DNA of 64,000 bases, taken from assembly GCA_045589235.1 (NCBI GenBank), contig JAZNOR010000001.1:2503-66502 (forward strand), given 5' to 3'. The number at the start of each line of letters is the position of its first letter. Position 1 is the first letter of the stretch. The translations under genes were made by a program, and so were the position numbers. The notes beneath the pieces were generated by a model. It made no database searches and was not told the DNA's origin. It saw only the letters and a program-made list of their open reading frames with translations. Of the stretch, positions 1 through 64,000 are shown one piece after another. The stretch is from Eubacteriales bacterium (GTDB lineage Bacteria; Bacillota; Clostridia; Oscillospirales; JAAYXM01).

Positions 1-648
1 CTTGAGGATCCGGGCAACGAGCCGATGTATGATAAAATCTTAGAGCTCGGCGTTACTCCAGAAAAGGCACCGGATACTCCTACCTACATTGACATCGCAT
101 TTGAGAAGGGTGTTCCGGTAGCGCTCGACGGCAAGAAGATGAAGGCTCTTGACATTATCTTAGAGCTTAACAAAATCGGTGGCGCAAACGGTATTGGTAT
201 CGTTGACCTCGTTGAGAACCGTCTTGTAGGTATGAAGAGCCGTGGCGTTTATGAGACTCCGGGCGGAACAATTCTTTATAAGGCTCACGAGTTTTTAGAG
301 ACTCTTTGCCTCGATCGCGACACACATCATTTCAAGGCACAGGCAGCAATCCGTTTTGCAGAGCTTGTATACTTCGGTCAGTGGTACACTCCGCTTCGCG
401 AGGCGCTCTCAGCATTCGTTGACAGCACTCAGGAGAGAGTAACCGGTCACGTTAAGTTAAAGCTCTATAAGGGCAATATCATAAATGCAGGTATGTGGAG
501 CGAATACTCACTCTACGACGAAGAAGTTGCGACCTTCGACGAGGATGAAGTTTACGACCAGAAGGATGCAGAAGGATTCATAAATCTTTTCGGCCTTCCG
601 CTTAAGGTCCGCGCAATGCTCGACAATAAGAGAGAAAATAACAAGTAA
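1..648 (+). CDS. argG: argininosuccinate synthase, C-terminal part (5' end lies outside the window)
   Basis: The frame is open from base 1 (LEDPGNEP precedes the first Met of the track ORF). Conserved ArgG C-terminal segments are present ([24 protein letters not shown]). It heads a contiguous arg gene run. Confidence 0.9.
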
Positions 649-718
649 AAATAACGTTTGTAAGGGGATTGCCTTGCGCAATCCTCTTGCAAATTTTAAG
701 TAAAAAGGAGAAACCCAA

Positions 719-2098
719 ATGAAACTTTGGTCAGGACGCTTTCAAAAAGATGTTGATACATTGGTAAACGATTTTAACTCATCAATTCAGTTCGATGCAA
801 GAATGTACCGAGAGGATATCGAGGGTAGCATTGCACATGCAATGATGCTCGGCCGTCAGGGCATTATATCTATGAGCGAATCTGAGAAAATCGTTAAAAC
901 TCTTGGCGAAATTTTAGCAGATATCGAGGCGGGTAAGGTTGAATTTTCACTCGATAACGAGGATATACATATGAATATCGAGCGCATTTTAACCGAGCGC
1001 ATAGGCGATACAGGTAAGCGTCTGCACACGGCACGTAGCCGCAATGACCAGGTTGCACTTGATATCAGAATGAACCTCAAAAAAGAGGTTATTCGCATTA
1101 AAAACTTAGTGCTTGGTCTGCAGGAGGCACTTGCAGATAAGGCTGAGGAAAATTTAGATGCAATTCTTCCGGGCTATACTCATCTCCAGCGCGCCCAGCC
1201 GTCAACTGCGGCACATCACTTTATGGCGTATGGCGAAATGTTAAAGCGCGATGTTACACGCCTTGAGGATTGCCTTAAGAGAATGAACACAATGCCTTTG
1301 GGCAGCGGTGCACTAGCTGGCACAACTTACCCAATTGACCGCTATTTTGTAGCTGAAAAGCTCGGCTTTGACGATATTACAAATAACTCACTCGACGGCG
1401 TTTCCGATCGTGACTTTGTAATTGAGTTTGCATCCTGCCTTTCTATGATTATGATGCACCTTTCACGTTTTTCTGAGGAGATCATTCTCTGGTGCTCATG
1501 GGAATTTTCATATATCGAGCTTGACGATGCTTATTCAACAGGCTCATCAATTATGCCGCAGAAAAAGAATCCGGACGTTGCAGAGCTCGTCCGCGGTAAA
1601 ACAGGCAGAGTTTACGGCTCTCTCATGGGTCTTCTCACGATGATGAAGGGTTTACCGCTTGCATATAACAAGGATATGCAGGAAGATAAGGAAGCAATCT
1701 TTGATGCGATTGATACAGTTGCTCAGTGTTTAGATGTATTCACCCCGATGTTTAAGACAATGACAATTAAGAAGGACAAGATGAGAACTGCGGCAGCAGG
1801 TGGCTTTATCAATGCAACCGACGCGGCAGACTATCTTGTTAAAAAGGGAATGCCGTTCCGCGATGCGTATATGATCGTCGGAAAGCTCGTTACCTATTGC
1901 ATCACATCGGGCAAAACCCTTGACACATTAACTTTAGATGATTATCACACCATTTCACCGGTGTTTGAAGATGACGTGTACGAAGCCCTTGACCTTGCAG
2001 TTTGCGTTGACGGACGTAAAGTACCGGGCGGCCCTGCAAAGGAAGAGGTAATGCGTCAGATTACATTACTTCGTGAATTTATTGCAGAAAGGAAGTAG
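719..2098 (+). CDS. argH: argininosuccinate lyase
   Basis: 459 aa. N-terminus is MKLWSGRF. Carries the fumarate-lyase superfamily signature [22 protein letters not shown] lies upstream. Confidence 0.95.
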
Positions 2099-2104
2099 AG
2101 CAAG

Positions 2105-3139
2105 ATGAAAAAAGTAGGAATAATCGGAGCTACCGGCTACGGCGGCGTTGAGCTTGTTCGTCTCTTGCTCGACCATCCGGCAGTTGAGCTTTGCAAATTA
2201 AGCTCCGTTTCATTTGAGGGTAAAAAGATATCCGATGTTTACCCAACTCTTTATACGATTTGTGACGATACACTAAGAGGTCAGGACGAGGTTGTAAATA
2301 GCTGTGATATTATTTTCGCTGCTCTTCCGCACGGTCTCTCTCAGCCACTTGCAAAGCAGTGCGACGAGAAGGGAATCTTGTTTATCGATTTAGGTGCAGA
2401 CTTCCGCCTTGACGATGAAGATGTTTATAAAAAATGGTATGGCTGTGAGTTTGAGGATAAGGAACTTCAGGCAAAATCAGTTTATGGCCTTTGCGAATTC
2501 AATCGTGAGCAGATTAAAAAGACAAATATTATCGCAAACCCGGGCTGTTATCCAACATCGATTGCCCTTGGTTTATATCCGGCACTTAAGAATAAAATGT
2601 GCAAGACTACGGGTATTATCATCGACTCAAAATCCGGCGCAACCGGTGCCGGCAGAAGTCTTACACAGAACACTCATTTTACCGAGCTAAACGAAGGCTT
2701 TGCTCCGTATAAAGTTGGCAAGCATCGCCACACTCCGGAAATTGAGCAGACTCTCTCAAAAATGTCAGGCGAGGATGTTAAGGTTACTTTCGTTCCTCAT
2801 CTTCTGCCGATAAACCGCGGAATTGAATCCACAATTTATGTGGATAAAAACGGCGATTATACATTGCAGGAGCTCCGCGATTTGTATGTTAAATTCTATA
2901 AAGACGAAAAATTTGTTACCGTTCTGCCACTTGGTAGCGCAGTTAATCTTCGAAATGTCAGAATGACAAATCAGTGCCAGATTTCGTTGCACGAGGATGA
3001 GCACACGGGCAAGATTATAATTGCATCGGTAATTGACAATATGGTTAAAGGTGCCGCAGGACAGGCTATTCAGAATATGAATATAGCTCTCGGAATTGAC
3101 GAGGATACCGCACTTCCGATTCTTGCACCGGCATTTTAG
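2105..3139 (+). CDS. argC: N-acetyl-gamma-glutamyl-phosphate reductase
   Basis: 344 aa. Has a GATGYGG Rossmann motif and an active-site NPGCYPT motif. Sits in the arg cluster. Confidence 0.95.
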   Translation: MKKVGIIGATGYGGVELVRLLLDHPAVELCKLSSVSFEGKKISDVYPTLYTICDDTLRGQDEVVNSCDIIFAALPHGLSQPLAKQCDEKGILFIDLGADFRLDDEDVYKKWYGCEFEDKELQAKSVYGLCEFNREQIKKTNIIANPGCYPTSIALGLYPALKNKMCKTTGIIIDSKSGATGAGRSLTQNTHFTELNEGFAPYKVGKHRHTPEIEQTLSKMSGEDVKVTFVPHLLPINRGIESTIYVDKNGDYTLQELRDLYVKFYKDEKFVTVLPLGSAVNLRNVRMTNQCQISLHEDEHTGKIIIASVIDNMVKGAAGQAIQNMNIALGIDEDTALPILAPAF

Positions 3140-3153
3140 TTAGGAGAAATTTT

Positions 3154-4368
3154 ATGAAAAACATTTCAGGTGGCGTGTGTGCCCCGCAGGGCTTTAAGGC
3201 ATCAGGCCTTCACTGCGGAATGCGAAAAAATAAAGAGCGCCGTGATGTAGCGCTTATTTCCTGCGATACGCTTTGTAATGCGGCTGCTACTTATACAACA
3301 AACAGAGTTAAGGCAGCACCCGTTTACTTAAATATGCAGAATATGCAGAGAGGCAAAATGCGTGCTGTGATTGCAAACAGCGGTAACGCTAATGCTTGTG
3401 CACCAAACGGTATGGAAAAAGCACAGAAAATGTGCGATATTACAGCAAAAGCTCTTGGGATTGCGCCAAATGAGGTTTTCGTTTGCTCAACCGGTGTAAT
3501 CGGCGTCGAGCTTGACACAACTCCGATTGAAAAAAATATTGATAAATTAGTTGCATCACTTTCAACAAACGGCGGTGACGATGCGGCAAATGCGATTTTA
3601 ACAACAGATACCGTTAAAAAAGAGATTTCACTTGAGTGTGAAATCGGCGGTAAGACCGTTAAAATGGGTGCAATGGCAAAGGGGTCGGGTATGATTCACC
3701 CAAATATGGGCACAATGCTCTGCTTTATCACAACGGATGCAAACATTGAGTCAGATGTGCTTCAGAGTGCACTTCTTTCCGTTGTTAAGCGCACATTTAA
3801 CCGAGTATCCGTCGACGGTGATACATCAACAAACGATACGGCAGTAATTTTGGCTTCCGGCCTTGCAGGAAATGCACCGATTGTTGAAAACTCTGCAGAA
3901 TATGATGCATTTTATAAAATGCTCTTTGCAGTATGCGAGCATCTTGCTCGTGCAATCGCTAAAGACGGCGAGGGCGCAACTCACCTTATTACTTGTACAG
4001 TAGATGGAGCAAGCACAGAAGCTAAGGCAGAAAAGCTTGCAAAGTCAATTATTTCATCTTCTCTAACAAAGGCGGCAATGTTTGGCGCTGATGCAAACTG
4101 GGGCAGAGTGCTTTGCGCAATGGGATACTCGGGCGAAGATTTTGAGCCTGATGAAGTTACAATCTCATTTGCATCAAAGGCTGGCGAAATTATCGTTTGT
4201 GAAAACGGTCGTGGCCTTGTTTTCGATGAAGATTTAGCTAAGAAAATTTTAACCGAGGCGGATATCGAAATCCGTGCAAAATTATCAGAGGGAAATGAAT
4301 CAGCAACCGTTTGGGGCTGTGACCTTACTTATGATTATGTTAAAATTAACGGAGATTACAGAACATAG
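3154..4368 (+). CDS. argJ: bifunctional ornithine acetyltransferase / N-acetylglutamate synthase
   Basis: 404 aa. ArgJ-type autoprocessing region MLCFITTDA and C-terminal YVKINGDYRT are present. SD AGGAGA lies upstream. Confidence 0.95.
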   Translation: MKNISGGVCAPQGFKASGLHCGMRKNKERRDVALISCDTLCNAAATYTTNRVKAAPVYLNMQNMQRGKMRAVIANSGNANACAPNGMEKAQKMCDITAKALGIAPNEVFVCSTGVIGVELDTTPIEKNIDKLVASLSTNGGDDAANAILTTDTVKKEISLECEIGGKTVKMGAMAKGSGMIHPNMGTMLCFITTDANIESDVLQSALLSVVKRTFNRVSVDGDTSTNDTAVILASGLAGNAPIVENSAEYDAFYKMLFAVCEHLARAIAKDGEGATHLITCTVDGASTEAKAEKLAKSIISSSLTKAAMFGADANWGRVLCAMGYSGEDFEPDEVTISFASKAGEIIVCENGRGLVFDEDLAKKILTEADIEIRAKLSEGNESATVWGCDLTYDYVKINGDYRT

Positions 4369-4379
4369 GAGAATCTAAG

Positions 4380-5249
4380 ATGGATATGCAGTTAGATCGT
4401 GCACAAGTGCTTACAGAAGCACTTCCATACATACAGAAATATTATAATAAAACTGTTGTTGTTAAATACGGTGGAAACGCAATGACAAGCGATGAGCTAA
4501 AAAGCGCAGTTATTAAAGACATCGTGCTTTTATCGCTCGTCGGTGTAAATGTCGTTGTCGTTCACGGCGGCGGACCTGAGATTAACGCGATGTTCAAGCG
4601 CGTTGGTAAAGAGAGCAAGTTCGTTAACGGTCTTCGCTATACCGATGACGATTCTATGGATTTAGTCCAGATGGTGCTTGCAGGCAAGCTCAATAAAGAA
4701 ATCGTTTCAATCATCAATCAAGCAGGAGGTCGAGCTATTGGCCTCTGCGGAATTGACGGCGGAATGTTCAAAGCAGAAAAGTTAACTGAAGACGGTTTCG
4801 ATTACGGCAGAGTCGGCGAAATCACTGAGGTAGACACATCTGTCATCGAGGATGCAATCAAATGCGGGTTCATTCCTGTTGTTGCAACCGTTGCTCAGGG
4901 CGAGGACGGAAGTTATAACATAAATGCAGATACCGCGGCAGCAGCTTTAGCCGCAGCACTCGGTGCAGAAAAGCTTATGTTACTTACGGATATTGCAGGC
5001 CTTCTTCGCGACCCATCTGACCCGTCAACTTTAATTTCAGATATAAATGTATCCGAAATTCCGAAACTCCAGCGCGATGGAGTAATCTCGGGCGGAATGA
5101 TTCCTAAGATTGATTGCTGTGTCGAGGCGGTTCGTCAGGGTGTTGCGCAGGCAAATATCGTTGACGGTCGTGTACCACACTCAATTCTTATGGAAATGCT
5201 GTCTGATGCAGGTATCGGAACTATGATTTACGGCGAAAGGTGTGTGTAG
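4380..5249 (+). CDS. argB: acetylglutamate kinase
   Basis: 289 aa. Amino-acid kinase motifs VVKYGGNAM and VVVHGGGPEI are present. SD AGGAGA lies 7 nt upstream. Confidence 0.95.
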   Translation: MDMQLDRAQVLTEALPYIQKYYNKTVVVKYGGNAMTSDELKSAVIKDIVLLSLVGVNVVVVHGGGPEINAMFKRVGKESKFVNGLRYTDDDSMDLVQMVLAGKLNKEIVSIINQAGGRAIGLCGIDGGMFKAEKLTEDGFDYGRVGEITEVDTSVIEDAIKCGFIPVVATVAQGEDGSYNINADTAAAALAAALGAEKLMLLTDIAGLLRDPSDPSTLISDINVSEIPKLQRDGVISGGMIPKIDCCVEAVRQGVAQANIVDGRVPHSILMEMLSDAGIGTMIYGERCV

Positions 5250-5252
5250 ACT

Positions 5253-6443
5253 TTGTTAAGTTCACAGCAGATTAAAGAAAAAGATTCGCAGTATATAATG
5301 CAGACCTATGGTCGCTTTCCTGTTGCGATAGTTCGCGGTGAGGGTAGTACGGTTTACGACCCTGAGGGAAATGAATATATAGATTTCACAAGCGGTATCG
5401 GCGTTTGCAGCGTTGGTTACGGTAATAAGAAATGGGCAAAGGCAATTGCAGAACAGGCAGAAAAGCTTGGTCACATTTCAAATTTATTCTTTACCGAGCC
5501 GTCTGTAATTTTAGCAGAACGCCTTTGCAAGGCATCGGGAATGAGCAAAGTCTTTTTCTCAAACTCGGGTGCAGAGAGTAACGAGGGTGCAATTAAGCTT
5601 GCAAGAAAGTATAGCTTTGATAAATACGGCGAGGGTAGAAGTAAGATTATAACTCTCATTCAATCCTTCCACGGCAGAACGGTAACAACACTTGCTGCAA
5701 CAGGTCAGGATGTGTTTCACACAAATTTCTATCCGTTTACCGAGGGCTTTGAACACGTTCCTGCAAACGATTTTGATGCGCTTAAAGCAGCACTGTCAGA
5801 CGATGTTTGTGCTGTAATGATGGAGCTTGTTCAGGGCGAGGGCGGTGTTTTACCGCTTGATCGCGAATATGTTAAAAAGGTGCAGGAAATCTGCAACGAG
5901 CGCGATATTCTTCTTATGATAGACGAAGTTCAGACAGGAATGGGAAGATGCGGAAAGCTCTTTGCGTTTATGGAATATGGAATTGAGCCCGACGTTGTAA
6001 CAACAGCTAAGGGCATTGCGGGCGGATTGCCGCTTGGCGCAGTTTTTGCAAGCAAGAAAACAGAAAGTGTTCTTACAGCAGGAACTCACGCAACAACCTT
6101 TGGTGCTAACCCGATTTGTACCGCCGCAGGTAACACCGTGCTTGATATTTTAGAAGACGGCGTGCTTGAAGATGTAACAAAAAAAGGTAATTACATCCGC
6201 AAAAAAATTGAGGCGATGAATTTAAATATCGTTTCGGAAACACGTGGCCTAGGTATGATGATTGGTGTTGTTGTACCAAAAGGCGAGCATAAAAAACTTG
6301 CTGCAAAATTAATTGAAAACGGTCTTTTATGTATAACTGCAGGAAGTGACGCGATTCGATTCTTACCGCCGCTTACAATTACTTATGAAGAAATTGATAA
6401 AGGCCTTGCAATCTTTGAAAAGGTATTAAAGGAGGAGAAATAA
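5253..6443 (+). CDS. argD: acetylornithine aminotransferase (class III PLP aminotransferase)
   Basis: 396 aa. Motifs SNSGAESNEGAIKLARK, DEVQTGMGRCGK and the PLP-lysine region TTAKGIAGG are present. The start is taken as the TTG given by the track, so the exact start is uncertain. Confidence 0.9.
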   Translation: MLSSQQIKEKDSQYIMQTYGRFPVAIVRGEGSTVYDPEGNEYIDFTSGIGVCSVGYGNKKWAKAIAEQAEKLGHISNLFFTEPSVILAERLCKASGMSKVFFSNSGAESNEGAIKLARKYSFDKYGEGRSKIITLIQSFHGRTVTTLAATGQDVFHTNFYPFTEGFEHVPANDFDALKAALSDDVCAVMMELVQGEGGVLPLDREYVKKVQEICNERDILLMIDEVQTGMGRCGKLFAFMEYGIEPDVVTTAKGIAGGLPLGAVFASKKTESVLTAGTHATTFGANPICTAAGNTVLDILEDGVLEDVTKKGNYIRKKIEAMNLNIVSETRGLGMMIGVVVPKGEHKKLAAKLIENGLLCITAGSDAIRFLPPLTITYEEIDKGLAIFEKVLKEEK

Positions 6444-7360
6444 TGAAAAAGGATCTCTTGAAGCTTACCGACTTATCCCGTGAGGAGTTAACTCACATTT
6501 TAGACGTTGCAGACCAGCTTAAATACAATCAGAAGCACGGTATCCCGCATAAAATTTTAGAGGGCAAAACTCTCGGTATGATTTTCCAGAAATCATCCAC
6601 ACGTACACGCGTATCCTTTGAGGTTGGTATGTTCCAACTCGGAGGTCACGCGCTCTTCCTCTCAACATCTGACATTCAGACGGGCAGAGGTGAGTCAATC
6701 CGCGATACCGCGCGCGTGCTTTCACGCTACTGTGACGGTATTATGATCCGCACCTACGGCCAGGATGAGGTTGAGGAGCTTGCTGAATACGCAAGTATTC
6801 CGGTAATCAACGGTCTTACAGACTATTGCCATCCGTGCCAGGTGCTCGCAGATTTAATGACAATCCGTGAGAAGATGAGCACTCTTGACGGTCTTCATAT
6901 GTGCTACATTGGCGACGGAAATAATATGGCAAACTCTCTCATCGCCGGCGGTCTTATCACCGGTATGAAGGTAACCGTTGCAACACCGAAAGGTTATGAG
7001 CCGGATCCGCAGATTTTAGAATTTGCAAAACAGTACGGCGATAAGTTTAAATGGTATGAGGATGTAATGGAAGCATCCCGCGGTGCTGATGTTCTTGTAA
7101 CCGATGTTTGGGCAAGCATGGGTCAGGAAGCTGAAATTGCTGAGAGAAAGAAAATCTTCACAGGCTATCAGATTAATTCAGCGGTTATGGAAAATGCAAA
7201 CGACGGCGCAATCGTTCTCCACTGCTTACCGGCACACAAGGGTGAGGAGATTACCGAGGATGTCTTCGAAAAATATGCAGATTGCATCTTTGACGAAGCT
7301 GAAAACCGCTTACATGCTCAGAAAGCTGTTATGGCAATACTTATGGGCGACCACAAATAA
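6443..7360 (+). CDS. argF: ornithine carbamoyltransferase
   Basis: 305 aa. Motifs STRTRVSFE, HPCQ and HCLPA are present. The ATG overlaps the argD stop (TAATG). Confidence 0.93.
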   Translation: MKKDLLKLTDLSREELTHILDVADQLKYNQKHGIPHKILEGKTLGMIFQKSSTRTRVSFEVGMFQLGGHALFLSTSDIQTGRGESIRDTARVLSRYCDGIMIRTYGQDEVEELAEYASIPVINGLTDYCHPCQVLADLMTIREKMSTLDGLHMCYIGDGNNMANSLIAGGLITGMKVTVATPKGYEPDPQILEFAKQYGDKFKWYEDVMEASRGADVLVTDVWASMGQEAEIAERKKIFTGYQINSAVMENANDGAIVLHCLPAHKGEEITEDVFEKYADCIFDEAENRLHAQKAVMAILMGDHK

Positions 7361-7362
7361 AC

Positions 7363-7394
7363 AAAAAAGCAACTTCGTTTAGAAGTTGCTTTTT
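7363..7394. terminator. bidirectional hairpin between argF and the convergent LysM-GH18 gene
   Basis: AAAAAAGCAACTTC-GTTTA-GAAGTTGCTTTTT. An A-run lies on one side and a T-run on the other. Confidence 0.8.
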
Positions 7395-8662
7395 ATATTA
7401 TAAAGTGCATTTAATACCAGCCAGTTTTGAGGAAATGCACGCATTGCATTCCAATACCCTGCACCGCGCAGAGAATATTTAGGGATTAGCGCAAGCTTTG
7501 CCGCAATTGAGCGTGCATCCTCAAACCATACTTCATGTGCACGACCGAGAGAATCAATATAGTTAAAAAACGGAGTTTGCGAGTAGTCGTCAAAGAATAT
7601 TTCAGCGCCGTAACGCGCGGCGAGAGCTATTGCCTCCTGACTTGAAATGGACGGTGCGCGCGACGAGCCTTGAATATAGGGCAGCGTCCAGTCGTAGCCA
7701 TAGTTTGGAACCCCTAAAAATATTTTATTTGCAGGAATTTCGGTCAGGGCATATTCTAAAACTGCGCGCACATTGGGAAGCGGTGCAACCGCAAGCGGAG
7801 GGCCGTAGGTATATCCCCATTCGTAAGTCATAAGTAAAACTGCATTTGCCGCCTCTCCCAAAGCTTTGTAATCGTGTCCCTCATAGAGAAGACCGCGCTG
7901 AGTTGCTGAAGTTTTTGGCGCAAGAGCAACGATTACCTCATAGCCTTCTGCATTTAGCCTGCGCGTGGCGTTTCCGACAAATGCGGCATATAGCGGCGCT
8001 TCTTCAGGGAAAATAAATTCAAAGTCAATGTCGAGCCCGCGGTATCCTTTGTCAATCATCGTAGTAAGAACATTGTTGATTAAAATATTTTGCAGATTTA
8101 TATTATTTAAAATAACACTTGCAAGCTCGTTGCTGAAATTTCCGTTTTCAGTAAGGGTAGATAAATGCATAAGTGGCGCAGTTTGGTATTCATTTGCCGT
8201 CTCAATTAAAAACGCGTCGTTTAAATCAACTAAAGTGCCCTCTTCGGTAAATCCGTATGTAAATGGAGTTAAGTAAGTTAAATAAGGGAGTGTCTGCCTA
8301 AGTAAGCTTTCGTTTATAAACGGGTATGCATATGCATTTACATCCATTTCGTAAGTTTTCTCACCGCGGTATGAAATAACAATAGTCTCACCGGGGAAAA
8401 TATTTTCTTCACCGCGCAAACGGATGTTGTTTCGGTATAGAGTATTGAGTGAAACGCCGTAAAGGTTTGCAATTGAGCGCAGAGTATCACCGGGTCGGAC
8501 AGTGTGTATTTGCTCGGGAAATAAAATAACAAGAACCTGACCTACAACAAGGGGCTGATTTTGTGGCAATTCGTTATTGTATATAATTGAGCTCTCGGTA
8601 ACACCGTAAAGTCTTGCTATTGAAAATACGGTTTCGCCTGCGCGTACAATGTGCAACTCCAT
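7379..8662 (-). CDS. LysM-LysM-GH18 spore peptidoglycan hydrolase (YaaH/SleL-like)
   Basis: Two N-terminal LysM repeats (GETVFSIARLYGV, GDTLRSIANLYGV) are followed by a GH18 fold with DIDFE. I place the start at MELHIV (8662) because SD GAGGTGG lies 5 nt upstream. The track start at 8671 is a GTG inside that SD. Confidence 0.8.
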   Translation of the reverse strand: MELHIVRAGETVFSIARLYGVTESSIIYNNELPQNQPLVVGQVLVILFPEQIHTVRPGDTLRSIANLYGVSLNTLYRNNIRLRGEENIFPGETIVISYRGEKTYEMDVNAYAYPFINESLLRQTLPYLTYLTPFTYGFTEEGTLVDLNDAFLIETANEYQTAPLMHLSTLTENGNFSNELASVILNNINLQNILINNVLTTMIDKGYRGLDIDFEFIFPEEAPLYAAFVGNATRRLNAEGYEVIVALAPKTSATQRGLLYEGHDYKALGEAANAVLLMTYEWGYTYGPPLAVAPLPNVRAVLEYALTEIPANKIFLGVPNYGYDWTLPYIQGSSRAPSISSQEAIALAARYGAEIFFDDYSQTPFFNYIDSLGRAHEVWFEDARSIAAKLALIPKYSLRGAGYWNAMRAFPQNWLVLNALYNIKSNF

Positions 8663-8663
8663 A

Positions 8664-8701
8664 AAAACCACCTCTACATAAATTTATGCAGAGGTGGTTT
8701 T
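8664..8701 (-). terminator. long hairpin plus U-tract after the TIGR01440 gene; its 3' arm contains the SD of the next gene
   Basis: The minus-strand RNA reads AAAACCACCUCUGCAUAAAUUUAUGUAGAGGUGGUUUUU and is followed directly by the AUG at 8662. Confidence 0.65.
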
Positions 8702-8705
8702 AATA

Positions 8706-9257
8706 TTACTTTAAATCGTCATTATAATGTGCGCGCTCACCGCCGATAAATTTAGGTCTTGTTCTCGCGCAGATTATCGGCGCTTCGCCGATTGACTTAA
8801 TTGATAAACGAGTAGGCACGGCAACTTTCTTAAGATGCATACCGATGAGTGTTCCGCCGATGTCAAGCCCTGCATCAGCAGAGATTTCTTCAACTGCAAC
8901 CGGGTCGTGAAAAGCAGAATAAGCAGTTGTTGCAAAAGAGCCACCTGCCTTAGGCTGCGGAACGACGTTGCAAACCTCACGCATCTGCGCCTTGGCAACC
9001 TCACGCTCAACAATGATTGCGCGATTTAAATGCTCGCAACACTGTGCGGCAAGGAAAATTCCTTTAGCGCAGAGTTCTGGGTAAACTGCATTGAATATCG
9101 CCTGCGCGGTCGGAAGACTTGAATCAGAGCCAATTTTATGACCACACACCTCACTTGAACTGCAACCTATAACCAAAACGTCACCGGCTTTTAAGTTTGC
9201 TGCTTCAATAAGCTCGCAAACTGCAAGACGAGCATCGTTTGCTATTTTCTCTAACAT
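8706..9257 (-). CDS. TIGR01440 / UPF0340 (YwlG-like) family protein
   Basis: About 183 aa. Family-typical segments are VIGCSSSEV, CCEHLNRA and GGTLIGMHL. The start is set at MLEKI because SD AAGGAGA lies 8 nt upstream. The track ATG at 9266 abuts that SD. Confidence 0.8.
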   Translation of the reverse strand: MLEKIANDARLAVCELIEAANLKAGDVLVIGCSSSEVCGHKIGSDSSLPTAQAIFNAVYPELCAKGIFLAAQCCEHLNRAIIVEREVAKAQMREVCNVVPQPKAGGSFATTAYSAFHDPVAVEEISADAGLDIGGTLIGMHLKKVAVPTRLSIKSIGEAPIICARTRPKFIGGERAHYNDDLK

Positions 9258-9367
9258 AAAATTCATCTCCTTTAATTTAATTATAGCTTAAATAAACAAA
9301 ATAATCAAGGACAAGGCTGAGCGTATAGCAAAGATATTTTTAAAATATAGTAAGGTGAGGTGATAAT

Positions 9368-10159
9368 ATGGTAATTCGTTTGAAAAAGCGAAGTGTTTTT
9401 GTTGTGGCGCTCATACTCGCGCTTACACTTGCAACCACATTTTTAGGAAATAATGAAACAGTAACGGTAAATTCGGAAATAACAAATTGGGGCTTAAGCT
9501 TTGGGAAAGAGGGAGAGGCACCGCGTGGAAATGCAAGTGCGGAATCACTTTCTGAATATGATGCGTATTTTATCGATACTACAGATGAGAAAAAATTATA
9601 TTTAACCTTTGATGCAGGGTTTGAAAACGGCTATACACCGCAGATTCTAGATGTGTTAAAGGCGCACGATGTTAAAGCTACCTTCTTTCTCGTTTCAAAT
9701 TATATAGACACGGCACCTGAGCTTGTCCGACGAATGGTTGAGGAGGGGCACACGGTTGCAAACCACACTGCATCACATCCGGATATGTCAAAAATTGAGA
9801 GTAAAGAAAGCTTTTTAAAAGAGCTGTGTACACTGGAAGAAAAATATAAAGAAGTTACAGGTAAGGAAATGCAGAAAATCTACCGCCCACCGCAGGGAAA
9901 ATTCAGCACACAGAATTTAACGTTTGCACAGGAATTAGGATATAAAACCGTTTTTTGGAGTCTCGCGTATGTAGATTGGTATACGGATAATCAGCCAACG
10001 CGTGAGATGGCGTTTTCAAAACTTATTCCGCGAACTCATCCGGGTGCGATCGTGTTGCTACACAGCACTTCAAAAACAAATGCTGAAATTTTAGATGAGC
10101 TTTTAACGCGTTGGGAGAATGCAGGCTTTAGAATAGCACCGATTGACGAGCTTTTTTAA
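9368..10159 (+). CDS. pdaA: polysaccharide deacetylase, PdaA-like (delta-lactam-biosynthetic de-N-acetylase)
   Basis: 263 aa with a signal or anchor sequence. NodB-fold motifs are LTFDAGFENGYTP and HTVANHTASHP. Length and motif order match PdaA. Confidence 0.8.
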   Translation: MVIRLKKRSVFVVALILALTLATTFLGNNETVTVNSEITNWGLSFGKEGEAPRGNASAESLSEYDAYFIDTTDEKKLYLTFDAGFENGYTPQILDVLKAHDVKATFFLVSNYIDTAPELVRRMVEEGHTVANHTASHPDMSKIESKESFLKELCTLEEKYKEVTGKEMQKIYRPPQGKFSTQNLTFAQELGYKTVFWSLAYVDWYTDNQPTREMAFSKLIPRTHPGAIVLLHSTSKTNAEILDELLTRWENAGFRIAPIDELF

Positions 10160-10195
10160 ATTGTGTTATAATGTAACACAAAGGAGGTGCTTTAT

Positions 10196-12115
10196 ATGGC
10201 GACAACAATTGGAATTTTTGCGCACGTTGATGCAGGAAAAACCACTCTGTCCGAGCAGATTTTATATAACACGGGAACACTTCGCGCGCTCGGAAGAGTT
10301 GATGAGAAAAACGCATACTTAGATCATGATTTGATAGAACGTGCGCGTGGTATTACAATTTTTGCGGATGAAGCACCTTTTTCAATAAATGGTAAAAATT
10401 TTTTTATTATCGATACACCGGGCCATGCAGATTTTGGCGGAGAGATGGAGCGCAGTATGTGCGCAATCGACTGCGCAGTTCTGGTAATCAGTGCGGTTGA
10501 AGGGATAGAGAGTCATACACGAACGGTTTGGGAGCTTCTTAGAAAAAATAAAATCCCAACGGTTATTTTTATAAATAAAATCGATAGAGCGGGAGCAGAT
10601 GCAAACGCGATACTCAACGCAGTAAAAAACAGATTTAGTGAAAGTTCAATTTTGTTTGAGAATCCTGAAGAAGAGCTTGCAACAATAAACGATGAATTAT
10701 TAAATGCATATCTTGAGGGAGATGAAAATTTCGACAGTCTGATAAAAAAGGCGGTATTAAGCTGTGAGGTTTATCCGGTGGTTTTTGGCTCTGCTCTCAA
10801 AGGTGAAGGAGTAGATAAGCTTCTTGAAATCTTGGAAAACTACTGCCACCGTGAACATGATGACGAGGGTGATTTTTCAGCTTTAGTATATAAAGTGCGT
10901 CATGAAAAGGGAATTGGCAGAATAACATATCTTAAAATTTTATCAGGCTCACTTTTGCCACGAACAGTTATAAATACGCCTGCCGGCGATGAAAAATGCG
11001 GAGAACTGAGAAGAATAAGTGGTGGGAAATCGGAAACCGTTAAAAAAGCGGTTGCAGGTGAACTTGTTGCAGTCGGCGGACTTTCTGCAAAAGTGGGCGA
11101 TACGGTCGGAGAAAAGGCAAAGCGAGAGCATAAATTCAACTTAATCCCACTTCTTTCAGTGCGAGTATCGGCAGATAAAGAAGTGCCCATTCCTGAGCTT
11201 TTAGGCGATCTGCGAGAGCTTGAGGATGAGGAGCCGTTATATCAAATTGCTTATAACGCAGAGCTTTCTGAAATTCACGTTCAGGTTATGGGAGAAGTAC
11301 AGCTTGAAGTTTTAAAAAGTGTTATGCAGGAGCGATTTGGGATAGAGATAACTTACGGCGAGTGCGAAGTGGTTTATAAAGAGACGATTTCGCAACCTGT
11401 TTACGGCTTTGGCCATTACGAGCCGCTTCGCCATTACTCCGAAGTACATTTTAGGCTTGAACCGAACCCGGGGCGTGGAATTGAATTTGAAAGTGAAGTT
11501 TCGCAGGATGTTTTCGGTGCGAGCTGGCAGCGACTCATTCGCACACACGTTTTTGAAAAAACTCACCGCGGAGTACTTGTCGGCGCACCGATTGAGGATA
11601 TTAAAATTGTTCTGATAGCAGGAAAAGCGCATGAGAAGCACACAGAGGGGGGCGATTTCCGCGAGGCGACATACCGCGGAATACGTCAAGGTCTTATGAA
11701 GGCAAAAAGCGTTTTACTAGAGCCGTGGCTCAATTTTGAAATAGAATGCGAGCCAAGTCTCACGGGCAGAATTTTAACGGATATTCAAGTCTCGGGTGGG
11801 CGGTATGATGCGCCTGAATTTATGGGTGAAAACCAAATTATTCGAGGCGCAGCACCTGCAAAGATACTAATTTCATATGCACGTGAATTAATTCCGATAA
11901 GCGGCGGTAAGGCGCGCATATCGCTTAAATTCTATAAATACTTGCCGTGCAGAGAGCAAGACGAAGTGGTTAAAAAGCTCGGATACGAAGCAGAGCGCGA
12001 TGTGGAAAACACAGCAGATTCAATTTTCTGCATAAAAGGTGCAGGAGTTACGATTAAATGGGATAAGGCGGAGGAGTCAATGAATCTTCCGCTACCAAAA
12101 AAACCGTTGCAATAG
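10196..12115 (+). CDS. translation-factor GTPase of the TetM/TetO (EF-G-like) ribosomal-protection family
   Basis: About 640 aa. G motifs AHVDAGKTT, DTPGH and NKID are present, with EF-G-like domains II to V. The start is set at the ATG 10196, which lies 6 nt after AGGAGGTG. Confidence 0.8.
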   Translation: MATTIGIFAHVDAGKTTLSEQILYNTGTLRALGRVDEKNAYLDHDLIERARGITIFADEAPFSINGKNFFIIDTPGHADFGGEMERSMCAIDCAVLVISAVEGIESHTRTVWELLRKNKIPTVIFINKIDRAGADANAILNAVKNRFSESSILFENPEEELATINDELLNAYLEGDENFDSLIKKAVLSCEVYPVVFGSALKGEGVDKLLEILENYCHREHDDEGDFSALVYKVRHEKGIGRITYLKILSGSLLPRTVINTPAGDEKCGELRRISGGKSETVKKAVAGELVAVGGLSAKVGDTVGEKAKREHKFNLIPLLSVRVSADKEVPIPELLGDLRELEDEEPLYQIAYNAELSEIHVQVMGEVQLEVLKSVMQERFGIEITYGECEVVYKETISQPVYGFGHYEPLRHYSEVHFRLEPNPGRGIEFESEVSQDVFGASWQRLIRTHVFEKTHRGVLVGAPIEDIKIVLIAGKAHEKHTEGGDFREATYRGIRQGLMKAKSVLLEPWLNFEIECEPSLTGRILTDIQVSGGRYDAPEFMGENQIIRGAAPAKILISYARELIPISGGKARISLKFYKYLPCREQDEVVKKLGYEAERDVENTADSIFCIKGAGVTIKWDKAEESMNLPLPKKPLQ

Positions 12116-12128
12116 CAACGGTTTTTTT
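12097..12128. terminator. bidirectional terminator between the GTPase gene and tspO
   Basis: AAAAAAACCGTTGC-AATA-GCAACGGTTTTTTT. The GTPase stop codon lies in the loop. Confidence 0.85.
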
Positions 12129-12130
12129 AT

Positions 12131-12595
12131 TTAATTTAAAATTGCGATTGCAAGGTTTAAATACGCCGCAAAAGTAAGCCATATAAGATATGGAATTTGT
12201 AAATATCCTGCAACAGGTCTCGCTCTGTAAAACGAAACAATCATTGAAAGAACAAGTGCCCATAAGATAATTAACCAAACAAATGCGAAAGTGTATGCCT
12301 GCATATTAAAGAAAAGAATCGGCCAGATAAAATTCACAATCAGTTGCACAGCGTAAATTGTGAGAGCCACTGATTTGTTTTGCGCGTTTGACACATAAAC
12401 GAGGTATGCAGAGATAGCCATAAGTGCGAAAAGAATCGTCCAAACAACGGGAAAAAGCCAGCTGGGCGGAGCAAGTGGCGGGGTTTCAATCTGCCCGTAA
12501 ATCATCATTGAATCACGCGTTACAAAAGCAGACAGCGCGCCTACGCCAAGCGCGATAAGAAGCGAAACAATTAGTTCTTTCCATTTGATTTTCAT
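12131..12595 (-). CDS. tspO: TspO/MBR family tryptophan-rich sensory protein
   Basis: About 154 aa with five TM segments and family motifs (PPLAPPSWLFPVVWTILF, WLTFAAYLN). The start is set at MKIKW, with SD GAGGTGA 5 nt upstream. Confidence 0.85.
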   Translation of the reverse strand: MKIKWKELIVSLLIALGVGALSAFVTRDSMMIYGQIETPPLAPPSWLFPVVWTILFALMAISAYLVYVSNAQNKSVALTIYAVQLIVNFIWPILFFNMQAYTFAFVWLIILWALVLSMIVSFYRARPVAGYLQIPYLIWLTFAAYLNLAIAILN

Positions 12596-12600
12596 AAAAA

Positions 12601-12633
12601 TCACCTCGAAATAGCGTATGTATTTCGAGGTGA
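12601..12633 (-). terminator. perfect 13-bp hairpin plus U5 after the ArsC-family gene; its 3' arm contains the tspO SD
   Basis: The minus-strand RNA reads UCACCUCGAAAUA-CAUACGC-UAUUUCGAGGUGA, then UUUUU, then the AUG at 12595. Confidence 0.7.
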
Positions 12634-12642
12634 AAATATTCA

Positions 12643-12981
12643 TTATTCCCAGGTTTTCCAGATATCGGGACAGTAGCCGACTGTGACACTTTTTCCGTTA
12701 CGCACAAACGGCGCGTTATAAAGCGATGGATTTTCGAAAAGCTTGTCAATTATCGCCGCTTCATCCGCGAGATACGCAATAAATGAGCTTTCATAGTCGC
12801 GCGCCTTTTTATTTATCATAGCATCAAGACCGACGGCAGCTTTTACCGTTTCAAATTCACGCGGGCTCAGGCCATAACGCGCAAGGTCAATTAACTGATA
12901 TTTAATTCGTCTTTCTTTAAAATAACGCTCTGCCTTTTTCGTATCAAAGCTTTTTGCCATTCCGTAAATTTGAATATTCAT
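12643..12981 (-). CDS. ArsC/Spx/YffB-family thioredoxin-fold protein
   Basis: About 112 aa. Begins MNIQIYGMAKSFDTKKAERYFKERRIKYQ, which is the family-typical beta-alpha start. The CXXC/S position reads SFDT. SD AGGTGGTG lies upstream of the ATG at 12981. Confidence 0.75.
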   Translation of the reverse strand: MNIQIYGMAKSFDTKKAERYFKERRIKYQLIDLARYGLSPREFETVKAAVGLDAMINKKARDYESSFIAYLADEAAIIDKLFENPSLYNAPFVRNGKSVTVGYCPDIWKTWE

Positions 12982-13034
12982 ACAGCACCACCTGAAAAAA
13001 TTATAAAATAAGTATAGCATATTTTTTTGCATTA

Positions 13035-13043
13035 TGCTATACT
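13035..13043 (+). promoter_or_regulatory. extended -10 promoter element (TGcTATACT) for the hyd operon leader
   Basis: TGCTATACT lies at 13035-13043. The -35 region is weak. Confidence 0.45.
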
Positions 13044-13116
13044 AAATATGTACCCGATTTTTAAGATGTTTTTTCTGCGAAAAAGGGGCGAGAAATTTAA
13101 ACGCTACCCGTGTATT

Positions 13117-13148
13117 AAAGTCGCCCTTTTTGGGCGACTTTTTGTTTT
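13117..13148 (+). terminator. intrinsic-terminator-like hairpin inside the hyd operon 5' leader
   Basis: AAAGTCGCCC-TTTTT-GGGCGACTTT is followed by TTGTTTT. It ends 12 nt before the ATG at 13161. No upstream + strand gene exists for it to terminate. Confidence 0.6.
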
Positions 13149-13160
13149 GGAGAGATTTGT

Positions 13161-13418
13161 ATGAACAGAATTGCACTTATCGGAATTATAGTTGAAGATG
13201 GAAGTTCAACGGCAAAATTAAATGAAATTCTGCACGAATATGCGGAATATATTGTCGGCAGAATGGGTGTGCCGTACAGAGACCGCGGAGTGTGTATTAT
13301 AAGCATAATCGTCGATGCGGAAAATAACATAATCAGCGCAATGTCGGGAAAGCTGGGTCAGCTTCCCGGTGTTCAGATCAAAACCATGTATGCAAAGGCA
13401 GGCGATGCGAATGGATAA
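13161..13418 (+). CDS. TM1266-family putative iron-only hydrogenase system regulator (small ACT/ferredoxin-like fold)
   Basis: 85 aa. Begins MNRIALIGIIVED... and carries GVPYRDRGVCIISIIVDA, both typical of the family. It lies directly upstream of hydE, and its stop overlaps the hydE start. Confidence 0.72.
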   Translation: MNRIALIGIIVEDGSSTAKLNEILHEYAEYIVGRMGVPYRDRGVCIISIIVDAENNIISAMSGKLGQLPGVQIKTMYAKAGDANG

Positions 13419-14364
13419 AGAAAAGCTTGCGTCGGCAATCTCACAAGAAGATTTCAGCGAATATTACAGTAAAGCGCATAAAGTATGTCGTGAAGTTAAA
13501 GGCGATGTTGTTCATCTGCGCGCGATAATTGAATTTTCAAATTATTGCCGAAGAAACTGCGCATATTGCGGTTTAAATTGCGAAAATGCAAAGCTAACTC
13601 GTTACCGTATGGAGCCCGAGGAAATAATTGATGTCGGAATCCGAGCGCATCGCGCAGGTTATAAAACGCTTGTAATGCAGTCGGGGGAAGACCCGTATTA
13701 TACACGTGAAATGATTGGCGAAATTGTTAAAGAGCTAGCTGCAGAGGGCATTATAATAACCTTAAGCTGTGGCGAGAGAGAAGAGGAAGAATATAGGTAT
13801 TGGAAAGAGTGTGGAGCCCATCGCTATCTTTTAAAGCACGAAACGGCAAACAGTGAGCTCTATGCAAAATTGCATCCCGGATATACATTGGATGCGCGAA
13901 TAAACTGTCTGCGCGCAATTAAGAAAGCGGGATATGAAACAGGAAGCGGTTTTATGATTGGTCTTCCAGGGGAGACGTCTGAGAGCATAGCAGATAATAT
14001 TTTGCTTTTAGATGAGCTGGATTGCGATATGGCGGGAATCGGTCCGTTTATACCGCATCCCGATACGCCGATGAGGAATGCACATCCCGGTTCTGTAGAG
14101 CTTACTCAGCGAGCAGTGGCGCTCACACGAATTATGCGCCCCTTTATGAATCTACCGGCAACGACGGCGCTTGGAGTTCGCGACATGGCGGCAAGAGAGA
14201 ATGTTTTTTCGCGCGGTGCGAATGTAATTATGCGCAAGGTAACGCCGGAGCCGTATAAGTCATTATATGAAATTTATCCCGCAAAGCTTTCGAAAACAGA
14301 TATAAAAAAAGAGCGAGAGGAGCTTTGTGAGTTCATAAAAAGTCTGGGTAAAATACCCGAATAA
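13411..14364 (+). CDS. hydE: [FeFe]-hydrogenase maturase HydE (radical SAM)
   Basis: Has the radical-SAM CxxxCxxC motif (CRRNCAYCGL). It is BioB-like and sits in hydE-hydG context. The start is chosen at ATG 13411, which overlaps the upstream stop. The track start at 13369 is also possible. Confidence 0.88.
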   Translation: MDKEKLASAISQEDFSEYYSKAHKVCREVKGDVVHLRAIIEFSNYCRRNCAYCGLNCENAKLTRYRMEPEEIIDVGIRAHRAGYKTLVMQSGEDPYYTREMIGEIVKELAAEGIIITLSCGEREEEEYRYWKECGAHRYLLKHETANSELYAKLHPGYTLDARINCLRAIKKAGYETGSGFMIGLPGETSESIADNILLLDELDCDMAGIGPFIPHPDTPMRNAHPGSVELTQRAVALTRIMRPFMNLPATTALGVRDMAARENVFSRGANVIMRKVTPEPYKSLYEIYPAKLSKTDIKKEREELCEFIKSLGKIPE

Positions 14365-14376
14365 AGGAGAATAAAT

Positions 14377-15795
14377 ATGTATAACAGCAAATCAAAAAAC
14401 GCAGTTGAATTTATAAGCAACGAGGAAATTTTAAAAACAATAGCTTATGCAGAAGAAAACAAGGGGAATAAAGCACTTTTAAAGGAAATTCTTGAAAAGG
14501 GAAAGCTTTATAAGGGCTTAAATTACAAAGAGGCAATTACCCTTCTTTTAAGCGACGACGCAGAAATTCAGAATGAAATGTTCGAGCTCGCAATGGAGAT
14601 TAAGAGAAAAATTTACGGCAACAGAATTGTTATGTTTGCCCCTCTTTACTTATCAAATCACTGTGTTAACGGATGTCGCTATTGCCCGTATCACTACGGC
14701 AATAAATGTATCGCACGCAAAAAATTAACCCAAGAGGAAATTAAGCGCGAAGTAATTGCACTTCAGGATATGGGACATAAGAGACTTGCGCTTGAAACGG
14801 GTGAGGACCCGGTAAATTCTCCGATTGAATATGTGCTCGAGAGCATTAAAACAATTTACGGAATCCATCATAAAAACGGTGCAATACGCCGTGTTAACGT
14901 AAATATTGCGGCGACAACAGTTGAAAATTACAGAAAACTCAAAGAAGCAGGAATCGGTACTTACATCCTTTTCCAGGAAACATATGATAAGGAGCGCTAT
15001 GAATATCTCCATCCGACCGGACCTAAGCACAACTATGCTTATCATACCGAGGCTATGGACCGCGCTATGGAGGGAGGAATTGATGATGTCGGCATCGGCG
15101 TACTTTTCGGGCTTTCAGACTATCGTTATGACTTTATCGGGCTTTTGATGCATGCACAGCACTTAGAGGACACATTCGGCGTAGGACCGCACACAATCAG
15201 TGTTCCGCGTATTCGACCTGCTGCGGATGTTGACCTTACCGAATATCCGAATGCGATTGACGACGAATTATTCAGAAAGCTTGTTGCAGTGCTCAGAATC
15301 GCCGTCCCGTATACAGGAATTATTATTTCAACACGTGAATCTGAGCAATCAAGAGCTGATGTATTAAAGGTTGGCGTTTCGCAGATAAGCGGAGGCTCAT
15401 CCACAAGTGTTGGCGGATATGTTGAAAAAGAAAAGGAAGAGGAGAATTCCGCGCAGTTTGAGGTTAACGATACACGCACACTTGATGAAATTGTAGGCTG
15501 GCTTATGGAGCTTGGATATATGCCGTCGTTCTGCACTGCGTGCTACCGAGAGGGAAGAACGGGTGACCGCTTTATGCAGCTTGCAAAAACAGGTCAGATT
15601 GCAAATGTCTGCCAGGCAAATGCAATTATGACGCTCAAGGAATATTTAGAGGATTACGCGAGCGATAACACAAAGAAAATCGGCGAAAAGCTCATTGCAG
15701 AGGAATGCACACGTATCCCGAATGAAAAAGTTCGCGCAACTGTTGAAGAGCATTTATGTGACTTATCTGAAGGAAAACGCGACTTCAGATTTTAA
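14377..15795 (+). CDS. hydG: [FeFe]-hydrogenase maturase HydG (radical SAM tyrosine lyase)
   Basis: 472 aa. Has an N-terminal CVNGCRYCPY cluster motif and a C-terminal CTACYR cluster motif. It is ThiH-like. Confidence 0.93.
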   Translation: MYNSKSKNAVEFISNEEILKTIAYAEENKGNKALLKEILEKGKLYKGLNYKEAITLLLSDDAEIQNEMFELAMEIKRKIYGNRIVMFAPLYLSNHCVNGCRYCPYHYGNKCIARKKLTQEEIKREVIALQDMGHKRLALETGEDPVNSPIEYVLESIKTIYGIHHKNGAIRRVNVNIAATTVENYRKLKEAGIGTYILFQETYDKERYEYLHPTGPKHNYAYHTEAMDRAMEGGIDDVGIGVLFGLSDYRYDFIGLLMHAQHLEDTFGVGPHTISVPRIRPAADVDLTEYPNAIDDELFRKLVAVLRIAVPYTGIIISTRESEQSRADVLKVGVSQISGGSSTSVGGYVEKEKEEENSAQFEVNDTRTLDEIVGWLMELGYMPSFCTACYREGRTGDRFMQLAKTGQIANVCQANAIMTLKEYLEDYASDNTKKIGEKLIAEECTRIPNEKVRATVEEHLCDLSEGKRDFRF

Positions 15796-16005
15796 GCTGA
15801 GTGGCATCGAACCCCTTAAGGTTTAAAAAACTAAATTTTGCGAAATACTGCATAAAATTCCTCGAACATACGACAGTATAGTTCTCAAATTTTATTTGTC
15901 TTTCAACAAAATTTATTGTTTTTTAAACTACATTTTTTAATACAAAAAAATAACAAAAGCAAGACTTGAGTGGTTCGACACCACTCAACTTTAGGAGGAG
16001 TTTTT

Positions 16006-17187
16006 GTGTCACTTAACCAGACCCCAAGTGGAAACAGACTTCACATAACGATACTCGGCCGCAGAAACGCAGGAAAATCAACGCTTATAAATGCACTTGT
16101 CGGTTCAGATGTTGCGATAACATCGCCGTATGCGGGAACAACTGCTGATCCTGTGAGCAAGGCGTATGAATTGCACCCAATTGGCCCGTGTCTTATAACC
16201 GATACCGCAGGATTTGATGATGAGGGTGAGCTCGGCGCACTTCGTGTTGAAAAGACAAAAGCGGCACTTGATAAAACGGATATTGCAATTTTAGTTTTTG
16301 CAGATGAAGATATATCAGAGGAGCTTATTTGGCATAAGCTTTTAAATGATAAGAAAATTCCGACCATTTGTGTTGCAAATAAAAGCGATGTTGTGTCTAA
16401 TCTTTTAAAAAAATTAAAAGAGCAGGGGATAGATGCAGTTAAAGTTAGTGCGCTAAATAAAACGGGAATAGACGAGCTTAAAAATGCAATTGTGCGCGCT
16501 GTACCGTCGGATTACGATGCAATTTCACTTACAGGTCATTTAGTATCGCCAAATGATGTTGTGCTTCTTGTAATGCCACAGGACATTCAGGCGCCGAAGG
16601 GAAGACTTATTTTGCCGCAGGTGCAAACGATACGCGATTTGCTCGACGGACACTGTGTCGTAGTCTGCGCAACGCTTAAAGAGTACCCGAATGCGCTAAA
16701 TGCACTTAAAAATCCGCCTAAGGTTATAATTTGCGACAGTCAAGTGTTCCGCGAAGTATATGAAAAAAAGCCGGAGGGCAGTTTGCTTACCTCATTTTCC
16801 GTTATATTTGCAAATTATAAGGGAGATATCGAAGAATTTGTTCGCGGGGCTGAAGCGATATCAAGCCTCAAGCCGGGCGATAATGTGCTGATTGCCGAGG
16901 CATGCTTACACAATGCGCAAGACGGAGATATTGCGCGCGTTAAAATTCCGAACCTACTTCGCAAAAAGGTTGGCGGAGAGCTGAATATTGACGTGATAAG
17001 CGGAATGAGTTTTAACGATGATCTGTCAAAATATAAGCTTATCATCCACTGCGGCGCTTGTATGTTTAACAGAAAATATGTGCTGTCGCGAATAGAAAAA
17101 GCGAGAGAGGCGCAGGTTCCGATAACGAATTACGGAGTGGCACTTGCATATCTAACAGGCATTTTGCCGTATATTGAAGTAAAATAA
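16006..17187 (+). CDS. hydF: [FeFe]-hydrogenase maturation GTPase HydF
   Basis: Has the P-loop GRRNAGKST, DTAGF, NKSD and a C-terminal CxHx..HCGAC cluster motif. The start is set at GTG 16006, 7 nt after AGGAGG. The track start at 15970 lies inside a hairpin. Confidence 0.9.
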   Translation: MSLNQTPSGNRLHITILGRRNAGKSTLINALVGSDVAITSPYAGTTADPVSKAYELHPIGPCLITDTAGFDDEGELGALRVEKTKAALDKTDIAILVFADEDISEELIWHKLLNDKKIPTICVANKSDVVSNLLKKLKEQGIDAVKVSALNKTGIDELKNAIVRAVPSDYDAISLTGHLVSPNDVVLLVMPQDIQAPKGRLILPQVQTIRDLLDGHCVVVCATLKEYPNALNALKNPPKVIICDSQVFREVYEKKPEGSLLTSFSVIFANYKGDIEEFVRGAEAISSLKPGDNVLIAEACLHNAQDGDIARVKIPNLLRKKVGGELNIDVISGMSFNDDLSKYKLIIHCGACMFNRKYVLSRIEKAREAQVPITNYGVALAYLTGILPYIEVK

Positions 17188-17220
17188 ATTAGGCACCTAT
17201 GTTAACATAGGTGCCTAATT
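17187..17220. terminator. 15-bp perfect palindrome between hydF and the convergent GT2 gene
   Basis: AATTAGGCACCTATG-TTAA-CATAGGTGCCTAATT. Confidence 0.75.
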
Positions 17221-18488
17221 TATTTATCTGTATCAATATCATCAATTGTTTTGGTAACACCGTGGTGGATTGGTTTCCACTCGACCTTTTTAAACAGAGC
17301 TGCAATTGAAATCGGAATATACGTGAAAAGGAATAAGGGGAAGGTAATTACATAGAAAATTTTTTTCCATTTCTTTCCTCGAATTTTCTTCCACTCGGTA
17401 ATTGTTGTTATCGCACCGAAGAGGAAGATGATACCATAAAACTGCAAAACATTCATACATAATGAAATAACAGTATGGCTGAACATTCTTGGCATTGTTT
17501 CGATATTGCAGAACGCAATCACAGCGAAAATAGCATTCATTATGATGGTGAGAAGTGTTACGAACATAGCAGGAGTTACCGTCATAAACATGTCGTAACA
17601 GGAGAAGCTTTTTTCAAAAATCGCAGTTTTAACAAGCTTTCTGCCGTATTTTGCAAAGACTTGGTAGAAGCCTTTTGCCCAGCGCATTCTCTGGCGCCAA
17701 GACTGTGAAAAAAGCTCGGGCTGTTCATCATAGAGATGTGCAGTGTCGCAATAGCCAATCATACCGCCGTTAATTGCATTGTCGATAGAAAACTCAATGT
17801 CTTCGGTGAGCAGGTGATATTTCCAACCGCCGTTTTTAACAATGACTTCATCAGAAACCAAAAAGCCTGTTCCGGAGACCGCGCAGGATGTACCTAAAAT
17901 CATACGCGCATTGTTAAGATAACGCGCTTCGCGTAAAAACCAAAGCGAAGAGCCTGCGGAAATCCAGTTAGTATCGTAATTCTTTGAGTTGCGGTAGCTT
18001 GTTACCATAAGATATCCCGCATCGAAAACAGAATTCATCTCACCAATATAATTTTCATCCAGAAGGTTATCGGCATCAAAGATAAACCAGCCTTCATAAC
18101 CACGGTCTGCATAGTCTCTATGTAAAATATCAAAAGCATAGTCAAGTGCATAGCCTTTTCCGATAAGCTCGGTATTATTGCGCACAAATACAGTTGCGCC
18201 GGCATTTTCTGCAATTTCAGCCGTGTTATCTGTGCAGTTATCGGCGATAACGAAAACATCAACAAGCTCTTTCGGATAATTTTGTTTATTGATACTCTCG
18301 ATAAGCTGCGCTATAACAGCGCTTTCATTTCGCGCTGAAATAATAATGCCGTATTTGTGATTATTCTTTGCAGTAAAGTGCTTGCTTTTACAGCAAAGTG
18401 CAACAATTGTATAAACAATCTGATAAAAATAAAAAACAGTAAATAGAATAAAAACAATTAAATTAAACGAAGTAATAAACGAATACAT
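17220..18488 (-). CDS. membrane-embedded processive family-2 glycosyltransferase (cellulose/PNAG/hyaluronan-synthase-like)
   Basis: About 422 aa with one N-terminal TM and a C-terminal TM bundle. Motifs are FDADN (DxD), LTEDIEFS (TED) and QRMRWAKG (QxxRW). The start is set at MYSFITS, with SD GGAGGTG 6 nt upstream. Confidence 0.82.
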   Translation of the reverse strand: MYSFITSFNLIVFILFTVFYFYQIVYTIVALCCKSKHFTAKNNHKYGIIISARNESAVIAQLIESINKQNYPKELVDVFVIADNCTDNTAEIAENAGATVFVRNNTELIGKGYALDYAFDILHRDYADRGYEGWFIFDADNLLDENYIGEMNSVFDAGYLMVTSYRNSKNYDTNWISAGSSLWFLREARYLNNARMILGTSCAVSGTGFLVSDEVIVKNGGWKYHLLTEDIEFSIDNAINGGMIGYCDTAHLYDEQPELFSQSWRQRMRWAKGFYQVFAKYGRKLVKTAIFEKSFSCYDMFMTVTPAMFVTLLTIIMNAIFAVIAFCNIETMPRMFSHTVISLCMNVLQFYGIIFLFGAITTITEWKKIRGKKWKKIFYVITFPLFLFTYIPISIAALFKKVEWKPIHHGVTKTIDDIDTDK

Positions 18489-18630
18489 ATAATGCACCTC
18501 CGTAATACCATAGAAGTATAACATAAAAAAAAGAAAAATACAATTCTTTTGAGCAAAAAAATGTTTAGCAAAAAGCTTGTTTTGAATGTCGATTTATAGT
18601 ATTATAGAAAGAATGAGGAGTGATCATCCA

Positions 18631-20328
18631 ATGTTTTCTCAAAAAAGACTTGGCATTATAAAGCTTGCGTTTTACATACTTATCCCTATTGCAACTCTCT
18701 TTTTGGTAGAGTGGTTACAAGGGGTTTTTCCTAATGTATTAACATTGAATTTTTGGCTTAATATCGTATGTTATTTTGGTATCTATCTGCTTTTCCACGG
18801 AATAACGAACAGTTTGTTTTGGGGAATCGTTCCCGTGCTTGCACTCATTCTGTTTTTTGGAACAACAAATCACTATATGATTGCCATAAGAAGCAAAGCA
18901 CTGCTCCCGTGGGAAATTTTTGCGCTCACTACCGCAAAAAATTTGAATGGAAATTTTTCGCTCACATTTGAAATTCCCGTTGCAGTAACTATTATTGCGT
19001 TTATTATAATAGCAATTTTGGCGTGGAAATTCAGAAAAATAAAACTTTTTAACAATGCCCGTTATGCAACGTTTTTTGCCGGTGTAATTTTGCTTGCAAC
19101 TCTTTGGGGAATAATGTGGGATGAGCCGAAGAGTATATCCTCCGACCCGTGGTATACCGTTGATGCATCACGCCAGAACGGAATGCTTCTTAATTTAGTG
19201 CACAATGCGAAATCCATGATAAATCCCAAACCTGATGGATACTCTGCTGAGCGTGTGCGTGAAATTATCGGAAGTGAAGAGAAAAAAACAGGTTATGATA
19301 CACCTGATATAATCGTAATTATGGATGAAAGCTTTGCGGATTTATCGTCTATTGCACCGCTTTACGAAGAGCATGATTTTATTCCGTTTATTCGCTCGCT
19401 TTCTGAAAACACAATTTCAGGAAACATCCGTGTTTCTGTTTTTGGTGGCGGAACATGTAATACGGAGTATGAATTCTTAACGGGTAATGCAACGCCGATG
19501 CTTAGAGTTGGCAGTTACCCTATGGTGCAATTTGTAAAAAAAGATTCTCCGTCGATTGCGAAAACTTTAAAAGCGGCAGGCTACAGGACAATCGGCTTAC
19601 ATTCATTCTATCCGGATGGTTGGAACCGTGATATGGCGTATCCGAAGCTTGGGTTTGATAAATTTTTATGCAATTATGATTTTGAAAATCCGGAATACAT
19701 AAGAGAGTATATTTCAGATGCCTCATCGTTTGATAAAATAATTGAGCTTTTGGAGGAGGATGCGCAGCCTGCATTTATTTTCAATGTAACTATGCAGAAT
19801 CACTTTGGCTACGAAAAGGAATTTGATAATTTAACCGAAGATGCGGTGTTCCCTGAAATGGAAGAGTTTCCGCAGGCGAGAAGATATTTTTCGCTACTGT
19901 CACTCACGGATAAAGCAGTGCGTGATTTGGTAGAATATTTAGAGAATAGAGAGCGCCCGACGGTTCTTTTGTTCTTTGGCGACCACATGCCGTCGCTTGA
20001 GAGCGAGTATTATGATGTTTTAAAAGAGCGTGCAGGGATTTCTGATGATGAGATGCACGTTAAAAAACATACGGTTCCATTTTTTATTTGGGCCAATTAT
20101 GATATACCGGAGCAAAAGGATCTATATATAAGCTCAAGTTTCTTATCTCCACTATTACTGGAGTGTACCAATGGCCCGATGAGCGAGCATCAGACGTATC
20201 TTTCGCGCCTTTTAGAAAAGATGCCGCTTTGGGAAGAAGGAAGTGCTAAAGATGTGCTTGAATATAAAATGGTGCAGTACAATATGGTGTTTGATAAATT
20301 CAAAAAGCAAGGAGAGCTTTTCAAATGA
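18631..20328 (+). CDS. LtaS/BcsG-like membrane-anchored alkaline-phosphatase-superfamily (sulfatase-fold) transferase
   Basis: An N-terminal multi-TM region is followed by an extracytoplasmic domain carrying MDESFAD, GGGTCNTEYEFLTG (Thr nucleophile region) and FFGDHMPS. The start is at ATG 18631 (GAGGAG 10 nt upstream). The ATG at 18586 is an alternative. Confidence 0.8.
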   Translation: MFSQKRLGIIKLAFYILIPIATLFLVEWLQGVFPNVLTLNFWLNIVCYFGIYLLFHGITNSLFWGIVPVLALILFFGTTNHYMIAIRSKALLPWEIFALTTAKNLNGNFSLTFEIPVAVTIIAFIIIAILAWKFRKIKLFNNARYATFFAGVILLATLWGIMWDEPKSISSDPWYTVDASRQNGMLLNLVHNAKSMINPKPDGYSAERVREIIGSEEKKTGYDTPDIIVIMDESFADLSSIAPLYEEHDFIPFIRSLSENTISGNIRVSVFGGGTCNTEYEFLTGNATPMLRVGSYPMVQFVKKDSPSIAKTLKAAGYRTIGLHSFYPDGWNRDMAYPKLGFDKFLCNYDFENPEYIREYISDASSFDKIIELLEEDAQPAFIFNVTMQNHFGYEKEFDNLTEDAVFPEMEEFPQARRYFSLLSLTDKAVRDLVEYLENRERPTVLLFFGDHMPSLESEYYDVLKERAGISDDEMHVKKHTVPFFIWANYDIPEQKDLYISSSFLSPLLLECTNGPMSEHQTYLSRLLEKMPLWEEGSAKDVLEYKMVQYNMVFDKFKKQGELFK

Positions 20329-21071
20329 AACTGATTTCGTGGAACGTCAATGGGCTTCGTGCGTGTGTGACAAAAGGATTTGAAAATTTTTTCAGTGAAA
20401 TAAATGCGGATATTTTCTGTGTGCAGGAAACCAAATTGCAGGAAGGGCAGATTACGCTTGATTTCCCGGGATATTACCAGTATTGGAATAGTGCGGAGAA
20501 GAAAGGATATTCAGGCACCGCGGTATTTACCAAACTTAAGCCGAAATCCGTAAAGTACGGTATGGGAATTGCGGAGCACGATACCGAGGGGCGAATGATA
20601 ACTCTTGAGTTTGAGGAGTTTTATCTTATAAATGTCTATGTCCCGAATGCACAGCGAGAACTTGCGAGAATTGACTACCGCATGGAGTGGGAGAGAGCAT
20701 TTTTAAAGTATTGTAAAAGCTTTGATAAGCCGGTTATAGTTTGCGGAGATATGAATGTTGCCCGAAGTGCAATTGAGCTTAAGAACCCAAAATCTAATGA
20801 AAACAGTGCAGGCTATTCAATTCAGGAGCGCGAGTGTATGCAGAGATTTCTTGACTCGGGATTTATTGATACCTTCCGTTATTTTTATCCCGATGTGACG
20901 GGGGCATACACATGGTGGTCGTATATGTACCACGCGCGCGAAAATAATGCTGGCTGGCGTATTGACTATTTTCTGATATCAAAAGAGCTTGAAGAGCGAC
21001 TTGTTGATGCAAAAATTCACAGCGACATTTTCGGCAGTGACCATTGTCCGGTAGAACTTGAAATTAAATAA
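20325..21071 (+). CDS. xth: exodeoxyribonuclease III
   Basis: 248 aa. Motifs are SWNVNGLRA, FCVQETK and a C-terminal SDHCPV. The start overlaps the upstream stop (ATGA). Confidence 0.93.
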   Translation: MKLISWNVNGLRACVTKGFENFFSEINADIFCVQETKLQEGQITLDFPGYYQYWNSAEKKGYSGTAVFTKLKPKSVKYGMGIAEHDTEGRMITLEFEEFYLINVYVPNAQRELARIDYRMEWERAFLKYCKSFDKPVIVCGDMNVARSAIELKNPKSNENSAGYSIQERECMQRFLDSGFIDTFRYFYPDVTGAYTWWSYMYHARENNAGWRIDYFLISKELEERLVDAKIHSDIFGSDHCPVELEIK

Positions 21072-21103
21072 AAAAAGAAGTGTCCTAGGACACTTCTTTT
21101 TTT
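21070..21103. terminator. bidirectional terminator between xth and the solute-binding protein gene
   Basis: AAAAAAAGAAGTGTCC-TA-GGACACTTCTTTTTTT is a near-perfect palindrome. Confidence 0.85.
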
Positions 21104-21114
21104 ATTTTTAAATT

Positions 21115-22695
21115 TTATTTGCCCATTGCGCGGTCATATGCGCTGTTGCAAATTGTAAGGAGTTCCTGAACGCCGAGCTCATCAAGCTCTGCTTTAAACT
21201 TGTCGTACTCGCTCATCGGAGACTGCTTTAAGATAAACTTAGCAAGCATTTCCTTTGTGTAAGTATCAACAGCTACAAAGTACTCGTCGTAAACATCCTG
21301 CTCGTCTTCGTCCCAACCAATCCAGTATAACGGGTTCTGGTTGTCAACAGTTGTTTCTCTGAAGTGCTCATAAACCTCTGTTGAAAGCGGGTTCTTTTCA
21401 ATACCGTAAAGTGTCTTCGACTCAGTACCGCGGAGAGCAACACCCATTGTACCAAAGCCGAACTTAGCGTTCTCTGTCTCACCGGCATCAGCGTCAACAA
21501 GCATCTTTCTTGAGCCGTCTTCTAACACTTCGTATGTCTCGCCCTCTTTACCCCATGAAAGAAGCTCTCCAGCCTCGTCGGAGTATAACCAGTCGATATA
21601 CTTGATTGCATTGGCAATTCTCTTGTCATCGCCTGTGTTGCAGATACCAAAGCCTGTCGGGTTAGTGATATAGTTTGCAATCTTGCCAACACCAATATCA
21701 GTAAAGCCTTCCGGCGGGTCCATATAAGCCCATGTGTAATCCGGATTTGACTCACGGCCGGGGGTATTGAAGAAGCTGATACGGCTTACATACTCCGGCA
21801 TCATAAAGCCGCGGTCTGTAAGGATAAGCTCTTCCCAAGACTTGTTTGAAATTGTAAGGAAGTCAGCAGGAATGAGGTCTTCCTCTAACATCTGCTGGAA
21901 GAACTCGATGAGGTCGAGCATAACATCTTCCTGAGCACCGTAGTTCCATTTTTCGTTATTGAAGTCATAGTAGAGACCGTATGTAAAGTATTCTTTCCAT
22001 AATGAGCCCATAACATCAAGAGCGCCTAAACCGTTACGGAAGCAAAGCGGATAAGAATCCGGATATTTCTTCTTAAGCTCACGAGATACATTGATGAGTT
22101 CATCCTTTGTTTCCGGAACTTTTAAGTTGTTTTTCTCAAAGATGTCGCGGCGATGCATCCAAACGCGAGCGTTACCGAAGCCTGCCGGAATTGCACCTGC
22201 GAAGTAAACGTTACCGTCACCTGCGCCAAGTGTTGCTAAGAAGCCTTCAGCACCTGCCGGCTGCTCAGCAATGATTTTAGTAAAGTTTGGCATATTGTCG
22301 AGATGATCTCTGATGTTTACAAAAGCACCGTCCATAGCGTGAACGTTAATGTCACCCTTGTAGTCCATAAAGAGAAGATCCGGCAAAGATTCCTGAGATG
22401 CCATCATAAGGTTAACCTTAGTGATGATATCAGCAGACGGGATTGCGTTAACTTCGAGTTTAGCACCTGTAGCTTCCTCGATGTAGTCCCAGCAAATCCA
22501 GTTTTCGTTGTACGGCCATGACGGATGACTCGGAACGGTCATCTTAATGGTTGTACCCTCAGCAAAAACCTTTCCGCCAGCAACCTCGCCACCTGCTTCT
22601 CCTGCAGTACCGCCGTTACCGTTACAAGCTGCGAATGAAATCGCCATTGCACCGGCAAGCACTATTGCAAGAATGCGTTTAAATGTGTTCTTCAT
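21115..22695 (-). CDS. extracellular solute-binding lipoprotein (family-1, LplA-like), paralog 1
   Basis: 526 aa. Signal peptide with lipobox (AISFAAC). The SBP-1 fold is inferred from length and composition. No permease gene is adjacent. SD AAGGAGGA lies upstream. Confidence 0.85.
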   Translation of the reverse strand: MKNTFKRILAIVLAGAMAISFAACNGNGGTAGEAGGEVAGGKVFAEGTTIKMTVPSHPSWPYNENWICWDYIEEATGAKLEVNAIPSADIITKVNLMMASQESLPDLLFMDYKGDINVHAMDGAFVNIRDHLDNMPNFTKIIAEQPAGAEGFLATLGAGDGNVYFAGAIPAGFGNARVWMHRRDIFEKNNLKVPETKDELINVSRELKKKYPDSYPLCFRNGLGALDVMGSLWKEYFTYGLYYDFNNEKWNYGAQEDVMLDLIEFFQQMLEEDLIPADFLTISNKSWEELILTDRGFMMPEYVSRISFFNTPGRESNPDYTWAYMDPPEGFTDIGVGKIANYITNPTGFGICNTGDDKRIANAIKYIDWLYSDEAGELLSWGKEGETYEVLEDGSRKMLVDADAGETENAKFGFGTMGVALRGTESKTLYGIEKNPLSTEVYEHFRETTVDNQNPLYWIGWDEDEQDVYDEYFVAVDTYTKEMLAKFILKQSPMSEYDKFKAELDELGVQELLTICNSAYDRAMGK

Positions 22696-22897
22696 AAGTT
22701 TTCCTCCTTTTATTTTGACTGCTTTTGCAGTTAAATACAGTTGCTATAATGCAATTTAAAAATGATATTTTTTAATTATATCTGCATTATATAGAATAAC
22801 AGTTGTGTAGCTAAAAGTCAAGTGAATTTATGAAAGATAGCAAATTAAACACAGCTTATTGACATAGGTTTGCAACCTGTTAAACTGTCAAAAAACT

Positions 22898-22925
22898 AAA
22901 AAGCCGACTATAGAGTCGGCTTTTT
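22898..22925. terminator. terminator at the end of the V-ATPase operon
   Basis: AAAAAGCCGACT-ATAG-AGTCGGCTTTTT lies directly after the subunit D stop. Confidence 0.85.
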
Positions 22926-22926
22926 A

Positions 22927-23583
22927 TTATTTTTGCTTTTCGCGAAGTGTTTCTTCTATCATCATGTCCTTGACCTTCATAAGGCGAGATAAGTTACCGC
23001 GCTCATTTTCGTCAAGCTTCATTGTGATATAACGAATTGTTTCATCAAGACGCGGAATCATAAAATGCTCAAGAGCATTTACACGTCTACGCGTTTTTTC
23101 TATTTCCTGTGCCAGAAGTTGCGCTGTTTTCTCGGTTTCGGCAAGCTCTAAAAGGTCCGCTGTAACACTTGATAGCTCAGCCACTGCATCGTCAAGCTCG
23201 CCTGAGGTCATAGCATAACTGTACGGAAAAATATCTCCGTGCTCGTTGTTTTTCATTTTAAAGTTGTAGATTGGAACATCAACGCTCATTATATTCTTAT
23301 AGTCCATATCGACAGAAACACTCTGCTTCGGAAGCAAAAGTGCCTGCTCAAAGCTCTCTGGTGACATAACAGCCGATGAGAGCGCAAAGCTTCTCTGTGC
23401 GCGGATGAGAGCTTCTTCAACTCGCGCTCGTATTTCGCGGTTTTTCCGCACGATATCCAAAAATTGCTTCATCAGCTCGTCACGCTTATCTTTTAAAAGC
23501 TTGTGCCCGCGTCGCGCAGTGTTTATGCGAACCTTAAGCTTTTTGAGCTCCATTCGCGTTGGGTTGACATTAAGTCTTGCCAT
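22927..23583 (-). CDS. ntpD: V-type ATP synthase subunit D
   Basis: 218 aa coiled-coil protein. The N-terminus MARLNVNPTRMELKKLK is typical of V/A-type subunit D. It is the last gene of the operon. Confidence 0.9.
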   Translation of the reverse strand: MARLNVNPTRMELKKLKVRINTARRGHKLLKDKRDELMKQFLDIVRKNREIRARVEEALIRAQRSFALSSAVMSPESFEQALLLPKQSVSVDMDYKNIMSVDVPIYNFKMKNNEHGDIFPYSYAMTSGELDDAVAELSSVTADLLELAETEKTAQLLAQEIEKTRRRVNALEHFMIPRLDETIRYITMKLDENERGNLSRLMKVKDMMIEETLREKQK

Positions 23584-23595
23584 CGTAAACTCTCC

Positions 23596-24969
23596 TTATT
23601 TTGTCGGAAGATACTTTTCAATATACTCGGGCTTGATTCGCTTAAGCTCGCTCTTTGGAAGGATTGACAAAAGCTCCCAGCCGAGATTTAGCGTCTCTTC
23701 AATAGAGCGATTTTCGGTATAACCCTGATTTACGTAACGGCTTTCAAATTCATCTGCAAATTTTGCATAAAGCTTATCGATATCTGAAAGAGCCGCTTCG
23801 CCTAAAATTGTCATAAGCTCTTTTGCCTCTTTGCCGCGTGCATAAGCTGCAAAGAGCTGGTTCATTGTTCCGGAATGATCTTCGCGTGTTTTTCCTGCAC
23901 CGATACCCTTGTCTTTAAGACGAGAAAGTGACGGGAGAACATCGACCGGAGGCTGCATATCCTTGCGGTATAACTCGCGAGAGAGAATAATCTGCCCCTC
24001 GGTGATATAGCCGGTAAGGTCAGGAATCGGATGAGTCTTGTCATCCTCAGGCATTGAGAGAATCGGAATCATTGTGATTGAACCGGTGCTGTCAAGCGTT
24101 CTTCCTGCGCGCTCATACATAGACGCAAGGTCAGTGTATAAATAACCCGGATATCCGCGGCGAGAAGGGACTTCTTTGCGCGCTGCCGAAACTTCGCGTA
24201 GTGCTTCTGCATAGTTTGTGATATCAGTCATAATAACGAGTACATGCATATTCTTCTTAAATGCGAGATACTCTGCCGCGGTAAGCGCCATACGTGGAGT
24301 TGAAATACGCTCGATCGCCGGGTCAGATGCGAGGTTCACAAACATAACAGTTCTGTCAATAGCGCCGGTTTTCTTAAAGTCACTGATAAAGAAGTCTGCC
24401 TCTTCAAAGGTAATGCCGATAGCGGCAAAAACAACCGCAAACGGTGCATCACTGTTTAAAACCTTGGCTTGGCGCGCAATTTGAGCTGCAAGCTGAGCGT
24501 GCGGAAGACCTGAGCCCGAGAAAATCGGAAGCTTCTGCCCGCGAACCAAGGTGTTAAGACCGTCGATTGTTGAAACGCCGGTTTGGATAAATTCATCAGG
24601 GTAGTTGCGCGATGCAGGATTCATTGGCATACCGTTAATATTGCGGCGCTCATCGGCTAAAATCTCAGGTCCGTTATCGGATGGTCTGCCCATACCGTCA
24701 AAAACACGACCAAGCATATCTTCGCTTACTGCGAGTTCGATTCCGTGACCTAAAAAGCGCGCTTTGCTGTCAGCAAGGTTTATTCCTGCTGAGCTTTCAA
24801 AAAGCTGAACGAGTACGTCGTGACCGTTTACTTCAAGAACTTTGCAGCGACGAACTTCGCCATTGGGAAGCTCCACCTCGCCAAGCTCATCGTAAGAAAC
24901 GTCAACGACATTTTTCACGAGCATAAGAGGGCCTGCTACTTCCTGGATGGTACGATATTCTTTTAGCAT
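23596..24969 (-). CDS. ntpB: V-type ATP synthase subunit B
   Basis: 457 aa with the non-catalytic alpha/beta-type nucleotide-binding fold (SGSGLPH, PSLSRL). Confidence 0.93.
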
Positions 24970-24971
24970 AA

Positions 24972-26741
24972 TTACTGTACCTCCCCTGCAATAAGTGCTT
25001 CAATTTCGTCGTTCATAAGGTCTGCAATTGCAGAATACTGAACCTCATAATCAGCCTCGGAGATATCCTTTGCACGGCCGATTCGCTCTCTTGCAGAGAT
25101 TGAGAAGAGGTCCTTCATAGATGCGCCTGCATCAAGTGCCTTCTTACCAAGTGTGTTAAAGCTTAGTATAAGCGATAACAGTTTTGCTTGTTTAGCTAAA
25201 GATGAATATGAATCGGTATCTGAGAACGCATTCTGCTGCAAGAAGTCCTCGCGGATAATCTGCGCGGTTTCAAGTGTTAATCTATCCTTTGGCGAAAGAG
25301 CATCAATACCGACAAGACTAACAATCTCCTGAAGTTCGCTCTCAAGCTGGAGAATTTGCATTGCGTCAGCACGATTTTTTGAAAAATTCTTTCCAATATT
25401 TGCGTTAAACCACGGGGATAATCTATCTAAGTAAAGTGAATATGAGTTAAGCCAGTTAATTGCAGGGAAGTGACGGCGATACGCAAGCGAACTGTCAAGA
25501 CCCCAGAAAACTTTAACAATACGAAGTGTTGCCTGAGCAACAGGCTCGGAAATATCACCACCCGGAGGTGATACAGCGCCGATTGCGGTGAGTGAGCCTG
25601 CTCTGTCATCTGAGCCTTTGCAGATGATTCTTCCTGCGCGTTCGTAGAACTGTGCAAGACGGGATGAAAGATATGCCGGATAACCCTCGTCACCGGGCAT
25701 TTCCTCAAGTCGGCCTGACATCTCACGAAGCGCCTCTGCCCAGCGTGATGTAGAGTCTGCGATAACTGCTACGTCGTATCCCATATCGCGATAATATTCA
25801 GCAATCGTAATACCGGTATAAATTGATGCTTCACGCGCTGCAACAGGCATATCTGATGTATTTGCAATAAGAATAGTTCTCTTCATAAGAGACTCGCCGG
25901 TTTTCGGGTCGCGAAGTTCGGGGAATTCGCGCAAAACGTCGGTCATTTCGTTTCCACGCTCGCCGCATCCAATGTAGACAACGATGTCAACGTCCGACCA
26001 CTTTGCAAGCTGGTGCTGAACGACGGTTTTGCCGCTTCCGAACGGACCCGGAACGGCAGCGGTTCCACCTTTTGCAATCGGGAAAATTGTATCAATAATT
26101 CTCTGACCGGTCATCATCGGAACATCCGGCGGTAATTTCTCTTTAAACGGACGTCCGACACGTACAGGCCATCTCTGGAGCATTGAAATTTCAACAATAT
26201 CGCCGTCTTCCTTGCGGATTTTAGCAACAGTGTCGCAAACTTTCTTCTTTCCTGCTGAAATTTCAACAATATCGCCTGCCATTCCCTTTGGCACCATAAC
26301 CCTGTGTTCAACTATAATAGTTTCGGGAACCGTGCCTAAAATATCTCCTTCAGAAACGGTCTGCCCCACGGTAACCTTTGGAGTAAATTCCCACTCGCGC
26401 TCGCGGTCCACCGCCGGAACATCAATTCCACGCGAAATGTTGCTGCCGGAAATCTCGCGAATTTTTTCAAGTGGGCGCTGAATTCCGTCATAAATATTCT
26501 CAATAAGACCCGGTGCCAATTCAACGGAGAGTGGAGCACCTGTGGTTTCCACCTCATCGCCAAAACCAATGCCTGCAGTCTCCTCATATACCTGAATTGA
26601 TGCACGGTCTCCGCGCATCTCAATAATTTCTCCGATAAGTTTTTCCTTACCGACGCGCACAACGTCAAACATATTGGCGTGCGCAAGCCCTTCTGCAACA
26701 ATCAGCGGGCCTGAGACTTTTATAATTTTTCCGTTACTCAT
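24972..26741 (-). CDS. ntpA: V-type ATP synthase catalytic subunit A
   Basis: 589 aa. Walker A is GPFGSGKTV. The V-type-specific non-homologous insert is present. Confidence 0.95.
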
Positions 26742-26780
26742 TTTTAACGCTCCATTCTGTCACTTTGTGACTTGGAATCT

Positions 26781-27095
26781 CTAATTATTAAAAATATCTG
26801 CACCTACTGCACGTTCAACTGTTTCGTGAACGCCACGCATTCCAACCCCAAGCGAGCCTTCTTTGCCCGGAATTAAAATGATTGCAGGGCGCATACTATC
26901 TTTATATTCTGCTATATCTTCGGATAGTTTTATTGCGAGCTGCTCGGTTATATATATTATTGCATAATCTTCTTTTGCAAGGCGGTGAAGTGTTTTTCGT
27001 GCATCATCCGCATTTTCGATTGCAAATGTGTCAAATCCCAGAGCTTTAAATCCTAGCGTGCTCTCGCGGTCACCTATTACAGAAACTTTATACAT
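26781..27095 (-). CDS. V-type ATP synthase subunit F
   Basis: 104 aa. MYKVSVIGDRESTLGFKALGFD is typical of V-type subunit F. It overlaps the subunit C gene by 8 nt. Confidence 0.85.
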   Translation of the reverse strand: MYKVSVIGDRESTLGFKALGFDTFAIENADDARKTLHRLAKEDYAIIYITEQLAIKLSEDIAEYKDSMRPAIILIPGKEGSLGVGMRGVHETVERAVGADIFNN

Positions 27096-28071
27096 AACAA
27101 TCCCTCAATCTCTCGCGGATTTCATCACGAGCAAGGCACTGCGTTTTTCCTGCCGTGATTATTCTGATTGCGGTAATATCTGCTTCGCGCGCTGCAATGT
27201 ATGCAACAAGCGGAGCTTCTCCGAATGCAATATATTTTGCTGATTTCAAGTATTTCATAACCGCATTGTCACAAAGTCGTTCAAATTCACCAAGCGGAAC
27301 TTGTGGCGTTGTAAAAGTTGCCGCTTCTTCGAGGCTTGTTCTCGCGTAAACTTCGCTGATTGTGCCACTTAAATATGCATCGTAAACACGGTCTTTGCTT
27401 ATATTTCCACCGTCAATCAAAGCACGATTTATAAAATCGGCATCCTTCTTTTGGCGGAGTGCACGCGTTGCCGCGCGAAGATTTAACACGTCAATTAAAA
27501 GTAGAACATAACCTTTTATAAAGTGATCATTTGATTTTTCCGCCGCAGTTTTCATCTCTTCAAAATATGCACGGTCTAAAATAAAATCACAGCTCTGTGC
27601 ATCATTTGTGCGCGACAAAATTTCTCTTGCCTCAAGGATAGCACTCTGCATCGTTTGAGGAAGATTTTTTAAATCGCCTTGATGTATTGCAGATTGAATA
27701 TCCTTTGCACTATATCTTCCCGCGTTGGAGAGCAAATGATCTGCTGCTTGCTCCGACATATCGCTTTTTAAAATAACTTTTATATTGTGATAATCATATT
27801 TCATGCGAAAAATATCACACACAGCTTTGTTCGGAGATATTTCTGCAAGCGTTTCAAATGTTTCTCGGCGTGCGGAAGCGAGTGCCTTTTCTATTTCAGA
27901 CGGAGAGACACTCTGAAGTTCACCGTAGCCGTAACTTGTAAGCACTTTTGCCATATCTTCAAGAGTTGCTGTATCTATAAGGGCATCAAGCACTGCGTCA
28001 GATAGTAAATTTTTTTCAAGCGATTTAACACGCATTGAGGCATACAGATACTCGGTGTCACGAGTTTTCAT
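27088..28071 (-). CDS. V-type ATP synthase subunit C (d-type)
   Basis: 327 aa all-helical protein in the position between subunits E and F. Confidence 0.82.
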   Translation of the reverse strand: MKTRDTEYLYASMRVKSLEKNLLSDAVLDALIDTATLEDMAKVLTSYGYGELQSVSPSEIEKALASARRETFETLAEISPNKAVCDIFRMKYDYHNIKVILKSDMSEQAADHLLSNAGRYSAKDIQSAIHQGDLKNLPQTMQSAILEAREILSRTNDAQSCDFILDRAYFEEMKTAAEKSNDHFIKGYVLLLIDVLNLRAATRALRQKKDADFINRALIDGGNISKDRVYDAYLSGTISEVYARTSLEEAATFTTPQVPLGEFERLCDNAVMKYLKSAKYIAFGEAPLVAYIAAREADITAIRIITAGKTQCLARDEIRERLRDCYV

Positions 28072-28082
28072 ATTATCACTCC

Positions 28083-28709
28083 TTAACCGAATAATATGTT
28101 GGCAACATCGCCGGACAAATCATCGCGCAGGTGCGAAACAATAGTTTCAAAAGAAGCGTCGATTTCAAGCGATCCCTCTTTTAAGATAAGACCGCCTTTG
28201 ATTTCACGCGTTTCGTCAGAAAGGCGAAGACCTTCTCCGCGTAAAAATTTGCCTGCGGTTTTAAGAATGCTATCGCCACTGAGACTTTTATTTACCTGTG
28301 CAACAACAGCTTTTCCATACTGCGCACGGTCAGCCTCGGAGAAAATAATCTCTTCATTTCCGCTTATTGTGGCAGAGAGTGCAAGATTTGTAAGCGTTTT
28401 TATATACTCTTCTTCACTGCACACTGTGAGCTTATTAATCGCTTCTTTAAAAGCGATGTCAATCATCTGCTGTTTTGTGCGAAGCAACATTTTGCGTGCC
28501 TCGAGTGATGCAACGCCACCAAGTCGTTCACAACGCTCATCCGAGAGTTTTTTGCCTTTAGCTAAAACTTCAGCCGCATCAGCTTCAGCGCGACCTGCAT
28601 ATTGCTCTTCAATTGCTTTGGCATCAGCTTCTGCACGGGCGCGAATTTCTTTTACTGTGTTTTCCGCATCATCTAAAATGCGTTTTGTTATGTTTTCAAT
28701 GCCGTTCAT
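28083..28709 (-). CDS. V-type ATP synthase subunit E
   Basis: 208 aa. An N-terminal Ala/Glu/Lys coiled coil is followed by a C-terminal globular part. The operon position fits. Confidence 0.85.
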   Translation of the reverse strand: MNGIENITKRILDDAENTVKEIRARAEADAKAIEEQYAGRAEADAAEVLAKGKKLSDERCERLGGVASLEARKMLLRTKQQMIDIAFKEAINKLTVCSEEEYIKTLTNLALSATISGNEEIIFSEADRAQYGKAVVAQVNKSLSGDSILKTAGKFLRGEGLRLSDETREIKGGLILKEGSLEIDASFETIVSHLRDDLSGDVANILFG

Positions 28710-28725
28710 ATGGCTTCATCCTTAA

Positions 28726-31134
<2,409 letters not shown>

Positions 31135-31135
<1 letters not shown>

Positions 31136-31449
31136 TAGTCTTTCACAACCTTTTCTGCAATAAATGCTGCGGCGTCATTCATGCGCCCCTTTGCCAGAAC
31201 ACGAAGCTTTTCACATTCGCGCTCGGTACTCGATGTAATTTCAAGCGATGCGGCAGCTGCGGCATCCTCTGCTTTTAAAAGCATTTCGGAAACCTTAGCC
31301 TCTGCCTCCGCAATCTTCTTATCATAGCTTGCGCGAGCGTTTGCTTCAGCCTCTGCAAGCACTCTCTTTGCCTCTGCGCGAGCTGCCGTAATTTTAGCAT
31401 CTGCCTGCGCTTCGGCTTCTGTGATTTTTGAAATTGCTTCCTGTGCCAT
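31135..31449 (-). CDS. V-type ATP synthase small coiled-coil stalk subunit (G/H-like)
   Basis: 104 aa, Ala/Glu/Lys-rich (AEAQADAKITAARAEAKRVLAEAEANARA). It is the first gene of the operon. Confidence 0.7.
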
Positions 31450-31613
31450 TTTTCCACCGCCTTTTAAGCACTACTAATTATTGCCATTTTAACATAATTT
31501 TATTTTTAAGTAAAGTGTGTTTTAACAATATTTATTTACTTTTTTCATTGAAGTATTACAAAAAATGTGATATCCTTAGAAAGAATATATGATTTTGAAT
31601 TTCAGGTGGTATT

Positions 31614-32015
31614 ATGACTGATTTTTTACACACAAAACTTTCGGAAAATGAAGTGTTTGGCATGAGCATGCTCGCGCTTGCCCACGTCGGTGACGCGGTA
31701 TACGATTTGCTTATTCGCACCAGGGAGTGTTCACTCGGAACACAGTCGGTTAAAACTCTGCACCGCAACACGGTAAAACTTGTCAGTGCAGTTGCTCAGG
31801 CTGAGGCCTCAGATAAAATATTGCCTCATTTAACTGAGCGCGAAGCGGATATTTTTCGCCGCGGGCGAAACACTAAAGTTAACTCACATCCGAAAAATGC
31901 GCCACTCGATGCGTACCACAAGGCTACGGCGCTTGAATGTCTTTTCGGTTATCTTTATCTTTTGGGAGAGTACGACAGGGTAAATGAGCTGTTTGAAATA
32001 ACTTTATCTATGTAA
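31614..32015 (+). CDS. mrnC: Mini-ribonuclease 3
   Basis: 133 aa. Motifs are LALAHVGDAVYDLLIR and FRRGRN. SD AGGTGG lies upstream. Confidence 0.88.
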   Translation: MTDFLHTKLSENEVFGMSMLALAHVGDAVYDLLIRTRECSLGTQSVKTLHRNTVKLVSAVAQAEASDKILPHLTEREADIFRRGRNTKVNSHPKNAPLDAYHKATALECLFGYLYLLGEYDRVNELFEITLSM

Positions 32016-32033
32016 GGTCGCGTTATGCGACCT
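32015..32033. terminator. GC hairpin shared by convergent mrnC and the micro-ORF
   Basis: AGGTCGC-GTTAT-GCGACCT. There is no strong U-tract on either side. Confidence 0.5.
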
Positions 32034-32174
32034 TTAGTACTGCTCGCGATTATCTTTTTTGTTTTCAAAATTATTTTCTTTCTTGTTCTGTTCGTTCTGC
32101 TTATTCTGGAAGTTGTTTTCCTTCTTATTCTGGAAATTGTTATTCTGCTTGTTCTGGTTATTTTCCTTAGACAT
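32034..32174 (-). CDS. unannotated 46-aa Gln/Asn/Lys-rich tandem-repeat micro-protein
   Basis: My own translation of the minus strand gives MSKENNQNKQNNNFQNKKENNFQNKQNEQNKKENNFENKKDNREQY. SD AAGGAGA (complement of 32183-32189) lies 8 nt upstream. It is below the track cutoff. The + strand ORFs here are its low-complexity complement. Confidence 0.55.
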   Translation of the reverse strand: MSKENNQNKQNNNFQNKKENNFQNKQNEQNKKENNFENKKDNREQY

Positions 32175-32322
32175 TTTCATTTTCTCCTTAATCTTTATTG
32201 CAAGTTGTTCCTTGCAAGTGCTATTTTGTGCACAAAACTTTGTTATTATTCATACTTGAAAAGGATATACAAAGTATGTTAAAATAAAATTTACTAAAAG
32301 TATTAATGTAAGGAGTTTTACA

Positions 32323-33039
32323 ATGTCCGGTCATTCTAAATGGAAAAATATTCTTCATAAAAAAGAAAAAACAGATGCACAACGTGCAAAAATATTCACA
32401 AAAATAGGTCGTGAAATGGCAGTTGCCGTTCGCGAGGGTGGTCCTGATCCTGTTTCCAACTCAAAGCTTCGCGACTGTATCGCAAAAGCTCGCGCAAACA
32501 ATGTGCCGAATGATAACATCAAACGCATTATTGAACGCGCATCAGGTGACGGTGCAACCTATGAAACCATTACCTACGAGGGTTACGGTCCAAGCGGTAT
32601 TGCCGTTATCGTTGAGACTATGACTGATAACAGAAACCGTACTGCAGGTGATGTCCGCCATTATTTTGATAAATTCGGTGGTAACCTCGGTGCTACCGGC
32701 TGTGTTTCCTGGCAGTTCGACCAGAAGGGTGTTATTGTCATAGAAAAAGGCGATACTGATGAAGACGAAATGATGCTTGCATTTTTAGATGCAGGTGCGG
32801 ATGATATTGATATGGAGGGCGAAGTATATCAGGTATTCACAAAGCCTGAAGATTTCTCAGCCGTTCGCGAGGCACTTGAATCTGCTAACTATCCTATTTT
32901 AGATGCAAACATAGAAATGGTTCCGCAAAACTATGTCGAGCTTTCATCTGAAGACGATATTAAAAATATGCAAAAATTACTTGATGCACTCGAAGATAAC
33001 GACGATGTGCAGAATGTGTACCACAACTGGGAGGAGTAA
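32323..33039 (+). CDS. yebC: YebC/PmpR family DNA-binding transcriptional regulator
   Basis: 238 aa. The N-terminus [23 protein letters not shown] is diagnostic. Confidence 0.93.
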
Positions 33040-33065
33040 TTTCTCCGCACAAGAGGTGAATTTTA

Positions 33066-34268
33066 ATGAGATATGTTGTTATGCTTGGCGACGGTATGGC
33101 TGACCGCCCGGTTCCGGCACTCGGCAACAAAACCCCGCTTGAAGCAGCAAAAAAACCAATGATGGACTATCTTTCGGAAAACGGCGAGTTAGGTCTCGTT
33201 CGCACACTCTATGAAGGTATGCCGACAGGTAGTGATATTGCAAATTTATCCGTTTTAGGATATGACCCTAAAAAGTACTATACAGGTCGTTCTCCGATTG
33301 AGGCACTCGGTCTTAATATTTCGCTCTGTGACGATGATACGGTTTTTCGTTTAAATCTTGTAAGCATATCAACCGACGAACCGTTTGAAGAAAAAGTTAT
33401 GCTTGACCACAGCTCGGATAAAATTACAAATGAAGAAGCGTATGAGCTGCTTGATGCATTAAATGCAGAATTTGGCTCTGATGCGATTTCCTTCTATCGC
33501 GGCATCAGCTACCGTCACATTTTAATCTGGAAAGGTATTGACTATGGCTACACAATGATGCCGCCGCACGATATTTTAGAGCAGAAGATTACCAAATATT
33601 TACCGGGTGGTAAATATGGCACGCAAGTGCTGGATATGATGCGCCGCAGCTATGAAATTTTAATGGCGCACCCGGTTAACATTTCCCGAATGGAACGTGG
33701 ACTTCGCCCTGCAAACTGTATGTGGCTTTGGGGAGAGGGAACAAAACCGCAGATTGATAAGTTTTCTGACAAATACGGTATTTCGGGTGCTGTTGTAACC
33801 GCAGTTCCACTTATTGCAGGTCTTGCAAACGGAATGGGACTTAAGTATATTCCCGTTGAGGGCGCAACCGGTGATTACTACACAAATTACGAGGGTAAAG
33901 CAAGCGCGGCAAAGGCTGCGCTTGATGACGGCTGTGATTTTGTATTTATACATGTTGAAGCACCGGATGAGTGCGGTCACGATGGCGATACTGAGCTTAA
34001 AGTAAAAGCAATTGAGCGAATTGATAAGGAGATATTAACTCCGATTAAAGAGAAGCTTGACTCTCTTGACGAGCCGTATCGCATTTTACTTATGCCCGAC
34101 CATGCAACTCCGATTGAAATACGCACTCACTCGCTCGACTTGATTCCGTATGTTATTTATGAAAAGAACGGCGTGAATAAGAGCGGGCTCTCATACAATG
34201 AGAGCAATGCGGCAAAGACCGGTGTAAATATTTCGTTCGGTCATGATTTAATGAAGAAATTTATTTAA
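33066..34268 (+). CDS. apgM: cofactor-independent phosphoglycerate mutase, archaeal-type (ApgM family)
   Basis: 400 aa. Begins MLGDGMADRP and carries HVEAPDECGHDGD and PDHATP metal-site motifs. Confidence 0.85.
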   Translation: MRYVVMLGDGMADRPVPALGNKTPLEAAKKPMMDYLSENGELGLVRTLYEGMPTGSDIANLSVLGYDPKKYYTGRSPIEALGLNISLCDDDTVFRLNLVSISTDEPFEEKVMLDHSSDKITNEEAYELLDALNAEFGSDAISFYRGISYRHILIWKGIDYGYTMMPPHDILEQKITKYLPGGKYGTQVLDMMRRSYEILMAHPVNISRMERGLRPANCMWLWGEGTKPQIDKFSDKYGISGAVVTAVPLIAGLANGMGLKYIPVEGATGDYYTNYEGKASAAKAALDDGCDFVFIHVEAPDECGHDGDTELKVKAIERIDKEILTPIKEKLDSLDEPYRILLMPDHATPIEIRTHSLDLIPYVIYEKNGVNKSGLSYNESNAAKTGVNISFGHDLMKKFI

Positions 34269-34290
34269 ACTTGGCAAAGGAGAAAGAGTA

Positions 34291-36060
34291 ATGCTAACAC
34301 TCAAACAAAAGCTGTCTGAAATTGTAAGCGCGGCATTTTCGTCCTGCGGTTACGATGAAAGCTACGGCGGCGTTACAGTTTCAAATCGCGAGGATTTGTG
34401 TCAATTCCAGTGTAATGGTGCACTCGCTGCTGCAAAGTTTTACCGCAAGAATCCCGTTGCAATCGCGCAGGAAATTGTTGCAGCTCTCGAAGGTAATGAA
34501 ATTTTTGCATCTGTTACCTTTGCGCCTCCGGGATTTATCAACATGAACGTTTCAGATGATTATCTTGCAGCTTATGCAGGTGAAATGCTCTGCGACTCTC
34601 GTCTTTGCTTGCCAGAGGCAGATGATAAGAAAACAATTGTTATCGACTATGGCGGACCTAATGTTGCAAAGCCGTTGCATATCGGTCATCTTCGTACTGC
34701 AATTATTGGTGAGGCATTAAAGCGTCTTGCTAAGTTCTTGGGTCATAATGTAATCGGCGATGTTCACCTTGGTGACTGGGGCTTACAGATGGGTCTCATC
34801 ATTGCAGGACTTGAGTCAAAACAGCCGGATCTTTGTTATTTTGATGAAAATTACAACGGTGATTATCCTGAAGAATGCCCGGTAACAATTGACGATTTGA
34901 ACGCACTTTATCCTGAGGCAAGTGCGCGCTCAAAAGTTGATGAAGAATTTAAAAAGACAGCGCAAAAGGCAACCTATGATTTGCAAAACGGAAGACGTGG
35001 CTATGTCGCACTTTGGAAAAGTTTCCTTGACATTTCCGTTTCTGACCTTAAACGCAGTTACGCAAAGTTGAATGTCGATTTTGACAAGTGGCTCGGCGAG
35101 AGTGACTCGGCACCGTTTGTTGATGATATGATTACATCTCTTAAGGATCGCGGTCTTGCATATTTAAGTGACGGGGCGTTGATTGTTGATGTTGCACTTC
35201 CTGATGACAAAGAGGAAATTCCGCCGATCATAATCAGTAAATCTGACGGAAGCCAGCTATATGGCACAACTGATATTGCTACAATCATTCAGCGCATGCG
35301 TGATTTTAACCCCGATGAAATTTGGTATGTTGTTGATATTCGTCAGGCACTCCACTTCAAACAGGTGTTCCGCGCAACACGCAAGGCAGGCTTTGTTCGC
35401 GATGATACGCAGCTTTTCCACATAGGCTTCGGCACTATGAATGGAAAAGACGGAAAGCCATACAAAACCCGTGATGGCGGTGTTATGCGTCTGTCTGATT
35501 TAATCGAAACCGTTTCCTCGGCAGCTCTTGCTAAAATGAACGACTCCGAGGTTATGCGCGATGTTTCGGACGAGGATAAGAGAATTGAGGCAGAAAAGGT
35601 CGGCATTGCGGCGCTTAAATTCGGCGACCTTATAAATCAGCCGGCTAAAGACTATGTTTTTGATATGGACCGTTTCCTTGCAAGCGAGGGAAAAACAGGG
35701 CCGTATCTTCAGTATTGTGTTGTTCGTATTGCATCAGTACTCGCTAAAGCTTCGGAATCCAATATCGCACTTGGCGATATTTTGCCGCCTAGCTCTGCTT
35801 CTGAGCGTGCGCTCATATTAAAGCTTGCAAGCGTTGGCGATGTTCTCTTCCGCGCGATTGATGAAAAAGCTCCTACTGGAATTTGCGAAGTTCTTTTCGA
35901 TATTGCGGGCGTATTCAACCGCTTCTATCATGAGAATAAAATTTTAACCGAGGAAGATGTTGCCCGCCGCGCATCCTGGTTATCACTATTAAAGCTCACA
36001 CACAAGATGATGACAACGCTCCTTGAAATTCTCGCAATCGACATCCCCGACCATATGTAA
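34291..36060 (+). CDS. argS: arginine--tRNA ligase
   Basis: 589 aa. Has the class I HIGH motif (AKPLHIGHLR) and a C-terminal DALR anticodon-binding region. The upstream gap is only 22 nt, so no T-box fits. Confidence 0.95.
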   Translation: MLTLKQKLSEIVSAAFSSCGYDESYGGVTVSNREDLCQFQCNGALAAAKFYRKNPVAIAQEIVAALEGNEIFASVTFAPPGFINMNVSDDYLAAYAGEMLCDSRLCLPEADDKKTIVIDYGGPNVAKPLHIGHLRTAIIGEALKRLAKFLGHNVIGDVHLGDWGLQMGLIIAGLESKQPDLCYFDENYNGDYPEECPVTIDDLNALYPEASARSKVDEEFKKTAQKATYDLQNGRRGYVALWKSFLDISVSDLKRSYAKLNVDFDKWLGESDSAPFVDDMITSLKDRGLAYLSDGALIVDVALPDDKEEIPPIIISKSDGSQLYGTTDIATIIQRMRDFNPDEIWYVVDIRQALHFKQVFRATRKAGFVRDDTQLFHIGFGTMNGKDGKPYKTRDGGVMRLSDLIETVSSAALAKMNDSEVMRDVSDEDKRIEAEKVGIAALKFGDLINQPAKDYVFDMDRFLASEGKTGPYLQYCVVRIASVLAKASESNIALGDILPPSSASERALILKLASVGDVLFRAIDEKAPTGICEVLFDIAGVFNRFYHENKILTEEDVARRASWLSLLKLTHKMMTTLLEILAIDIPDHM

Positions 36061-36105
36061 AAGAAGTGTATTATGTAGAATGCAGTTAAGGACACCTCGT
36101 CAGTT

Positions 36106-36138
36106 AAAGCCATTGATTTCAAGAATCAATGGCTTTTT
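36106..36138 (+). terminator. argS terminator
   Basis: AAAGCCATTGATT-TCAAG-AATCAATGGCTTTTT. Confidence 0.85.
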
Positions 36139-36282
36139 ATGTCTTTTAAGGTGCGGACGTTTATGAGGAGCACTTTTGTTTTGGTGATAGCTCGGTGGCA
36201 ATGCAATCTACAATAAATTTTTTCGTGTTATTCATTTTCTACAGTGATAATATTATAAATTTGCTCTCTTGGCTGAATATAG

Positions 36283-36311
36283 TTGACTTTTCGGAGTGCG
36301 TTTGATATGCT
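36283..36311 (+). promoter_or_regulatory. candidate sigma-A promoter of solute-binding paralog 2
   Basis: TTGACT-17 nt-TATGCT. The same AGTTGACTTTT -35 context lies upstream of paralog 1 (complement of 22816-22821). Confidence 0.5.
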
Positions 36312-36365
36312 GATAATGTAGTTGTGTTAACTGCAAAAGCAGTAAAAATAAAAGGAGGGAAACTT

Positions 36366-37943
36366 ATGAAAAACACATTTAAACGCGTTCTCGCATTAGC
36401 TCTTGCAGGTGCTATGGCACTCAGCTTTGTTGCTTGCGATAACGGCGGCGGTAATGCAGAGAACAATGTCGGTGAAGTTGCTGACGGTAAGCTTTTCCCG
36501 GAGGGAACTGTAATCAGTATGACCATCCCGAGCTCTGCTTCATGGCCGTACAACGAAAATTGGATTGTTTGGGACTACCTTGAGGAAGCAACAGGTGCAA
36601 AACTCCAAATCAACGCTATCCCTGGTGCTGATATCATCACAAAGGTTAACCTTATGATGGCATCACCGGAAAATTTCCCGGATCTTCTCTTCATGGACTA
36701 TAAGGGAGACGTTAACGGTCACGCACTCGATGGTGCATTCGTTAACTTAAAAGAGCATCTTGACGAGATGCCAACATTTGTTGCTCGTGCAGAAGCTATG
36801 CCGCAGGGCAAGGATATGTTCCTCGCTGAGCTTGGTGCAGGTGACGGCGGCCTTTACTTTGCAGGTGCAATTCCGGTAGGTCTCGGTAACGCTCGTTGCT
36901 GGTTATACCGCCGCGATATTTTTGAAAAGAACAACTTAGAGCCGCCGAAAACAGAGGCTGAAATGCTTGATGTTGCTCGCGAGCTTAAAAAGATATATCC
37001 TGACTCATATCCGCTTTGCTTCCGCAACGGTTTAGGTCAGATGGACGTTATGGGCCCGATGTGGAAGGAATACTTTACATACGGTCTCTACTATGACTTC
37101 AACAATGAAAAGTGGAACTACGGTGCGCTTGAAAAAGACATTATGTTCCACATTATCGAACTCTTCCAGACAATGCATTCAGAAGGTCTCGTTCCTTCTG
37201 ACTTCCTCACAATTTCAGGTAAGTCATGGGAAGAGCTTGTTTCAACAAACCGCGGCTTTATGATGCCTGAGTATTCAAGCCGTACTTCGTTCTTTAACAA
37301 ACCGGCTCGTGTAGATAACCCTGAATTTACTTTAGCATATATGGATCCGCCAAAGGGCGGCACAGAGGCCGGTGCACAGATGATTGCAAACTACGTTACC
37401 AACCCGACAGGCTTTGCAGTATTCCAGACCGGCGATGACAAGAGAATTGCAAATGCAATCAAGTATGTTGACTGGTTATATTCTGACGAGGCTGCAGTAA
37501 TTGGTGGCTACGGTAAAGAAGGCGAAACATACACCGTTGATGCTGATGGTGTAAAGCATGTAATTCTTGAAGAGGGCGAAACCTCATCTGTAAGATATGG
37601 TTTCGGCACACATGGTATCAAGCTCTATTCTGACAAGGCAGCTGCTGAAGCTGATCTTAAGAAGATTCCGGAGATGTGGGAAATTTACGAGAACTTCCAG
37701 AGAACAACTGTTCCGAACCAGAACCCGTTATATTGGCTCGGTTGGAGCGATGACGAGCAGGATACCTATGATGAGTACTTTGTTGCAGTTGATACTTACA
37801 CAAAGGAAATGCTTGCTAAGTTCATCTTAAAGCAGGAGCCGATGAGTAAATACGACGAGTTTATCAAGACTCTTGAAGAACTTGGCGTTAACGAGCTTAT
37901 AAGTATTTGCGAAAGCGCATATGCTCGCGCAACAGGTAAATAA
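36366..37943 (+). CDS. extracellular solute-binding lipoprotein (family-1, LplA-like), paralog 2
   Basis: About 525 aa from MKNTFKRVLALALAGAMALSFVAC (lipobox). It is collinear with paralog 1 and roughly two-thirds identical by eye. The start is at ATG 36366 after AAGGAGGG. The track start at 36324 lies upstream of the SD. Confidence 0.85.
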   Translation: MKNTFKRVLALALAGAMALSFVACDNGGGNAENNVGEVADGKLFPEGTVISMTIPSSASWPYNENWIVWDYLEEATGAKLQINAIPGADIITKVNLMMASPENFPDLLFMDYKGDVNGHALDGAFVNLKEHLDEMPTFVARAEAMPQGKDMFLAELGAGDGGLYFAGAIPVGLGNARCWLYRRDIFEKNNLEPPKTEAEMLDVARELKKIYPDSYPLCFRNGLGQMDVMGPMWKEYFTYGLYYDFNNEKWNYGALEKDIMFHIIELFQTMHSEGLVPSDFLTISGKSWEELVSTNRGFMMPEYSSRTSFFNKPARVDNPEFTLAYMDPPKGGTEAGAQMIANYVTNPTGFAVFQTGDDKRIANAIKYVDWLYSDEAAVIGGYGKEGETYTVDADGVKHVILEEGETSSVRYGFGTHGIKLYSDKAAAEADLKKIPEMWEIYENFQRTTVPNQNPLYWLGWSDDEQDTYDEYFVAVDTYTKEMLAKFILKQEPMSKYDEFIKTLEELGVNELISICESAYARATGK

Positions 37944-37994
37944 GTATAAAAAAAGAAGTGTCGTAAGAGACGTTCTGTTAAGGACACGTTATTA

Positions 37995-38097
37995 GCCTCT
38001 CCTGTGTAAGGGGAGGTGGGTTGCGAAGCGACTCGGAGGGGTTGTCAATCCCTCAGTCAAATCTTTGATTTGACAGCTCCCTTTACACAAGGGAGCC
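37995..38097. repeat. inverted dimer of a ~50-nt GC-rich structured repeat unit
   Basis: The reverse complement of 37995-38044 aligns with 38046-38097. They share the flanks CAAYCCCTC..AGTC and CTCCCYTTACACARGGGAG around a hairpin of variable sequence. Confidence 0.6.
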
Positions 38098-38100
38098 TCC

Positions 38101-38135
38101 AAAAAGCCTTGAACTTACTTAAGTTCAAGGCTTTT
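38101..38135. terminator. bidirectional terminator between paralog 2 and the ABC permease gene
   Basis: AAAAAGCCTTGAACTT-ACTT-AAGTTCAAGGCTTTT. Confidence 0.85.
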
Positions 38136-38173
38136 ACTGTCCTTTGGTGTATTCTTATTAAGATACTTCTTTT

Positions 38174-39331
38174 TTATGCGCGGTTTCCGCGTTTTTTTGA
38201 GAGAATATCGAACACAACCGCGGCAAGAAGCACAAGACCTTTAATCGTCTGTACCATATCGGAACCTACACCCATAATTGAAAGTCCGTTATTGAGAACG
38301 CCGATTACGAGCGCACCGATAATTGCACCGATTACCGTGCCGATACCACCTGAGCTTGATGCACCGCCAATAAAGCAAGATGCGATCGCATCAAGCTCGA
38401 AATTTAAACCTGCAGTAGGAGTTGCCGCCTGAAGACGCGAGGTGTAAACAACGCCTGCAACTGCAGCAAGTGTTGACATATTAACAAATGTCCAGAAAAG
38501 AATTTTTTTCGTTTTAATGCCCGATAAAATTGCAGCTTTTTCATTACCGCCCATTGCATATAAATATCTTCCCGGCACGGTTTTACTTGTGAAAAACGAA
38601 TACGCAATAATTAAAATAAGCATTAGAATGAGCAGAATCGGGATTCCTTTATACATTGCAAGCCATATTGAGAAAAGAGCAATCGCAGCAACGATTAAAA
38701 CAGAGCTGATAATAAAAAATGTGAGAGATTGTGTATCGAAGCCTTTTTTCTTTCGTTGTGCACGACGGCGTATACTAATGAAAAGATAAACGAAAATAGC
38801 AACTCCGCCTAGAATGAGAGCGCTTGTGGCGTTTGGAACAAAGCCCGAAGAAATTAAATTAAAATCGTTTGGAAAAGGAGAGAGTGTAAGGCCCTGCAGA
38901 ACAAATTGCGTGAGTCCGCGGAATACGAGCATACCGGCAAGTGTTACTATAAACGCAGGTATTCTCATATACGCAATCCAAAAGCCTTGCCATGCACCGA
39001 TGAGGCCACCGAGAACCAATGCAATCAGCACGGCAAGCCATGTGTTAAAGCCCATCTGAACAATTAACTCGCCGAGTACTGCGCCGATAAATGCAACAAC
39101 GGAGCCAACACTTAAGTCGATACTGCCACTGCTCAGAATACAGAGGAGCATACCGATGGTGAGGATTATTACATAGCTGTTTTGCATTATAAGATTAGTT
39201 ACATTTTGCGGAGTTAAAAGAATTCCGCCGGTAAGAATCTGAAACAGAACCATAATTACAACGAGGGCGATAAGCATACTGAACTGTCGCAGATTCATAC
39301 TTATATTTATTTTATTTTTAAGTTTGTCCAT
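38174..39331 (-). CDS. monosaccharide ABC transporter permease (GguB/MmsB-like, CUT2)
   Basis: 385 aa with about 10 TM segments. It belongs to the branched-chain/sugar permease family typical of ribose/xylose/multiple-sugar systems. Confidence 0.88.
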   Translation of the reverse strand: MDKLKNKINISMNLRQFSMLIALVVIMVLFQILTGGILLTPQNVTNLIMQNSYVIILTIGMLLCILSSGSIDLSVGSVVAFIGAVLGELIVQMGFNTWLAVLIALVLGGLIGAWQGFWIAYMRIPAFIVTLAGMLVFRGLTQFVLQGLTLSPFPNDFNLISSGFVPNATSALILGGVAIFVYLFISIRRRAQRKKKGFDTQSLTFFIISSVLIVAAIALFSIWLAMYKGIPILLILMLILIIAYSFFTSKTVPGRYLYAMGGNEKAAILSGIKTKKILFWTFVNMSTLAAVAGVVYTSRLQAATPTAGLNFELDAIASCFIGGASSSGGIGTVIGAIIGALVIGVLNNGLSIMGVGSDMVQTIKGLVLLAAVVFDILSKKRGNRA

Positions 39332-39345
39332 AATTTATTTCTCCT

Positions 39346-40872
39346 TTAGTCTATGCGACGGTTTGCCATAATTGCGCTCATAACGCGCTCGGGTGTAGCT
39401 TCATCTTTTGAAAGCTCGCCCACAATGCGCCCTTCGTTCATAATATACACGCGGTCGCTCACTCCGAGAACCTCGGGAAGCTCAGATGAAATCATAATAA
39501 CACTTTTTCCTTCTGCGACAAGTGAATTTATAATGGTATAAATTTCATATTTTGCACCAACATCAATTCCGCGTGTTGGCTCATCTAAAATGAGAACATC
39601 AGGCTCGGTTAAAATCCATTTGCTGAGCACCACCTTTTGCTGATTTCCGCCCGACAAATTTCCTGTTAGCTGAAAAACGCTTGAGCATTTGATGTTTAAT
39701 TTTTTGCGGTATTCTTCGCTGGTTGAAACCTCTAAATCCGGGTCGATTATTCCACCACGACTTACTGCATTCATGTTTGAAAGGGGGATGTTACGACGGA
39801 TATCTTCTTCTAAAATAAGACCTGATGTCTTTCTATCCTCGGTAACATAAGCCAGTCCCAAGTTGATTGCATCGCGCACACTGTGGGGAGATATCCTCTC
39901 GCCATTTTTATACAGCTCACCACTAACTTGAACCCCATAAAGCTTTCCGAAAATACTCATTGCAAGCTCGCTTCTGCCCGAACCCATAAGGCCGGCAATT
40001 CCAATAACCTCACCACGGCGCACGTTTAAATTTATTCGGTCTAAGCGCACCTTACCGGGAATGGCAGGGTCATTTATAGTCCAATTTCGCACCTCAAAAG
40101 CGATATCGCCGATTTTAACATCGCGTTTTGGAAATCTGTCCGTTATCTCTCGACCTACCATACCGCGAATTATGCGCTCCTCAGAAATTTCGCCTTTGAG
40201 CGTTTCAATTGTTGTACCGTCGCGAATAACGGTAATTTCGTCTGCAACGCGCTCGATTTCATTTAGCTTATGTGAAATTATTATTGAAGTTAAGCCTCGT
40301 GTTTTTAATTCAAGCAGTAAGTTCAGCAGATTTTCTGAATCGTTTTCATTTAGAGATGCAGTAGGCTCGTCTAAAATTAAAAGGCGCGCGTTTTTGGCAA
40401 GTGCCTTTGCAATTTCGCAAAGCTGTTGTTTTCCGACGGAAAGCTCAGACATTTTAGTTGTCGGCTCCTCCGAGAGGCCGACTTTTTTTAGCATTTCACG
40501 CGCTGCGAGAAAGGTTTCATTCCAATCAATTACACCGTTTTTGTGACGCTCATTGCCTAAAAATATATTCTCAGCAATTGATAAATCGGGAACCAAGGCA
40601 AGCTCCTGATGAATTATTGCAATTCCTGCCGCTTCGCTGTCGCGAATATTAGAGAATTTGCACTCAACTCCGTCAAATATAATTTTACCTTCATAAGAAC
40701 CATACGGCCAGATGCCGCTTAGCACCTTCATAAGAGTGGATTTTCCTGCGCCGTTTTCACCGCAAAGTGCGTGAATTGAGCCACTCTCGACCTTTAAATT
40801 AACATTATCAAGCGCGCGGACACCAGGAAATTCCTTAACGATGCCCTGCATTTCCAAAATATAGTTAGCCAT
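39346..40872 (-). CDS. monosaccharide ABC transporter ATP-binding protein (GguA/MmsA-like, duplicated ATPase)
   Basis: About 508 aa with two ABC domains (Walker [10 protein letters not shown], two [15 protein letters not shown] signatures). The start is set at MANYILEM, with SD GGAGG 6 nt upstream. Confidence 0.9.
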
Positions 40873-40926
40873 AGCACGCCTCCGTTTAATATGTCCTCGG
40901 CATTGAACAAACAATGCCGTCGTAGC

Positions 40927-42006
40927 TTATCTTTCAATTTCAGCTTCGGTATAATAGCCTGAGTCAATCAAAACCTGCTTATAATTATCGCGTGTTACAA
41001 TTACCGGACTGCAAAGATAAGTGGGAACCACTTTTACGCCGTTATTGTAGGTTTCTGTATCGTTTACTTCGGCGGCATTTCCGGAAAGAAGTGCATCCAC
41101 CATACCTACAACCTTGTCTGCAAGAATTCGTGTATCTTTAAAAATATTCATTGATTGTTCACCGTTTTTAAGTGCAACAACGTTCGGTCGGTCGCAGTCC
41201 TGGCCTGTAATTATCGGATAAGGCTTGTCTGTGCCGTTGTAACCAATATTTTTGAGCGCGGCAATAATTCCGATAGCTAAGCTGTCGTTAGGGGAGAGCA
41301 CCGCGTGAAGAGGTGTGTTATTTGCATAATTTGCAGTTAAAAGGTTATCCATTCGCGCCTGCGCAAGCTCAGATTTCCATGTGTTGATTGCCACTTTTGA
41401 AAACTCGGTCTGACCGCTTTTGACAATCAACTTTCCGTTTTCGATATACGGATTTAGCACATCCATTGCACCTTTATAGAAATAAAGTGCGTTGTTGTCG
41501 TCTGAACTTCCGGCAAAGATTTCAATGTTGTATGGACCGGGATTCGTTTCAAGCCCGAGCTTGTCCACAATGAATTTACCCTGCAGACTGCCGCACATTT
41601 CGTTGTCAAATGTTGCGTAGTAGTCGACATTGTCGGAATTCATAATCAGTCGGTCATAGGCGATTACTTTAATTCCGCTATTATGCGCCTGTGCGAGCAC
41701 ATCGCTGATTGCCGCACCGTCAACCGCTGCGATTACAAGCACATCGACACCTTTTGTAATCATATTTTCAATCTGAGAGACCTGAGTGTTAACGTCGTTT
41801 TCTGCGTATTGAAGTTCAACACGATATCCGCGCTCCTCAAGCGCTTTTTTCATATTTGCACCGTCTTGATTCCAACGCTGTAAGAATTTTGCAGGCATTG
41901 AAACGCCAACAAACTTTTCTTTATTAGTGACATCGCCTGCCTCCCCGCATGCGCAAAGAGAGAAAATTAAGACCAAGGATAATAATATCGCAACTAATCG
42001 TTTCAT
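40927..42006 (-). CDS. chvE: multiple-monosaccharide ABC transporter substrate-binding lipoprotein (ChvE-like)
   Basis: 359 aa with lipobox LCAC. It has a periplasmic-binding-protein type I fold. The ChvE-like N-terminal region is VGVSMPAKFLQRWNQDG. Confidence 0.85.
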   Translation of the reverse strand: MKRLVAILLSLVLIFSLCACGEAGDVTNKEKFVGVSMPAKFLQRWNQDGANMKKALEERGYRVELQYAENDVNTQVSQIENMITKGVDVLVIAAVDGAAISDVLAQAHNSGIKVIAYDRLIMNSDNVDYYATFDNEMCGSLQGKFIVDKLGLETNPGPYNIEIFAGSSDDNNALYFYKGAMDVLNPYIENGKLIVKSGQTEFSKVAINTWKSELAQARMDNLLTANYANNTPLHAVLSPNDSLAIGIIAALKNIGYNGTDKPYPIITGQDCDRPNVVALKNGEQSMNIFKDTRILADKVVGMVDALLSGNAAEVNDTETYNNGVKVVPTYLCSPVIVTRDNYKQVLIDSGYYTEAEIER

Positions 42007-42111
42007 ATTTTAACGCTCCTTAAAAGTTTTCTTCCAATACATTTTCACCTGAAAATTACTTGGATATTCCTATAACACGAAAAAATTTTAAAGTTTTTGC
42101 AATTAAGCTGA

Positions 42112-42140
42112 TTGACACAAGCTTTTTTGACTTGTATACT
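42112..42140 (+). promoter_or_regulatory. near-consensus sigma-A promoter for the MBOAT operon
   Basis: TTGACA-17 nt-TATACT lies about 30 nt upstream of the TTG start. Confidence 0.65.
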
Positions 42141-42170
42141 TTATATATAACATTTTTCAGGTGATGTGTT

Positions 42171-43610
42171 TTGATTTTTAATTCATTTGAGTATCTTATT
42201 TTCCTGCCGATTGTTGTAGCACTTTATTTTATGCTTGCGCCACGTTTTCGCTGGGTGCTTCTGCTTGCGGCAAGCTATTATTTTTATATGTCATGGCGCG
42301 CGGAATATGCACTACTTATACTTTTCTGTACGGCGATAAATTACGGTGCCGCAATTTGGATTGATAAAACGGAAAATAAGGCCAAAAAGAAAACGATTTT
42401 AACGGTTGATTTAATCTTAAGCTTTGGTGTGCTTTTCGTTTATAAATATTTAGGATTTATAACGGAGAATATAAATCTGGCACTCGACCTTTTCAATTCT
42501 TCAATAAACTTACCGACGTTTGATATTCTGCTCCCTGTTGGAATTTCATTTTTCACATTCCAGACACTTAGTTACACGATTGATGTATATCGCGGAACAA
42601 CGAAAGTTGAGCGCCATTTCGGAATTTTTGCTCTTTTTGTTTCATTCTTTCCCCAGCTTGTTGCAGGTCCGATTGAAAGGTCGGATAACCTGCTTCCGCA
42701 GTTTAGAGAGTTAAAAAGATTCGATATTGCAAGAGCGATGTCAGGGCTTCGCATAATTTTATGGGGACTCTTTAAAAAGATTGTAATAGCAGACCGCCTT
42801 GCACTTGTTGTAAACCAGGTTTACAACAACGCGCAAGAATATTCGGGCGCGGCATTTATCATTGCAACGGTAGCATTTGCATTTCAGATTTACGGTGATT
42901 TTTCGGGCTATTCCGATATAGCGGTCGGTTCGGCAAAAATTATGGGATTTGACCTTATGAAAAATTTCGATCGCCCGTATTTATCAAAAACTACTGCTGA
43001 ATTCTGGCGTCGCTGGCACGTATCGCTCTCGTCTTGGTATCGCGATTATGTGTATATTCCGCTTGGAGGCAGTCGTTGCAGTAAGGCAAGATATATTTTT
43101 AATAATATGACTACGTTTGCGCTCAGCGGATTGTGGCATGGCGCGGAGTGGACCTTTGTAATATGGGGCGTTATTAACGGAATTTATACGAGTATCAGCA
43201 CATGCACAAGAAATTTGCGCGGAAAAATAAGTGCAAAAATTTTTGGTGATAAATGTGAAGTATTGCATAAAATATCGCAGGTTTTAATTACGTTTGTTTT
43301 AATTTGCTTTTCTTGGATTTTTTTCCGCGCAAACAGCCTTGGAGATGCAATTTATATCATTAAGAATATGTTCCCGCTTAATTTGGCGGAGCTTATTCCG
43401 GCAATTGGAGTGTACAGGCTTGCAACTTCTGCTTTCCTTGCGCTTTTGTTCTGTGTAATTTCATTTATTTCAAGAAATGACAATTGCCTTACAAGATTTT
43501 TCTACAGATACAGAGTGGTAAGATATGCTTGCTACCTTGTGATTTTTGGCCTTATAATGATGTTTGGAGTGACAGGAAATGAAACCGCATTTATTTACTT
43601 CCAATTCTAA
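42171..43610 (+). CDS. MBOAT family O-acyltransferase (AlgI/DltB/PatA-like)
   Basis: 479 aa multi-TM protein. The N-terminus is MIFNSFEYLIFLPIV. The conserved His region is WRRWHVSLSSW..., with LSGLWHG downstream. The start is TTG, with SD AGGTGA 6 nt upstream. Confidence 0.88.
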   Translation: MIFNSFEYLIFLPIVVALYFMLAPRFRWVLLLAASYYFYMSWRAEYALLILFCTAINYGAAIWIDKTENKAKKKTILTVDLILSFGVLFVYKYLGFITENINLALDLFNSSINLPTFDILLPVGISFFTFQTLSYTIDVYRGTTKVERHFGIFALFVSFFPQLVAGPIERSDNLLPQFRELKRFDIARAMSGLRIILWGLFKKIVIADRLALVVNQVYNNAQEYSGAAFIIATVAFAFQIYGDFSGYSDIAVGSAKIMGFDLMKNFDRPYLSKTTAEFWRRWHVSLSSWYRDYVYIPLGGSRCSKARYIFNNMTTFALSGLWHGAEWTFVIWGVINGIYTSISTCTRNLRGKISAKIFGDKCEVLHKISQVLITFVLICFSWIFFRANSLGDAIYIIKNMFPLNLAELIPAIGVYRLATSAFLALLFCVISFISRNDNCLTRFFYRYRVVRYACYLVIFGLIMMFGVTGNETAFIYFQF

Positions 43611-44571
43611 AATATATGCAAAGCGAATACTTGCGTTTATCCTTGCGCTCATCATCTTCTACGCTGCGGCGCAGGTTACGGCGATAGCTTTTGCAAAGCA
43701 CTACGACGACCGCAACGGAACGCAGAAAATAACAAGCTATCAAATATCGGATTTTTATGCGCTTCCTGAAAACAGCATTGATGTTTTGATTTTAGGTTCA
43801 AGCCACGCTATGTGCACTTACGACCCGGCGTGGATTAAAAGTGAATTTAATTTAAAAACATTCAATCTCGGAACGGCGCTTCAACAGCCTGATACTGCGT
43901 ATTATCTGCTAAAAGAGGTGCTTAAAACACAGAAACCGAAACATTTAATATATGATGTTTACTTTAAGGTTTTGGAGAATGAGCGTTCAAAAGAGCAGGC
44001 AACAACGGTGCTTAAAGAATTAAAGCTTTCTGCTAATGCAGCATCATTATTTTGGAACAATTTATGCTTGGATGATAAACTGGAATTTTATAATAATTAT
44101 TTAAATCCATTTGGCAGACTGGAAAATCTTATGGAAGCATCCGAAAAATATGATGATGAGCGAAACCCGGCATACAAGGGCGACGGTTTTTATTCAACTT
44201 CAAATGTGGTATCGGAAGATTTGCTATTACCTGAAAACCATCCGTTTTCAAAGGAATATATGGGATTTAATCCGCGTCAGGTTGAGTATTTAAAAAGGCT
44301 TATCTCTCTTGCGCAGGAAAATAATATAGAGGTTATTTTAACTATTGCGCCGCTTCCGCCCACAATTTTATCGCGTATTGATTACTTTGATGAAATCTGC
44401 GCTGAAATTGGCGCGGTTGCAACAGAGTTTTCCGTGCCGTTTGTAAACTTTACAAACTCATCATCAGAAATTTTGCAAGATACGGACTTTGCAGACCAGG
44501 GACACTTGAATCAAAATGGATGTGCTAAATTTATGGAGCACTTTACAACCGTTATGAAGGAGCTGTGGTGA
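43579..44571 (+). CDS. membrane-anchored SGNH/DltD/AlgJ-like partner protein of the MBOAT
   Basis: 330 aa with an N-terminal anchor. The block I-like motif is ILGSSH and the block V-like motif is DQGHLNQNG. It overlaps the MBOAT gene by 32 nt. Confidence 0.7.
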   Translation: MKPHLFTSNSKIYAKRILAFILALIIFYAAAQVTAIAFAKHYDDRNGTQKITSYQISDFYALPENSIDVLILGSSHAMCTYDPAWIKSEFNLKTFNLGTALQQPDTAYYLLKEVLKTQKPKHLIYDVYFKVLENERSKEQATTVLKELKLSANAASLFWNNLCLDDKLEFYNNYLNPFGRLENLMEASEKYDDERNPAYKGDGFYSTSNVVSEDLLLPENHPFSKEYMGFNPRQVEYLKRLISLAQENNIEVILTIAPLPPTILSRIDYFDEICAEIGAVATEFSVPFVNFTNSSSEILQDTDFADQGHLNQNGCAKFMEHFTTVMKELW

Positions 44572-45452
44572 TGGAGAAGATTGTTTTTAAAACAGACAAA
44601 AATATGAACACCAAGTTCCCGGTTAAAATTTTTGAAAATAAAGGAAAATTTAATCAGGTAGATCATTCACACGAGTACCTGCAGATATGGTATGTGCGTC
44701 GCGGTAAATGCAAGAATTACTTAAACGGATATGAATATAATTACTCGCAGGGAGGCATCTGCATTATTCCGCCGTTTGTCGAGCATCGAATAGAAAACGA
44801 TGACGAAACTTCGGTTTTAATCTGCTGTGAATTTTCAGAGCGATTTATAAATGAGGCTTTACAGTATGAAAATCGTGACGGACTTTTTGATATTGCATAC
44901 TTAGAACCGTTCTTCTTAAGTGAAAATATGGTCGAGCAGCTTTTTAAAATAAGCGATGATAAGCTCCCGTTTGTCGACAAAATTTTCAGCGACCTGCTTC
45001 GTGAATACAACACATATCGCAAGCATTCCTATCTGTTTATAAAAGCCGACCTTTTAAAACTGCTTGCAACGATTGCATCTGAATATGATGCACGCGGAAA
45101 TCACGAAACAGACGAGCTTTTTGAGAAATACAGAGATGCAATAGACCGTGCGATTTGTTATATAAATGAAAATTACAATGAGAAAATTTATCTCGAAGAA
45201 GCTTGCAGAATTGCAATGATGTCAACGTCGACATTCTCATATATCTTCAAGCAGGTAACGGGAAAAACCTTTAGCGAATATGTGATGAATTTGAGACTCA
45301 GGCATGCGGCAGAGCTTCTGCGCGACACGCAAACCTCTTTAGTTGAAATTTGCGAGATTTGCGGATTTTCCGATTCGAATTATTTCAGCCGAGTATTCAA
45401 AAAGAGTTATGGTATGCCACCCTCACAGTTCCGCCGTGCTATGCGAGAATAA
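44571..45452 (+). CDS. AraC family transcriptional regulator (cupin sensor plus HTH)
   Basis: About 293 aa with a C-terminal AraC HTH (GFSDSNYFSRVFKKSYGMPPSQFR). The start ATG 44571 overlaps the upstream TGA. SD GAAGGAG lies upstream. Confidence 0.88.
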   Translation: MEKIVFKTDKNMNTKFPVKIFENKGKFNQVDHSHEYLQIWYVRRGKCKNYLNGYEYNYSQGGICIIPPFVEHRIENDDETSVLICCEFSERFINEALQYENRDGLFDIAYLEPFFLSENMVEQLFKISDDKLPFVDKIFSDLLREYNTYRKHSYLFIKADLLKLLATIASEYDARGNHETDELFEKYRDAIDRAICYINENYNEKIYLEEACRIAMMSTSTFSYIFKQVTGKTFSEYVMNLRLRHAAELLRDTQTSLVEICEICGFSDSNYFSRVFKKSYGMPPSQFRRAMRE

Positions 45453-45531
45453 AATAGTGAAGATTTTTTGCAAAATAATTAAGGAAAAAATTTAAAAATG
45501 TTATATAATTAAAATAAAGGAGTGGTTTTTT

Positions 45532-46605
45532 ATGAAGAAATTAAATGTTGCCGTAATCGGATACGGCAGAAGCGGATGCGACATTCATGGCGCATATCTT
45601 CACTCAAAAGCAAATGACAAATACAATGTGCTCGCAGTAGTTGAGTTTGACCCGGCTCGTGCAGAGGCGGCAAAAAAAGACTTTAATTGCGATACATACA
45701 GCGATTATAAGGAACTCTTTAACCGCAAGGATATCGACCTTGTAATCAATGCATCATATTCTGAGCTGCATTACGAAACAACACTTGACCTTTTAAATCA
45801 CGGCTTTAATGTGCTTTGCGAGAAGCCGATTGCAAAGAAGGCAAGTCAGGTTCAGGAGCTTGCAGATGCTGCTAAGAAGAACGGTGTTATGTTTACAATC
45901 TTCCAGCAGTCAAGACTTGCACAGTACTATATGGAAATGGAAAGAATTATGAATTCCGGTATTTTGGGCGACATCAAGCTCGTTCGCGCTCGCTGGAACG
46001 GATTCTCACGTCGCTACGACTGGCAGACACTTATCCGCAAGGATGCAGGTGCTATGAGAAATACAGGTCCGCACCCGTTTGAACAGTGCATTTTCTTATC
46101 CGGTACAGATGATATGCCGAAGAATATTTATTCAAAGCTTGAGATATTTAACTCAGTTGGTGATGCAGAAGACTATGTATTCGCTGTTTTAGAATATGAA
46201 AAGGGTCCGCGCTTTGAAATTGAAATTAACCCGTCAGACCCGTATAACGAGGGATGGTACTATAAGGTTCACGGTAACCGCGGAGCTATGCGCGTTGGCG
46301 ATAAGAAGATTGAATATCAGTACTATCTTGAGAGTGAGTCTCCGCAGCCGGTACTTGACCCGAATTCACTTCACAATGAAGACGGTTCTCCGGCATACTG
46401 CAAGAACACAATCGTATGGCACAAGGAAGAGGTTGAACTCAACGGTGATGCTTTTGAATATGGCACAAATGCTTACTACACAAAGCTTTACGACCATATG
46501 GTAAACGGCGGCGAGCTCTTTATCACACCTGAGCATATCAAGACAGAGATTGCAATCTTTGAAGAAATTGAGCGCCAGAATCCGCTTGAACAGAAATTCT
46601 TTTAA
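45532..46605 (+). CDS. Gfo/Idh/MocA family oxidoreductase
   Basis: 357 aa. The N-terminal Rossmann segment is MKKLNVAVIGYGRSG and the EKP motif is CEKPIA. Confidence 0.88.
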   Translation: MKKLNVAVIGYGRSGCDIHGAYLHSKANDKYNVLAVVEFDPARAEAAKKDFNCDTYSDYKELFNRKDIDLVINASYSELHYETTLDLLNHGFNVLCEKPIAKKASQVQELADAAKKNGVMFTIFQQSRLAQYYMEMERIMNSGILGDIKLVRARWNGFSRRYDWQTLIRKDAGAMRNTGPHPFEQCIFLSGTDDMPKNIYSKLEIFNSVGDAEDYVFAVLEYEKGPRFEIEINPSDPYNEGWYYKVHGNRGAMRVGDKKIEYQYYLESESPQPVLDPNSLHNEDGSPAYCKNTIVWHKEEVELNGDAFEYGTNAYYTKLYDHMVNGGELFITPEHIKTEIAIFEEIERQNPLEQKFF

Positions 46606-46607
46606 AT

Positions 46608-46640
46608 AAAAAATGCAAGGATTTATTCCTTGCATTTTTT
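46608..46640. terminator. bidirectional terminator
   Basis: AAAAAATGCAAGGA-TTTAT-TCCTTGCATTTTTT. Confidence 0.85.
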
Positions 46641-47393
46641 AAATTTATAGCTTGTACTTTTAATATGTACATCGCGGTTTCCGTCGCGCGAGTGATGCTT
46701 TAAAATAGCATAATTATCAAAGTTATAAAGAATACTTCCGCCGTCCTCAAAAATAAGCTCACTTGCTTTTCCATCTCGCACGGCATTATTTGCATATGCA
46801 ACAAGTGCATCAAGAGTTACATAGTGCTTTTTTATTGCTTGCTCAAGCGGCAGCGTTTCACTATTTACCGTTATATTAACCTCATCCAAGCCACAGTAAA
46901 ATAGACTTACATCGCGCCCATCCTTTAAAACAAACCGTTCTGTGCTCTCTTCGCTTTTAACTGCTGAAATTTCAAAATCGCGAAATCCCTCGGTTGAAAT
47001 ATCATCTGTTTTGATTATTGCAGGGTATGTTTCCATAATAAATCCGCTGTAATAAATTACCACCTTGCGACCGATTCCATAGAGATAATCAATGTGGTCG
47101 GTGCCATATTCGATTCGTATTTTATCCGAGCATTTATATTCGTTACTCTCTTTATCGGGCTCGACTAACATATATGTAGTATCCTCTTCAAGCACAGTTG
47201 CTAAAAAAGCAGTGCTGTTTGTTTCGGGAGCTTTTGCATAGCACACGATTTCGGGCGGAGAGTAGTCATAACCCCAGGTGGAGAAAACAACAGGCTTGTT
47301 ACTTTCCATTCTGTTCATATCAATGGCGTAGGCAAAACCAATGAAAAGCGCAAGTGTAACGATAATGACAATTGGAACAACTATCTTTTTCAT
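46623..47393 (-). CDS. membrane-anchored hypothetical protein
   Basis: About 256 aa from MKKIVVPIVIIVTLALFIGFAYA (signal or anchor). SD AAGGAG lies 8 nt upstream. One segment (VVIYYSGFIMETYPAIIKT) resembles the DUF3221/YobA-type small beta domain. The rest is unassigned. Confidence 0.6.
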   Translation of the reverse strand: MKKIVVPIVIIVTLALFIGFAYAIDMNRMESNKPVVFSTWGYDYSPPEIVCYAKAPETNSTAFLATVLEEDTTYMLVEPDKESNEYKCSDKIRIEYGTDHIDYLYGIGRKVVIYYSGFIMETYPAIIKTDDISTEGFRDFEISAVKSEESTERFVLKDGRDVSLFYCGLDEVNITVNSETLPLEQAIKKHYVTLDALVAYANNAVRDGKASELIFEDGGSILYNFDNYAILKHHSRDGNRDVHIKSTSYKFKKCKE

Positions 47394-47445
47394 ATTTATC
47401 ACTCCTTTAATATTTTAGACGAGTGATTTACCTTAAAGTTCCAAT

Positions 47446-47477
47446 AAAAAATCCGGTGCTGATTGCACCGGATTTTT
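47446..47477. terminator. terminator after the DUF4838 gene
   Basis: AAAAAATCCGGTGC-TGATT-GCACCGGATTTTT. Confidence 0.85.
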
Positions 47478-47480
47478 AAA

Positions 47481-49361
47481 TTATTCAAAATCGTACCAAC
47501 CATCCGTCGGGGTAAAGCCGTTATCTTCAGCTTCTACCGGAATCATAATTCCATAGCCGTCATAGCTGTCGTATGAATCAAAGTTGCGCTTCATATATAA
47601 AAGCTCACCGCGTTCGGGAATGTCATAATGCTTGAGCGCCTTATAGCCTTTTTCGTCATTTGTATAATCCTCGCGCGACTCCAAATCAGAATAGCGGAAC
47701 GCCATTCTCATAAGGCGAATGTTGTTTCTTGCCGCAGGAGTTTCGGCAAGCTCTAAAGCCTTATCAAAGCCTGCATATATTCTCTCTTTATCAATGTGAT
47801 TCTGGAGATAAACACCTGCTGTCATAATCTCACACTGACCATCGAGCACTTCTTCTGCATAGCGAATATTATCAGCAATTGCCTCGGCGCCTTTACCGAA
47901 AATTCGGGTGAAGAGCTTAAGATTATCCTCCATTGAAAGCTCGGTGTTATAAGCTGTGCGGCTGAATGTATAGAAGTTAAAGATGTTGTTCCACATATTG
48001 TAAACTTCAATTTGAGTTTCTAAACCTTCAATGCCTTTTTCTACAAAGTTTTTGCAAATAGCCTGCATTTCGTCTGCAATCGGCATATATCTCTGACGTC
48101 CCGGATAAACTCCCATAAAGTAGTCGTAATATCCAACGCCGATGCCGACTTCCTTCCATTTGAGAAGTGCTTCCTCATAGAAGGTGCCGTTTAAGCATGA
48201 GCCGTCGGGCTTGCCGACTGTACGAAGACCTGTTATGTGCCAGGTTGCCTCTTCTGCAAAAAGATTTGACGGGAGAGATTTTACGTATGCCGGCGGCTCC
48301 CAAATATCGGTATAAGCGGAGATGGCAATTTTTACATCAGGATGAACTTTTGCGACCTTTTCTGCCATTTTACCAATCATATAAAGGAAGTTTTCAGCCT
48401 TTGTGTACGGCCTGCACTTTTCGCAGCAGCACTGCGGAGCGGTACCGTCTTTATTTACAAATGTGTAAACCTTAACCTGCGGGTTCTGAGCGAGCCACTC
48501 GATAAGGTTCTTTGAAATCTGCTCAATCATTTCGTCATTTCTTGAGCAGAGAACCATCTGACCCCAGTTGTCAACCATTTCAAAACGGGTTCCGTCTTCA
48601 AGCATTTTGTAATAATCCGGATGAGTTACATAATACTCCTCGGGGAAGTATTTGTTGCCGTGTGGCGGAAGCATAGTGTCAATAGCATCGTGGTGGCCTA
48701 CGCGCAAAATAAATCCGCGCTTTGCACATTCTTCAATCATTCCGTTTCCTTTAAAATGCTCGTAAACACTGTGCCATGTGTAAATCTGATTATATCTGTT
48801 TTTGCAGAGCCAATCAAGGAAGGTGTGGTCGAGGGCATAATCTGCGCCGACACCGTGTGATGAATACTGCGCAACCGCACCGCGGAACATCAAATCTGCC
48901 TTGGCTTTCACATAATCCATACCTGCGGTGTTGATTTCATCGCACTTTGCTATAAGTTCGCCGCCTGGAACGCCTGCCTTGGTATATGCAGCAAAGCTGC
49001 AGCCGAGATAACGCTCAAAAAGCTCGTAAACCGCGTAGATTGTGCCACGCTCGCGTTCGTTTTCGTTTTTAGAACTGCCTGCGATAACTAAGCAGTTGCC
49101 AAAATCGCGAATGAAAATTCCTTCAGGACCCGGAACCAATTTATCAAATTCAGCCTCTGAAATGTATTTGGCGGAAACTTCATTTCGTGACGGGTCACCG
49201 ATTGCGATAACTTCACCGTCAGCACTTCCGTAAACGATCTGAAGGTTTGCACCGCAAACTGCTTCTATGTATTTTTTAAGCTCACTTGATGCGAAATTTT
49301 CGCGCTCGGTAGCATTTTTGGGCAAAACGATTTTAGCTGTACTTGCTTTGTTTATAATCAT
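47481..49361 (-). CDS. DUF4838 domain protein (glycoside-hydrolase-associated family)
   Basis: 626 aa with no signal peptide. The N-terminal pattern (IVLPKNATERENFASSELKKYIEAVCGA) is typical of DUF4838 proteins as I remember them. Confidence 0.7.
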   Translation of the reverse strand: MIINKASTAKIVLPKNATERENFASSELKKYIEAVCGANLQIVYGSADGEVIAIGDPSRNEVSAKYISEAEFDKLVPGPEGIFIRDFGNCLVIAGSSKNENERERGTIYAVYELFERYLGCSFAAYTKAGVPGGELIAKCDEINTAGMDYVKAKADLMFRGAVAQYSSHGVGADYALDHTFLDWLCKNRYNQIYTWHSVYEHFKGNGMIEECAKRGFILRVGHHDAIDTMLPPHGNKYFPEEYYVTHPDYYKMLEDGTRFEMVDNWGQMVLCSRNDEMIEQISKNLIEWLAQNPQVKVYTFVNKDGTAPQCCCEKCRPYTKAENFLYMIGKMAEKVAKVHPDVKIAISAYTDIWEPPAYVKSLPSNLFAEEATWHITGLRTVGKPDGSCLNGTFYEEALLKWKEVGIGVGYYDYFMGVYPGRQRYMPIADEMQAICKNFVEKGIEGLETQIEVYNMWNNIFNFYTFSRTAYNTELSMEDNLKLFTRIFGKGAEAIADNIRYAEEVLDGQCEIMTAGVYLQNHIDKERIYAGFDKALELAETPAARNNIRLMRMAFRYSDLESREDYTNDEKGYKALKHYDIPERGELLYMKRNFDSYDSYDGYGIMIPVEAEDNGFTPTDGWYDFE

Positions 49362-49449
49362 ATTTGCATACTCCTTATCTTTAATTACAAAGTAATTATA
49401 TCATAGTGCATATTTTAAAGCAATGGTTTTGCAAAAATTGAGCAAATTA

Positions 49450-50094
49450 TTATAAGTTTAAAAGATGTGAAAAATCATGCACATAGTAATCTGCCACCGC
49501 AGAAATTGCATCAGCATCGTCTTTTGAAGATTCGTCAAAAATTCCGCAGACTTTTATGCCTGAAAGTTTTGCCGATTTGTTGGCGTTTAAATTATCGTCA
49601 ACAAATAAAATTTCATCAATTGGTGCACCGATTTTCTCTGCACACATTTTATAAATTTCGGGATTTGCCTTCGTTGTGTTGAAATCATCACACGACCAGA
49701 CGTTTGCAAATATATCAAAAATGCCGAGCCTTTTAAGGCAAGGATCAAGCGTTAAGTGCGGACTTGCGGTTAAAACATTTAAATTTGCACCATCATCCTT
49801 TAATGCTTTAAGCGTAGAAATAACATTTTCTTTTGCAGGAATTGTGTGTGTATATTCATAAATTGCGCGCTCGCCCATTTTGTTGCCAAGCTCTTCGATT
49901 GATAGATTAACACCTAACTCTTTTATAAAATACTGCGCAGTACCCATAAATCCGAGCGGAGTTATTATTTTAATTAAATCTTCACCATAGGAAATGCCGC
50001 ATTCGTCTAAAATTCCTGTCATTGTTTCTATATATGCAGGCATTGAATCGACCAGTGTGCCGTCAAAATCAAAAAGATACGTGCTAAACTTCAT
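49450..50094 (-). CDS. HAD-superfamily hydrolase (subfamily IA phosphatase-like)
   Basis: HAD motif I is present (LFDFDGTLVDS), with a C-terminal DD motif (FVDDNLNA). The start is set at MKFSTY, with SD GAGGTG 6 nt upstream. Confidence 0.85.
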   Translation of the reverse strand: MKFSTYLFDFDGTLVDSMPAYIETMTGILDECGISYGEDLIKIITPLGFMGTAQYFIKELGVNLSIEELGNKMGERAIYEYTHTIPAKENVISTLKALKDDGANLNVLTASPHLTLDPCLKRLGIFDIFANVWSCDDFNTTKANPEIYKMCAEKIGAPIDEILFVDDNLNANKSAKLSGIKVCGIFDESSKDDADAISAVADYYVHDFSHLLNL

Positions 50095-50178
50095 AAAATT
50101 CACCTCTTGTTTATTCTAACACAAGCGAGCTTGATAAACAACAAAATAAAGCGCGCATATTATGAAACGGGTGATTTT

Positions 50179-51156
50179 ATGGAAATTGTAAATGATGTTG
50201 CAATTTTAAATTTATATCTGTATCTTTTAAATAATTTTGTTCCACTTACAAACGAAAGTTTTCATGACATTATTTTAAGGCTTTATTACAACTTTAAAAG
50301 AAATATTCCGAAATTGTGGTCGAAACGCCGGGCTGCACGCCTTGAGATAATATTAAATTATATTGAAAGAAACAAAAATCTTGCATCGGCAAAGCTTATA
50401 AGACAAGTGTGCAGTGACAGTGGTTTGTGTGCTTGCGCATTTTTAGTGCCGAAAGGTGAGGTGTATGTTGCTCTGCGCGGTACGGGAACAGGGGAATGGA
50501 TAGATAACGGCGAAGGTCTTGCGGGGACAGATTTTCCAACAGACCAACAAGCAGAGGCGCTTGAATGGTTTGAAAAACTTATAGAAAAAGAGAACATTTT
50601 GCCTGAAGAAGTTGTTGTATCCGGTCATTCAAAAGGTGGAAATAAGGCCCAGCTTATTGCGATGAAATTTAATGTGCAAAAATGCATAAGCTTTGATGGA
50701 CAAGGCTTTTCGCCCGAGGCAATTTCTGAATTAAAAACCGAGCTGGGCGAAAGATTTTATAAACGAAGAGAAAATGTGTTTTCTTATTCTGCGGAAAATG
50801 ATTACATAAATGTTTTGGGAGAACGCCTGATGCCGCATGAAAACGTCTTCTTTTTAAAATCAAACGGTGGGTTACATTTTTTAGAGGCAATTTTAAATAA
50901 AGATGGCACGCTTAGGAAACTTTGTGAGCAAGGAAAACTCTCGGAATGTGTCGATAACATATCCGATGAGCTTATGAAAATTCCGCCGAGCGCGAGAAAA
51001 TATGCAACACTTGGCGTTATGAATATTATTCAAAAATACATCGTAGACGAACCTGCGCTAAACGGTGACTTCGTGTCAATTGAAAATACGATTGCAGGCT
51101 TAGGAGTTGCTGCATTTTCAGTTATTAAAAGTATTGTAAAAAACGCAAAAATGTGA
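50179..51156 (+). CDS. Mbeg1-like / DUF2974 alpha/beta-hydrolase (lipase-like)
   Basis: Has the nucleophile elbow VSGHSKGGNKA. The start is set at MEIVNDV. The track start at 50107 lacks an SD. Confidence 0.68.
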   Translation: MEIVNDVAILNLYLYLLNNFVPLTNESFHDIILRLYYNFKRNIPKLWSKRRAARLEIILNYIERNKNLASAKLIRQVCSDSGLCACAFLVPKGEVYVALRGTGTGEWIDNGEGLAGTDFPTDQQAEALEWFEKLIEKENILPEEVVVSGHSKGGNKAQLIAMKFNVQKCISFDGQGFSPEAISELKTELGERFYKRRENVFSYSAENDYINVLGERLMPHENVFFLKSNGGLHFLEAILNKDGTLRKLCEQGKLSECVDNISDELMKIPPSARKYATLGVMNIIQKYIVDEPALNGDFVSIENTIAGLGVAAFSVIKSIVKNAKM

Positions 51157-51179
51157 TATTATGTCAAATGGTGATTTTT

Positions 51180-52085
51180 ATGTACAGTCAAAAATTAAAA
51201 GGTAATTTGCTTTTGTTTCTAACGGCTCTTGTCTGGGGTATTTCGTTTGTATTCCAGAGCAAAGGTGTTGAAGCGATGCCGCCGATTGCATTTAATGGAA
51301 TACGTTCAATTCTGGGTGGGATTGTGCTTCTTCCGGTTATCTTTTTTTTAGATAAAGGCAAAAGGGAACGCGGAGAGGAAACTAAAATAACAAAACCGCT
51401 GCTTCTTGGCGGAATTTGTTGCGGAGCATTTCTGTGCATTGCGACCACTTTGCAGTCGATGGGAATGGTTTACACAAGTCCAGGTAAAGCGGGCTTCATA
51501 ACAGCGCTTTATATGGTAATTGTTCCGATTATCGGTCTTTTTATGGGCAAAAAGCCGCGACTTATTATTTTGATCTCCGTTTTGATTGCCGTGGCAGGAT
51601 TGTATTTAATGTGCATAAGCGGAAGTCTTGCGCTAAATTCGGGCGATATTTTGATTTTCCTTTGCGCATTTGTGTTTGCAGGGCATATTTTGCTTATTGA
51701 CTATTTTTCACCGAAGGTTGACGGAGTGAAGCTTTCGTGTTTGCAATTTTTCGTTTGCGGCATACTTAGTCTTATTGCAATGCCGTTTAGCGGAGTTCCA
51801 ACATGGGATATGATTTCTTCCTGCTGGATTGAGCTTGCTTATGCGGGTGTTATGTCGTGCGGCGTTGCATATACTTTGCAGATTGTTGGTCAGAAGTATA
51901 CAGACCCGACCTCGGCGTCAATCTTAATGAGTTTGGAATCGGTTTTTGCAACACTTTCAACGGTGATTTTAGTGGCGCTTGGTTTTAATCTAACGGGCGG
52001 AGCTATGTCAATGCGCGAGATTTTGGGCTGCATTTTGATGTTTATTGCCATTATGCTTGTGCAAATGCCTGAGAAAAAGCACTAA
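51180..52085 (+). CDS. DMT-superfamily (EamA) transporter
   Basis: About 301 aa with 10 TM segments in two EamA repeats. The start is set at MYSQKLKG. Confidence 0.85.
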   Translation: MYSQKLKGNLLLFLTALVWGISFVFQSKGVEAMPPIAFNGIRSILGGIVLLPVIFFLDKGKRERGEETKITKPLLLGGICCGAFLCIATTLQSMGMVYTSPGKAGFITALYMVIVPIIGLFMGKKPRLIILISVLIAVAGLYLMCISGSLALNSGDILIFLCAFVFAGHILLIDYFSPKVDGVKLSCLQFFVCGILSLIAMPFSGVPTWDMISSCWIELAYAGVMSCGVAYTLQIVGQKYTDPTSASILMSLESVFATLSTVILVALGFNLTGGAMSMREILGCILMFIAIMLVQMPEKKH

Positions 52086-52135
52086 TTTTGTTGACAAGTG
52101 CAGTAATTCTGTGTTAACATATTTTTAATAATTTA

Positions 52136-52171
52136 AGCGCGAGGTCAAAACTTTTCTCGCGCTATTTTTTT
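52136..52171 (+). terminator. hairpin plus U7 between eamA and nhaC
   Basis: AGCGCGAG-12 nt-CTCGCGCT is followed by ATTTTTTT. It ends 2 nt before the nhaC SD. Confidence 0.7.
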
Positions 52172-52184
52172 AGGAGGTACACAA

Positions 52185-53789
52185 ATGAAATTCTCAATGA
52201 GAAAAACTCTCCCCGTGCTCATTGTTGCAATTCTTCTTGTCATCACCTCGGTTTTTGCTACCGGTGATGCTGAAGTGAGCACAATGTATGCAACATTCTG
52301 GGCGCTTGTTCCGCCGGTTGTTGCTATCGCTCTTGCGCTTATTACCAAAGAGGTTTATTCATCACTCTTTATAGGTATCGTGCTCGGCGGTCTTCTCGCT
52401 TGTAACTGGAAACCGGTTGCGGCACTTGATGCGATTGTTAACGAAGGCTTGATTGCAGCTGTTTCAGGAACAGCCGGCATCTTCATCTTCCTTGTTATTT
52501 TGGGCACTCTCGTTGCTCTTATCAACAAGGCAGGCGGCTCTGCTGCATTCGGTCGTTGGGCGCAGACTCATATCAAGTCTCGCGTTGGGGCAATGTTTGC
52601 AACCTTTATTCTCGGCGTTTTAATTTTCATTGACGACTACTTTAACTGCTTAACCGTTGGTAGTGTTATGCTCCCGGTTACTGACAGCCATAAGATTTCA
52701 CGCGCAAAGCTTGCATTCTTAATTGACGCAACCGCAGCTCCGATTTGTATGATCGCTCCGGTTTCTTCATGGGCTGCTGCTGTTGCAGAGTTTACTGAGG
52801 GAACAGGCTATTCGGGAATTGAGCTTTTTGTTCGCGCTATTCCGTATAACTTCTATTCACTTTTAATGTTTGTGTTCATCATCGCAATCATTCTTATGAA
52901 GTTCGATTACGGTCCGATGAAGAAACACGAGTTTAATGCATTAAACAAGGGCGATCTCTTTACATCAGGTCAGGACGATGTTGCAACGGCAGAAGCTGTT
53001 GAAGCTAACCCGAAGGGCAAGGTTATTGATCTTATCTTACCGGTTATCGTTTTAGTTGTTATTTCAATCATCGGTCTTATCTACGTTGGCGGATTCTTCA
53101 GCGGATCAAACTTTATCGATGCATTTGGCAACACCGATGCAACAGTAGGTTTACCGTGGGGTGCAATTGTTGCGCTTCTCGTTACAATTATCTATTTAAT
53201 TGCTCGCCGTGTTGTTACCTTTAAGGAAGCTATGGCTTGCATTCCGAAGGGCTTTAACGCAATGGTTCCGGCAATTCTTATCCTCACCTTTGCGACATCA
53301 CTTAAGAATATGACAGGCTTACTCGGTGCAGATGTATTTGTTGAAGGACTTATGAAGACTGCAGCTCCGGGTCTTGCAAACTTCTTGCCGGCAATTATCT
53401 TCCTCGTTGCTTGCGTACTTGCGTTCTCAACAGGAACATCATGGGGTACTTTCGGTATTCTCATTCCGATTGTTCTTTCAATGTTTGATGCAACAAGTCC
53501 GCTTCTCATAATCGGTGTTTCAGCTTGTCTCGCAGGTGCAGTTTGCGGAGACCACTGCTCACCGATTTCCGACACAACAATTATGTCGTCGGCTGGTAGC
53601 CAGTCAAACCATATCAACCACGTTTCGACTCAGATGCCGTATGCAATCACGGTTGCACTCATTTCATTCGTGTGCTACCTCCTTGCGGCATTTACTCAGA
53701 ACGCTTACATCTTACTTGCAGTCGGCGTGATTATCACAGTCGGCACATTGTTTGTAATTAAAGCGATTACTAAGAACAAAGAAGCGTAA
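52185..53789 (+). CDS. Na+/H+ antiporter NhaC family protein
   Basis: 534 aa with about 12 TM segments. Assigned to the NhaC-type family by overall pattern. SD AGGAGG lies upstream. Confidence 0.82.
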   Translation: MKFSMRKTLPVLIVAILLVITSVFATGDAEVSTMYATFWALVPPVVAIALALITKEVYSSLFIGIVLGGLLACNWKPVAALDAIVNEGLIAAVSGTAGIFIFLVILGTLVALINKAGGSAAFGRWAQTHIKSRVGAMFATFILGVLIFIDDYFNCLTVGSVMLPVTDSHKISRAKLAFLIDATAAPICMIAPVSSWAAAVAEFTEGTGYSGIELFVRAIPYNFYSLLMFVFIIAIILMKFDYGPMKKHEFNALNKGDLFTSGQDDVATAEAVEANPKGKVIDLILPVIVLVVISIIGLIYVGGFFSGSNFIDAFGNTDATVGLPWGAIVALLVTIIYLIARRVVTFKEAMACIPKGFNAMVPAILILTFATSLKNMTGLLGADVFVEGLMKTAAPGLANFLPAIIFLVACVLAFSTGTSWGTFGILIPIVLSMFDATSPLLIIGVSACLAGAVCGDHCSPISDTTIMSSAGSQSNHINHVSTQMPYAITVALISFVCYLLAAFTQNAYILLAVGVIITVGTLFVIKAITKNKEA

Positions 53790-53798
53790 ATGAATAAT

Positions 53799-53831
53799 AA
53801 AAAATCCACCTCATATGAGGTGGATTTTTTT
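53799..53831. terminator. bidirectional terminator between nhaC and lexA
   Basis: AAAAAATCCACCTCATATGAGGTGGATTTTTTT. Confidence 0.85.
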
Positions 53832-53840
53832 GTTCTTAAA

Positions 53841-54443
53841 TTATTGATAATAGCGCATCGTTGCGACAACTTTACCTAAAATTGCGGCATGTGTACCATC
53901 AATCGGCGAGAAGTCTTCATTTTCCGGGAGTAGCCAGATTTTATTGCCCTTGTGCATATAAGTTTTGACCGTTGCTTCATCTTCTAAAAGCGCAACGACG
54001 ATATCACCGTTATTTACAACCTGCTGGCGACGAACAACAATTACGTCATCCGGCATAATGCCCGCATTTTTCATTGAAAGCCCGCGCACGCGAAGTGCGA
54101 AATGCTCGTAGCCGGAGTTACCACCGTCGTAAGGAACATAACCCTCAATGTTTTCGGTAGCTAAAATCGGCTCACCTGCAGCTACGCGACCTAAAATCGG
54201 AATTGCGGGATATGATTTGACATTTCCCTCAGGTGAGAGAATTGTAAGGCCACGATTCTTGCCGCCGCTACGCTCAATGTATCCTTTCTTCTGCAGAGCT
54301 TGAAGGTGCATATGAACAGAAGCAGGGGAAGTCAGCCCTACGCCATGGCCGATATCACGCACAGAGGGTGGAAAACCATTTTCTTTAATATAATTGCTGA
54401 TAAAATCAAAAATATCACGTTGTTTGTCGGTTAAATCACGCAT
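53841..54443 (-). CDS. lexA: LexA repressor
   Basis: About 200 aa from MRDLTDKQRDIFDFI. Has a winged HTH, and an S24 peptidase Ser (GLSMKNAGI) and Lys (VKTY). SD AGGAGG lies 7 nt upstream. Confidence 0.93.
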   Translation of the reverse strand: MRDLTDKQRDIFDFISNYIKENGFPPSVRDIGHGVGLTSPASVHMHLQALQKKGYIERSGGKNRGLTILSPEGNVKSYPAIPILGRVAAGEPILATENIEGYVPYDGGNSGYEHFALRVRGLSMKNAGIMPDDVIVVRRQQVVNNGDIVVALLEDEATVKTYMHKGNKIWLLPENEDFSPIDGTHAAILGKVVATMRYYQ

Positions 54444-54485
54444 AATAAAACCTCCTGTCAATATATTAAGAGTTTAACACATATA

Positions 54486-54497
54486 AAACAAAAGTTC
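54486..54497 (-). promoter_or_regulatory. candidate SOS (LexA) box upstream of lexA
   Basis: The minus strand reads GAACTTTTGTTT, one mismatch from the Firmicute GAAC-N4-GTTC core. It overlaps the stop codon of the upstream methyltransferase gene. Confidence 0.45.
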
Positions 54498-55212
54498 AAG
54501 CCTTTCTTTGATAAATTTCAGAAACTTCTTTTGTTTCGTGTCCTTCAACGTCGCGGATAAATAGGGTTGGAAGAACTTTTAAACCTTCGCCGCCGCACTT
54601 TCTGGCTTCCAGCAAAACGAGTGAGGGCGCGGTTTTTGCATTGTTCTGAACGAGCCGCATACGCTTTGGCGCAAGGTTGTATTTGTAAAGTGCGGATATA
54701 AGTGCACCCAACCGTTCCGGTCGATACACAATAGAAAAACTTCCCTGATATTTTAAAAGATACGCAGCTGCGCGGCAGATGTCATCTATCGTGCTGTCAA
54801 TTTCCATGCGCGCGGCAAGAAGGTTTGGATTTTCGGTATGAAGACCGCCATCGCGCTTTAAGTAAGGTGGGTTAGAAACCACAACATCAAAACTCTCGGG
54901 TTTTAAGTATTCTTCAATCTTAACAATGTCGCCGTTTATCACCTGCATACGGTCAGATAAGTTATTGAGCACAACGTTTTCTTCAGAAAGAGCATATGAG
55001 CCGGGGAGAATTTCAATTCCCGTAACCGTTATGTTCTTATATCGTGCGCACAAGAGAATTGAAATCGCGCCGTTTCCACAGCCTAAATCGCATACGTTAT
55101 CATTTTTATGAATTTTAGCAAAGTGCGAAAGTAGCATAGAATCCGTTCCGAGTTTTAAAAACTCATTGCTTTGTTTTAGTTTAAAACCGGAGATTCCGAG
55201 TTCGTCAATCAT
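54496..55212 (-). CDS. SAM-dependent methyltransferase, tRNA (adenine-N6)-methyltransferase (YfiC/TrmN6)-like
   Basis: SAM motif DLGCGNG and catalytic NPPY (VVSNPPYLK) are present. The start is uncertain: ATG 55212 is chosen, and the track uses TTG 55233. Confidence 0.78.
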   Translation of the reverse strand: MIDELGISGFKLKQSNEFLKLGTDSMLLSHFAKIHKNDNVCDLGCGNGAISILLCARYKNITVTGIEILPGSYALSEENVVLNNLSDRMQVINGDIVKIEEYLKPESFDVVVSNPPYLKRDGGLHTENPNLLAARMEIDSTIDDICRAAAYLLKYQGSFSIVYRPERLGALISALYKYNLAPKRMRLVQNNAKTAPSLVLLEARKCGGEGLKVLPTLFIRDVEGHETKEVSEIYQRKA

Positions 55213-55296
55213 ATTTTCACTTCCAAACAGCAAAAATGTTAGTTTTATAGCATTATATAATATTGAAAAAATTTTTGCAAGGTTATATAGTCATAA

Positions 55297-55331
55297 AAAG
55301 AAACCGCACTGCCAAAAGACAGTGCGGTTTT
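55297..55331 (-). terminator. terminator after the ferredoxin gene
   Basis: AAACCGCACTG-8 nt-CAGTGCGGTTT, with a T-run on the minus strand. Confidence 0.8.
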
Positions 55332-55347
55332 ATGCTTTAATAACCGA

Positions 55348-55518
55348 TTATTCCGGCTTAATAGCCTCGACAGGGCAAGCGCCTGCGCAAGAACCACAAT
55401 CGATGCAAGCATCAGCATCAATTACATACTGGCTGTCACCAGCGGTAATGCAACCAACCGGGCACTCACCTTCACAGGTACCGCAGCTGATGCACTCGTC
55501 AGAAATTACATGAGCCAT
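55348..55518 (-). CDS. 2x[4Fe-4S] clostridial-type ferredoxin
   Basis: 56 aa from MAHVISDECISCGTCEGECP...CIDCGSCAGACP, which contains two CxxCxxCxxxCP motifs. SD GGAGGTG lies 6 nt upstream. Confidence 0.9.
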   Translation of the reverse strand: MAHVISDECISCGTCEGECPVGCITAGDSQYVIDADACIDCGSCAGACPVEAIKPE

Positions 55519-55642
55519 TACAAACACCTCCAAGTTGTTTCTTTAACACTATTGTACCACGCCTTTTGAAAAAATCAATGGTAAATTGAAAAAAATTATA
55601 AAAAACCGTAAAGATTGGCGATACTACAAGAGAGGTGGTTTA

Positions 55643-57850
55643 ATGTTTAGTGAAAATAAGTTTGATAGTGAAAGCGAATGTAGTTTGCGTTTGGCGCATG
55701 AATGTTCGGTAACTTTGGGGCACACTTATGTAGGTTCAGAGCATCTTCTTTATGGCCTTGTTGCACAGGGAGAAGGAGACGCGGCAAAGATTCTTTTAAA
55801 GCGCGGCATAAGTCGCGAACCGCTTGCGCGCAAGCTTTGTGAAACGCTCGGTAAAGGTGCGGCTCAGCAAAGGGTGCCGCACGGTTTAACTCCGCGTGCG
55901 AAGCGAATAATATCTGCGGCATACAGCGAAGCGGTAAGAGCAGGGCGCACAAACATTGGAACGGAACATATTCTGATGGGCATTTTGAGTGAAGGTGAAA
56001 GTGTTGCAACACGGCTGATTCTTTCTTTTGGTGTGGACCCGGGAAGACTGTACAATGACCTCGTGGCAGGCTATGCACAAAATGTTAAAAGCTCGCAGGA
56101 GAAGTCAGGGTCAGAAAAGCTTATTCGCCAATTCGGTAGAGATTTAACTGCGGCGGCGCGCGCGGGAAGTTTGGACCCGGTAATAGGACGAGACAAGGAA
56201 ATAGAAAATGTTATATGCACACTCAGCCGCAGAAGTAAAAACAACCCTTGCCTTATAGGGGAACCGGGTGTTGGAAAAACTGCAGTGGTAGAGGGGCTTG
56301 CGCTTAGAATAGCCGCAGGAGACGTTCCGAGAACGCTTTATAACTCGAGAATTATAACTCTTGATATGCCGACTGTTATAGCAGGAACTAAATATCGCGG
56401 CGAATTTGAAGACCGTGTCAAAAAAATACTTCATGAGGTGCGCGAGCTTGGAAATGTAATTTTATTTATTGATGAAATACACACGATAGTTGGTGCGGGT
56501 GCGGCTGAGGGCGCGATTGATGCCGCAAATATTTTAAAACCGGCTTTAGCGCGTACGGAAATAAAACTGATTGGCGCAACAACGCGCGAGGAGTATCGCA
56601 AACACATTGAAAAAGATGCTGCTTTAGAGCGGCGCCTTCAACCGATTACTGTTTCGGAACCGACAAAAGAAGAAACTCTTGCGATATTGCGTGGAATAAA
56701 AGGACTTTACGAGCGTCACCATGAGGTGGTTATAGGTGACGATATATTAAAATGTGCAATTGACTTGTCTGTGCGATATATAAACGACAGGTATCTGCCT
56801 GACAAGGCAATAGACATTGTTGATGAAGCGGCAAGCCGCGCAAGCGTTGAAACACACACGCTTAGTCAGGAGCATATAAGGAGGGCAATAACTGACCGTA
56901 CAGGTATACCAATGGAACAATTAAATGCTGACGAGAAGAAAAAAATATCCGGTTTAAAAGAGAAGCTTTGCAATCGCATAATCGGGCAGGATGAAGCGAT
57001 AGAAAAAATGTGCAAGGCGGTTGCGCGAGCGCGAGTCGGGCTTTCTGATCCGAAGAGACCGAGCGGTGTGTTTTTATTTATGGGTGAGAGTGGTGTTGGG
57101 AAAAGCGCACTTGCTTGTGCGTTTGCAGAGGAGTTCTTTGGATCAGAAAAGTCACTTGTGAGAATGGATATGTCAGAATATATGGAAAAACATTCTGTAA
57201 GCAAGTTGATAGGTGCACCACCCGGATATATTGGCTACGACGGTGGAGGTTGCTTGACGGAAAAAATAAAAGCAAAACCATACTCGGTGGTGCTGTTTGA
57301 TGAAATCGAAAAAGCACATCCGGATGTACTGAATATCCTGCTTCAGATTTTAGAGGACGGCAAGTTGAGTGATTCTACGGGAAGAGTAGCAGATTTTAAG
57401 AATACGTTTATTATTATGACCTCTAATATAGGTTCTGAACACTTAAACTCCGATGCAGGAATGGGATTTGCCGGGAGCATATCTGATAAAAAAGCAAGAG
57501 CGCTCAAACAGCTAAAGACAACTCTTAGACCTGAGCTCTTAAACAGAATTGATGAAACACTGGTGTTTAACTCATTGAAAAGCGCAGAACTTGTGCAAAT
57601 TGCAAGAAAAATGGTTGAAGAGATTGAAGCTCGTGCAGCAACAAAAGGAATAAATATACAAATTGAAAATGAGGTTATAGAACGACTTGCTCATCACGCT
57701 TTTGAAAAAAACGGCGGCGCGAGGGTTCTCAGAAGCATAATTGATGAGGAAATAACCGTAAAGCTTGCTGAAAAGTTATTGCAAGGAGAAAATAAAACAA
57801 ATTTTAAGTGTATATTATGCAATGATATACCAAGTTTTATGCATAATTAA
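55643..57850 (+). CDS. Clp/Hsp100 AAA+ ATPase with ClpA-like architecture (Clp_N repeats, two NBDs, no middle domain)
   Basis: About 735 aa. Walker A 1 is GEPGVGKTA and Walker A 2 is [10 protein letters not shown] ClpP-loop-like MGF is present. The start is set at MFSENKF, after GAGGTGG. Confidence 0.85.
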
Positions 57851-58009
57851 AAAGCGAGGTTGCAAGAGCGCAATAAAAAATTTTGTATATTTAATGCATA
57901 ATAAAAACAATAAAAACAAAAAAACCGCAAGAACAAAGGGAAGACGAAAGCATAAATATTCCACACAATGAAATAAAATTCAAAAGCTCAAGAAAATAGC
58001 TTAAAAACA

Positions 58010-58038
58010 TTGACAAATGCAACGTATGATATTATAAT
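58010..58038 (+). promoter_or_regulatory. consensus sigma-A promoter upstream of carAB
   Basis: TTGACA-17 nt-TATAAT is an exact consensus match. Confidence 0.75.
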
Positions 58039-58059
58039 ATAAAGAAAAATGAAGAATTA

Positions 58060-58121
58060 GCGCATATTAAATTGCGGCAATGTTACTTAAACAACGTGCG
58101 CTATTTAATATGCGTTTTTTT
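58060..58121 (+). terminator. terminator-like long-range hairpin plus U7 in the carAB leader
   Basis: GCGCATATTAAAT (58060-58072) pairs with ATTTAATATGCGT (58103-58115) around a 30-nt loop. TTTTTTT follows. The SD of carA lies 12 nt downstream. Confidence 0.55.
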
Positions 58122-58146
58122 GTAGACAGAATAAGGAGGATGTGTG

Positions 58147-59223
58147 ATGAGTAAGAAAGCATATTTGGTTCTCCAGAATGGTGATGTGTTCGAGGGAGAG
58201 TCTTTTGGTGCTGAAGGTACAGTCATTTCAGAGATCGTTTTTACAACGGGTATGACAGGGTATCTTGAAGCGATGACAGACAAGAGCTTTTACGGCCAGA
58301 CACCGGTACATTCTTTTCCGCTTGTAGGAAACTATGGTGTAATTACCGAAGATCTGGAGGGAAGCAAAATCGTTCCCGAGGCATATATTGTCAAGCATTG
58401 GTGCAAGGAACCGTCAAACTTCCGCTGCGAGAAAGATTTAGATACCTTCTTTAAAGAGAAGAACATCGTTGGTCTCTGCGAGATTGACACCAGAACTCTT
58501 GTTAAAACTCTTCGCGATAACGGCACTATGAATGGTATGATTACTACCGATTTGAGCAAGGTTGACCACAAGGCAATTGCCGAGTATCGCATTTCCGATG
58601 CTGTTAAGAATGTTACAACCCGTGTTAAATACGTAGCACCGTGCAACGATGCAAAGTTCCGCATTGCGCTTATTGACTTGGGACTTAAAGAAAGTCTCAT
58701 TAAAACTTTAAATAATTACGGTTGCGAAGTGCATGTTTTCCCAGCAAGTGCACCGGCGCATGAGATTTTAGCAGTAAATCCTGACGGAATTATGCTATCC
58801 AACGGCCCCGGAGACCCGAGTGAGTGTGTTGAAACAATAAACACTCTTCGTTTACTTAAAGAGAAAAATATTCCGACTTTCGGCATCCGCTTAGGACACC
58901 AGCTTTTAGCGCTTGCAAATGGCTTTGCGATTGAGAAATTGCCGCACGGACATCGCGGCGCAAATCACCCTGTAAAATGTGCAGAAAACGGAAGAACTTA
59001 TATAAGCACTCAGAATCACGGATATACTGTAACAGGTGTTGATGAAAAGATTGCTAAGGTATCATTTGTGAATACAAACGATAAGACTTGCGAAGGACTT
59101 GATTATATCGGAGTGCCTGCATTTTCCGTTCAGTTTGAACCGTCGGCTTGTCGCGGTGCAAACGGTGCCAATATGCTATACGAGCGTTTTATCGCTATGA
59201 TGGAGGGTGCAAAAAATGCCTAA
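58147..59223 (+). CDS. carA: carbamoyl-phosphate synthase small (glutaminase) subunit
   Basis: About 358 aa. The GATase triad region is FGIRLGHQLL (Arg at the usual nucleophile Cys position of GxCxG), with NHGY downstream. The start ATG 58147 lies 6 nt after AAGGAGGA. Confidence 0.93.
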   Translation: MSKKAYLVLQNGDVFEGESFGAEGTVISEIVFTTGMTGYLEAMTDKSFYGQTPVHSFPLVGNYGVITEDLEGSKIVPEAYIVKHWCKEPSNFRCEKDLDTFFKEKNIVGLCEIDTRTLVKTLRDNGTMNGMITTDLSKVDHKAIAEYRISDAVKNVTTRVKYVAPCNDAKFRIALIDLGLKESLIKTLNNYGCEVHVFPASAPAHEILAVNPDGIMLSNGPGDPSECVETINTLRLLKEKNIPTFGIRLGHQLLALANGFAIEKLPHGHRGANHPVKCAENGRTYISTQNHGYTVTGVDEKIAKVSFVNTNDKTCEGLDYIGVPAFSVQFEPSACRGANGANMLYERFIAMMEGAKNA

Positions 59224-62200
59224 ATATGAATCTATTAAAAAAGTAATGGTTATCGGTTCGGGTCCTATCGTTATCGGACAAGCTGCCGAATTTGACTATG
59301 CAGGAACTCAGGCGCTTCGCGCACTCCGTGAGGATGGCCTTGAGGTTGTTTTAATAAACTCAAACCCTGCAACAATTATGACTGATCAAGCTATGGCGGA
59401 TAAAATTTACATCGAACCGCTTACACTTACAACAGTTAAAAGAATTATTGAAATAGAGAGACCGGATAGTATTCTGTCGGGTCTTGGCGGTCAGACGGGT
59501 CTTAATCTCTGCATGCAGCTTGCAAAGGAAGGCTATCTTGAACAGATGGGTGTGCGACTTCTTGGCGCATCCCCTGAAACTATTGACAAAGCTGAAGACA
59601 GACAGATGTTTAAGGATACGATGGAGTCCATCGGTCAGCCGTGCATTCCGTCAAAGGTTGTTGAAGATGTTGATTCTGCAATTGAGTTTGCGGAGAGCAT
59701 TGATTATCCGGTAATTATCCGCCCGGCATTTACTCTTGGTGGAAGCGGTGGAGGTATCGCAGCAGACCGTGAGGAATTATATGAAATCGCGCGTGAAGGT
59801 CTTGATGCATCACCAATTCGCCAGATTCTTGTTGAAAAGTGCATTTCAGGCTGGAAGGAAATTGAGTTTGAGGCAATGCGTGACCGAAAAGGTAATGCAA
59901 TCACAATCTGCTCAATGGAAAACTTTGACCCGGTTGGTGTTCACACAGGTGACAGTATCGTTATTGCACCTGCGGTAACTCTTGCTGATAAGGAATTCCA
60001 AATGCTCCGTAACGCGGCGCTTGACATTGTTGAGGCGCTCGGTGTTGAGGGTGGCTGCAACTGCCAGTTTGCGCTCCATCCGGAAACATTTGAATATGCA
60101 GTAATTGAGGTTAACCCGCGTGTTTCACGTTCAAGTGCTCTTGCAAGTAAGGCAACGGGTTACCCGATTGCAAAGGTTGCAACGAAAGTTGCAATCGGTT
60201 ATACTCTCGATGAAATTCCAAATGCAGTCACAGGTAAGACATTTGCGGCAAATGAGCCGACGATTGACTATGTTGCTGTTAAGTTCCCGAAATGGCCGTT
60301 TGAAAAATTTGTTTATGCAAAGCGCGAGCTCGGCACACAGATGAAGGCTACCGGCGAAGTTATGACAATCGCAGATACTTTTGAAATGGCTATTATGAAG
60401 GCTGTCCGCGGTGCGGAAATTTCGCTTTCAACACTCCGTATGCCAAAGCTTGAATACCTTTCAACGGAAGATATCCGCGCTAAGCTCCATAAATGCACAG
60501 ACGAGAGATTATTTGTCGTTTATGAAGCATTATATCGTGGAATTTCCGTTGACGAAATCCACGATATCACAATGATTGATGAATGGTTCTTATACAAACT
60601 CCTCAATATGATAAACTATGAAAAGGAAATCAAAGGCAGACCGATGAGCGAGGCCCAGTATCTCCGCGGTAAGAGACTCGGGTATACCGATGCGTCACTC
60701 TATCAGTTATCTGAAAATCCGATTAAATTTGAGCGAGCACCGACCTATAAAATGGTTGACACCTGCGCTGCAGAATTCGGTGCACAGACTCCGTATTTCT
60801 ATGCAACTTACGATGATGGAGACAATGAGGCAAAGCCGTTTACTGATGAGGTTAAGAAGCCGAGAATGTTGGTTCTTGGTTCAGGTCCTATCCGTATCGG
60901 TCAGGGTATTGAGTTTGACTATGCAAGTGTTCATTGCGTATGGTCACTCCAGCGTATGGGCTATGAGGTTATAATCATAAACAATAACCCGGAGACCGTT
61001 TCGACCGACTTCGATACCGCAGATCGTTTGTACTTCGAGCCGCTTACACCGGAGGATGTTCTCAATATAATTAAGCAGGAAAAGCCTGAGGGTGTAATTG
61101 TTGCATTCGGTGGTCAGACAGCTATCAAGCTCACTTCCTTCCTTGACAAGAACGGTATTAAGATTGTGGGAAGCTCGGCAGACAGTATTGATATGGCAGA
61201 GGACAGAGAGCGTTTTGATGCACTCCTCGAGAGTCTTGACATTAAGCGCCCGAAGGGTAAAACAGTTTTAGATTGCGATGGTGCCCTTACCGCTGCAAAG
61301 GCACTCGGTTATCCGGTACTTATGCGCCCGTCTTACGTACTCGGCGGTCAGAACATGATTATTGCATATTCCGATAACGACATCCGCGAGTATATGGCAA
61401 TTATTCTTGCAACAAAGAATGACAACCCGGTACTTATTGATAAGTATTTAAGCGGTACAGAGATTGAAGTTGACGCAATCTGCGACGGTGATGATATTTT
61501 AATCCCGGGTATTATGGAACACGTTGAGAGAACAGGTGTTCACTCGGGTGACAGTATCGCAATTTATCCGGCACAGAGTTTAACTCCTGAGCTTACTGAG
61601 CGCGTTGTTGAAGTTACACGCGCACTCAGCGTTGGCCTTAATGCGAGAGGTCTTGTTAACATCCAGTACATTATAATGGATGGCGAGGTTTATGTAATTG
61701 AGGTTAATCCGCGCGCATCGCGTACCGTTCCGTATATCAGTAAGGTTACGGGAATCCCGATGTGCGAGCTGGCAGTTCGCGCAAGTCTTGGCGAAAAGCT
61801 TTCTGATTTAGGATATAAATACGGCCTCCATCCGGCAGCAAATACCGTTGCGGTTAAGGTTCCGGTATTCTCGTTTGAGAAATTAACAAATGTTGACACT
61901 CAACTTGGTCCGGAAATGAAGTCAACAGGCGAAGTTTTAGGTGTTGGCGAAACAGTCCGCGAGGCTATATTCAAGGGTCTTGTTGCAGCAGGTTACACGA
62001 TGGAGGTTGAAGGTGGCGTATTTATCACCGTTCGCGACCAGGACAAGAGTGAAATCGGCGCAATTGCCAAGAAATATGCAGATCTCGGCTTTGAACTCTA
62101 TGCAACAGCAGGAACAGCCGTTAAGCTACGCGAATGCGGTCTTACCGTCAAGGAAGTTGACAAAATTCATGCAAACCCGGAGAGCAACACAATGACACTT

Positions 62201-62413
62201 TTAGATAGCGGTGTTGTTCACTACGTAATCTCAACTTCGGCAACGGGAAGAAACCCGGCTATGGATGATGTTAAAATCCGTCGCCGCGCAAGCGCTCGCC
62301 GTATCCCGTGTCTTACAGCGCTTGATACTGCAAATGCAGTTGCAGATGCCCTAGCAAGCGGATTTAATGAAAATAGCGTTGCGCTTTATGATCTTCACGC
62401 AATTTCTGAATAA
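59216..62413 (+). CDS. carB: carbamoyl-phosphate synthase large subunit
   Basis: About 1065 aa with two ATP-grasp halves and an MGS-like C-terminus. Begins MPKYESIKKVMVIGSGPIVIGQAAEFDY. The start overlaps the carA end by 8 nt. Confidence 0.95.
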   Translation: MPKYESIKKVMVIGSGPIVIGQAAEFDYAGTQALRALREDGLEVVLINSNPATIMTDQAMADKIYIEPLTLTTVKRIIEIERPDSILSGLGGQTGLNLCMQLAKEGYLEQMGVRLLGASPETIDKAEDRQMFKDTMESIGQPCIPSKVVEDVDSAIEFAESIDYPVIIRPAFTLGGSGGGIAADREELYEIAREGLDASPIRQILVEKCISGWKEIEFEAMRDRKGNAITICSMENFDPVGVHTGDSIVIAPAVTLADKEFQMLRNAALDIVEALGVEGGCNCQFALHPETFEYAVIEVNPRVSRSSALASKATGYPIAKVATKVAIGYTLDEIPNAVTGKTFAANEPTIDYVAVKFPKWPFEKFVYAKRELGTQMKATGEVMTIADTFEMAIMKAVRGAEISLSTLRMPKLEYLSTEDIRAKLHKCTDERLFVVYEALYRGISVDEIHDITMIDEWFLYKLLNMINYEKEIKGRPMSEAQYLRGKRLGYTDASLYQLSENPIKFERAPTYKMVDTCAAEFGAQTPYFYATYDDGDNEAKPFTDEVKKPRMLVLGSGPIRIGQGIEFDYASVHCVWSLQRMGYEVIIINNNPETVSTDFDTADRLYFEPLTPEDVLNIIKQEKPEGVIVAFGGQTAIKLTSFLDKNGIKIVGSSADSIDMAEDRERFDALLESLDIKRPKGKTVLDCDGALTAAKALGYPVLMRPSYVLGGQNMIIAYSDNDIREYMAIILATKNDNPVLIDKYLSGTEIEVDAICDGDDILIPGIMEHVERTGVHSGDSIAIYPAQSLTPELTERVVEVTRALSVGLNARGLVNIQYIIMDGEVYVIEVNPRASRTVPYISKVTGIPMCELAVRASLGEKLSDLGYKYGLHPAANTVAVKVPVFSFEKLTNVDTQLGPEMKSTGEVLGVGETVREAIFKGLVAAGYTMEVEGGVFITVRDQDKSEIGAIAKKYADLGFELYATAGTAVKLRECGLTVKEVDKIHANPESNTMTLLDSGVVHYVISTSATGRNPAMDDVKIRRRASARRIPCLTALDTANAVADALASGFNENSVALYDLHAISE

Positions 62414-62424
62414 AAACGCGGTTT

Positions 62425-62465
62425 ACAAGCGGTTGGATTTTTCCAACCGCTTGTTGTGTTTTATT
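62425..62465 (+). terminator. carB terminator
   Basis: ACAAGCGGTTGG-ATTTTT-CCAACCGCTTGT is followed by a T-rich tail. Confidence 0.85.
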
Positions 62466-62538
62466 TTGCTAAAATATAAGTCTTTTTGAAGCATCTTCCC
62501 TTAAAATAAAAATATTCTCCCAAATTCTCAAAAAGTTA

Positions 62539-62567
62539 TTGCAATTTTTGGTAAGGTGTGGTATAGT
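62539..62567 (+). promoter_or_regulatory. strong sigma-A promoter with extended -10
   Basis: TTGCAA-17 nt-TATAGT, with TGg immediately upstream of the -10 (TGgTATAGT). Confidence 0.65.
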
Positions 62568-62716
62568 TTTTAACATAAGTTAAATAGTTGTATTTTTGTA
62601 CATAAATTTTATTTTACTATCCCACTCTTTTATTTTCCTTTCTCAAGCCTCATGACGGTGCCGCAGAGTTTGCGGCACCTCAAGAGGACTAAAAGAACAT
62701 AAAAGTGTATATTTTT

Positions 62717-62750
62717 TCTCGCAGTGAAATTTTCGCTGCGAGAATTTTTA
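62717..62750 (+). terminator. intrinsic terminator about 150 nt downstream of the 62539 promoter
   Basis: TCTCGCAGTGAA-ATT-TTCGCTGCGAGA forms 12 bp including one G-U pair. ATTTTTA follows. Confidence 0.7.
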
Positions 62751-62925
62751 TGCGAAAATTATATTTGGCATATTCAACAAAAAAACAGTAGGAAAAATCA
62801 AAAAAAGAATAAAATATGCATAGCCAAGAGGCTTTGTGTGTGATATATTTGTTATATGAAAGTATATCCTTTGCTTAACGCGAGGAAGAGCAAAGCTTGT
62901 TTTCAAAAGAATTGGAGGGGAATTT

Positions 62926-64000
62926 ATGAAAACAATAGTTAAATCCAAAAAAATCGTGGCTTTGGCAATAGCGATTGTTATGCTTGTGGGATTTATTCCA
63001 ACGGGCCTTTTCGTGTTTGGTCAGGCAGCAGAGTGGGCGGGAAGCGAGGCTACAACGGAATATACTTTTCCACGTGTTGATGCGGCTCCCAGTGCCAAAC
63101 AACCTGATTTGAGAGCGTTTGATGCTCTCAACAAGGTCTTTACCGACGGTACAAAGATTAACCACAGTACCACAAATTCGGGCAACCCGAACTGGTATTC
63201 AAAGGGTGATTATGCTACATACGGCGATAATTACCTCGCGGTTGACACATGGAACAGATTGCTCTATCGTGCAACAAGCAAAAACCATTTCTTTACTCTT
63301 CAGATTATATTACCGCAAACTCCGGGTAAGTATACAATTAAGGTAAGCACAGTAGCCGGTTACGGCTCATATGGTTTTGATTCTTATGTTTTTGATAAGG
63401 ATGCAACGATTACAAGAGCTGACCTTACAACTACAAGCGAGAATTACACAGGTAGCGGTGTAATGGGAGCAGATGCCATTTGGAGAATCGGTACATATGA
63501 AGTTACCGAAGAGATGGCAGGTAAGGAAGTTAAGTTTGCTATGACTGCGTCTGCAGATGCTGAACACGGTGCAGAAGGTCAGAGTGGCTATTACGGTGCA
63601 TATCTTTCAAAGATTATCTTTGACGGTTCAGCACCTCCTTCTCTTGCTTCAATTGATGTTTCGGCAGACAAGACCGATTTAAACCCGGTTGATGCAACGG
63701 CTATACTTTCAGTTTCCGGCAAAATGACTGACGGTTCATCTGCAAGCATTTCTGCAAGCGATGTTATTTATAAAAATTTAACGCCGGGCATTATCGACTT
63801 AAATGGTGATACAGTTACATATAAGGCAGAGGGTACAGGTAGAGTAGAGGCAACTGTAACACTTGACGATGTTAAATTGAACAAGATAATTGAATTTACC
63901 TGTGTTAATAAGATTCTTGTTGACACTGATGATTGGGCGGGTGTAAATGCATCTGTAACTTATGACTTCCGTTACGGCTATGAGGGCGGCACAGCTGCTC
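62926..64000 (+). CDS. large secreted/cell-surface protein, N-terminal part (3' end outside the window)
   Basis: My own translation from ATG 62926 (SD GGAGGGG 5 nt upstream) is open to the window end, about 358 aa. It has a signal/anchor sequence (MKTIVKSKKIVALAIAIVMLVGFIPTGLFVFGQAA) and a Big_2-like Ig segment near aa 240-320. It is absent from the track because no stop codon is reached. Confidence 0.75.
   Translation, partial: MKTIVKSKKIVALAIAIVMLVGFIPTGLFVFGQAAEWAGSEATTEYTFPRVDAAPSAKQPDLRAFDALNKVFTDGTKINHSTTNSGNPNWYSKGDYATYGDNYLAVDTWNRLLYRATSKNHFFTLQIILPQTPGKYTIKVSTVAGYGSYGFDSYVFDKDATITRADLTTTSENYTGSGVMGADAIWRIGTYEVTEEMAGKEVKFAMTASADAEHGAEGQSGYYGAYLSKIIFDGSAPPSLASIDVSADKTDLNPVDATAILSVSGKMTDGSSASISASDVIYKNLTPGIIDLNGDTVTYKAEGTGRVEATVTLDDVKLNKIIEFTCVNKILVDTDDWAGVNASVTYDFRYGYEGGTAA

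Follow-up and report, generated by a model that had tools for sequence, protein, structure and literature searches.

An unannotated Asn/Gln/Lys-rich micro-gene divergent from yebC in gut Clostridia: a candidate forespore-expressed small spore protein

SASPs are produced under the control of sigma-G (PMC8452069). For the gamma-type SASP, a role as a store of amino acids for germination has been proposed (PMC8452069, PMC10730256), and no protein of this type has been found in clostridia (PMC8452069); outside the Bacillales, only alpha/beta-type (SspF, Ssp4) and Tlp-like SASPs have been reported (bioRxiv 10.1101/2022.02.25.481979). SspE, the gamma-type SASP of Bacillales, is encoded by a monocistronic gene with a strong Shine-Dalgarno (SD) sequence and a sigma-G-type promoter, and the protein is rich in Gln and Asn, contains tandem repeats and is poorly conserved in sequence, all of which are properties shared by the micro-gene described here, whose sigma-G-type promoter is a putative one. 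Each repeat of a gamma-type SASP carries a cleavage motif for the germination protease (GPR) of the type E-[FIY]-[AG]-S-[ED]. The minor SASPs of Bacillus (SspH-SspP, Tlp) are transcribed by sigma-G and some of them by sigma-F. They resemble the product described here in being small (34-70 aa), hydrophilic, lineage-restricted (bioRxiv 10.1101/2022.02.25.481979), dispensable and monocistronically encoded. A third point of comparison is GerG of Clostridioides difficile, a clostridial spore-associated protein with Asn-rich, copy-number-variable repeats, which is predicted to be disordered and prion-like (PMC5241399). Finally, hydrophilins and LEA-like protectants have in common with the micro-protein an extreme hydrophilicity, low sequence complexity, a probably flexible structure and a plausible role in the protection of dehydrated compartments. 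By definition, hydrophilins have a Gly content of more than 6%.

The micro-gene is located in the window, the whole stretch of 64,000 nucleotides of DNA that was analysed, between two genes of known families. One is mrnC (31614-32015; Pfam Ribonuclease_3), which is convergent with the micro-gene, and the other is yebC (32323-33039; Pfam TACO1_YebC_N plus Transcrip_reg), which lies upstream and is divergent. A cofactor-independent phosphoglycerate-mutase-like gene comes after yebC, and a V-type ATPase operon lies beyond mrnC. The features of the locus are as follows:

32034..32174, minus strand: coding sequence of the 46-aa micro-protein, ATG 32174-32172, TAA 32036-32034, between mrnC and yebC
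32097..32157, minus strand: internal tandem repeat of 24 nt = 8 codons, 2.5 copies, encoding (E/N)NNF(Q/E)NK(K/Q)
32183..32189, minus strand: Shine-Dalgarno sequence AAGGAGA, 8 nt ahead of ATG 32174
32198..32217, minus strand: 5'-UTR stem-loop TTGCAAG-N6-CTTGCAA with a perfect 7-bp stem, at the extreme 5' end of the predicted transcript
32222..32228, minus strand: -10 element CAAAATA, sigma-G/sigma-F-like, putatively of forespore type
32247..32251, minus strand: -35 element GAATA, with an 18-nt spacer to the -10 element
32256..32285, plus strand: sigma-70-like promoter of yebC, TTGAAA-18-TAAAAT with TG, its -35 element and that of the micro-gene being separated by just 4 nt
32015..32033, both strands: GC hairpin AGGTCGC-N5-GCGACCT, abutting the stop codon and the convergent end of mrnC, bidirectional-terminator-like

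An earlier note on this DNA had placed the ORF, the SD sequence, both hairpins, the promoter boxes and two plus-strand ORFs at positions that were verified in every case. The 46-aa product of 32034..32174 on the minus strand is MSKENNQNKQNNNFQNKKENNFQNKQNEQNKKENNFENKKDNREQY. In the ORF list, the corresponding entry (32034..32180, minus strand) comprises 48 aa, since it is counted from an upstream ATG. This ATG at 32180, which had been considered as an optional start adding Met-Lys, was rejected as a start codon: a mere 2 nt separate it from the SD motif, and the closest relatives (L161, L162 and L169, see below) have ACG or ATA at this site. The protein is therefore taken to be 46 aa long. Asn and Gln together make up 48% of the micro-ORF. 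Of all ORFs in the window with 20 aa or more, 955 in number, none comes close to this value; the second-highest, 33%, is found in an ORF of 21 aa, and the background composition of the window genes is 4.5% Asn and 2.2% Gln. Given the distance between 48% and the next value of 33% among 955 ORFs, the micro-ORF is no chance feature. For positions 32097-32157, Tandem Repeats Finder reports a period of 24 nt, 2.5 copies and 83% matches, an 8-codon unit that bears out the imperfect repeat of 8-9 residues described earlier. Between the three repeat units there are several synonymous changes (AAT/AAC, TTC/TTT, AAG/AAA) and a few replacements (N/E, Q/E, K/Q).

Orthologues were sought by synteny. Exact look-ups with the MrnC and YebC proteins of the window led to no contig. 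The comparison covered the window and loci of about 3-7 kb. A retrieval anchored on YebC yielded 80 genome and 80 metagenome loci with YebC proteins 62-77% identical to that of the window, and about 1.8 Mb of DNA around these 160 yebC loci. When all ORFs in this DNA were scanned for their composition, small ORFs rich in Asn and Gln were found at eight places only (L001, L002, L021, L031, L078, L133, L148 and the window), and all eight are located directly upstream of yebC and are divergent from it. L031 also retains mrnC as a neighbour. Closer relatives were then collected by a YebC protein search, which provided loci at 79-96% YebC identity. All 17 of these loci have a publicly called gene of 40-64 aa on the minus strand between mrnC and yebC, in keeping with the proposal of a real minus-strand micro-gene made in the earlier note. 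The micro-gene is present in all seven lineages with a YebC identity of at least 79%; the following versions were recorded:

L161 (YebC 96% identical): peptide MAKENNQNKQNNNFENKKNNNFQNKNEQNKKENNFENKKDNNKQY
L162, L169-171 (YebC 94-95%): peptide MSKENFQNKQNNNYQNKKDNNNFQNKNEQNKKDNNSFENKKDNNKQY
L163-168 (YebC 89%): peptide MSKNRKMSENNQAQQKQQQNQNAQNKQQQNAQNKQQQNQQF
L172-175 (YebC 88%): peptide MDKYNQQNKKDSNSKNQKDNNNFQNKKDNNNSQNKKDNNNLQNKRNQNEQY
L176 (YebC 85%): peptide of 48 aa
L177 (YebC 79%): peptide of 62 aa

Altogether, 15 further distinct versions of 37-107 aa were found beyond the window, in the same slot divergent from yebC and next to YebC proteins that are 63-96% identical, and peptide identity between the window and distant members falls to 31-60%. 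The carriers are metagenome-assembled genomes (MAGs) labelled Oscillospiraceae, Acutalibacteraceae or 'Eubacteriales'. On the other side of the micro-gene the neighbours change: mrnC is the convergent neighbour in the window, and HPr-like, dinB-like or other genes are found elsewhere, each past a terminator. By its position, the micro-gene is orthologous throughout a clade of Oscillospirales-type Clostridia from the gut that are uncultured. It is absent from many relatives, for instance from L003, whose YebC is 77% identical, and is therefore dispensable.

The orthologues were used to assess whether, and on which strand, the locus encodes a protein. The window and its close relatives encode products of 46, 45, 47, 51, 41/40, 48 and 62 aa, and the indels in the coding sequence in the DNA alignment of the close relatives measure 3, 3, 3 and 12 nt; frame-breaking indels, which had been named beforehand as the observation that would speak against a gene, do not occur in it. 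Polymorphism within a species consists of a single CAG codon (L165 versus L163). Differences between orthologues are most frequent at codon position 3, less frequent at position 1 and rarest at position 2, and Gln is encoded by 84 CAG and 3 CAA codons, compared with a ratio of 73:27 in the window genes. JGI gene calling also picked up the version of L133. These comparisons show that the 46-codon minus-strand gene is genuine and that its composition, frame and ends are constrained at the level of the protein.

The locus could instead be something other than a protein gene of this kind, namely a low-complexity repeat of the AAC/CAG/AAG type or a small RNA, one of the Phe/Leu-rich plus-strand ORFs (32025-32282 and 32059-32259) could be the real gene, or the peptide could be a leader that senses Asn, Gln or Lys. 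Composition alone indeed leaves several frames open, with the sense frame +1 and the direct antisense frame being stop-free in most versions, and protein searches are without homologues. However, the antisense frame is free of stops only because the sense codons are of the types AAY/CAG/AAR/GAR, whose complements do not form stops; any TTA or TCA codon breaks it, as is the case in L172, L177 and L002, and it has no SD sequence. The plus-strand ORFs were rejected as genes for these reasons, and had already been regarded as spurious. In contrast, the ATG, the SD sequence and the stop codon with its hairpin are kept in every lineage of the minus-strand gene, with indels in multiples of three only, and a search of positions 31900-32400 with the Rfam 15 covariance models gave no match at E<=1. 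The leader-peptide or attenuator variant was rejected as well, since the terminator follows the ORF and the downstream neighbours are unconserved or convergent and lie past terminators, so that there is nothing to attenuate. Taken together, an origin other than a minus-strand protein gene appears highly improbable.

The empty protein searches weigh little in this context. The micro-protein has no match in Pfam at E<=1, including SASP_gamma (PF04259), the alpha/beta-type SASPs (PF00269) and the minor SASPs, and no relevant match in NCBIfam at E<=10 (including TIGR01442), where the sole row was a meaningless TatA hit with E = 3.4. Both databases are silent, in agreement with the earlier statement that no family was recognised. 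No match to the peptide was obtained in a phmmer-type search of 5.8 billion clusters or in a full HMMER search of 1.84 billion representatives, and a search with a seven-member profile matched only P0001, a JGI-called protein that is the product of L133 itself with an extended start. An exact look-up of 13 family sequences in a collection of 15 billion proteins found none of them stored. Since versions that do have public gene calls are also missing from these collections, the negative searches are uninformative with regard to rarity, and they do not strengthen the case for a non-coding locus. The collections seem to omit products this short, and the composition correction of HMMER suppresses such sequences.

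The gene is framed by signals for translation and transcript ends. In all orthologues, the SD sequence is invariant or replaced by an equivalent (AAGGAG, GAGGTGA or AGGAGG), and in 16 of 16 distinct versions the ATG is preceded by an SD sequence at 6-9 nt and the stop codon is followed by a hairpin. The 5'-UTR hairpin at 32198-32217 folds with -8.9 kcal/mol (z = -4.4 versus shuffled controls). Of the 15 orthologous UTRs of at least 40 nt, 10 have a predicted hairpin at the 5' terminus, and its pairing is kept through a G-U change in L161 and with other stem sequences in L172, L002 and L177, a pattern of conservation that is consistent with an mRNA-stabilising role. The hairpin at 32015-32033 reaches -13 kcal/mol on the minus strand (z = -5.0) and -14.8 kcal/mol on the plus strand; on the minus strand of the window it is not followed by a T-run. 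A strong hairpin lies within a few nucleotides of the stop codon in nearly every orthologue (about 45 nt downstream in L021), and in most of them, as in most of the distant members, a T-run follows the hairpin. The predicted organisation, with promoter, short 5' UTR, strong SD sequence, 46-codon ORF and terminator hairpin, is that of an ssp-type unit.

The promoter is the best-conserved block of the locus in the alignment of the close relatives, in which TGAATAATAA...TG..CAAAATA and TTAAGGAG show no variation, unlike the coding region. The motif G[A/T]ATA-N17/18-CAnA[A/C]TA is found at 14 of 14 distinct loci, at 12 of them strictly. More specifically, the -35 element G[A/T]ATA occurs at a spacing of 17-18 nt in all 14, and the -10 element CAnA[A/C]TA in 12; the A, A, T and A of the latter are invariant in all 14, its leading C is present in 12, and a G sits 3 nt upstream of the -10 element in 11 of the 14. 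For a statistical comparison, a strict pattern was defined as G[ACT]AT[AG]-N17/18-CAnnnTA, which matches 12 of the 14 loci and, when relaxed by one base, all of them. The strict pattern has 90 occurrences in a both-strand background of 1.89 Mb, and the number expected per 120 nt is about 0.006 for the strict and 0.02 for the relaxed pattern. Finding 12 strict (14 relaxed) matches among 14 loci corresponds to a nominal binomial P of about 1e-25, a value that treats the loci as independent although some are close relatives. In 21 cases, a pattern match is followed within 250 nt by an ORF with an SD sequence, and 6 of these ORFs are the micro-genes themselves.

In B. subtilis, the consensus for sigma-G is GHATR-N17/18-CATXHTA and that for sigma-F is GGnnAnAHTR. 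Mother-cell promoters recognised by sigma-E or sigma-K have -10 elements of the types CATACA-T or CATA---TA, and it is in the mother cell that coat proteins and substrates of cross-linking are made. The sigma-F/G consensus of C. difficile is very similar to that of B. subtilis, and an upstream G marks sigma-F promoters (PMC3789822). The putative promoter of the micro-gene matches the forespore sigma-G consensus, and also that of sigma-F given the upstream G. The resemblance to a forespore-type promoter pointed out in the earlier note has therefore held, but it had been called weak, although no other element of the locus is conserved as well as this motif. A reading as a sigma-E/K promoter was rejected, because position 6 of the -10 element is T and not A in 14 of 14 loci and the spacing also misfits.

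A real micro-protein might nevertheless be vegetative or stress-induced, acting as an osmotic, desiccation or stationary-phase protectant or as a regulator that binds a partner, with the likeness to sigma-F/G promoters being coincidental or due to another alternative sigma factor. All of the coding evidence applies equally to such a protein, and its tight back-to-back arrangement with the promoter of yebC, the TTTCAAG-N3-GAATA layout of which is kept in close relatives, could mean coupling with a housekeeping, translation-related gene. Structure prediction can be read in the same direction: AlphaFold2 in single-sequence mode models one helix spanning residues 4-45 (pLDDT 81), as is found in many small binding proteins, and this helix does not fit a simple 'disordered filler'. 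The model is given little weight, since the amphipathic spacing of the aromatic residues is unconserved among orthologues; indels displace the Phe stripe of the modelled helix in L162, and L002 and L177 lack it. Moreover, drift in sequence, repeats and length (37-107 aa) would be unexpected for a partner-binding regulator, and the promoter letters (GAATA/GTATA, 17-18 nt, CAnA[A/C]TA and the upstream G) are those of a forespore sigma factor and not of sigma-70, for which no site was found on the minus strand. A vegetative or stress-related function is accordingly unlikely, while still carrying some weight.

The composition of the peptide is conserved to a higher degree than its sequence. The window peptide contains 35% Asn, 15% Gln and 20% Lys and no aliphatic residues beyond Met1; the means for the family are 34.7% Asn, 20.3% Gln, 13.3% Lys and 8.2% Ser, with aliphatic residues, Pro and Gly being nearly absent. 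The net charge is +2 to +5 in 16 of 16 versions, and a start of the type M-[SAPND]-K is kept across the family. We propose a function that depends on the composition and not on the sequence, which would account for the freedom of the repeats to grow, shrink and diverge alongside a fixed composition, charge and frame.

A peptide rich in both Gln and Lys could also be part of the spore envelope, where a transglutaminase-type reaction might cross-link it through epsilon-(gamma-glutamyl)lysine bonds, or where it might form an Asn-rich gel comparable to that of the GerG repeats of C. difficile, which gel and differ in copy number (PMC5241399). In 13 of 16 versions, the last residue or one beside it is aromatic (-QY, -NY, -QF, -CF or -AF), which would be in line with such a role. 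Against it, the T at position 6 of the -10 element in all 14 loci points to sigma-F/G and not to the mother-cell factors sigma-E/K, and the peptide has no signal peptide or hydrophobic segment, so that a product of the forespore would remain in the core. An envelope protein is hence quite improbable.

The reading that we favour, with a probability of roughly 0.6, is that of a monocistronic, forespore-expressed, hydrophilic micro-protein which would be a non-homologous analogue of the minor and gamma-type SASPs and would function as an amino-acid and nitrogen depot or as a core protectant. The small-spore-protein part of this reading is inferred from the promoter and the context. According to this model, transcription of the gene would take place in the forespore at a late stage of sporulation, the mRNA would be protected by its 5' hairpin, and the peptide would be translated efficiently and then stored in the spore core. 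Its role would be akin to that of the non-DNA-binding small spore proteins of Bacillus, i.e. the gamma-type and minor SASPs: a depot of N-rich amino acids (Asn, Gln and Lys), which would be freed by proteolysis at germination. The hydrophilic peptide may in addition fill or protect the dehydrated core.

The likeness to the known systems has clear limits. Compared with SspE, the micro-protein is without sequence similarity, much shorter (46 aa), rich in lysine, net basic and clostridial, and it is without the GPR motif; a regex scan for GPR-type cleavage motifs found none in 16 family members. This lack of the motif counts against a SASP-like reading, as do the basic character of the peptide, its sequence unlike that of gamma-type SASPs and the absence of the gene from many relatives. 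It is non-homologous to any of the minor SASPs and of far lower complexity, and neither the models for SspH, I, J, K, L, M, N, O, P and Tlp nor that for the alpha/beta-type SASPs (PF00269, two DNA-binding helices) gave a sequence match. GerG is specific to C. difficile and differs in being much larger (the predicted prion-like domain alone, 43-270), in having functional non-repeat regions and in acting on the incorporation of Csp germination proteins; no similarity between GerG and the micro-protein was detected. Hydrophilicity is high, but Gly accounts for 0% of the window peptide, 0.6% family-wide and 0-4% per version, and LEA motifs are absent, which sets the family apart from the hydrophilins. 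The relation to the SASPs would be one of 'works like' and not of 'is a'; membership by sequence failed for every named family.

Two further genes in the window bear on the question of whether its bacterium forms spores. A PdaA-like delta-lactam de-N-acetylase is encoded at 9368-10159 and a 2xLysM-GH18 protein at 7379-8671; both represent typical spore-cortex functions and provide the context of a spore former. The PdaA-like protein scores 289 bits, just under the NCBIfam cutoff of 298, and this sub-cutoff score counts against the favoured reading. Upstream of its gene, only a partial sigma-G-like site is present (GTATA-N18-TATAGTA), which lends no support.

A wider interpretation can be offered tentatively and is itself more doubtful than probable. 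The micro-protein might represent the first gamma-SASP-like component of clostridial spores, a lineage-specific Asn/Gln/Lys-rich family of uncultured gut Oscillospirales that is made in the forespore and packed into the core as a depot of nitrogen and amino acids, possibly forming a gel- or glass-like matrix that aids dormancy, and that escapes annotation owing to its small size and low complexity. The family is new and unannotated and can be recognised from its synteny and promoter grammar, but it does not amount to a categorical novelty. It belongs to a class of genes missed by standard pipelines, being very short, of low complexity and shadowed by longer antisense ORFs, and it was recognised here via the grammar of promoter, SD sequence and terminator together with synteny, not via sequence similarity, which makes it of interest to annotators of small proteins as well as to spore biologists. 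Spore biology is poorly known outside Bacillus and C. difficile. If the favoured reading is true, the micro-protein would be a new spore component in abundant uncultured gut commensals and a candidate for nitrogen storage or for the organisation of the dehydrated core.

The micro-gene between mrnC and the divergent yebC (an Asn/Gln/Lys-rich ORF of 46 codons on the minus strand) varies in length among relatives that carry a version of it beside yebC:

L031, 2477-2800, minus strand: 107-aa version in a distant relative, at the same mrnC/yebC position as in the window
L165, 1168-1290: 40-aa version
L163, L164, L167 and L168, 1165-1290: 41-aa version; these contigs and that of L165 encode an identical YebC protein

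The L031 version has additional repeats with Ser, Trp and Tyr, including two copies of the segment QNSWNFDNSQ, and the length of the micro-protein family can thus grow more than two-fold via repeat expansion. At the other end of the scale, L165 and the four 41-aa loci differ in length by exactly one CAG codon, alongside synonymous AAA/AAG and TTC/TTT changes; the one-codon difference is a within-species polymorphism in repeat length. Contigs carry called genes for products of 40-64 aa, yet a look-up in the 15-billion-protein collection does not recover these products; for micro-proteins in general, a homology search of this kind that comes back empty should therefore not be taken as absence.

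Two genes of the window encode spore-cortex functions, which indicate a spore-forming organism:

9368-10159, plus strand: PdaA-like delta-lactam-biosynthetic de-N-acetylase (289 bits, slightly below the cutoff of 298)
7379-8671, minus strand: protein with two LysM domains and a GH18 domain, a YaaH/SleL-like architecture

Upstream of the pdaA-like gene, the forespore-type (sigma-F/sigma-G-like) promoter motif is only partial (GTATA-N18-TATAGTA). Besides that of the micro-gene, the window's only strict match with an SD-preceded ORF close downstream is GTATA-N18-CAAAATA at 23626 on the minus strand; it lies within the V-ATPase operon, 13 nt ahead of the subunit D gene, and is probably a chance match. 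Amid the minus-strand V-ATPase genes there is also a 209-aa Ser/Arg/Pro-rich ORF (28096-28725, plus strand), probably an antisense artefact of an unlisted minus-strand V-ATPase gene. Elsewhere, three consecutive genes, with a Pfam match for the radical-SAM protein, look like the [FeFe]-hydrogenase maturases HydE, HydG and HydF:

13369-17187, plus strand: radical-SAM protein, 472-aa protein and GTPase-like 405-aa protein

The promoters of the micro-gene and yebC are arranged back to back (32247-32261):

32256-32261, plus strand: TTGAAA, -35 of the sigma-70-like yebC promoter
32251-32247, minus strand: GAATA, -35 of the forespore-type micro-gene promoter

Only 4 nt separate the two elements, and close relatives keep this layout as TTTCAAG-N3-GAATA. 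The adjoining -35 elements could be the reason for the tight linkage of the micro-gene to yebC, and it is possible that the two polymerases exclude each other at these promoters.
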